From the NCBI RefSeq assembly GCF_000148385.1, contig NC_014537.1:480001-512000 (forward strand): a stretch of 32,000 nucleotides of DNA. Reading direction: 5' to 3'. Made by a program: the position numbers and the translations under genes. The notes beneath the pieces are model-generated. The model worked only from the letters and a program-made list of their open reading frames with translations, was not told where the DNA came from and ran no database searches. The DNA is from Vulcanisaeta distributa DSM 14429. GTDB lineage: Archaea > Thermoproteota > Thermoprotei > Thermoproteales > Thermocladiaceae. Below are positions 1 to 32,000 of the stretch, piece by piece. Within the stretch, counting starts at the first letter, position 1, and each line of letters begins with the position of its first letter.

Positions 1-1
1 G

Positions 2-904
2 GGTACGTGGTTCATTGAGTTTAATACGCCATTTAGTTACCATGTTAGGGGTATTAGGAGGGTTTTGTATAGTGGCGTGACTAAGTATCAGAGGGTTGCC
101 ATTGTCGAGTTTGAGGACTTGGGTAAGGCGTTGGTGCTTGATGGTAAGATACAGAGTTCATTATATGATGAGTTTGTTTACCACGAATCGCTCGTTCACC
201 CAGCAATGATTACTCATCCAAATCCAAGGAGGGTGCTTATTCTCGGTGGTGGTGAGGGTGCTACGGCGAGGGAAGTACTTAAGCATAGGAGTGTTGAGAA
301 GGTGATCATGGTTGATATTGATGATGAAGTAGTCAGACTCGTTAAGGAGTACCTACCTGAGATGAGCCAGGGTGTATTTGACAATCCAAGGTTTAAGCTC
401 ATACTTCAGGATGGTAGGAAGTTCCTTGAGGAGTCAGGGGATAAGTACGACGTGATAATACTAGACCTGACAGACCCACTTGAGGGTGGGCCATCATACC
501 TACTATATACCATTGAGTTTTACAGCATTGTTAGGGATAGGCTGAGTGATGATGGTATAATGGTGACCCAGGCAACATCAACCTCATACTCATTAAGGAC
601 ATTCGCAACGATCTATAGGACCGTAGCCTCGGTATTTCCAATAACCAGGGCTTACCAGGTCTATATGCATTCGTACGACAGTACGTGGGGTTTCGTAATC
701 GGGTCTAAGAAATACGACCCAGCAATACTAACGCCAGACGAAGTTAATAATAGAATTAGGGAGAGAATAAGTGGTGAACTTAAGTTCTACGAGGGTGATA
801 TACATAGGGCAATTTTCGTATTGCCAAAGCATATAAGGGCTGTATTGAGCGATGAGTCGATAAAGCCTGCAACGGATAAGAACCCAACATTCCTACCAGC
901 ATGA
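2..904 (+). CDS. speE: Spermidine synthase / polyamine aminopropyltransferase, 5' end runs off the window
   Basis: Aminopropyltransferase core motifs are present: VLILGGGEGATAREVLKH, VIMVDIDDEVV, DVIILDLTDP. The same frame stays open back to nt 2 (GTWFIEFNTPFSYHVRGIRRV...), so the TTG at 65 is probably not the true start and the window edge truncates the gene. Confidence 0.9.
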   Translation, partial: GTWFIEFNTPFSYHVRGIRRVLYSGVTKYQRVAIVEFEDLGKALVLDGKIQSSLYDEFVYHESLVHPAMITHPNPRRVLILGGGEGATAREVLKHRSVEKVIMVDIDDEVVRLVKEYLPEMSQGVFDNPRFKLILQDGRKFLEESGDKYDVIILDLTDPLEGGPSYLLYTIEFYSIVRDRLSDDGIMVTQATSTSYSLRTFATIYRTVASVFPITRAYQVYMHSYDSTWGFVIGSKKYDPAILTPDEVNNRIRERISGELKFYEGDIHRAIFVLPKHIRAVLSDESIKPATDKNPTFLPA

Positions 905-978
905 TCATTTAAGTATTTTATTAAAAATTCTATGTTAATGTTAATTTGTTAGTAAAAAATTTAAGAATTCCACAATAA

Positions 979-992
979 AATTTATTAATATA
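979..992 (+). promoter_or_regulatory. TATA-like box (TTTATTAATA) centred about 25 nt upstream of ATG 1011
   Basis: AT-rich box at 981-990 in an AT-rich spacer. The spacing fits an archaeal promoter driving a leaderless or near-leaderless mRNA. The whole spacer is AT-rich, so exact placement is uncertain. Confidence 0.4.
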
Positions 993-1010
993 TTCTAATA
1001 ATGAATACAT

Positions 1011-2342
1011 ATGAGCAGTGAGGATGTTAGTAAGGTCGTTCGTGAGCACTTATTCGGCACTTGGCGTAGGCAGAGGGGTTGGGAGCCTATGAATATCGTT
1101 AAGGCTGAGGGCGTGTATTTCTATGATTCACAGGGTAAGAGGTACCTGGACTTCTCATCGCAGCTTGTCAATGTTAATCTTGGTTATGGTAATGAGAACG
1201 TGATTAATGTGATCAAGAGGCAATTAGAGGCGCTGCAGTACATATCGCCTGCCTTCGCGACTGAGGCGAGGGCTAGGGCTGCCAGGGCGTTGCTTGGGAT
1301 AATGCCTGAGGGCTTAACTAAGTTCTTCTTTTCAACGTCCGGCACTGAGGCCAACGAAGCCGCTGTTAAGATTGCCAGGCTCTTTAAGAGGCCCGCCTAT
1401 AAGATAATTGTTAGGTATAGGTCGTATCACGGCTCCACATTTGCGTCAATATCCATGACGGGCGACTATAGGCGTTGGTTCATTGAGCCACACACCATGC
1501 ATGGCGTTGTCAGGGTGCCCGAGCCGTACTGCTATAGGTGCCCACTCGGCCTTAAGTACCCTGAATGCGGCTTGGCCTGTGTCAATTACGTGGATTACGT
1601 CATTAAGAATGAGAGGAATGTGGCCGCGATACTCATCGAACCAATCACAGGTACCAACGGTGTTGTTGTGCCACCCAAGGAGTACCTACCAACACTTAGG
1701 AGGATTGCTGAGGAGAATGATGTCTTGTTCATTGCTGATGAGGTCATGACTGGGTGGGGCCGTGTCGGTGACTGGTGGGCGGTGAATCTGTGGGGTGTTA
1801 GGCCGGACATACTAACAACGGCTAAGGGTGCGTCGGCCTCATACGTACCCATCGGGATAACGGCGGTGAGTAGGAAGATCGCGGATTACTTTGAGGATGA
1901 GTTCTTCGCGCATGGCCATACATTTGAGGCCCACCCTGTCTCCCTTGCGGCGATACCAGCGGTTATTGAGGAGTACAGGAGGCTTGACTTACTGAGTCAT
2001 GTTAGGGCAATGGGTGAGTACCTTGCGAAGAGGCTTGAGGAGTTGAAGGAGAGGCACAGGAGTATTGGTGACGTTAGGGGTGTTGGTTTGTTCTGGGCCA
2101 TTGAGTTCATTAAGGATAGTAGGAAGACCCCATTCGGTACGTATGAGGATAAGTACAGGGGCGTGGCTACGCCAGTTGATAAAGTTGCTGCTGAGCTACT
2201 TAGCATGGGTGTTTATGTGTTTAATGGGCCGTCCTGGTTCATAATTGCACCACCATTAGTAATAACCAGGGAGCAGATTGATGAGGGTATTGAGAAGATT
2301 GATCAAGCCATTAAGAGACTTGATGAGCAATACCAGGGTTAA
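1011..2342 (+). CDS. Class III (omega-type) PLP-dependent aminotransferase
   Basis: 443 aa. Motifs: STSGTEANEAAVKIAR, FIADEVMTGWGRVG and TTAKGASASYVPIG (candidate Schiff-base Lys). Substrate cannot be assigned from sequence alone. Confidence 0.85.
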   Translation: MSSEDVSKVVREHLFGTWRRQRGWEPMNIVKAEGVYFYDSQGKRYLDFSSQLVNVNLGYGNENVINVIKRQLEALQYISPAFATEARARAARALLGIMPEGLTKFFFSTSGTEANEAAVKIARLFKRPAYKIIVRYRSYHGSTFASISMTGDYRRWFIEPHTMHGVVRVPEPYCYRCPLGLKYPECGLACVNYVDYVIKNERNVAAILIEPITGTNGVVVPPKEYLPTLRRIAEENDVLFIADEVMTGWGRVGDWWAVNLWGVRPDILTTAKGASASYVPIGITAVSRKIADYFEDEFFAHGHTFEAHPVSLAAIPAVIEEYRRLDLLSHVRAMGEYLAKRLEELKERHRSIGDVRGVGLFWAIEFIKDSRKTPFGTYEDKYRGVATPVDKVAAELLSMGVYVFNGPSWFIIAPPLVITREQIDEGIEKIDQAIKRLDEQYQG

Positions 2343-2356
2343 TTCATAATAAGGAA

Positions 2357-3217
2357 TTAGTTTAACTTCCTGCCAATAATTAGGAATGTGGTGGCTACGT
2401 ACTTAAATGGAGTACGCCTACTCAGCACTTTATCGAATGTGTATAGTAATGATGCAACCCTCGCAATTTTACCATTACCCCATTGATGTATCCTGGATGG
2501 GATTATATTCGATAATACATGAATACCCTTAAGATCCACCACCTCAAACCCATAACTACCCAATATACTCAGTATTTCCTTAATCGTGAAGAACCTAAGT
2601 GGAACTGCCTCATTGCCGTGGCCATACCAATAACCCACATGCCCCCTACCACTGATTAATCCCCTGAGGAAACCCCTTATTGACACACCACCAAGTAATG
2701 CCTCATAGGCCATGTCGGGGCAGATTAGGTTATCCACATCAAATAGTAAATAACCACCGCTACTTAAAACCCTGGAGACCTCCCTGAATGCATCCTCGGA
2801 TTTCACGATGTGATTAAAGACGCTGCCGTAGGCAATAACGGCATCGAAGTAGCCATCCCTAAAGGGCAGTTTAATGGCGTCTCCCTGCACGGGGTCGCTG
2901 CACCTCCTTGACCTGGTGCACTTAATGAGTGATGCGCGGGATATGTCTAAGCTGACCACGTGATATCCACGTTTCCTGAGGAGCATTGTCCAAACGCCAG
3001 TACCGCTACCTAGGTCAAGAACCTTACTATGTATCTTAACCCCATCGAAGTAATCCCTAAAGATCTCATACAACTCATTATACACATGCCTATAATACTG
3101 GGAGAGCCTAAGGAAGACTCTTTCATAGATGGGGGCTAATTCGTCATAGACTGTGCTTATTATTGATTCGTAACTAGATGATTGGTCGTCACCCTCCACC
3201 TTAACCTCCCGATTCAT
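2357..3217 (-). CDS. Class I SAM-dependent methyltransferase
   Basis: Motif I VLDLGSGTGVWT, then DISRAS and FDAVIAYGSVFNH, then GGYLLFDV. This is the typical Rossmann-fold MTase order. Confidence 0.8.
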   Translation of the reverse strand: MNREVKVEGDDQSSSYESIISTVYDELAPIYERVFLRLSQYYRHVYNELYEIFRDYFDGVKIHSKVLDLGSGTGVWTMLLRKRGYHVVSLDISRASLIKCTRSRRCSDPVQGDAIKLPFRDGYFDAVIAYGSVFNHIVKSEDAFREVSRVLSSGGYLLFDVDNLICPDMAYEALLGGVSIRGFLRGLISGRGHVGYWYGHGNEAVPLRFFTIKEILSILGSYGFEVVDLKGIHVLSNIIPSRIHQWGNGKIARVASLLYTFDKVLSRRTPFKYVATTFLIIGRKLN

Positions 3218-3345
3218 AATTAGATGCTCCCGGCTTAATAAAGTCTTCTACCGCGTAAATATAGTATATATCCCATGTTTTCTATAACTATTTTGTAAAA
3301 TGTAAATTGAAGGGACTACATTGCGTGATGGTTCATAGAAATAAA

Positions 3346-3359
3346 AATTTTATAAATTA
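3346..3359 (+). promoter_or_regulatory. TATA-like box (TTTTATAAATT) centred about 26 nt upstream of ATG 3379
   Basis: Box at 3348-3358 with spacing that suggests a leaderless transcript. Confidence 0.45.
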
Positions 3360-3378
3360 ACGATTTAGTAAGACCGCA

Positions 3379-4137
3379 ATGTCGCAAGGTACCATTGAGG
3401 AGAGGGTTAAGAGGGGTTTATTGCTTGTTAATGCCTGCGATAGTAACCGAATAACATGTAGGTTGCTTGGTGGTGTGGCCGTGGTTTACCTAGTACGTGA
3501 TATATACGCTGAGGTTCCCATGCTTTTACGTGAGCCTAAGGATATCGATATAGCGGCGCATAGGAGGGACTCAGGGAGGATTACGAGGATTTTTGAGGGA
3601 CTTGGTTTAAGGGCTGATGTTAGGTTTAATGCGCTTCATGGTGCTGAGAGGCTTAGGTTCTTCGATACGCAAATGAATACGAGGGTTGACGTTTTCCTCG
3701 ACATTTTTAGGGAGAGCCACGTAATAGAGCTTAAGGATAGGCTTGAGAGGTTCAGTCCAACAATACCACCAAGCGACCTACTAATGACTAAGTTCCAGAT
3801 TTGGGAGATTAATGAGAAGGATCTCAGGGACATCGTGGCCATGCTCTACAAGTTCGAGCTGGGCGATAGGGATGACACTGGCACCATAGACCTAGGCAGA
3901 ATAATAGAGCTGACCTCAGACGACTGGGGACTCTACAAGACGACCACGGTAAACATAGAGAGAACATTAAATTACCTAAACACTATTGAGTTGCCAGGGA
4001 AGGTCAAGGACAAGGTCGTAAACAGCCTGAATAGGATTAGGGAAGCCATGGACAGGGCACCAAAGAGCATGAAGTGGAGGATGAGGGCAGCCATTGGGGA
4101 GAGGGTTAGGTGGTACGAAACACCTGAGGAGGCTTGA
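3379..4137 (+). CDS. Putative nucleotidyltransferase-fold protein, uncharacterised family
   Basis: 252 aa. N-terminal pattern LLGGVAVVY...(20 aa)...PKDIDIAAH...RVDVFLD resembles the G[GS]-x-DxD...D catalytic layout of pol-beta-fold NTases (NTP_transf_5 / AbiEii-like). Based on motif-level resemblance only. Confidence 0.45.
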   Translation: MSQGTIEERVKRGLLLVNACDSNRITCRLLGGVAVVYLVRDIYAEVPMLLREPKDIDIAAHRRDSGRITRIFEGLGLRADVRFNALHGAERLRFFDTQMNTRVDVFLDIFRESHVIELKDRLERFSPTIPPSDLLMTKFQIWEINEKDLRDIVAMLYKFELGDRDDTGTIDLGRIIELTSDDWGLYKTTTVNIERTLNYLNTIELPGKVKDKVVNSLNRIREAMDRAPKSMKWRMRAAIGERVRWYETPEEA

Positions 4138-4160
4138 ACATTCAATGCAATGCCACCTCC

Positions 4161-5384
4161 TTATCTATGCCCTCCCGTCACTTCATCAATAACGTCCTCT
4201 GGGTTAATATCAACTGTGGACTTGTCAATCATGGCCTTCAAAGCCCAGTAGTAGGCAGGTAATTGGTACGCAAAATCACTATCAACCCAGGGTTCCCTTG
4301 GCAATTCTGATAGTACTGTCCCATAGATGTCAATGAGGATGTTCATACGCATTAGGTAATCTCCACCAAGGTGTAGATAGGCATTCCTGGGGCTTGGGTC
4401 AATGGCCCTACTTAATAACGCATTCACTTCGAGACTCCTAATCCTTACTTCATGGATAATGACGTCCCTTACCTTCCTAATTACCGTGCTTGATAACCAG
4501 GCATTCACGTCCCAACCATACCTAAGCACAAGCATTGCAAGCTCCCTAATATTACCACCAAGTAACTGCCAAAGCACTTCAACATCAATGGGCTTGGATG
4601 GCGGCGCTCTCCGAGACACATCATTGATTATGCCGATAAACTCCTCCTTCGGCAGATACCAAAGCAGGAGACTATTAAGTCCACCCTTAGACCCGCCCCT
4701 CCTGGCTATATCCACGGCAACCCTATTACTAAAGCCGAAGATCACGACTAAACCCCTGACATTATCGTAAATAACGCTAGAGTGCTCCTCAATAGCCCCC
4801 GCGTAAGCCATGACCTCACCCTCAACAACGCCATAACCAACTTGCGCGTCATCACCCACATTAAGCATAGCCCTATAGCGCTTATCAAGCTCATCAAAGA
4901 CCAGCACAACGTACTTATCCCTCAATTCCCTCCTAACCTTCAACTCATTAATTAAATCATAGAAAAACCTGCTAATGCCAACAAGTAGGCCAGGCTCAGT
5001 TCCAGTAATTATCGGCATTATATTACTGTTAAACGCCTTAACCACCGCATTCCTAACATCACTCCCCAAGCCAATTGCGTAAGTCCTTAATGAATTCGCC
5101 AGGGTCCTCTCCTCAAGGTTTACATACATGGCAATAACATCATCCCTAACACCCCCAAGTGCTGCCGAGAAATTCCTTAGGAATGTTGATTTACCGCAAC
5201 CCAATGGCCCATAAACAATCCCAACCCCACCCAACTCCCTAAGGAGCGCCTTAACCTCACGTTCACGATCTCTGAATATCATTGGAAATCCGCCGAGCTC
5301 CTCGACACCAAAGTAAGCACCACCCTCCTTAACCCTATTAATTAATTCATCAATATTAACACCAACGCTAAGCCTACTTGGCAT
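4161..5384 (-). CDS. Archaeal-ATPase-family P-loop NTPase (Arch_ATPase/PF01637-like)
   Basis: 407 aa. Walker A is YGPLGCGKSTFL and Walker B is VVLVFDELD. The helical C-terminal half matches the layout of the expanded crenarchaeal archaeal ATPase family. Confidence 0.8.
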   Translation of the reverse strand: MPSRLSVGVNIDELINRVKEGGAYFGVEELGGFPMIFRDREREVKALLRELGGVGIVYGPLGCGKSTFLRNFSAALGGVRDDVIAMYVNLEERTLANSLRTYAIGLGSDVRNAVVKAFNSNIMPIITGTEPGLLVGISRFFYDLINELKVRRELRDKYVVLVFDELDKRYRAMLNVGDDAQVGYGVVEGEVMAYAGAIEEHSSVIYDNVRGLVVIFGFSNRVAVDIARRGGSKGGLNSLLLWYLPKEEFIGIINDVSRRAPPSKPIDVEVLWQLLGGNIRELAMLVLRYGWDVNAWLSSTVIRKVRDVIIHEVRIRSLEVNALLSRAIDPSPRNAYLHLGGDYLMRMNILIDIYGTVLSELPREPWVDSDFAYQLPAYYWALKAMIDKSTVDINPEDVIDEVTGGHR

Positions 5385-5501
5385 TAATAATGCATTAATC
5401 CAAAGCCCTATTTAGTTTTAACAACGCCGCCCAGCATCATTAATTACACCTGCATCGCGGCCCACAGTGGTAATTCCATAATTATAATACCATCAAGGAT
5501 A

Positions 5502-5870
5502 GTGGCTCAGGAGGATAGGGCATGTAGTATTGAGAGGTTGTTACTACGCTTCCTCACTTATGACGAGGTTGGGTTAACCACGTTGTATGGTAATACGAGG
5601 ATTTTCATAATGGGTATACCAGTTATCGAGGGGTTCATCGGCAGTAATAGGGTTTTCCTGTCCAGCCAGGAATTCATAGTTAACATTACTAGGGTTGGTA
5701 ATTACGTAATTGCCTACGTAAGTGGCATTGAATTAACGATGAATGTGGAGTCAATGAGTGTGAAGACCGGGATCGCGCATTTGGTTGGTACCATAACCGT
5801 GCAGTATTACTACTCGACGAATATTAACGAGACTAATACAATAATCATAAGGTTAACGCCAAGGCAGTAA
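5502..5870 (+). CDS. Hypothetical protein
   Basis: 122-codon ORF with a GTG start and no recognisable motif. It ends 1 nt before the convergent HEPN gene. An AT-rich box at 5478-5488 lies upstream. Coding status is unproven. Confidence 0.35.
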   Translation: MAQEDRACSIERLLLRFLTYDEVGLTTLYGNTRIFIMGIPVIEGFIGSNRVFLSSQEFIVNITRVGNYVIAYVSGIELTMNVESMSVKTGIAHLVGTITVQYYYSTNINETNTIIIRLTPRQ

Positions 5871-5871
5871 C

Positions 5872-6315
5872 CTAAACATCAATATTATTACTCACGGCAT
5901 AATCAAACAACTTAATGGCAATCCTCAGTAAATCCCTATACAATGCCCTGGCCAGGATTTCGCGGAGGACATCGATAGAGACCTGCGAGTAATTATGCAC
6001 TAGGACATTCCTGAAGCCTATCATTCTTCTAAAGATCCTCGAGTCATCACTATTTATAGCACCGGCTTGGCTCAGGTAAATGGGTACCTCCGAGTACGTT
6101 GATGGCGCCTTAAGCCCTCTCTCAACCATTATGTGCGAGCCCATGTCGATTAATGCCTGTATTGCGACCTGTAACATATGTAACACGGCGTTCAGCAGCA
6201 CATAATCATTAAGTAACTCATCAGTGCCGTACCTAGAGGCCAGGGTGTCAACCTCCTCAACATTCCTCTTAATAATCGCCAACAAATCACTTAATCGACC
6301 CACGCAGCCCACCAA
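5872..6315 (-). CDS. hepT: HEPN-domain toxin, DUF86/HepT type
   Basis: 147 aa. Carries the Rx4H motif in the DUF86 context (GFRNVLVHNY). It lies directly downstream of, and overlaps, a minimal nucleotidyltransferase gene on the same strand. Confidence 0.8.
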   Translation of the reverse strand: MVGCVGRLSDLLAIIKRNVEEVDTLASRYGTDELLNDYVLLNAVLHMLQVAIQALIDMGSHIMVERGLKAPSTYSEVPIYLSQAGAINSDDSRIFRRMIGFRNVLVHNYSQVSIDVLREILARALYRDLLRIAIKLFDYAVSNNIDV

Positions 6316-6751
6316 TCCTCCTCTTAATCAACTCATTAAATCCATTAACCCTCAAAAATACTTGGTAATCACCGTAGAGACTAATTGCCCTAACAACCTC
6401 CCTAATGAATACCCCACGGTCACCAATGTAGACGGGCACACCCTGAGCCAAAGCCCTAAACCTAACCTCAAAGGGCAGTAGTGGGTCATTAAGTACGGCA
6501 ACGTCAACCCTATCCTCAGGAACACCCAATGCCAGGGCGAGGTCGCTGATTAACATGGGTAATACATCGACAATGTCAACGCCATCCCTAAACAACACCG
6601 CAACATCCACATCACTAAGGGGACCAAACACACCATAAACCAGTGAGCCGTAAAGCACGGCAAACTGAATAAAATCCTTATAATTATTATTAATAATTAT
6701 ATCCCTAACAACACCCAACACCCTAAGGCACTGCTCACTACATGCACCCAT
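6287..6751 (-). CDS. mntA: Minimal nucleotidyltransferase, MntA-type antitoxin
   Basis: 154 aa. Carries the GS-x(n)-DxD signature YGSLVYGVFGPLSDVDVAVLF. It is upstream of the cognate HEPN gene and overlaps it by up to 29 nt, depending on which hepT start is used. Confidence 0.8.
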   Translation of the reverse strand: MGACSEQCLRVLGVVRDIIINNNYKDFIQFAVLYGSLVYGVFGPLSDVDVAVLFRDGVDIVDVLPMLISDLALALGVPEDRVDVAVLNDPLLPFEVRFRALAQGVPVYIGDRGVFIREVVRAISLYGDYQVFLRVNGFNELIKRRIGGLRGSIK

Positions 6752-6771
6752 TTAAAATCAGGAGTGATAGC

Positions 6772-6783
6772 TGATTTAAAAGG
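6772..6783 (-). promoter_or_regulatory. TATA-like box (TTTTAAATC on the minus strand) about 26 nt upstream of mntA ATG 6751
   Basis: The plus-strand sequence GATTTAAAA at 6773-6781 reads TTTTAAATC on the minus strand. Spacing is consistent with a leaderless mntA-hepT transcript. Confidence 0.4.
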
Positions 6784-6845
6784 ACTTATGGCTAAGTGAG
6801 CATAAATGTATAAAGAATTTAAGAATACCCAAGGAATTACTCAAA

Positions 6846-8303
6846 ATGGTTGGGCGAATCAATACCAAGGCATTGCTAATAATGATCATTATAGCGTTAG
6901 TAATTACCGATGCATACTTAATATACACGTACTTACTGGCACCACCATTACCCTACGTAAAGGTGCTTGGTTATTATGGTGATTATGACGTAGCCAGCGT
7001 GTATAAAGGCATACTGGTTCTTTATGAGGTATCGTTGGCTTCAATAAACCTTAAGGGAGTGAATATAACCAGTGGTAGGTATGTTTGGATGGATACCATC
7101 TACATACCAGGTCTCCTTCCGTTAATACGCTTCATACCAATTGGTAATAAGTTGTTCGTCGCGACGTATAGTCTTTATGGGGGTATACATGATGATCAGG
7201 AATCGCCGATTGTGGCTAACGTAACCATGATTAACATATTTACGGGAAAGATCATTAACTATACAGTACTGGTGGCAGTATCATCAACGAGGTATTACAT
7301 GGCTATGGATGCCATAGGTGAAGATGTGTATGTGGTGATAATACCATTGAGCGATCCGTTAAGGCCTGTGAATACCACGATAATTGACCTCAGGTTGTTA
7401 GGCAGGGAACCATATGGTGTTGAGGTTTGGCGTACTGAGGTTGTTAATTCCTGTATACCACTCTCAATAGTTGCAATGGGAATTAAGAGATTTGGTAACT
7501 ACGTCCTAGTAACAGTATCGTGCAATAATAAACCCCTCACATACGTGTTGAATGCAAGTAATGGTAAGTTAATGCTAAGGGCTGACGTGGGCTCAGACGT
7601 GTACGGCATTGCTGGAGACACGTTGATTTACCAGTGCGGAGGTAAAATTTGTGGGTTAGACTTCATTAGCAATAGAACGTGGGTACTACCAATAATTGGC
7701 AGCGTAACATCAGTAACAGTCAGTGGAGATAAGGCCCTGGTACTGACAACCACGGGGTACACAATATGGGCCTACGGCATTTCAAGCAACGGCTCATTAC
7801 TATTTCGCAGGGAATTATGGACATACACAGCGCCACTAATGCTATGCTCGGTGGGGCTTAGGTACACATTCATGGCTAAGTCATACCCAATCAGGGACTA
7901 CGCACTAATAATCATACTCCCCGAGGGAATATGGTACATCAGCGGCGGAGGATTCGGCTGCATGCCTCAATCAATAGTGATCCTAAACCTAAGCAATGGC
8001 CATGTAGTAATAAGCGTTACTAAACCCGCCTGGATCGCGTACCTATACGCATACCCATACTCATTTAACAATCTCTGGCAAGCACTGGATATTAATTACC
8101 TAAGCAATGACTACGTGGTATACTCAATAAACAACGCCCCAAACTCACGCACATTCCACCACCAATACAACTACTACCTAACAACACCCAAAGCCATAAC
8201 CAACGAATGGTGGTACTACCTAATAAACGACACACCATACATTGCGCTCGCCACAACCGCACTACTGATTGCATTGGCAATCTTTTATAAGAAACTGCAC
8301 TAG
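6846..8303 (+). CDS. Predicted surface glycoprotein, paralog A: class-III-like signal, beta-propeller-like repeats, C-terminal TM anchor
   Basis: 485 aa. N-terminus is MVGRINTKA|LLIMIIIALVI. There are many N-x-S/T sequons and recurrent x-NG/TGK-x motifs (SGRYVWM, TGKIINY, SNGKLMLR, SNGSLLFRRELW, SNGHVVIS). The C-terminus is WWYYLINDTPY followed by a hydrophobic helix and KKLH. It aligns along its full length with the next gene. Confidence 0.75.
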   Translation: MVGRINTKALLIMIIIALVITDAYLIYTYLLAPPLPYVKVLGYYGDYDVASVYKGILVLYEVSLASINLKGVNITSGRYVWMDTIYIPGLLPLIRFIPIGNKLFVATYSLYGGIHDDQESPIVANVTMINIFTGKIINYTVLVAVSSTRYYMAMDAIGEDVYVVIIPLSDPLRPVNTTIIDLRLLGREPYGVEVWRTEVVNSCIPLSIVAMGIKRFGNYVLVTVSCNNKPLTYVLNASNGKLMLRADVGSDVYGIAGDTLIYQCGGKICGLDFISNRTWVLPIIGSVTSVTVSGDKALVLTTTGYTIWAYGISSNGSLLFRRELWTYTAPLMLCSVGLRYTFMAKSYPIRDYALIIILPEGIWYISGGGFGCMPQSIVILNLSNGHVVISVTKPAWIAYLYAYPYSFNNLWQALDINYLSNDYVVYSINNAPNSRTFHHQYNYYLTTPKAITNEWWYYLINDTPYIALATTALLIALAIFYKKLH

Positions 8304-8317
8304 CAAGTAATTTATTA

Positions 8318-9790
8318 ATGGGTGGGCAGTTAATCCGTAAGGCACTGCTAATCGCCATAATAGCATTGGCCTTACTTGAAGGCTACTTGGTGTATATGTA
8401 CGTATTCGGTAGCCCATTCCCATACATAGGGACACTGAGTATAGGCCCGTACCAGTTAATCGCTGTGAGGAATAATGAGGTGATTCTATATGGCGAGTAT
8501 TCGCCACCATCATTTCGCACATTAATTACTGAAATAATAATTAAGGGTGTCAATATGATTAATGGCAGAACGCTGTGGATGACGAACGTGGTATCAAGCA
8601 GTCTCATATCACCGTTAATTGCCTTCTCCCTAGTTAATAATGATCTATTTCTCATAACCTACGGCCAATATGTTTACCATATTGATAAATGGATCATTGC
8701 CGAGACAACCATAAATGCAACCGTGATAAACGCATTAACGGGTAACGTAATAAGCTCCACGGCAATTGAAGCCACGCCGTACGTCGCCGTACTCAACGTG
8801 ATTAATAATCACGTGTATATACTAATATTCCCACCATCAACCAACAGCATGATCATAACCTATTACAAACTAAGCGACTCACCACCATACATCACGCTGG
8901 CCTGGAATCAAACATTAACCAACGTGTGCGGCCCATATGGCTCAGCAGTAGTTGTGGGAATCCATGAGGGCATTAAGTATGTGCTAATGACCATACCGTG
9001 CAACAAGGCAATACGCATATACCTACTAAATAGGATAAACGGCAGGGTAGTAAGGAGCATATTCATTAAGTCGCCACTGGGTGTCACCAGGGTTTACGGC
9101 GTAATAAACGACACGGTAATCTACCTATGTGGGCCCCGCATATGTGGTACGAACATGGTGACTAACGAGACCTGGTCAATACCAATAATGGGCTACCTAA
9201 CCTCAGTAACGACGTATGGAGACAAAGCCATAATACTAATGATGAGCAACAACACGCTGATTATGAGCACAGTGGCCTCAAATGGCACGGTACTCGTGAG
9301 CAGGGCAATCTGGAGTTACAAACCACCCTGGTGCGCACCGAGCTACGCCGTGGAGATATACTCCTTCAGCGCCGGCGCAATCCACCTAGTGGGCAATTAC
9401 TTCCTGGTACTGGCGGGCCCATTCGCATTAACATACACGGCGAGCGGCTACGTGTGCCTACCCGAAGCCATGATAATAGTTAATGCGGGCAACGGCAAGG
9501 TAATAACCAGGATAACCAGGTCCACGTGGTCTGGAATAAGCGGAGACCTAGGACCAAACCTATACATAGACTACACAAGCAACAACACAATCATCTATAC
9601 ACAATGTCAATTAGGCCACTGCACCACGTATGAAACAACACCAAGAACCCTAATTAAGGACCAATGGTACTACGCAATAACCGACACACCCTACCCAACA
9701 ATCACCACAACAACACTACTAATCGCATCAACAATACTATACGAAACAACCAAGGAAAACAAAATACAAAGAAACAAAACAAATTTTTAA
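8318..9790 (+). CDS. Predicted surface glycoprotein, paralog B, in tandem with 6846-8303
   Basis: 490 aa and starts 14 nt after paralog A's stop. Shared blocks: KALLI-II N-terminus, KGVNxxxGRxxWM, IYxCGxxICG, NxTWxxPIxGxxTSVTxxGDKA, SNGxxLxxRxxW, NxxNGxV, and (W/Q)WYYxIxDTPY plus a TM helix. Six cysteines align between the two proteins. Confidence 0.75.
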   Translation: MGGQLIRKALLIAIIALALLEGYLVYMYVFGSPFPYIGTLSIGPYQLIAVRNNEVILYGEYSPPSFRTLITEIIIKGVNMINGRTLWMTNVVSSSLISPLIAFSLVNNDLFLITYGQYVYHIDKWIIAETTINATVINALTGNVISSTAIEATPYVAVLNVINNHVYILIFPPSTNSMIITYYKLSDSPPYITLAWNQTLTNVCGPYGSAVVVGIHEGIKYVLMTIPCNKAIRIYLLNRINGRVVRSIFIKSPLGVTRVYGVINDTVIYLCGPRICGTNMVTNETWSIPIMGYLTSVTTYGDKAIILMMSNNTLIMSTVASNGTVLVSRAIWSYKPPWCAPSYAVEIYSFSAGAIHLVGNYFLVLAGPFALTYTASGYVCLPEAMIIVNAGNGKVITRITRSTWSGISGDLGPNLYIDYTSNNTIIYTQCQLGHCTTYETTPRTLIKDQWYYAITDTPYPTITTTTLLIASTILYETTKENKIQRNKTNF

Positions 9791-9799
9791 CAAACAAAA
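9789..9799 (-). terminator. Oligo-T tract (TTTTGTTTGTT on the minus strand) immediately after the eS30 stop
   Basis: Archaeal terminators are T-rich, and this tract begins directly 3' of the minus-strand TAG at 9802-9800. It lies in the 9-nt gap plus the tail between the convergent genes. Confidence 0.35.
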
Positions 9800-9959
9800 C
9801 TACGAAACCTGCTGACCCTGACCAAGCCTATAAAGCAAACGCCTATAATTACGACTATTCCTCCTCCTAGGAATAAGATTCTTCTTAGGCTTAGGCGGAA
9901 TCCTAGGTGTCTGACTCCTCACCTTACCTGCCTTTGTCAGTGACCCATGGCTAAGGCAT
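9800..9959 (-). CDS. rps30e: 30S ribosomal protein eS30 (S30e); absent from the ORF track; ATG is one nt out of frame with the conserved body
   Basis: Minus-strand translation from 9949 to stop 9802-9800 gives [49 protein letters not shown]. This matches the eS30 signature (HGSL-x-x-AGKVR-x-QTP, as in the human FAU S30 moiety). An ATG at 9959-9957, preceded by GAGGGG, reads ATG CCT TAG and is +1 relative to the body. Confidence 0.8.
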
Positions 9960-10067
9960 ATCCCCTCTTAATACACACGATGTTTGTAATGATTTATAAA
10001 TATTTCCTCCATTACATTATTTTTAGCGTAGTAATTTATCTTGAAGAATGAGAGAGTTATGTGAAAG

Positions 10068-10081
10068 TAATTTATAAATTA
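10068..10081 (+). promoter_or_regulatory. TATA-like box (AATTTATAAATTA) centred about 25 nt upstream of ATG 10100
   Basis: Box at 10069-10081 with the same spacing seen at other first-in-operon genes in this window. Confidence 0.45.
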
Positions 10082-10099
10082 TGTTGAGCATATTTAATA

Positions 10100-11686
10100 A
10101 TGATGGAGCATAGCTCTTCCAATTATGTTAATGATATTGAAATGATAATACATGATTATAACGATAAAACACTGGATATTCAGGAATTACATAATTTATT
10201 ATCTGCATTAAGGCAATTAATAACTAATAATTGGGATTATATTAAGAATATATATGCAAGAGATTCCGTGAGAAATTCTAAACTCGGTTCTTTAATGTAC
10301 CCTACAGATATTCACCTTAAAGTTGGAATAGCTTCTGATTCCAATACGTTGATAAATAATGATAAAGCTATACCATTATTAAGCGGCTTTTTCATTAGTG
10401 ATGCTACGTTGATACGTGATAAAAATAAAGTTACTGCATTAGCAATAAATACTCCAGACCCTAGTCTCGCGACATCGTTTATCTTCACATTACTAAGTTA
10501 CTCCGGTAAGAATTACGTAAAGGATTATATATCGGTGATCTTAATAGAAGGTAAGAATAAAAAATCAGTTTCATTTAAACATATAATCAGTGATAATGCG
10601 AAATTTTTAGAAAAATTTTCAATATATCTCGTTACCAAAGATGATATTTACCAACTTATAGATATAAATCATAACCTTATTACCAGTGAGCTAAAGGATT
10701 GGCTTAAGTGGACCCTTAATAATTGGGATAATCCTCACTATTATATAATCCTCAGAAAACAATTAAAGTTTGTTAAGTATTCAATAAATGGATTATTAAC
10801 TAGGGACTCGATATTCACTTGGTACCTTGGTGATGGTGTTAGAGGCCATTTTAACCGTGGGGCTTTCGATATAGGTTTATCATTTATAACTGATCCACTT
10901 ATTTTTAAATTCATGAATAGGTTTTTATGCACCTTATATAATTGCGACTCTAAGTTCTTTGGAGGACATGGTGCGCGAAATAGCGAACATTATATTGTAT
11001 GTCCTGTTAAAGCTGAGGTTATTAAGGACATTGTGGAGTGGGCAGGGAAATGGCCTAAGTATGGCTTAACGCAGAGAGTTCTTGATCTGCTTGAAGCCAT
11101 TAAATACGGTAAACTATGCGAAGGCTATCGTAAGTGGCCTACTATTGACATTGATGGATTTGAGCTGATTATTCGTAAACATAATATGGGAAATAGATGG
11201 TATTTAACTAAGAGTGCCGCAAGTAAAGAGTATTTAGACGCAATAGCAGCACTACTAAAGCAAAAGTTCGAGATAAATGCCAATATTCGAGAAAATAAAT
11301 GGGGCTACGAATTATACGTGTCCATTGAGGATACTAGGCGTATTCTGAGGATGCTTGGTGTTTATGAGAGGTTTTATGGCGAGCCGAGGAGATTGCCGAG
11401 TGTTGATGATGTGATTGGCGTGCTTAGGCGGTATGGTATTAGGAGGTGGCATGTGCATGAGGCGAGGGCTCGTAATGGTAATGGTTATGAGTATACCGAG
11501 GCCTGCGTATTGATCTCCCTGGGTGATTCCGGGGAGGCTATGAGGCTTAGGGATGAGCTTGTTGGGCTTGGTGTTAGGGTTCGTAAGGTTGTGTGGGGCA
11601 CGGTCATTGTCTGCAGGACTGAGGATAGGCTGCTTTTAACGAAGGCCTTAAGTACCATGGGCCTAGGTGGTGTGGATTCCACCTAA
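10100..11686 (+). CDS. Hypothetical 528-aa protein with two LAGLIDADG-like motifs; compositional chimera
   Basis: The ORF is long and uninterrupted. Residues 92-135 (PLLSGFFISDATLIRDKNKVTALAINTPDPSLATSFIFTLLSYSG) and 238-281 (IFTWYLGDGVRGHFNRGAFDIGLSFITDPLIFKFMNRFLCTLYN) follow the helix-strand-strand-helix pattern of LAGLIDADG domains. The functional call is tentative. Confidence 0.6.
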   Translation: MMEHSSSNYVNDIEMIIHDYNDKTLDIQELHNLLSALRQLITNNWDYIKNIYARDSVRNSKLGSLMYPTDIHLKVGIASDSNTLINNDKAIPLLSGFFISDATLIRDKNKVTALAINTPDPSLATSFIFTLLSYSGKNYVKDYISVILIEGKNKKSVSFKHIISDNAKFLEKFSIYLVTKDDIYQLIDINHNLITSELKDWLKWTLNNWDNPHYYIILRKQLKFVKYSINGLLTRDSIFTWYLGDGVRGHFNRGAFDIGLSFITDPLIFKFMNRFLCTLYNCDSKFFGGHGARNSEHYIVCPVKAEVIKDIVEWAGKWPKYGLTQRVLDLLEAIKYGKLCEGYRKWPTIDIDGFELIIRKHNMGNRWYLTKSAASKEYLDAIAALLKQKFEINANIRENKWGYELYVSIEDTRRILRMLGVYERFYGEPRRLPSVDDVIGVLRRYGIRRWHVHEARARNGNGYEYTEACVLISLGDSGEAMRLRDELVGLGVRVRKVVWGTVIVCRTEDRLLLTKALSTMGLGGVDST

Positions 11687-11691
11687 GCCGC

Positions 11692-12060
11692 CTAGTATAG
11701 GAGTAATGTCCTCTCCCTTAAGCGGCCGGTCACTGGGTCGACCTCGAGCTCGAGGACCTCAAGGGTGGTTACGCCGATTAGGACCTTATCGATTACGTCG
11801 GAAACAAGCACTGGGACGACCTCACCCCTTCCCTCAACCTCAACCCAGGCCCTAGACCTATCAACCTTAATAACCCCAGCCCCAGTCTCAACCCTAGACT
11901 TGCCGGTAATCACCAGGCCAAGCTCATTGGCCAGTGAGCGTGGTATCACGGTTAAGGTTGCGCCCGTGTCTACCAGGGCCTTAACCTCAATAACCCTACT
12001 CAAGTCAACGCTACCAATCCTGGCGTTAACCCAAACGTGCCTCATCAATGAGTAATGCAT
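11692..12060 (-). CDS. Retropepsin-like (clan AA) aspartic protease
   Basis: 122 aa with the catalytic ALVDTGATLTVIP (DTGA) motif. Size is typical of single-domain archaeal/bacterial retropepsin-like proteins that act as dimers. The ATG at 12045 is an alternative start. Confidence 0.75.
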   Translation of the reverse strand: MHYSLMRHVWVNARIGSVDLSRVIEVKALVDTGATLTVIPRSLANELGLVITGKSRVETGAGVIKVDRSRAWVEVEGRGEVVPVLVSDVIDKVLIGVTTLEVLELEVDPVTGRLRERTLLLY

Positions 12061-12066
12061 TGCGGG

Positions 12067-12085
12067 TTTAATAACCCTTTAATAC
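12067..12085. promoter_or_regulatory. Back-to-back TATA-like boxes (TTTAATAA / TTTAATAC) in the 39-bp divergent spacer
   Basis: Box 12067-12074 read on the minus strand is about 25 nt from ATG 12045 of the protease. Box 12078-12085 read on the plus strand is about 25 nt from the in-frame GTG 12106 of the HEPN gene. Confidence 0.35.
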
Positions 12086-12099
12086 AAGCCTTAAGGTGA

Positions 12100-12516
12100 G
12101 TGGCTGTGGATAGGTTGAGTGAGGCTGAGAGGTGGCTTAGGCAGTCCCTCAGGGACTTGGACGCCGCTAGGGGTAGCTTGGCTGGTGGTTACTATGAGTG
12201 GGCATGCTTCCAGGCCCAGCAGGCTGCTGAAAAGGCCGTTAAGGCCCTGCTTCACGGGCTTGGCGTAGGCGCGTGGGGGCATAGTATAGTTGAGCTCCTT
12301 GACATGCTTAGGGATAGGTACAATATCGAGGGATTGATGCCATTGGCTAGGGAGTTGGATAGGCACTACATACCCGCAAGGTACCCAAACTCCTTCGAAA
12401 GTGGATACCCCGCGATGTATTATGATAATGAAGTTGCGGAAAGGGCTATTAAGGCTGCCGAGGCAATCATAACGTGGGTGAGGGAGAGACTAAGAGAGCT
12501 TGGCTTAGCGACTTAA
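12100..12516 (+). CDS. HEPN-domain protein, classical PF05168-type
   Basis: 138 aa. Contains EAERWLRQSLRDLDAA, WACFQAQQAAEKAVKALL, and RELDRHYIPARYPN, which includes an Rx4H motif. It is paired with a downstream minimal NTase. Confidence 0.85.
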   Translation: MAVDRLSEAERWLRQSLRDLDAARGSLAGGYYEWACFQAQQAAEKAVKALLHGLGVGAWGHSIVELLDMLRDRYNIEGLMPLARELDRHYIPARYPNSFESGYPAMYYDNEVAERAIKAAEAIITWVRERLRELGLAT

Positions 12517-12884
12517 GGAAATACGTCAGCGACATATCATCCGCAATACCAGTTGAGGCTATTATACTGTACGGCTCAGCGGCGAGGAATCTAAACGGGT
12601 CCTGGAGCGACATTGATGTCCTAGTGATCAGCGACGCCTTCAGGGGCATTCCCATACCGGACAGAATCAGTCTTCTCCTCAGGTTCAAGAGGGGGCGTAT
12701 TGAGGCATTGGGCTACACATTTGATGAATTGGTCAGGATGGTTAATGCCATGAACCCACTGGCATTAAATGCATTAATCGAGGGTAGAATTATCGTGGGT
12801 AGTGACAGGGTTAGGAAACTGGCCGAGGAGACTAGGAAACGCTTCATAAGGAGAGGTAGGGCGTGGTTCATGATACCAGGTTAA
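12474..12884 (+). CDS. Minimal nucleotidyltransferase, partner of the upstream HEPN protein
   Basis: 136 aa with the signature ILYGSAARNLNGSWSDIDVLVIS. The ORF overlaps the HEPN gene's 3' end by 43 nt if GTG 12474 is the start. Confidence 0.85.
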   Translation: MGEGETKRAWLSDLRKYVSDISSAIPVEAIILYGSAARNLNGSWSDIDVLVISDAFRGIPIPDRISLLLRFKRGRIEALGYTFDELVRMVNAMNPLALNALIEGRIIVGSDRVRKLAEETRKRFIRRGRAWFMIPG

Positions 12885-12999
12885 GGCAATTTTAAGGGGA
12901 TATCTTTGGGTAAAGTACCGGGGTAATTCATGTAGTAAAATGGGTATGAGTATAATGAGGATTTTAATTTGAATTTTAAACATGAGAATGAGATCTTCA

Positions 13000-13992
13000 T
13001 TAACCGCAGATAGACAGCCAACCGGAGCTTGATGGTGAGTTGAGTATTGCCGTGCCCGATGTAACGTAGTAAATACCCGCTGGGTATAGGTCCCAGGTAA
13101 CTGATCCAGTCGCAACCTGCCCATAGATGCCATAACCATTCTCATTAATGCCGAAGTAGAAACCCGTTGACTCCTTAACCTGGACAAACGAGACCGGTGG
13201 TGAGAATGGGATTTGTGGTGCCGCTAAGTTGCCCCGGCCACTCCATACTTGTCCGCCAATGGTTATTTTGTTGTAGAAGGTGTACCCAGGTATGCCGCCG
13301 ACGTTTATCCAGCCCGTGGCCCAGTAAATATTTAATACGCAGTCAGTCTCATACTGAACATACTGATCAGACTTAGCTAGTATTAAACCAAGCATGTCCT
13401 TAAGAATCCACTTAATAGCGGCAGTCTCAATTATGTTATCACCGTATTCACTGGGCTTCGCTAGTAGTACGTTTATGGCGTAGGGCACGTACTTGAGGAG
13501 ACTTGGATCCGTTTTATTTAACTCCTGCAATACCTGATTATCGAGTAGGTACGTGAGTTCTAGGGATGAGCCATTTATGACGGTGTAATTGTAGAAGTAG
13601 TACGTTAGTGTTACGTTAACGCCCCTTACCCTAACCCAACCCCTGAATGCGTTCGGTATGATCAGGACGATGGCCTTGGACCCACTGAGCTTGATAAATG
13701 CCTGAGGCATCACCCTGTATAGGCTCATGAACCCGTTAACACTCGTTATATTGAATACGTACTGAGACCCATTCGGTAGCATCAATACGGCTAAGCCGCC
13801 ATTGACAAATTGTAGCACTGGATTAACCACGGTGGTACCGTTGGGATACTTAGTGACGGGAAAGATTAGCTTAACCGTGAGGTAGGCAGGCTCGTAGTAC
13901 AATGGGAGTAAGTACGTGAGTAATACGGCGGCGAATAGGGCAGCCACGCTAAGGATGATTATGAGTCCCCTCTTATTCATTGTTCGGTTCAC
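13000..13992 (-). CDS. Predicted secreted/surface protein with class-III-like signal peptide
   Basis: 330-aa ORF. The likely true start is ATG 13980 (MNKRG|LIIILSVAALFAAVLL), because a TATA-like box lies about 25 nt upstream of it. The protein has many N-x-S/T sequons and an aromatic/Gly-rich C-terminal part. No family was recognised. Confidence 0.7.
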   Translation of the reverse strand: MNRTMNKRGLIIILSVAALFAAVLLTYLLPLYYEPAYLTVKLIFPVTKYPNGTTVVNPVLQFVNGGLAVLMLPNGSQYVFNITSVNGFMSLYRVMPQAFIKLSGSKAIVLIIPNAFRGWVRVRGVNVTLTYYFYNYTVINGSSLELTYLLDNQVLQELNKTDPSLLKYVPYAINVLLAKPSEYGDNIIETAAIKWILKDMLGLILAKSDQYVQYETDCVLNIYWATGWINVGGIPGYTFYNKITIGGQVWSGRGNLAAPQIPFSPPVSFVQVKESTGFYFGINENGYGIYGQVATGSVTWDLYPAGIYYVTSGTAILNSPSSSGWLSICG

Positions 13993-13998
13993 TAAGTT

Positions 13999-14010
13999 AC
14001 CTTATCTTAA
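13999..14010 (-). promoter_or_regulatory. TATA-like box (TTAAGATAAG on the minus strand) about 25 nt upstream of ATG 13980
   Basis: The plus-strand sequence CTTATCTTAA at 14001-14010 gives this box. The spacing argues for ATG 13980 rather than GTG 13992 as the start. Confidence 0.4.
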
Positions 14011-14370
14011 TCCTAACTAATATGTATATCGCTGGTATTATTTTGAAAAATTCCTGGACAAGGTTAATGAGGCATTTTAGGCATTGAGCGGTGGTGATTG
14101 GCGCATCCTAGGCTGAGGGGGTGATGAGCTGGGGTTAGATGATTATTAAGGATTGTTAATTAATCACCGTCGGCCCGGTTTACATCACCGGTTCAGTGGG
14201 GACGGGAGAAGCTCATCCAATTACTTACTCACCAGCACTTCCCTTATCAACCTTTCCCAATCCTAGTCCTGGTTAGATTCCCTTATTTTGTACCCAGTGG
14301 TTCCCACGTATAGCAATACTACGTGAGCTATACACAATAGTGATGTGGATATCCCTGAATCTAAAGTTTA

Positions 14371-14751
14371 GTGTTGACATGCCTCAGAATTACACCCGTT
14401 TGTTATATGGGCTTGGTTTGCCTGGATCCTCATTATTCCTATTGCTTTTCGGTTATCGGCTTCGCCCTAATAACCAAGTTCCTCAGGGATGATGATGCGG
14501 AGTTTGGGCTTAATTTTAGGAGGGTTCTTCTTCAGTCCCTGGTCTACCTAGCCCTATGCCTTGTCATGCCCGTCGGCGAGCTCGGCTTTATATATGACGT
14601 CACAGGCTTCCCACTGCGCTTAAGTACTTCAGCACCCACGTCTAATGATTCAGCCGTCCTTTACACGGCTACCCACGTCCCAGTAATAATCATCACTTTA
14701 ATACCCATCTACGCCTTTGCCGCAACCAGGGGCGTATATGCCGTGCCCTAA
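14371..14751 (+). CDS. Doubtful ORF, possibly a small membrane protein
   Basis: This is the only long ORF (126 codons) in the roughly 800-bp gap 13993-14792. It has three hydrophobic stretches but no recognisable motif. 48 of 126 codons end in C, against 15 of the first 60 codons of the adjacent ATPase gene. It could be a chance ORF or an antisense-shadow ORF. Confidence 0.3.
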   Translation: MLTCLRITPVCYMGLVCLDPHYSYCFSVIGFALITKFLRDDDAEFGLNFRRVLLQSLVYLALCLVMPVGELGFIYDVTGFPLRLSTSAPTSNDSAVLYTATHVPVIIITLIPIYAFAATRGVYAVP

Positions 14752-14754
14752 TTC

Positions 14755-14772
14755 CTCAAAAGGTATTTTAAC
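14755..14772 (+). promoter_or_regulatory. Purine-rich tract plus TATA-like box (AAAAGGTATTTTAAC) centred about 26 nt upstream of GTG 14793
   Basis: Box at 14762-14772 preceded by AAAAGG, which is BRE-like. It suggests the ATPase/Toprim-like/unknown operon has its own promoter and a leaderless first gene. Confidence 0.45.
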
Positions 14773-14792
14773 TACGTTGTTGTAATTACTCT

Positions 14793-16067
14793 GTGGTTGT
14801 TGTATTAAGGCGGTTGTCGCTTGAGGATTATGGCCCCTTTACTAAGCTTGATATCGAACTTGGCGATATCACGATATTCGTTGGTAGGAATAACACGGGC
14901 AAAAGCACGGCACTGGAAGCCATTACATTACTCCTCTCATCAATTAACAATTTTAGGGTAATAACATCCAGCATTGACGTGCTTTCGAACCTTGGGTTAA
15001 GGAGCAGGTACTTAATTAATTTGAGGAGTAATAAAGGTGTTGCGGTTGTTTCCGGCGATGTGGTTAGCCAGGGCATGAAGCATAGTATTGAGGTGAGGGT
15101 GATCAGGGGCATTAATGGGCTGGGTGATCTTCGTGATAACGCGGTACGAGAGATCATTAGATCAATTACTGAATTAACACCGACATCTCAGAAAATACTT
15201 ATTGAGGCATTTCGTCGAGTATTACGGGAACGTAAGGATGGTAAGGATATTACTGAGGCGTTTAAGGAGTTTGTTGATGGTGTGATTTCCGTACTTAGTA
15301 ATCGTGTAGATGATGTGTTAGTGAATGCCGTTTTCGTAAGTACGTATGTTGATGGTGAATTACTCAATGCTGCATTACTACCCTTAAGTGAAGTAAGGGT
15401 TAGTGAAGATATAATTGGTAAGTTAAAGGAACTAGGATTGAGTTCTTCTGAAGCCAGGAGATTATTAAATATTCAATTGGGGAAAGTTATTTCGGGAGGT
15501 CGGATTATTCTCACTAGTAAAAAGTTAAGTGTTGAACCAATACGTGTTCAGCACTTGTCGTTACACCCATTTTTAATAGATGATTTACCCCCTGATAAGC
15601 AGACGGAATTGATTGACCTATTGAGGAAGGAGGTTCGTTATTTCTATGATTATAGGGGTGGGCAAGTTATTCTTAATTTTGATGGTAGTAGGGTCTCCGT
15701 ACCCTACGCCCTGATGGGTGATGGTTTTAAGGCCTTGGTTAGGATGCTCGGTCTTATTGTCATGGGCGTTGACGTTACCCTGATTGATGAACCAGAGGCT
15801 CATTTACACCCTGGCTTTATGGAGGTGATTACTAAGTACATGGTTGAGCCCAGGTTCCTTGATCGTATTCAGTTCGTGATGGCAACACAGTCACTTGAGT
15901 TCCTCGACTACCTGCTTAGAGCGGCTGAAAAAGGCGGTGTCCTTGGTAGGGTTAAGCTTGTTAGGCTCTACTTGATGCCTAATGGTAGTATTGATTATGA
16001 GCAGTTGAGTGGTGAGGAGGCGTATGAAGAGATGGATGAACTCAAGTCAGACCTCAGGGGTCCCTAG
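14793..16067 (+). CDS. ABC-type (AAA_21/AAA_15, OLD/AbiLi/AriA-like) ATPase
   Basis: 424 aa. N-terminus is LSLEDYGPFTKLDIELGDITIFVGRNNTGKSTALEAI (Walker A). An insert of about 270 aa follows. Then come MGDGFKALV (signature-like), VTLIDEPEAHLHP (Walker B plus the LHP typical of OLD-like ATPases) and FVMATQSLEFL (H-loop position, Gln instead of His). Confidence 0.85.
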   Translation: MVVVLRRLSLEDYGPFTKLDIELGDITIFVGRNNTGKSTALEAITLLLSSINNFRVITSSIDVLSNLGLRSRYLINLRSNKGVAVVSGDVVSQGMKHSIEVRVIRGINGLGDLRDNAVREIIRSITELTPTSQKILIEAFRRVLRERKDGKDITEAFKEFVDGVISVLSNRVDDVLVNAVFVSTYVDGELLNAALLPLSEVRVSEDIIGKLKELGLSSSEARRLLNIQLGKVISGGRIILTSKKLSVEPIRVQHLSLHPFLIDDLPPDKQTELIDLLRKEVRYFYDYRGGQVILNFDGSRVSVPYALMGDGFKALVRMLGLIVMGVDVTLIDEPEAHLHPGFMEVITKYMVEPRFLDRIQFVMATQSLEFLDYLLRAAEKGGVLGRVKLVRLYLMPNGSIDYEQLSGEEAYEEMDELKSDLRGP

Positions 16068-16686
16068 CCATGCTTTGATTATACTATGTGAGGGTAAGCA
16101 CGATTATGAATTTATTAAGGAATTGATCAGTAAGATAAACGTTAAGTGTGACGTTAAGGACCAGGATCCCAGGGATAAGGACTTCATTATTAGGCACATC
16201 GTGGACGGTAAACGGCTTTCTTACGTTCCTGTCATCATTGAGGGTGGTAAGGATAGGCTTGATGGTAATGTTAGGCTCCTAATTAGTAAGTTACGTTCCG
16301 TCCATGGGTCATCTACCTGGGTGTTGATTCTGCGTGATTCCGACTCCAATGATGCAGATAGTGCCTTCGATAAATTAAGGCGTAATATTGTCAGTCTCAT
16401 TAATAACCCCCTTAAGTTTTCGCTATATAAACCGAGCATGAATTGCGGGCAGGGAATCCGTGTGGGGTCCTTCGTATACTATGACTGTGTCTTGAGGTAT
16501 ATGGATGGTGATGTTTATTTTCGGTTTATTTTTGTGGTTCCGTCTCTGGAGGATTTTCTTCGTGATTATGGGTACGGTGATTCAAGACTTCACTCCGCCA
16601 TTGATAAAGCCCTTAATGATCCCAGGAATAACGATGTGGTAGATATCTTTAAGAGCTTACTTGGTTCATGCTTGTTTGATGAGTAG
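16009..16686 (+). CDS. Small Toprim-like protein (RloB/AbiLii-like or DUF4435/DUF4276-like), partner of the upstream ATPase
   Basis: LIILCEGKHDYEFIKEL resembles the RloB/Toprim N-terminal motif (CEGxxTE..YF) that carries the catalytic Glu. VLILRDSDSND is a DxD-type acidic cluster, and FVVPSLEDFL is a late conserved Glu. Start candidates are GTG 16009, ATG 16024, ATG 16036 and TTG 16075; the last is 8 nt after the ATPase stop. Confidence 0.6.
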   Translation: MVRRRMKRWMNSSQTSGVPSHALIILCEGKHDYEFIKELISKINVKCDVKDQDPRDKDFIIRHIVDGKRLSYVPVIIEGGKDRLDGNVRLLISKLRSVHGSSTWVLILRDSDSNDADSAFDKLRRNIVSLINNPLKFSLYKPSMNCGQGIRVGSFVYYDCVLRYMDGDVYFRFIFVVPSLEDFLRDYGYGDSRLHSAIDKALNDPRNNDVVDIFKSLLGSCLFDE

Positions 16687-17077
16687 TAGGGTTTTGGCTC
16701 ATGGTATTAGGGCCGTCTTCCCTGCGGGTTTTGATTCCGTTGCCAATGCAGTTAGGGATTATGATCCTGCGTCCAATGTTTACTTCACGGTTTTAAGTAC
16801 GAGTCCTAGGGTTGCCGTTGCGTTTGGGCAGAAGTTCTTCTTTAGGATTGGTCATTACCTATCCTGCATGACCCTTGTTATTGAGCGTGATTCCGAGACT
16901 GAGGTTAGGATTATTGCCCACTCCGGTCTTCAATTATCCGCCCTCTCTAACTATGGTGCTAATGTTGATTATGCCCGCGACGTGCTTGACCGCCTGAGTA
17001 AGTCCCTCGGTGTTGATCCTAGGGATGTGGTTGAGGTTGATTATATGGACGTCACTAAGTCTCAGCAATTAGGGTGA
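16661..17077 (+). CDS. Hypothetical protein, third gene of the ATPase/Toprim-like operon
   Basis: The ORF is 138 aa from TTG 16661. The likely start, ATG 16679, overlaps the upstream stop TAG 16684-16686 (ATGAGTAG), which indicates translational coupling. No family was recognised from the sequence. Confidence 0.6.
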   Translation: MVHACLMSSRVLAHGIRAVFPAGFDSVANAVRDYDPASNVYFTVLSTSPRVAVAFGQKFFFRIGHYLSCMTLVIERDSETEVRIIAHSGLQLSALSNYGANVDYARDVLDRLSKSLGVDPRDVVEVDYMDVTKSQQLG

Positions 17078-17163
17078 TGGGTCTTGCAGTCAAATTCTAG
17101 ACCTAGTAAATCATTGCTGTGTAATGAATAAATGTTTAAGTAGTTAGCTATGTCTTGGTTATT

Positions 17164-17414
17164 ATGATTGAGATTATTATTAAGGTTACTAGGGATTACC
17201 GGGTTACGATACCCGCGGGCATTAGGGGAGGCTCGGGATTAAGGTTGGTGATTTAATTAGGGTTGTCTATGACGAGGGTGAGGGTGTTGTTAAGCTTATC
17301 CCTGTTAGGAGGAGTAGGACTACGATTAGGTTAGGTAGGCCTATCACTGTTGAGGAGATTGAAGGGGCTATTGAGGATGTGATGGGGTTGGATCGCCGCT
17401 GCTTCATTCCTTAA
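17164..17414 (+). pseudogene. AbrB/SpoVT (MazE/VapB-like) swapped-hairpin DNA-binding protein gene, interrupted by a 1-nt frameshift
   Basis: Frame 1 from ATG 17164 gives MIEIIIKVTRDYRVTIPAGIRGGSGLRLVI*, with the stop at 17254. From 17229, in the next frame, the sequence reads RLGIKVGDLIRVVYDEGEGVVKLIPVRRSRTTIRLGRPITVEEIEGAIEDVMGLDRRCFIP*, with the stop at 17412-17414. Joined, these give a canonical AbrB motif (RVTIPAGIR-x-RLGIKVGDLIRV). The shift lies in ATTAGGGGAGGCTCGGG at about 17224-17231. Confidence 0.7.
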
Positions 17415-17478
17415 GTTCTTACCATATTACTTATCCTTTTCCTGTAGTGCCTTTTTAATTGGTTTGTGGTAGTTACTT

Positions 17479-17985
17479 TTGATGGGTTTTTCGTACTTAA
17501 TGCCGAGTGTTAGGGCTGTGCTGACGCGGGACGTGGATGGGGTTGACCTAGGCATAATCAGCATTGCCCCTGCCAAGGCCGGCTCTGTGATTAATGCACC
17601 GCCCAACGTGCTTGAGGTCCTAATTAAGCGTGGTGTGGCTTCATTACTTGATGAGGATAGGGTCGGTAATGAGGAGATTCTTAAGAGGGTTTGGCTTGAG
17701 AACAGGGCTCCCAGCGAGTTGAGGGAGTTACCCAGGGACTTCTACGTAAGGGCTAGGCTTAGCATGGTTGGCGGTGACCAGAAAAGCGTTAGGATTTATG
17801 CCCAGCAGTTGAGGGAGCTCGCCCAGTTGAGGCTTAGGAAGATACTCACGCTGTTATCCGTTAACCCCAGTATTGCTGACTCGAGGGACTTCCTGGATAA
17901 ATTGACTATTGAGGAGGAGGAGCTCGTTAAATCCATCGCACCAATAATTAAGGAATTCCTCAATGCAGTGGTGGGATTGCAATGA
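17479..17985 (+). CDS. gins23: GINS subunit, Gins23-type (B-domain then A-domain)
   Basis: 168 aa. The N-terminal part is B-domain-like (VRAVLTRDVDGVDLGIISIAPAKAGSVINAPPNVLEVLIKRGVASLL). The C-terminal part is a helical A-domain-like region (LPRDFYVRARL...LRELAQLRLRKILTLL). Its stop overlaps the MCM start (ATGA at 17982-17985). A gins23-mcm operon is known in Sulfolobales. Confidence 0.65.
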   Translation: MMGFSYLMPSVRAVLTRDVDGVDLGIISIAPAKAGSVINAPPNVLEVLIKRGVASLLDEDRVGNEEILKRVWLENRAPSELRELPRDFYVRARLSMVGGDQKSVRIYAQQLRELAQLRLRKILTLLSVNPSIADSRDFLDKLTIEEEELVKSIAPIIKEFLNAVVGLQ

Positions 17986-20045
17986 CGACGCCGGAGACCG
18001 CAGAGGTTAGTCTCGACTCACTGATTCAGGGGCTTAGGGGTTTCATTGAGTCCAGTGATAAGTATGTTGATGAGATTAATAACATGATAATACAGAGGAA
18101 GAGGTCCCTAGTGATTGACTTTCACGACCTACTAATCAGCAGTAAGGACCTCGCCGATATGCTCCTGGAGAGGCCGCAATTGATTATTCAGGCTGGTTCC
18201 GAGGCAGTTAGGCAGGCAATAACTGAGAGGGATCCTGAACTGGCTAAGTCGGTTAGGAACTTCTACATGAGGTTTAGGAGACTCCCTGAGTCCCTGCCCA
18301 TTAGGAGACTGAGGAGTGAGGTCCTGGGTAAGTTGATAATGGTTGAGGGCATAATAACGAGGCAGACACCACCCAAGCACTACCTCAGGAAGTCCGTGTT
18401 TAGGTGTTCACAGTGCGGTTATGAGGTTGAGATTCCACAGCCAACCACTGGGTTCGTCCAACCGCCTAAGCGCTGCCCCAAGTGTGGTGCATTGAATAGT
18501 ATGGTGTTTGTTGAGGAGAGGAGTGAGTTCATTGATTGGCAGAAGATAATCGTTCAGGAGAAGCCAGAGGAGCTACCGCCGGGCCAGTTGCCGAGGAGTA
18601 TTGAGGCGATACTGCTTGATGACTTAGTCGACACGGTGAAGCCCGGCGATAGGGTTTACCTGGTCGGTATCATGAACCTCGACCTATCCGATCTAAAGAA
18701 GGGTAGGCCACCCGTTGTTTCCAGCTTCATGGAGGTTAATTACGTGGAGAGTCAGCAGAGGGAGTTGGTGGAGATTGAGATTACGCCTGAGGATGAGAAG
18801 AGGATATTGGAGCTTTCGAAGATGCCTGACGTTAGGGAGAGGATAATCAAGTCAATAGCGCCGTCGATATACGGCATGGAGGACATTAAGGAGGCAATAG
18901 CATGCCTATTATTCGGCGGTGTGCCCAAGGTTTACCCAGACGGTATTAGGGTTAGGGGTGACATACACATACTACTCGTTGGCGACCCAGGTATGGCTAA
19001 GACGCAGTTGCTGAGGTTTGTCACGAAGATAGCCCCCAGGGCAGTGTACACCACGGGTAAGGGTAGCTCAGCGGCTGGCTTAACCGCCGCCGTAGTGCGT
19101 GAGAAGGACACGGGCGAGTTTTACCTGGAGGCTGGCGCGTTGGTGCTCGCGGATACGGGCGTGGCCGTCATTGATGAGATTGATAAGATGGATGCTAAGG
19201 ATAGGGTCGCGATTCACGAGGCCCTTGAGCAACAGACGGTCTCCATAGCTAAGGCGGGCATTGTGGCGACGCTAAATGCTAGGTGCAGTGTCCTGGCCGC
19301 GGCCAACCCAGCCTTTGGCAGGTACCTGCCCAATAGGACTGTGGCTGAGAACGTGGATTTACCAGTGACGTTGCTCTCCAGGTTTGACTTAATATTCATC
19401 ATTAGGGATGAGCCAAACCTCGATAGGGATAAGGCAATTGCGGAGCACATAACCACGCTACATGCTGGTGAGGTTCCCGAGGGCTTCGCGGACATAGTAC
19501 CACCTGACCTACTTAGGAAGTACATTGCCTATGCCCGTAAGCACGTCAAGCCTGTGCTGACGCCTGAGGCTAGGGAGAGGATTGTTCAGTTCTACGTGCA
19601 GATGAGGGCTAAGTCCAGGGAGCCAGACTCGCCAATTGCAATAACGGCAAGGCAATTGGAGGCCCTGATCAGGCTTTCTGAGGCTGAGGCTAAGATGAGG
19701 CTTAGCCCCGTGGTTGAGGCTGAGGATGCCGATAGGGCCATTAGGCTCTTCATGAAGTACCTGAGTAGTGTTGGTATTGATGTTGAGTCTGGGAAGATAG
19801 ACATTGACATTATAATGACAGGCAAACCCAAGTCTGCCCAGGAGAGGATGGCATTGATCATGAACCTGCTTGCTCAGTTAGAGGAGTCGAGTGGTGGTAA
19901 GCCTGTTAAGATTGAGGACCTGTATAAGGAGGCTGAGGCGGCTGGTCTTGATAGGCAGGCGGTGGATAAGGCAATAAACATGCTCCTTAAGTCAGGTGAT
20001 ATTTACATGCCGAAGCCGGGTTACGTTAAGAGGGTGCTTATTTAA
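17982..20045 (+). CDS. mcm: MCM replicative helicase
   Basis: 687 aa. Contains a C4 zinc finger (CSQCGYE...CPKCG), Walker A (GDPGMAKTQLL), Walker B (AVIDEIDKM) and the arginine-finger block (SRFDLIF), plus a C-terminal winged-helix-like tail. No intein insertion is present. Confidence 0.97.
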   Translation: MTTPETAEVSLDSLIQGLRGFIESSDKYVDEINNMIIQRKRSLVIDFHDLLISSKDLADMLLERPQLIIQAGSEAVRQAITERDPELAKSVRNFYMRFRRLPESLPIRRLRSEVLGKLIMVEGIITRQTPPKHYLRKSVFRCSQCGYEVEIPQPTTGFVQPPKRCPKCGALNSMVFVEERSEFIDWQKIIVQEKPEELPPGQLPRSIEAILLDDLVDTVKPGDRVYLVGIMNLDLSDLKKGRPPVVSSFMEVNYVESQQRELVEIEITPEDEKRILELSKMPDVRERIIKSIAPSIYGMEDIKEAIACLLFGGVPKVYPDGIRVRGDIHILLVGDPGMAKTQLLRFVTKIAPRAVYTTGKGSSAAGLTAAVVREKDTGEFYLEAGALVLADTGVAVIDEIDKMDAKDRVAIHEALEQQTVSIAKAGIVATLNARCSVLAAANPAFGRYLPNRTVAENVDLPVTLLSRFDLIFIIRDEPNLDRDKAIAEHITTLHAGEVPEGFADIVPPDLLRKYIAYARKHVKPVLTPEARERIVQFYVQMRAKSREPDSPIAITARQLEALIRLSEAEAKMRLSPVVEAEDADRAIRLFMKYLSSVGIDVESGKIDIDIIMTGKPKSAQERMALIMNLLAQLEESSGGKPVKIEDLYKEAEAAGLDRQAVDKAINMLLKSGDIYMPKPGYVKRVLI

Positions 20046-20081
20046 ACTGCTTTTATTCAGGCACGAAATACTTATATTCAT

Positions 20082-20468
20082 TTGTTTTTGAGCATTGTTG
20101 TGATTGATAGGTTAAATGCAATAATTACTGGGTTAAGAAATGCCGTGACGCTTACGGTGGAGAAATTACTTGAAAGACTGAAGGAGACAAACATAGATGT
20201 TCCTGAGGAGAGAACCATAGGTGATTGGGGTTGGAGCGTGATTTCCAAGGCCATGGAAGTCGGGATAATAAGCTTAAGCGATGCTGATATTGACGCCATG
20301 TACTACGTATTCAGAAGATGCGCCACACTCGAGGAGATGGTCAAGGAAGCCCTAGCTAGGCCCGAGGAGATTGATGAGAACTTCGTAAACAACCTAATGG
20401 ATGATTTCAGGGAGAATGCGGAGGCCCTGGCCAGGGTCAGAGAACGAATTAATCAACTGGTTTCGTAA
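20082..20468 (+). CDS. Hypothetical small helical acidic protein downstream of mcm
   Basis: 128-aa ORF from TTG 20082. The in-frame GTG 20100 sits about 25 nt downstream of an AT-rich box (CTTATATTCAT, 20071-20081) and may be the real start. No motif was recognised. Confidence 0.5.
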   Translation: MFLSIVVIDRLNAIITGLRNAVTLTVEKLLERLKETNIDVPEERTIGDWGWSVISKAMEVGIISLSDADIDAMYYVFRRCATLEEMVKEALARPEEIDENFVNNLMDDFRENAEALARVRERINQLVS

Positions 20469-20587
20469 ATCTATATATAGTATATATTATTGTTTATAAA
20501 CCGGAGTCCACGTAAACCACGCATCGAATGTGTTATTTTTAGTATACCTAGGAAGGCATTGCTTTAAAAGTACAATATTATTAATGA

Positions 20588-21697
20588 TTGATTAAAATGT
20601 CTGTTCAAGCTCCAAGTATATACACGATAGAGATCATCTACAGGGGAATACACCAGAGGCACCTGGCGAGGAATCTATCCAGGGGAATTGTTTATGCGGC
20701 TAGGATGGCAGGTAATGTCGCATTGTCTTACCAGAGATATGGTGATGATCCAGAGAGGGATGGTGTACCGGCTAAGTACTTCGTGGTAGTGGCTAAGGGC
20801 GCTAATGAGGAGATTCTTGATGCTGAGGCTGCGAGGGTTGAGCCTGACTATGTGGATGTCTCGATAGTGCTTGACGACACAATACTTAAGGGTGTTGAGT
20901 CCTGGGCTTGGCAGGGTATTCAACCAGTCCACCTGAAGTTGAGGGCTGGTGGGTTATTAATCGTGGTTTCCAAGAGGAGCCCTGATGAACTACTCAAGTT
21001 CATACCTACTAGGGACTCACCGTATACCCTAGTCGTGGTTTATGGCGAGAGGAGCATTGGCGATTTCTGGACATTCCCAGATGATGGAACTGTGGAGAGG
21101 GTCCTTGGAGCCATTGCTAAGGTAATGCCCAACGTACTTACCATTGACGATGTTAAGAGGTATCTGGAGAGCCTTGATAAGCCCAGCGAGAGGGTTAACA
21201 GGGCTTTGGAGGCCTATCAATCACTCGTTAAGCTAAGGGAGGTTAAACCTGGCGAGGGTCTGCCGTATAAGTACGAACCACCTCACCTACCTGGTTGGAA
21301 GGACATGATGATTGGCGGTGCAATACCTGGCTTAAAGCCGAACCAGAGGAACCCGTATTTCACCGGTGGCACTGCCAAGCATTATAGGCCTGTGGTAAAC
21401 TTCGATAAATGCATTAAGTGTAGTCTATGCTGGGAGTACTGCCCAGACTCTGTATTTGACGTAACACCAGACGGTTACTTCAACCCAGTACTAGCCTATT
21501 GCAAGGGTTGTGGAGTGTGTGCTGAGGTATGCCCAGTGCCTGACACGATAATTATGGTTGATGAGATGGAGTTTGAGGATGGCTATGGAAAGTTCATTGA
21601 TGAGTATAGGGCTTGGAAGGAGAATAGGGAAGCCTATAGGAAGTGGTTTGAGTCATTATTACCAAAGGCACAAATAATAAGTGTGAGAAAGAGGTGA
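20588..21697 (+). CDS. 2-oxoacid:ferredoxin oxidoreductase gamma-delta fusion subunit (divergent gamma domain plus 2x[4Fe-4S] ferredoxin domain)
   Basis: The C-terminus has two CxxCxxCxxxCP clusters, CIKCSLCWEYCP and CKGCGVCAEVCP. The N-terminal roughly 190 aa align in outline with POR gamma (EPDYVDVSIVLDD, GGLLIVVSK). The likely start is ATG 20597. Alpha and beta subunit genes follow. Confidence 0.8.
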   Translation: MIKMSVQAPSIYTIEIIYRGIHQRHLARNLSRGIVYAARMAGNVALSYQRYGDDPERDGVPAKYFVVVAKGANEEILDAEAARVEPDYVDVSIVLDDTILKGVESWAWQGIQPVHLKLRAGGLLIVVSKRSPDELLKFIPTRDSPYTLVVVYGERSIGDFWTFPDDGTVERVLGAIAKVMPNVLTIDDVKRYLESLDKPSERVNRALEAYQSLVKLREVKPGEGLPYKYEPPHLPGWKDMMIGGAIPGLKPNQRNPYFTGGTAKHYRPVVNFDKCIKCSLCWEYCPDSVFDVTPDGYFNPVLAYCKGCGVCAEVCPVPDTIIMVDEMEFEDGYGKFIDEYRAWKENREAYRKWFESLLPKAQIISVRKR

Positions 21698-21703
21698 TGG
21701 GGC

Positions 21704-22951
21704 ATGTCCGTCTCCGCACTTGAGACAAAACGTCTTGAGGCGGTGCTTAAGGGAGATGAGGAAGTGGAGGTCGTTGGTACGGGCACTGACGCTGTCGCCT
21801 ACGCATTAATGCTTGCTGACGTTGACGTGACGTCGGCATACCCAATAAGGCCTTACGGCGGCGTCATGCAGACTGTGGCTAAGTTAATAGCTGACGGTTA
21901 CATGAAGGCCGAGTACATAGTGGCTGCCCATGAGCATGACCAGTTCGAAATCGTCAAACACGCGTCAGCCGTTGGCGCGAGGACATTTGTTGGCTCAAGC
22001 GGTGTTGGTTGGTTATTGGCTATTGAGGCTATCGTGGCCATAAGCACCGATAGGTATCCAGTGGTTGCGTTAATAGGTAATAGGGCTCTTGATGACCCTG
22101 GAGCATACGGAGTTGAGCACAATGATGCGTTGATGGTTAGGGACGTGGGCTGGCTCCTGGTTTGGGTTGACACTGCCCAGGAGGCTCTAGATACCACATT
22201 GATTGCGTATAGGGTTGCTGAGGACCCGAGGGTTATGCTACCAGTGGGCATATCAATGGATGGCGCATTCCTGACGCATAGTGAGCACGTGTTTAGGATA
22301 CCGCCTAAGTCAAAGGTTCAGAAGTTCTTACCGCCATACGACCTGGGCAACAGGAAGCTACATCCAAGCAACGTAATTAGTGTTGCACCGCAGGTCAACG
22401 AGGACTGGGTTACGGAGATTAGGAAGCAGATGGATGAGGCTATGAAGAATGCAAGGAAGGTGATTGAGGAGACCTATAGAGACTTCGCTAAGATCTTCGG
22501 TAGGGACTATGGTAACCCATTCGTTGAGCCGTACATGGTTGAGGACGCCGACGTAGTCATGGTCGGCATGGGGACCGTTTCCAAGCCAATTAAGGAGGCT
22601 GTTAGGAGGCTGAGGGCTAAGGGTGAGAGGGTTGGCTTCCTAAGGATTAGGTGGTTCAGGCCATTCCCAACCGAGGACATTATACGCTACCTGAGTGGTG
22701 TTAAGGTTGTGGCTGTGGTGGATAGGGACTACTCATTCGGTTCACCATTTGATGGTGGTGCTGTCTTCACAGAGATTAGGAGTGCGCTATACGAGTCTGA
22801 GCGTAGACCATTGATGATGAACTTTATCGGTGGGCTCGGTGGTAGGGAGATTACCTATAATGATGCGATTAATATGTTCAATATGGCCTTGGATGCTGCT
22901 AGAAAAGGTAAGGTTGAGCAAAGGGTGATTTGGTATGGAGTTAGAGAGTAA
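21704..22951 (+). CDS. porA: 2-oxoacid (pyruvate/2-ketoisovalerate-type):ferredoxin oxidoreductase alpha subunit
   Basis: 415 aa. Contains AYPIRPYGGVMQ (equivalent to the YPITP motif) and SSGVGWLLAIEAI. It sits between the gamma-delta and beta genes. Substrate specificity (por vs vor) cannot be determined from sequence. Confidence 0.88.
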   Translation: MSVSALETKRLEAVLKGDEEVEVVGTGTDAVAYALMLADVDVTSAYPIRPYGGVMQTVAKLIADGYMKAEYIVAAHEHDQFEIVKHASAVGARTFVGSSGVGWLLAIEAIVAISTDRYPVVALIGNRALDDPGAYGVEHNDALMVRDVGWLLVWVDTAQEALDTTLIAYRVAEDPRVMLPVGISMDGAFLTHSEHVFRIPPKSKVQKFLPPYDLGNRKLHPSNVISVAPQVNEDWVTEIRKQMDEAMKNARKVIEETYRDFAKIFGRDYGNPFVEPYMVEDADVVMVGMGTVSKPIKEAVRRLRAKGERVGFLRIRWFRPFPTEDIIRYLSGVKVVAVVDRDYSFGSPFDGGAVFTEIRSALYESERRPLMMNFIGGLGGREITYNDAINMFNMALDAARKGKVEQRVIWYGVRE

Positions 22952-22993
22952 AATGGGAAAAGAAGAAAAATTTATAAGGAAGAGGTGGGGTGA

Positions 22994-24022
22994 TTGGGCG
23001 TGACAATCTCTATCAAGCTCGCTAGGACAGTCAAGGACCTCCTAATGATGGCTCAGACAGAGTATTTCGATGCAGGCCATAGGACTTGCCAGGGCTGTGA
23101 ATCGGCAATGGTACTTAGGTGGGTAGCCAAGGCAGCAGGCCCTAACACAATTGTCATTGGGGCTACGGGCTGTATGTACGTTGCTAACACGACCTATTAC
23201 ACAACCGCCTGGGCATTACCCTGGATACACACCCAATTATCCGGCACTGGGTCTGCCGTAGTTGGTACAGCAGCAGCACTTAAGGCGCTCATAGAGAAGG
23301 GCAAACTACCCAATGAGAAGATTAACGTGATAGGCATATGCGGCGACCTGGGCTGCGCAGATGCCGGACTTTCCGAGGTTTCAAATGCATTAACACACAC
23401 TAAGTACAATTTCTTAATACTCATGTACGACAATGAATCCAGCGCAAACACAGATATTCAAGAAACAACAATGACACCATACGGAGCCCTAACAACCTTC
23501 AGCCCAAGCGGTAAGCAAGTAAGAATAATGAAGTATAGGTGGAAGAAGAACATGGCCGCAATGATGGCTGTGGGACACCCGGAGGTTAGGTACGTGGCCA
23601 CGGCAACAGCCGCAGACCCAATAGACCTATACAACAAGGTAAAGAAGGCTTTAGAGATTGGTGGACCCACTTTCATACACACACTAGACCCATGCCCGAA
23701 GGGCTGGGGTTACGACCCCAAGTACAGCCATGAAATAGGTAGGCTAGCGGTGGAGACTGGTATATGGCCACTCTTCGAGATAGAGGATGGCAAGTTCAGG
23801 TTAACAAGCACTAGCGCTAGGATAGCAAGTGGCGAAATTAAGAGGAAGCCCGTTAAGGAGTACCTGAGAAGACAGACAAGGTTTAAGCACCTGACCGATG
23901 AGGATATTGAGTATATACAGAAGAAGGTTGATGAGATGTGGGAGAAGTGGTTAATACCAGGGCTAATACCACTAACAAGGGAATTACCATATCCAGAAGT
24001 CACTAAGGCATCCACTAAATAA
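22994..24022 (+). CDS. porB: 2-oxoacid:ferredoxin oxidoreductase beta (TPP-binding) subunit
   Basis: 342 aa. Contains GHRTCQGCE and ATGCMYV (cluster Cys ligands), the TPP motif region GICGDLGCADAGLSE...MYDNESSANTDIQ, and LDPCPKGW. A GGAGGTGGGGTGAT Shine-Dalgarno-like tract lies upstream, consistent with an internal operon gene. Confidence 0.88.
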   Translation: MGVTISIKLARTVKDLLMMAQTEYFDAGHRTCQGCESAMVLRWVAKAAGPNTIVIGATGCMYVANTTYYTTAWALPWIHTQLSGTGSAVVGTAAALKALIEKGKLPNEKINVIGICGDLGCADAGLSEVSNALTHTKYNFLILMYDNESSANTDIQETTMTPYGALTTFSPSGKQVRIMKYRWKKNMAAMMAVGHPEVRYVATATAADPIDLYNKVKKALEIGGPTFIHTLDPCPKGWGYDPKYSHEIGRLAVETGIWPLFEIEDGKFRLTSTSARIASGEIKRKPVKEYLRRQTRFKHLTDEDIEYIQKKVDEMWEKWLIPGLIPLTRELPYPEVTKASTK

Positions 24023-24267
24023 ATGATAATGTATGTTCGATTTAAAATCAAAGTAATTTTTATCAATACAATTATTTGATCAATGAATTTAAAATATAAA
24101 TGCTAAAATAATCATTTCTTTTGAAAAAATATGAAACATTTTTTATTTTTAAAATCGTTTCTCATGATATATAAACATCAAAAATTATGAATATTTACTT
24201 TACAAGGATTATTATTGAATATATTCTTAGACATATTTATAACTATTGAAATAATAATCTTAATGAT

Positions 24268-25542
24268 ATGACAGGAGGTTCCCAATTAACTGATAAACAA
24301 ATACTTGGTTTTAGTAGGTGGTTTGCCTTTATTGGGGCCTTCCTGGCTATGTTCATGATAAGTCCGTATGAGTACGCCTTCAGCGCCTTCTCACACGATG
24401 TTACCCAATTCTTCCACATTGGTGCTGTTTTCCTAGGCACGGTATTTACCGTTAACGTCTTTCTAGAGTCAGTATTTGGTTGGCCCGCGGGCTTTGTTAG
24501 GGATAGGTATGGTCCCTGGTTCCTCCAGTTAATAGCGGCGTTTCTCGTTGGTATTGGCTATTTCGCAGCCATATTTGGCTCACCAGCACTCCTCCTATGG
24601 GTCTATGCGATTATTGGTGGTATTGGGGCTGGCATTGTTTATAATAACAGCGTCACAGTAGCCAATAAGTGGTTCCCCGACTATAGGGCTACCGTGGCCG
24701 GCACAATATCAGCTGGGTTCAGTTGGGGTTCAATACCGATAATACTATTAATTGGTGTATTGCCAAAAATGCACCCGATCGCCGTGTTTAAATCCATAAT
24801 GCTTGGTCTTGCCGTTGTTTCATTCGTGATAATACTCATCTCAGCATTCCTAATGAGGAAGGACCCACCGAAGGGCTGGAGACCACCCACGTATAATCCA
24901 CAAGCCTCAAGGTCAAAGCTAATACGCGCAACTGATTACCAATTCACGTTCTCAGAAACCGTAAGGACCTGGCAATTCTGGATATTAGTCATAACATTCC
25001 TCCTAGTAGCATCTGAGGGGTTGACCATAGTCTCTAAGGCCGTTCAATACGGTCTCTACTTCCACTTCGCCCTAGTTGTTGCCGTGGCAGCAGCGCTTGG
25101 CTCTTCAATAATGGCTGGGCTAGGTAAATTCATAACTGGTGTCGTGTCTGATGCAATTGGCGTTATTAAGACGCTAATCCTATTTTATACCCTGTCCGGC
25201 GTATTCACGCTGCTAAGTATTCTATTTGGTATTGTTCATAATGAAATTGGATTCGTAGTCTCCGTAGCTCTGGCAATACTGACCTGGGCATCAATATACA
25301 CCGTTAACCCGGCAGCTGTTGGTTACTTCTACGGTGAGGTCGCGTCAGGTAATAACTACGGCTTACTCTACGCAATTGCTAAGGGCAGTGGTGCAATTTA
25401 CGGCGGCGTACTCACGGCAATAATGATCGGAGCACTGGGCTGGATAAATACCATGATAGTGTCCGGACTCTTCGGTATAATAGCCGCATTATTAGCCATA
25501 CCATTGCTCTGGAAAATACCAAAGCCACCAAAGAAGGTATAA
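24268..25542 (+). CDS. MFS transporter (oxalate/formate-antiporter-like / monocarboxylate-type)
   Basis: 424 aa, highly hydrophobic, with about 12 predicted TM segments in a 6+6 layout and a central loop (MRKDPPKGWRPPTYNPQASRSK). The GFVRDRYGP motif sits in the loop 2-3 position typical of MFS proteins. Confidence 0.85.
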   Translation: MTGGSQLTDKQILGFSRWFAFIGAFLAMFMISPYEYAFSAFSHDVTQFFHIGAVFLGTVFTVNVFLESVFGWPAGFVRDRYGPWFLQLIAAFLVGIGYFAAIFGSPALLLWVYAIIGGIGAGIVYNNSVTVANKWFPDYRATVAGTISAGFSWGSIPIILLIGVLPKMHPIAVFKSIMLGLAVVSFVIILISAFLMRKDPPKGWRPPTYNPQASRSKLIRATDYQFTFSETVRTWQFWILVITFLLVASEGLTIVSKAVQYGLYFHFALVVAVAAALGSSIMAGLGKFITGVVSDAIGVIKTLILFYTLSGVFTLLSILFGIVHNEIGFVVSVALAILTWASIYTVNPAAVGYFYGEVASGNNYGLLYAIAKGSGAIYGGVLTAIMIGALGWINTMIVSGLFGIIAALLAIPLLWKIPKPPKKV

Positions 25543-25703
25543 TAATTATGGCACATTAAAAAATTTATTAAAAATGAATCATAAGTGATTATTTATTTCT
25601 TTATTTACATGAATAAAAATATAAATCTTTATTATTAATTAATAACTATAGATAAAATATCATTTAAGCAATATTTATTAAATATTTATCTATACATACT
25701 TAT

Positions 25704-27113
25704 ATGGGAATAACTAAAGATATTATTACTGAGTTAGAGAGAATTGTTGGTAGTAATAATATTATTACTGATGATGTTGAGTTGACGGTTTATGAGGCTG
25801 ATGGTTCCTTCGTATATACGGCTAAGCCTGATGTGGTTGTTTTCCCCAGATCCACTGAGGAGGTTGCTAAGGTCGTTAGGGTTGCCTGGGAGAATAGGAT
25901 ACCCATTATTGGCCGTGGCTCAGGCACAAGCCTTAGTGGCGGTGCTCTGCCCATTGAGGGTGGTATTGTGATTTCCCTGACCAGGATGAATAGGGTTCTT
26001 GAGCTTGATGTCGAGAATGAGACTGCCACAGTTGAGGCCGGGGTCATTAACCTATGGGTTAGTGATGCCCTGGCTAAGCTTAATTATCAATACCCAATAG
26101 ACCTTGGTTACTACTTCCCAGCTGACCCAGGTAGTCAGAGGGTCTCAACAATAGGTGGTAATATTAGTCATAATGCGGGTGGTGTTAAGTGCTTTAAGTA
26201 TGGTGTTACGGTTAATAATGTACGCGGGTTAAAGGTTGTTCTCCCCAATGGTGAGGTTAGGTTCTTTGGCGGTAAGGTTGTTGAGAACCCTGGCTATGAC
26301 GTCATTGGTATTATGAGCGGTTCTGAGGGTACAATGGCAATAGTCACAGAGGCTGTTTTAAGGATTGTTAGTAATTATGAGTCTGTTAAGACCATATTAG
26401 CCGCATTCAACTCGGTGGAGGACGCGGGCACGGCTGTATCTAGAATCATAAGTTCTGGGATTAGGCCCGTGGCCCTTGAGTTCATGGATAAGATAGCGGT
26501 TAACGCGATTGAAGCTGGTCCATGGGGTGGTGGATTACCCACTGATGCCGAGGCCATACTCCTAATTGACGTTGAGGGTTCCGAACCTGGCACGAATGCC
26601 GAGGCCAGTAGGATAATTGAGATACTGAAGTCCTCAGGCGCATACATGGTTAAGCTCGCTAAAGATAGGGCTGAGGCCAATAGGTGGTGGAATGCGAGGA
26701 AGCAGGCCTTTGGCGCCATGGGTTTTGTAGGCCCGAATTACATAACTGGTGATGGCACTATACCAAGGAAGAAATTGCCGGAGGCCCTGCACAGGATTAG
26801 GGAGATTGGTAATAAGTATGGTTTTAGGATTGCCAATGTATTCCATGCAGGTGATGGCAACCTGCACCCGCTCATACTGTATGATGAGAGGAGACCTGGC
26901 GAGAGGGAGAGGGCTTTGCAGGCTGAGGATGAGATACTTAGGATGTGTGTTGAGATTGGTGGTACAATAACCGGCGAGCATGGGGTTGGGTACTACAAGA
27001 AGCATCTTATTGGTCTGCTTTATACTGATTATGAGTTGAACGTAATGAAGAACATAAAGTCAGTCTTTGACCCGTTGGGTATCATGAACCCTGGCAAGAT
27101 ATTCCCGAGGTGA
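25704..27113 (+). CDS. glcD: FAD-linked oxidase, GlcD / D-lactate dehydrogenase family
   Basis: 469 aa. Contains an FAD_binding_4-type N-terminal domain (VVFPRSTEEVAKVVRVAWENRIPIIGRGSGTSLSGG) and a C-terminal GTITGEHGVG and DPLGIMNPGKIFP block typical of GlcD/Dld. Confidence 0.88.
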   Translation: MGITKDIITELERIVGSNNIITDDVELTVYEADGSFVYTAKPDVVVFPRSTEEVAKVVRVAWENRIPIIGRGSGTSLSGGALPIEGGIVISLTRMNRVLELDVENETATVEAGVINLWVSDALAKLNYQYPIDLGYYFPADPGSQRVSTIGGNISHNAGGVKCFKYGVTVNNVRGLKVVLPNGEVRFFGGKVVENPGYDVIGIMSGSEGTMAIVTEAVLRIVSNYESVKTILAAFNSVEDAGTAVSRIISSGIRPVALEFMDKIAVNAIEAGPWGGGLPTDAEAILLIDVEGSEPGTNAEASRIIEILKSSGAYMVKLAKDRAEANRWWNARKQAFGAMGFVGPNYITGDGTIPRKKLPEALHRIREIGNKYGFRIANVFHAGDGNLHPLILYDERRPGERERALQAEDEILRMCVEIGGTITGEHGVGYYKKHLIGLLYTDYELNVMKNIKSVFDPLGIMNPGKIFPR

Positions 27114-27117
27114 TTAC

Positions 27118-28311
27118 ATGGCGCTTGAGGCTGCGCTTAAGGGTATTGAGAGGGAGGTTAGTAACGATTCAATTAGGGAGCCGACGAGTAAGTACGTTAT
27201 TGACGGTCTAATGCCCAAGGTTGTGTTGTACCCGAGGGATGTTAATGAGCTTAGTACAATGATGAGGGGTATAAGTAAGGAGAAGCTAAGTGTGATACCC
27301 ATAGTTAATGGGTCTAAGACCTTCATAGGCAATATACCCAAGTCCTATGACGTGGCACTCGATCTAAGCCGTGTAAATAGAGTCATAGAGCCTGACCCGG
27401 AGGAGATGGTTGGCGTTTATGGCGTTAGTGCATCATTTAATGAGGTTCAGGAGACGTTGAGGAGGGTAAGTAGGAGATTACCTATTGACCCACCCCTGTC
27501 AAGTCGCTCAAGTATTGGTGGCGTATTTTCATGCAATTTATTTGGTCCGTTGGCTTATACGTTCATGACCACGAGAGACATAACACTTAGGGTTAGGGCC
27601 GTAATGCCTGACGGGACGGTGGTTAGGTGGGGTACCGGCATGATTAAGGATGTGGCCGGCTATAACGTGAAGAGGCTCTTCATTGGTTCCTGCGGTTCCC
27701 TGGGTATAATCTATGAGGTTATGTCTAGGATTGCTGCAATCCCCGATGTAATAGCCGTTACGAGACTAAATAAGGAGCTTGATCTATTCATAACAAGGAG
27801 GTTGAAGCCCTACGGTGCCATAGTCGTTAACGGCACAATGTACCTTAGGTTTGAAGGTGTTAAGGAGGAGGTGGAATACCGACTGGGTAAGCTGAGTGAG
27901 GTTTCGGGCTTTGATGTATTCTACGGTAATGAGGCTGAGGAGTTATGGTACAAGCTAACGTCAATGGATGAACTATTCAATAACTATAATGTTATTATTA
28001 AGGTGGTGACTCCTCAAGCAAGGTTGAATAATGCCCTGAGGGAATTACCGAGTGATTACCTGGTTAAGATGCCCATGATTGGTGAGGCTTATCTAGGCAT
28101 TAATAGTATCGACGTTAACACATTGAATACGATTAGGGGTAAGGTGGGTGATTTAGGTGGCTACTTAATGATTTTGAAGGCACCCCCTGAACTTAAGCGT
28201 GGAATTGACGTCTGGGGTCTTAACCAGAACCTAGACATAATGTCTAAGCTAAAATCCGTCTTTGACCCATTGGGTATAATGAGCCCTGGGAGGTTCGTGG
28301 GTGGTCTATAA
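27118..28311 (+). CDS. FAD-binding oxidase subunit, GlcE-like
   Basis: 397 aa. Second, more divergent FAD_binding_4-type protein (VVLYPRDVNELSTMMRG, AGYNVKRLFIGSCGSLGII, FDPLGIMSPGRF). It starts 4 nt after the glcD-like stop, and its own stop overlaps the next start (TAATG). Confidence 0.78.
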   Translation: MALEAALKGIEREVSNDSIREPTSKYVIDGLMPKVVLYPRDVNELSTMMRGISKEKLSVIPIVNGSKTFIGNIPKSYDVALDLSRVNRVIEPDPEEMVGVYGVSASFNEVQETLRRVSRRLPIDPPLSSRSSIGGVFSCNLFGPLAYTFMTTRDITLRVRAVMPDGTVVRWGTGMIKDVAGYNVKRLFIGSCGSLGIIYEVMSRIAAIPDVIAVTRLNKELDLFITRRLKPYGAIVVNGTMYLRFEGVKEEVEYRLGKLSEVSGFDVFYGNEAEELWYKLTSMDELFNNYNVIIKVVTPQARLNNALRELPSDYLVKMPMIGEAYLGINSIDVNTLNTIRGKVGDLGGYLMILKAPPELKRGIDVWGLNQNLDIMSKLKSVFDPLGIMSPGRFVGGL

Positions 28312-29594
28312 TGGGTAGTGATGACCTGTATAGGAGGTTTGTTGAGGAGGGGCTTAATGAAGCCTATAAATGCGTACACTGCGGCTTCTGCCTGCCAACA
28401 TGCCCAACCTACAGGGCTACCTGGAACGAGGCGGACAGCCCAAGGGGTAGGATATACCTAGTCAAGGCGTTGTTAACGGGTAAGTTGCAACCCACTGAGA
28501 CCTTACTTGAGCATCTTGATGCATGCGTGATCTGTAGGAGGTGCGAGACTGCATGCCCATCAGGCGTTCAGTATAGTAAGGTTCTTGAGGCAGCATACGC
28601 TTACCTGGGTGATAAACTAATAAATTATGGATATCCATGGCATGTAAGGACCGGGTTCAAACTTCTTGAAAGCCCGATGGCGATAAAACTGGCGCTGTCC
28701 GTATCCAATTCACTACCTGGAATACCAAGTCATATGAAGGGATTTGCGAGGTCAAGGGATAGGGAGAGACTTGATGATGTACTCGGCAAGGTGTTTAGAG
28801 TACCGAGTGATAAGCCCGTCAGGGGTAGGGTCCTATTATTCGTGACCAATTCATGCGTTGCCTGGCAATCCCATACACACCTAGTCTACGCCACAATTAG
28901 GGTATTAACGTGGAATGGGTTCGAAGTCGTGGTACCCAGGGAATTCAAGTGCTGCGGTGCACCATACATGCACATGGGCATGTTTAATAAGGCCGTCGAA
29001 CTTGCGAGGCACAATATCGATGTATTTGACAAGTATGATAAGGCCTATGGCATAGACTACATAGTTGTTCCAGACTCAGGTGGTTGTCAGGCGCAGTGGC
29101 TTGAGTATGAGAGATTACTTAATGCGAAGCTAAATCTTAGGCAGAGGGTTATGAATACCTTACAACTCCTTGATAGGGTTGGGCTTGTTGGTGAGCTTGG
29201 TCCCGTTAAGATGAGGATATCAATACAGCATAGCTGCCACCTAATGAATGCGGCTAAGGCCCATGACGCAATACTTCGTATCATTAGCAAGATACCAGGT
29301 CTTGAGATAAGGGGCTTAGATACAGCCGATATCTGCTGTGGAGCTGGCATGATGTACCCAGATAGGCACCCAGACATTGCTAGGGAAATAACTAGGCAGA
29401 AGATCGAAGATTTAATGCGCCATAAACCAGACGCCTTAATACTTGAGAGCGTAACCTGTAAAGCCCATTGGGCGAATATAATTAGGGATAACAATATAAG
29501 CATTAGGTTATTATACCCAACGGAATTACTTGATACTTCATACATGTCTGGCGGGAACCCCGGCTATGGAATGATTGAGGGCGTGATTCTTTAA
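28311..29594 (+). CDS. Fe-S / CCG-domain subunit, GlcF-like
   Basis: 427 aa. Two ferredoxin-type clusters (CVHCGFCLPTCP, CVICRRCETACP) are followed by two CCG motifs (FKCCGAP, DICCGAG), as in GlcF and HdrD-like proteins. Confidence 0.85.
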   Translation: MGSDDLYRRFVEEGLNEAYKCVHCGFCLPTCPTYRATWNEADSPRGRIYLVKALLTGKLQPTETLLEHLDACVICRRCETACPSGVQYSKVLEAAYAYLGDKLINYGYPWHVRTGFKLLESPMAIKLALSVSNSLPGIPSHMKGFARSRDRERLDDVLGKVFRVPSDKPVRGRVLLFVTNSCVAWQSHTHLVYATIRVLTWNGFEVVVPREFKCCGAPYMHMGMFNKAVELARHNIDVFDKYDKAYGIDYIVVPDSGGCQAQWLEYERLLNAKLNLRQRVMNTLQLLDRVGLVGELGPVKMRISIQHSCHLMNAAKAHDAILRIISKIPGLEIRGLDTADICCGAGMMYPDRHPDIAREITRQKIEDLMRHKPDALILESVTCKAHWANIIRDNNISIRLLYPTELLDTSYMSGGNPGYGMIEGVIL

Positions 29595-29628
29595 TGGCTG
29601 GATAAATAGATAATGGTTGTTAGGTTAA

Positions 29629-29641
29629 TAATTATAAATAG
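29629..29641 (+). promoter_or_regulatory. TATA-like box (ATTATAAATA) centred about 24 nt upstream of ATG 29660
   Basis: Box at 29631-29640 in a short AT-rich spacer, suggesting a leaderless thrB transcript. Confidence 0.45.
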
Positions 29642-29659
29642 GCATTATACTTTGCATCG

Positions 29660-30592
29660 ATGTCGATATGCATTAGAAGCCTAGCCTCTATAGCCAATTT
29701 AGGGCCTGGATTTGATGTGATGTCATTAGCTATTATGGAACCTTATGATGATGCTTATATCGAATTAAGCCGAGGAGAAGACCGTGTAGAATTCATCGGC
29801 AATTATGCGCATTACTTACCCAGTGACTATAAGGTCACCACGCTTTATCCCGTTATTGAGGAATTTAGGAGAATTATGGGCATAGATTTTCACGTACATG
29901 TCGTAGTTAAGAAGAATATTAAGCCTGCAAGTGGGCTGGGTAGTAGTGGCGCTGATGCCGCGGCGATGGCTTACGCCCTGAATAAACTACTTAATGCTGG
30001 CCTTGATTATAAGTCGTTAATTAGGATTGCGGCGCTTGGTGAAGTTGCGGCGGCGGGTACTCCGCACATGGATAATGTTGCGGCATCCCTATTGGGTGGG
30101 TTAGTAATTATTAACCCGGTGACTGGGGACTTTGTCAGGGTTGACCTACCCGATAATTATTGGGTTGTGATTGTCATGGCGGGTAGTAAGCCTAGTACTA
30201 AGGAGATGCGTAAGTTATTGCCTAATGCCGTAGACATGAATAGCCTTAAGAATAACTCAGCTTACGCGTCAATGCTCGTTTACGCACTAATCACTGGGAA
30301 TAGGGAAGCTCTGGGTAAGGCGTTAATGGGTGATGCAGTTGTTGAGCCAGTAAGGGCTAAGCTTTACCCGCACTACAATGCGGTTAAGGAGGCATTACTA
30401 AAGGCCGGGGCGATCGGTGTAGCCCTTGCTGGTGCTGGTCCATCACTCTTTGGGATATTTGATTTTGAACCGTCTAAGGAACGCATAAATGAATTACTGC
30501 ATGCCCGTGGTTTAAGGGATCATGCATTAATTATTACGCGGCCAAGCAACATCGGTGTTCATGAGATACCCTGTGAGGACCTTAATACTTAA
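29660..30592 (+). CDS. thrB: Homoserine kinase (GHMP kinase family)
   Basis: 310 aa. Has the N-terminal SIANLGPGFD motif, the GHMP motif II KPASGLGSSGADAAA, and the C-terminal ALAGAGPSLFG. Confidence 0.85.
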   Translation: MSICIRSLASIANLGPGFDVMSLAIMEPYDDAYIELSRGEDRVEFIGNYAHYLPSDYKVTTLYPVIEEFRRIMGIDFHVHVVVKKNIKPASGLGSSGADAAAMAYALNKLLNAGLDYKSLIRIAALGEVAAAGTPHMDNVAASLLGGLVIINPVTGDFVRVDLPDNYWVVIVMAGSKPSTKEMRKLLPNAVDMNSLKNNSAYASMLVYALITGNREALGKALMGDAVVEPVRAKLYPHYNAVKEALLKAGAIGVALAGAGPSLFGIFDFEPSKERINELLHARGLRDHALIITRPSNIGVHEIPCEDLNT

Positions 30593-30619
30593 TACATAAT
30601 TAAGTGCTTAAGCCCTGGA

Positions 30620-31744
30620 ATGAACGTCATAATAATTGGTGGGGGAGTTATAGGGACTGTACTAACGCACCTATTCTCATTGAGGGGCGTTAACGTCACT
30701 TTAATTAACTCAGGTCTTCAAAAACCAAGGTTTCCGCTTATTCACTCAAAGTTACTGAGATTTCCTGAGGATATTAGGTTGGCGAGGATCAGTGAGGATG
30801 TATATATGGAATTATCCAGGGAGTTAAGGGTTGATGTATTAAGGCCCATGGAGTCCATCACCATAATTCCGGAAGCATGTTATAATGACGCATTACATAT
30901 AATGAGTATGTGGTATGAGGTTGGAGCTAAAGTGCGTGTAATTAGTGATGTTCATGAATATGGACTTAAGAGGGTTAATGATCAGGAGATTTACATCTTC
31001 AGTACTAATGGTGATAACTTCGTTAATTACCTATCATTGATGAATAGAGTTCATAAAATCGACGGCGTTAATTACATTAATGGTACGGCAACTATTAAGT
31101 TCAGTGATCATGATGTTAGGGTTTTAATAAATGATAACGAGTTGAAAGGAGATTATGTAATTCTTGCCTCAGGTGCTTGGAACTCCATAATGATTAGGAA
31201 TGCTGGTTTAAATGTACCATTATTACCCTATAAATGCCAGGCAGCCGCATTCATTAGCAGGGGGATTAGCACCATAGTTTATGATTATGTACTTAATATT
31301 TACGTGAGGCCCCTCGGCTTAAGGATTGATAATGCACTAAACAAACTAGGACTTTCGATAATCGTTGGTGGTGATGGTAATTCCAAAGTTACTGAGCCAG
31401 GTAGGGATAGAGGTGTTGATCGAGAATTCCTGAATGAAGTTAGGGGTAAGGTCAGGGCCAGGCTAGGTAGGGTATTGCTTATTGGGTCTAGGTTTGGTTA
31501 TTGTGAAATCACGCCGGACATGAGGCCCGTGGTTGGTACTGTTGGGTCTGAAAACCTATTGTTAATTGGTGGGTTTAATGGCTATGGAGCCGAGGTGGGG
31601 CCCGCCCTGGCATTGGCGGTGGTTAATTACGTGATTAGTGGTTCATGGCCTGACTATGCAAGGCCATACCTCATTGATAGGTTCGGCAATAATTGGCCAA
31701 GTACTTGGGACATCGGTGTTGAGGCCCATGAGTTGTGCGTTTAA
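30620..31744 (+). CDS. FAD-dependent oxidoreductase, DAO (glycine/D-amino-acid oxidase-like) family
   Basis: 374 aa. Has the N-terminal dinucleotide-binding motif VIIIGGGVIGTVL and the C-terminal GGFNGYGAEVGPALA typical of DAO-family flavoproteins. Confidence 0.8.
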   Translation: MNVIIIGGGVIGTVLTHLFSLRGVNVTLINSGLQKPRFPLIHSKLLRFPEDIRLARISEDVYMELSRELRVDVLRPMESITIIPEACYNDALHIMSMWYEVGAKVRVISDVHEYGLKRVNDQEIYIFSTNGDNFVNYLSLMNRVHKIDGVNYINGTATIKFSDHDVRVLINDNELKGDYVILASGAWNSIMIRNAGLNVPLLPYKCQAAAFISRGISTIVYDYVLNIYVRPLGLRIDNALNKLGLSIIVGGDGNSKVTEPGRDRGVDREFLNEVRGKVRARLGRVLLIGSRFGYCEITPDMRPVVGTVGSENLLLIGGFNGYGAEVGPALALAVVNYVISGSWPDYARPYLIDRFGNNWPSTWDIGVEAHELCV

Positions 31745-31798
31745 TCTAGCCTAAACTCTTTATTAATCCTGTTGGGAATTATTACCTGGCTGGTTAAG

Positions 31799-32000
31799 TT
31801 GCGTGTCGCTGACCTGCCACTTCCAGACATACTAAGGGACTTCGTAATTAGGGAGAGGGGTATTCAGGAGCTTTATCCACCACAGGAGGAGGCCGTGCGT
31901 AAGGGCTTATTTGATGGTAAGAGCATCGTCATGTGCACAAGCACCGCCACCGGTAAGACACTGATGGCTGAGCTGGCAATGATAAACGCAGTACTTACTA
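31799..32000 (+). CDS. hel308: Hel308/Ski2-type DNA helicase, N-terminal fragment (runs off the window)
   Basis: From TTG 31799 the sequence reads (M)RVADLPLPDILRDFVIRERGIQELYPPQEEAVRKGLFDGKSIVMCTSTATGKTLMAELAM. This carries the Q-motif (YPPQ) and Walker A (TATGKT) in the arrangement typical of archaeal Hel308. Confidence 0.8.
   Translation, partial: MRVADLPLPDILRDFVIRERGIQELYPPQEEAVRKGLFDGKSIVMCTSTATGKTLMAELAMINAVLT

Follow-up and report, generated by a model that had tools for sequence, protein, structure and literature searches.

PARIS, AbiL, MADS3-4, Gabija and OLD form a wider group of systems in which an OLD-like ABC ATPase is combined with a Toprim component, and a paper on PARIS includes MADS3-4 in its list of systems with an ATPase and a Toprim protein (PMC11464382). 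It has also been reported that the prevalence of defense systems is low in hyperthermophilic Thermoproteota and that the PDCs of the PADLOC collection are unvalidated candidates (PMC12988326). Literature searches on PDC-M38 and on the families DUF3226 and DUF6054 found no papers. Here we describe a locus of Vulcanisaeta distributa DSM 14429 with three closely spaced genes on the + strand of the window (the whole 32,000-nt stretch that was analyzed): gene 1 (14793-16067, start GTG, 424 aa), gene 2 (16024-16686, 220 aa) and gene 3 (16679-17077, start ATG, 132 aa). The initial annotation had described them as an operon encoding an ATPase, a Toprim-like protein and a protein of no recognized family, i.e. 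a candidate AbiL-, PARIS- or OLD-like defense system with an extra component. All the ORFs, motifs, overlaps and the TATA-like box it reported were found in place, and these features are beyond chance because homologs of all three ORFs were under purifying selection (dN/dS 0.12-0.37). We consider it probable that the locus consists of a two-gene module of an ATPase and a Toprim-like protein, of the PDC-M38 kind, followed by an independent DUF6054 neighbor.

The product of gene 1 was 100% identical to a V. distributa protein listed by NCBI as 'ATP-binding protein'. It contains Walker A GRNNTGKST (aa 31-39), LIDEPEAHLHP with Walker B (aa 330-340) and MATQS (aa 363-367), as well as a helical insert of ~250 aa, and its C-terminal DLRGP is invariant. 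In 10 homologs no variation was seen in Walker A, Walker B (DEPExHLHP) and the signature elements. Two Pfam families were matched above their cut-offs, AAA_21 (2.1e-20, 74.5 bits against 27) and AAA_15 (2.8e-14, 54 bits against 32.1), and the best matches among the PADLOC models were AriA (1.2e-22), PDC-M38A (4.6e-19) and AbiLi (1.7e-17). In a profile search against the PDB, 9n69 (9e-14), OLD 6p74 (7e-13), PtuA and AriA (7e-7) were found, with RecF (8e-6) and Rad50 (4e-4) ranking beneath the defense ATPases. Judged by these matches, gene 1 encodes an ABC ATPase of the AAA_21/AAA_15 type within the OLD/PtuA/AriA/AbiLi clade. The replacement of the H-loop His by Gln (MATQS), which had been noticed earlier, proved genuine and restricted to one clade, with ATQS in Vulcanisaeta and Caldivirga and ATHS in remoter relatives. 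The TATA-like box GTATTTTAAC (14763-14772, + strand), read from the sequence as a dedicated element ~26 nt 5' of GTG 14793, has an equivalent in related loci, as an A/T-rich box was located at the same distance before gene 1 in eight of them, including Caldivirga and Pyrobaculum (the loci with the box include L009, L015, L016, L019, L006, L012 and L013). This spacing implies a candidate promoter that would give a leaderless or near-leaderless transcript. A sigma-70 promoter/terminator scan detected fewer sites than in shuffled controls, a model that is not applicable to archaea.

The RecF and Rad50 matches bear on a different reading, in which genes 1 and 2 serve in housekeeping DNA repair, resembling RecF/RecR or a Rad50-type ATPase with a Toprim partner. 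RecR, the partner of RecF in the proposed analogy, is reportedly a Toprim protein, and the locus adjoins the replication genes GINS and MCM. However, the weak N-terminal matches to RecF (3.7e-5; 8e-6) and Rad50 covered mainly the P-loop region and were far beneath those to defense ATPases; for example, TIGR00611 RecF reached 23 bits (cut-off 172) and aligned with the N-terminal 45 residues only. Besides, the pair was missing from the syntenic locus in two Vulcanisaeta lineages, was located elsewhere in V. souniana and Caldivirga, and had homologs in just a handful of Thermoproteales lineages when 5.8 billion proteins were searched. With a match below cut-off and such a patchy presence, gene 1 does not fall robustly into a RecF or Rad50 housekeeping family, and a role of the pair in repair appears extremely improbable.

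The frame of gene 2 is open at 16009-16686 and ends with TAG 16684-16686. From the sequence, the most likely start is ATG 16024, giving a 44-nt overlap with gene 1; GTG 16009, ATG 16036 and TTG 16075 are the alternative starts. Just before ATG 16024, still within the coding sequence of gene 1, is a Shine-Dalgarno-like GGTGAGGAGG (16011-16020, + strand). The arrangement of GGTGAGGAGG and ATG 16024 was repeated in five other loci, an observation confounded by the conserved gene 1 codons for SGEEAYE, and since the SGEE codons also constrain the sequence here, GGTGAGGAGG might be regarded as a candidate ribosome-binding element with little confidence. An overlap of 41-44 nt between genes 1 and 2 was kept in Vulcanisaeta and Caldivirga.

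The motifs LIILCEGKHDYEF, DSDSND and PSLEDFL were all present in gene 2, whose invariant residues were E23, E73-G-G, R104-D-x-D107 and E176; in the AF2 model (pLDDT 75) the E and the DSD were located at strand ends. The best-supported matches were to PDC-M38B (2e-5), with all six orthologs, gene 2 and the five others tested, matching (best 2.3e-7) and seven PDC-M38B models matched. DUF3226 was found at E 3e-4 and 21 bits, under the Pfam gathering cut-off of 27 bits, and again by 6 of 6 orthologs, none of which exceeded 21 bits. Because this score falls short of the cut-off, gene 2 is best described as a distant DUF3226 relative, not a curated member. Weak matches in the same N-terminal region involved the PADLOC models mad4 (6e-3) and RT-Toprim (0.01), and the Toprim region of the NCBIfam retron Ec67 model was matched at 2.6e-3. 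The top PDB match in Foldseek was PH0156 (2p62; E 2e-3, TMq 0.38), and searches of the PDB with the gene 2 sequence and with its alignment profile gave no meaningful match. Neither RloB (PF13707)/AbiLii nor DUF4435/AriB profiles matched gene 2 or its orthologs at E<=1. Thus, of the two likenesses that the initial annotation saw in gene 2, the Toprim-type acidic motifs held up, and the resemblance to RloB was left without any profile match. The proposed kinship with AbiL/RloB and PARIS/DUF4435 fails at this partner gene; the more general proposal of a split OLD-like ABC ATPase and Toprim-like pair agrees with the profile matches of both genes and with the conserved acidic motifs. We therefore regard gene 2 as a divergent DUF3226 protein with conserved acidic motifs of the Toprim type and as a putative nuclease effector.

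Relative to the window, the Caldivirga pair was 52% identical in gene 1 and 49% in gene 2. Within Vulcanisaeta the presence of the pair was patchy, with two independent deletions. The segment missing from V. distributa JCM 11217 (L018), where absence was scored at the syntenic locus, corresponds to 14255..16625 (blastn against the window, tblastn) and spans ORF0, gene 1 and all of gene 2 except its last 60 nt; a second lineage (L024/L025) lacked ~14226-16207, with breakpoints that differed from those of L018. ORF0 (14379..14751, + strand) is a frameshifted remnant of a multi-pass membrane protein gene and was matched by tblastn in three frames. In V. souniana and a MAG from Vulcanisaeta (L009:4249-4728 and L015:4435-4908), its parent gene (157-159 aa) was intact directly 5' of gene 1; it was missing in Caldivirga. 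The JCM draft assemblies contain frameshifts, which were considered as a sign of pseudogenes and rejected: genes 1 and 3 were also frameshifted there, which suggests sequencing error, and calls of gene integrity are uncertain in some draft assemblies for the same reason. A search for mobile-element boundaries of the deleted segment revealed neither a tRNA nor an Rfam match, and flanking repeats of a convincing kind were lacking. Positions 16165 and 16618 share an imperfect repeat of 17 nt, which is probably due to chance.

The location of the pair in a variable region beside toxin-antitoxin (TA) type genes was borne out by a HEPN/MNT pair (12100-12884) and by the decayed remains of a MazE-like gene (~17155-17385), and both HEPN/MNT and VapBC-type genes were among the neighbors of the pair. 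The GC content of the pair (0.42-0.43) was beneath that of its flanks (0.48-0.52). Such neighbors, the low GC, the patchy distribution and the repeated loss would also suit a selfish TA-like addiction module, in which a Toprim toxin restrained by the ATPase persists through post-segregational killing and horizontal spread and has no dedicated antiviral role; PDB entries of AriA even carry the label 'AriA antitoxin'. Yet clean joint deletions and purifying selection on both genes fit either model, and in tests, related pairs of an ATPase and a Toprim protein proved to be abortive-infection defenses (PMC11464382). Although addiction and defense are not mutually exclusive, we regard a purely selfish module as unlikely.

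Gene 3 required a more indirect assignment. A profile built from its orthologs retrieved 48 representatives at E<=1e-3 from 1.8 billion proteins; these were ~130 aa long, and 19 of 25 aligned members matched DUF6054. The window protein itself had no direct match to DUF6054 (PF19524). The link is transitive through two relatives that exceeded the gathering cut-off of 27 bits: P0018 (43% identical to gene 3; 1.3e-33 with the gene 3 profile; 30.7 bits with DUF6054) and P0020 (9e-30; 29.1 bits). By this route gene 3 appears to be a divergent branch of DUF6054, a family without known function, solved structure or mention in the literature. Its AF2 model (pLDDT 82) found nothing at E<=1e-3 in fold searches of the PDB and BFVD, and an alignment profile search against the PDB likewise produced no meaningful match. 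Several candidates were rejected: START/SRPBCC-like and DUF1795/EagT6-like folds were weak and insufficient (TMq <=0.51), Kelch repeats, the sole outcome of a direct PDB sequence search, were a false match to several repeats of designed Kelch proteins (~5 bits per stretch), and a virus- or plasmid-borne anti-defense gene found no match among INPHARED phages, PLSDB plasmids or IMG/VR. Broad gene 3 alignments offered no stretch conserved enough for a scan of related loci, and a narrower alignment detected Vulcanisaeta genomes only.

The tight coupling of gene 3 to the pair, as proposed initially, stood in one respect, since ATG 16679 overlaps the stop of gene 2 by 8 nt (ATGAGTAG), and failed in the other, since the triad was not co-conserved in other genomes. 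Gene 3 did not accompany the pair in V. souniana or Caldivirga (L009 and L012). In the former, gene 3 was reduced to its first ~20 nt, and the gene after the pair in the latter was not a gene 3 homolog. Conversely, gene 3 occurred without the pair in L001-L005, L018 (JCM 11217) and L020-L025, of which L024 and L025 are metagenome contigs. The orphan copies in L018 and L024 were intact under purifying selection (dN/dS 0.21 in L024). In Sulfolobus islandicus, nucleotide identity to the window was 79% over exactly 16675-17086, with a GC content of 0.44 in a background of 0.35 and dN/dS of 0.13, a pattern which indicates that gene 3 moved alone into this species. Similarly, three distant relatives of gene 3 were solitary and located beside housekeeping genes. 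A TATA-like box, TCTTTAAGA (16646..16654, + strand), lies within the 3' end of gene 2, ~29 nt 5' of the gene 3 ATG, and every Vulcanisaeta locus had it at this spacing; it was kept in L018 despite the deletion of the pair and was intergenic in L015. A/T boxes were also observed in non-homologous regions 5' of gene 3 (S. islandicus L001, L011 and L021). We infer that TCTTTAAGA is a candidate promoter of gene 3.

These distributions weigh on the possibility that the locus is a three-component system with gene 3 as an obligate, translationally coupled subunit (a sensor, regulator or immunity protein). Apart from the 8-nt overlap, what speaks for it is the gene order 1-2-3, which was kept in the window, L006, L010, L015, L016 and L019 despite 20-30% nucleotide difference. 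However, the triads all occupy one orthologous locus, next to GINS-MCM, in a single genus, and so reflect vertical inheritance. Each part also occurred alone, as described above, with the orphan gene 3 copies still under purifying selection; in L015, genes 2 and 3 are 45 nt apart, and gene 3 has a TATA-like box before it at every locus. An obligate third subunit is thus very unlikely, and the proposed three-component architecture is contradicted by the test that the earlier proposal itself had named, as the three genes are not co-conserved. On this evidence gene 3 is best read as an adjacent, independent gene and not as a component of the module. Gene 3 stands next to the pair in at least six lineages of Vulcanisaeta, and in three loci (the window, L006 and L010) it overlaps gene 2; it may for this reason have an accessory role confined to Vulcanisaeta.

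If the two-gene module acts as its relatives do, gene 2 would be translationally coupled to gene 1, and an oligomer of the ATPase would hold the Toprim protein inactive and act as the sensor, by analogy with PARIS (PMC11464382). A virus-derived trigger together with ATP binding might then release or activate the putative Toprim nuclease, which would cut nucleic acid (tRNA or DNA) and abort the infection. The clade-specific H-loop Gln suggests that ATP hydrolysis may be slow and that the ATPase may serve as a nucleotide-dependent switch, not a motor. Gene 3 would be transcribed from its own promoter within the 3' end of gene 2, and its product, predicted to be a small non-enzymatic alpha/beta protein, could be a binding or adaptor protein whose function is independent of the pair. 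A bolder reading would make the DUF3226-type Toprim and the H-loop-Gln ATPase a distinct, archaea-centered OLD-like immune class working as a hydrolysis-poor switch, with the DUF6054 neighbor recruited as a Vulcanisaeta-specific modulator, perhaps by mimicking a trigger or buffering the nuclease. It would explain why adjacency and overlap have persisted across 20-30% nucleotide divergence, and we consider it distinctly unlikely.

The main practical result is negative. What looks like a three-gene operon ought not to be counted as a new architecture, and in compact crenarchaeal genomes an overlap of start and stop codons is weak evidence of functional coupling. Should the two-gene module prove to be a working defense, it would be among the few ATPase/Toprim systems in hyperthermophilic Thermoproteota and a tractable archaeal example for PDC-M38/DUF3226 candidates. 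Vulcanisaeta offers a natural series of variants for this purpose, with the locus intact, the pair deleted or the neighbor deleted.

Among the described systems, the pair shares with PARIS a split AAA_15/21 ATPase with a separate Toprim-type gene, and the generic AriA model heads the PADLOC matches of gene 1; in contrast, gene 2 has 220 aa against ~300 aa in AriB and does not match DUF4435/AriB. AbiL has the same two-gene layout of ATPase and Toprim-like protein, AbiLi matches gene 1 (1.7e-17) and the CEGxxD/E of gene 2 resembles the RloB motif, which is not accompanied by a RloB/AbiLii profile match. As for MADS, the alignment of mad3 with gene 1 extends from end to end (2.4e-10), and mad4 matches gene 2 weakly (6e-3), but NCBIfam MAD3 gives 28 bits against a cut-off of 420, and no methyltransferase or other MADS gene is located near the Vulcanisaeta pair. 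The closest likeness is to PDC-M38, for which the A and B component models both match in the same two-gene order and the PDC-M38A alignment reaches the C-terminus of gene 1 (4.6e-19); this assignment is based on matches to component models, not on PADLOC system rules or score thresholds. The differences are the Gln in place of His in the H-loop of gene 1 and the weak B-component matches, because of which we place the pair as a divergent archaeal branch of PDC-M38. By its sequence, the pair probably belongs to the wider OLD-like ABC ATPase plus Toprim group that includes PARIS, AbiL, MADS3-4, Gabija and OLD, and it is a fairly ordinary further example of an already catalogued type of candidate antiviral system.

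All three ORFs and every motif quoted in the initial annotation were found in the window at the positions assigned to them. Gene 1, encoding an ABC-type ATPase (14793–16067, forward strand), begins with GTG and lies downstream of a TATA-like box, GTATTTTAAC (14763–14772, forward strand); eight related loci likewise have an A/T box about 26 nt ahead of the start codon. The gene 1 product is 100% identical to a V. distributa "ATP-binding protein" at NCBI that is encoded on a 2.37-Mb contig. The frame of gene 2 is open from 16009 to 16686 (forward strand), and its start is most likely ATG 16024, which is preceded by GGTGAGGAGG and overlaps gene 1 by 44 nt. The same arrangement occurs in V. souniana, two other Vulcanisaeta lineages, one metagenome contig and Caldivirga, although this conservation is not independent evidence because the conserved SGEEAYE codons of gene 1 also constrain the sequence. 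The overlap of the gene 3 ATG (16679) with the gene 2 stop, 8 nt long, was likewise confirmed. Purifying selection acts on each of the three genes (dN/dS 0.12–0.37).

Gene 1 matched Pfam AAA_21 (2.1e-20) and AAA_15 (2.8e-14). Its top PADLOC match was the generic AriA model (1.2e-22), followed by PDC-M38A (4.6e-19, with the alignment reaching the C-terminus), AbiLi (1.7e-17), and further matches to NsnB, PtuA, Old, GajA and mad3. When a profile of ten gene 1 homologues was run against solved proteins, it matched an "AAA family ATPase" (9n69, 9e-14), Thermus OLD (6p74, 7e-13), PtuA and AriA (7e-7), with RecF (8e-6), GajA (2e-4) and Rad50 (4e-4) ranked lower. The homologues share, without exception, Walker A, the DEPEAHLHP Walker B/D-loop and a DLRGP sequence at the C-terminus. 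The H-loop Gln noted earlier is correct and specific to one clade: Vulcanisaeta and Caldivirga have ATQS, whereas the Pyrobaculum relative and more distant ones have ATHS. By general knowledge of ABC ATPases, this substitution suggests impaired hydrolysis. At the C-terminus of gene 1 (16053–16064), DLRGP as the final five residues and IDYE.L.GEEA just before them are invariant in 10 of 10 aligned homologues, down to 33% identity and including the Pyrobaculum relative without an adjacent gene 2; this end may be a docking tail or have another conserved role. The Pyrobaculum gene (MAG contigs L013/L014, 5001–6107) is the closest gene 1 relative beyond Vulcanisaeta and Caldivirga, with 36% identity and a His in the H-loop. 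It is solitary, without a Toprim-like partner, and adjoins genes for a DUF499 protein and a large methyltransferase-like protein, surroundings that resemble BREX/DISARM, as well as PD-(D/E)XK genes.

Close relatives of gene 2 were found by sequence search only in Vulcanisaeta and Caldivirga. Gene 2 and its five orthologues all matched Pfam DUF3226, with a best E-value of 3e-4 (21 bits, below the 27-bit cut-off), and the set matched up to seven PADLOC PDC-M38B models (best 2.3e-7). Weaker matches to mad4, two retron RT-Toprim models and the Toprim region of NCBIfam retron_Ec67_fus all map to the N-terminal 100 residues. In Vulcanisaeta sp. JCM 14467 (L006, L007 and L008), gene 2 (contig L006, 5326–5995) is split by a frameshift near residue 173, and genes 1 and 3 are intact. 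This gene 2 may be a genuine pseudogene, since the frameshift recurs in one NCBI assembly and two independent Logan read-set assemblies.

The triad is confined to Vulcanisaeta; in the four contigs long enough to include its flanks (L006, L015, L016 and L019; L010 is too short) it occupies one shared locus beside GINS-MCM. We found that the pair and gene 3 each occur without the other. The V. souniana locus is homologous to the window over 13001–16697, where the similarity breaks off; it retains genes 1 and 2, but gene 3 is reduced to its first ~20 nt. In place of gene 3, the Caldivirga pair (gene 1 52%, gene 2 49% identical to the window genes) is followed by a coiled-coil ORF that is unrelated. 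V. distributa JCM 11217 is missing segment 14255–16625; what it keeps, at the unchanged position beside GINS-MCM, is gene 3 and the 53 nt preceding it. A different deletion in metagenome contigs L024 and L025 (about 14226–16207) takes away gene 1 and the putatively catalytic N-terminal part of gene 2, with gene 3 intact. Gene 3 also occurs alone in S. islandicus Y.G.57.14 and three metagenome contigs. The S. islandicus copy shows 79% nucleotide identity over exactly 16675–17086 and has a GC content of 0.44 against a background of 0.35, which indicates the transfer of a single gene. Four more distant relatives are all solitary; their neighbours are ABC-2/TauE membrane protein genes, succinyl-CoA ligase, HEPN/MNT or an M32 peptidase. 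In dN/dS, orphan copies (0.13–0.21) do not differ from triad copies (0.12–0.23). Besides, a TATA-like box about 29 nt 5' of the gene 3 ATG is present in every locus; it is intergenic in L015, a Vulcanisaeta MAG contig, and in S. islandicus the sequence upstream is unrelated. This comparative evidence argues that gene 3 is not part of the ATPase/Toprim module, and a role as its antitoxin or obligate subunit is contradicted by the tolerated loss of either partner.

Gene 3 (16679–17077) had no direct match in Pfam, PADLOC or NCBIfam. An exhaustive profile search of 1.8 billion proteins gave 48 representatives (E≤1e-3), almost all about 130 aa long. Judging from family profiles, gene 3 is a divergent DUF6054 protein, since 19 of 25 aligned members match this Pfam family and two of the relatives (P0018 and P0020) exceed its cut-off. 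No polar residue is invariant in the alignment; F18, G50, T74 and Y98 are nearly so. The predicted structure (pLDDT 82) has three helices and a six-stranded sheet, and no significant fold match was found in PDB or BFVD. The lack of invariant polar residues and of a fold match makes a binding or structural role likelier than an enzymatic one. The S. islandicus copy (YG5714_0418, L001:6106–6504; also in L002–L004) adjoins an IS110-type transposase fragment, an HTH_23 gene and an NTP_transf_2 gene and looks like a recent inter-order transfer from a Vulcanisaeta-like donor. Its annotated 167-aa product includes a 35-aa N-terminal extension, probably a miscalled start.

The surroundings of the pair are variable. 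Directly upstream of gene 1 is a frameshifted remnant (14340–14751) of a gene for a multi-pass membrane protein (157–159 aa); its start (MPQNYTRLLYGLG, 14379) is out of frame with the remainder, which follows ORF 14371–14751. This gene is intact in V. souniana (L009:4249–4728) and a Vulcanisaeta MAG (L015:4435–4908) and absent from Caldivirga; the remnant falls inside the segment deleted from JCM 11217. Downstream, a decayed AbrB/MazE-type antitoxin gene (17155–17385) reads MVIMIEIIIKVTRDYRVTIPAGIRG and is then frameshifted. At the same position JCM 14467 has an intact MazE-like gene and a PIN (VapC) gene (L006:6456–7086), the latter missing from the window. On the left, homology to other Vulcanisaeta genomes (L016, L018, L019, L024 and L025) breaks at a nearly constant point (~14225–14254) whatever follows, marking a hot spot of recombination or variation; this boundary showed no tRNA, Rfam RNA or clear repeat. 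The variable region left of the pair contains a retropepsin-like aspartyl protease gene (11692–12060, reverse strand; 122 aa, Asp_protease_2, 2.3e-10) and an adjoining gene for a 528-aa protein with a weak LAGLIDADG_3 match (10100–11686). At 12100–12884, a HEPN gene (2.9e-34) overlaps a nucleotidyltransferase (MNT) gene. This architecture corresponds to PDC-M05, which is enriched in Archaea according to a 2026 survey (PMC12988326), and HEPN/MNT pairs also adjoin gene 3 relatives in L021.

The best-supported reading of the gene content is that genes 1 and 2 together form an ATPase/Toprim-like module of OLD-like type. The split OLD-like module proposed initially thus holds for this pair and not for a third component: the observation stands, its interpretation is supported in part, and the three-gene architecture is contradicted by the pair without gene 3 and gene 3 without the pair. 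Patchy distribution and repeated loss, placement at other loci in V. souniana and Caldivirga, GC content below that of the flanks and TA/defence-type neighbours (HEPN/MNT in the window, VapBC in JCM 14467, TnpB in Caldivirga) support the pair as a candidate defence or selfish element. Defence-type neighbours, DUF499 and a methyltransferase, also lie alongside the Pyrobaculum relative of gene 1. By analogy with PARIS (PMC11464382), the Toprim protein would be kept sequestered in an assembly of the ATPase, which would also be the sensor of a viral trigger; the nuclease, once released, would then cut RNA or DNA.

The putative pair would act in the manner of PARIS, AbiL and MADS3-4, but it does not belong to any of them. 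The first two comparisons, which had been made in the initial annotation, fail at the partner gene, as gene 2 has neither the DUF4435 of PARIS nor the RloB of AbiL; the third fails as the pair lacks MADS context. The closest known system is PDC-M38 of PADLOC, whose PDCs are unvalidated candidates (PMC12988326). The kind of system is already known and bioinformatically catalogued, and the pair adds a new archaeal member that is modestly unusual in two respects, having Gln in the H-loop and a partner of DUF3226 type.
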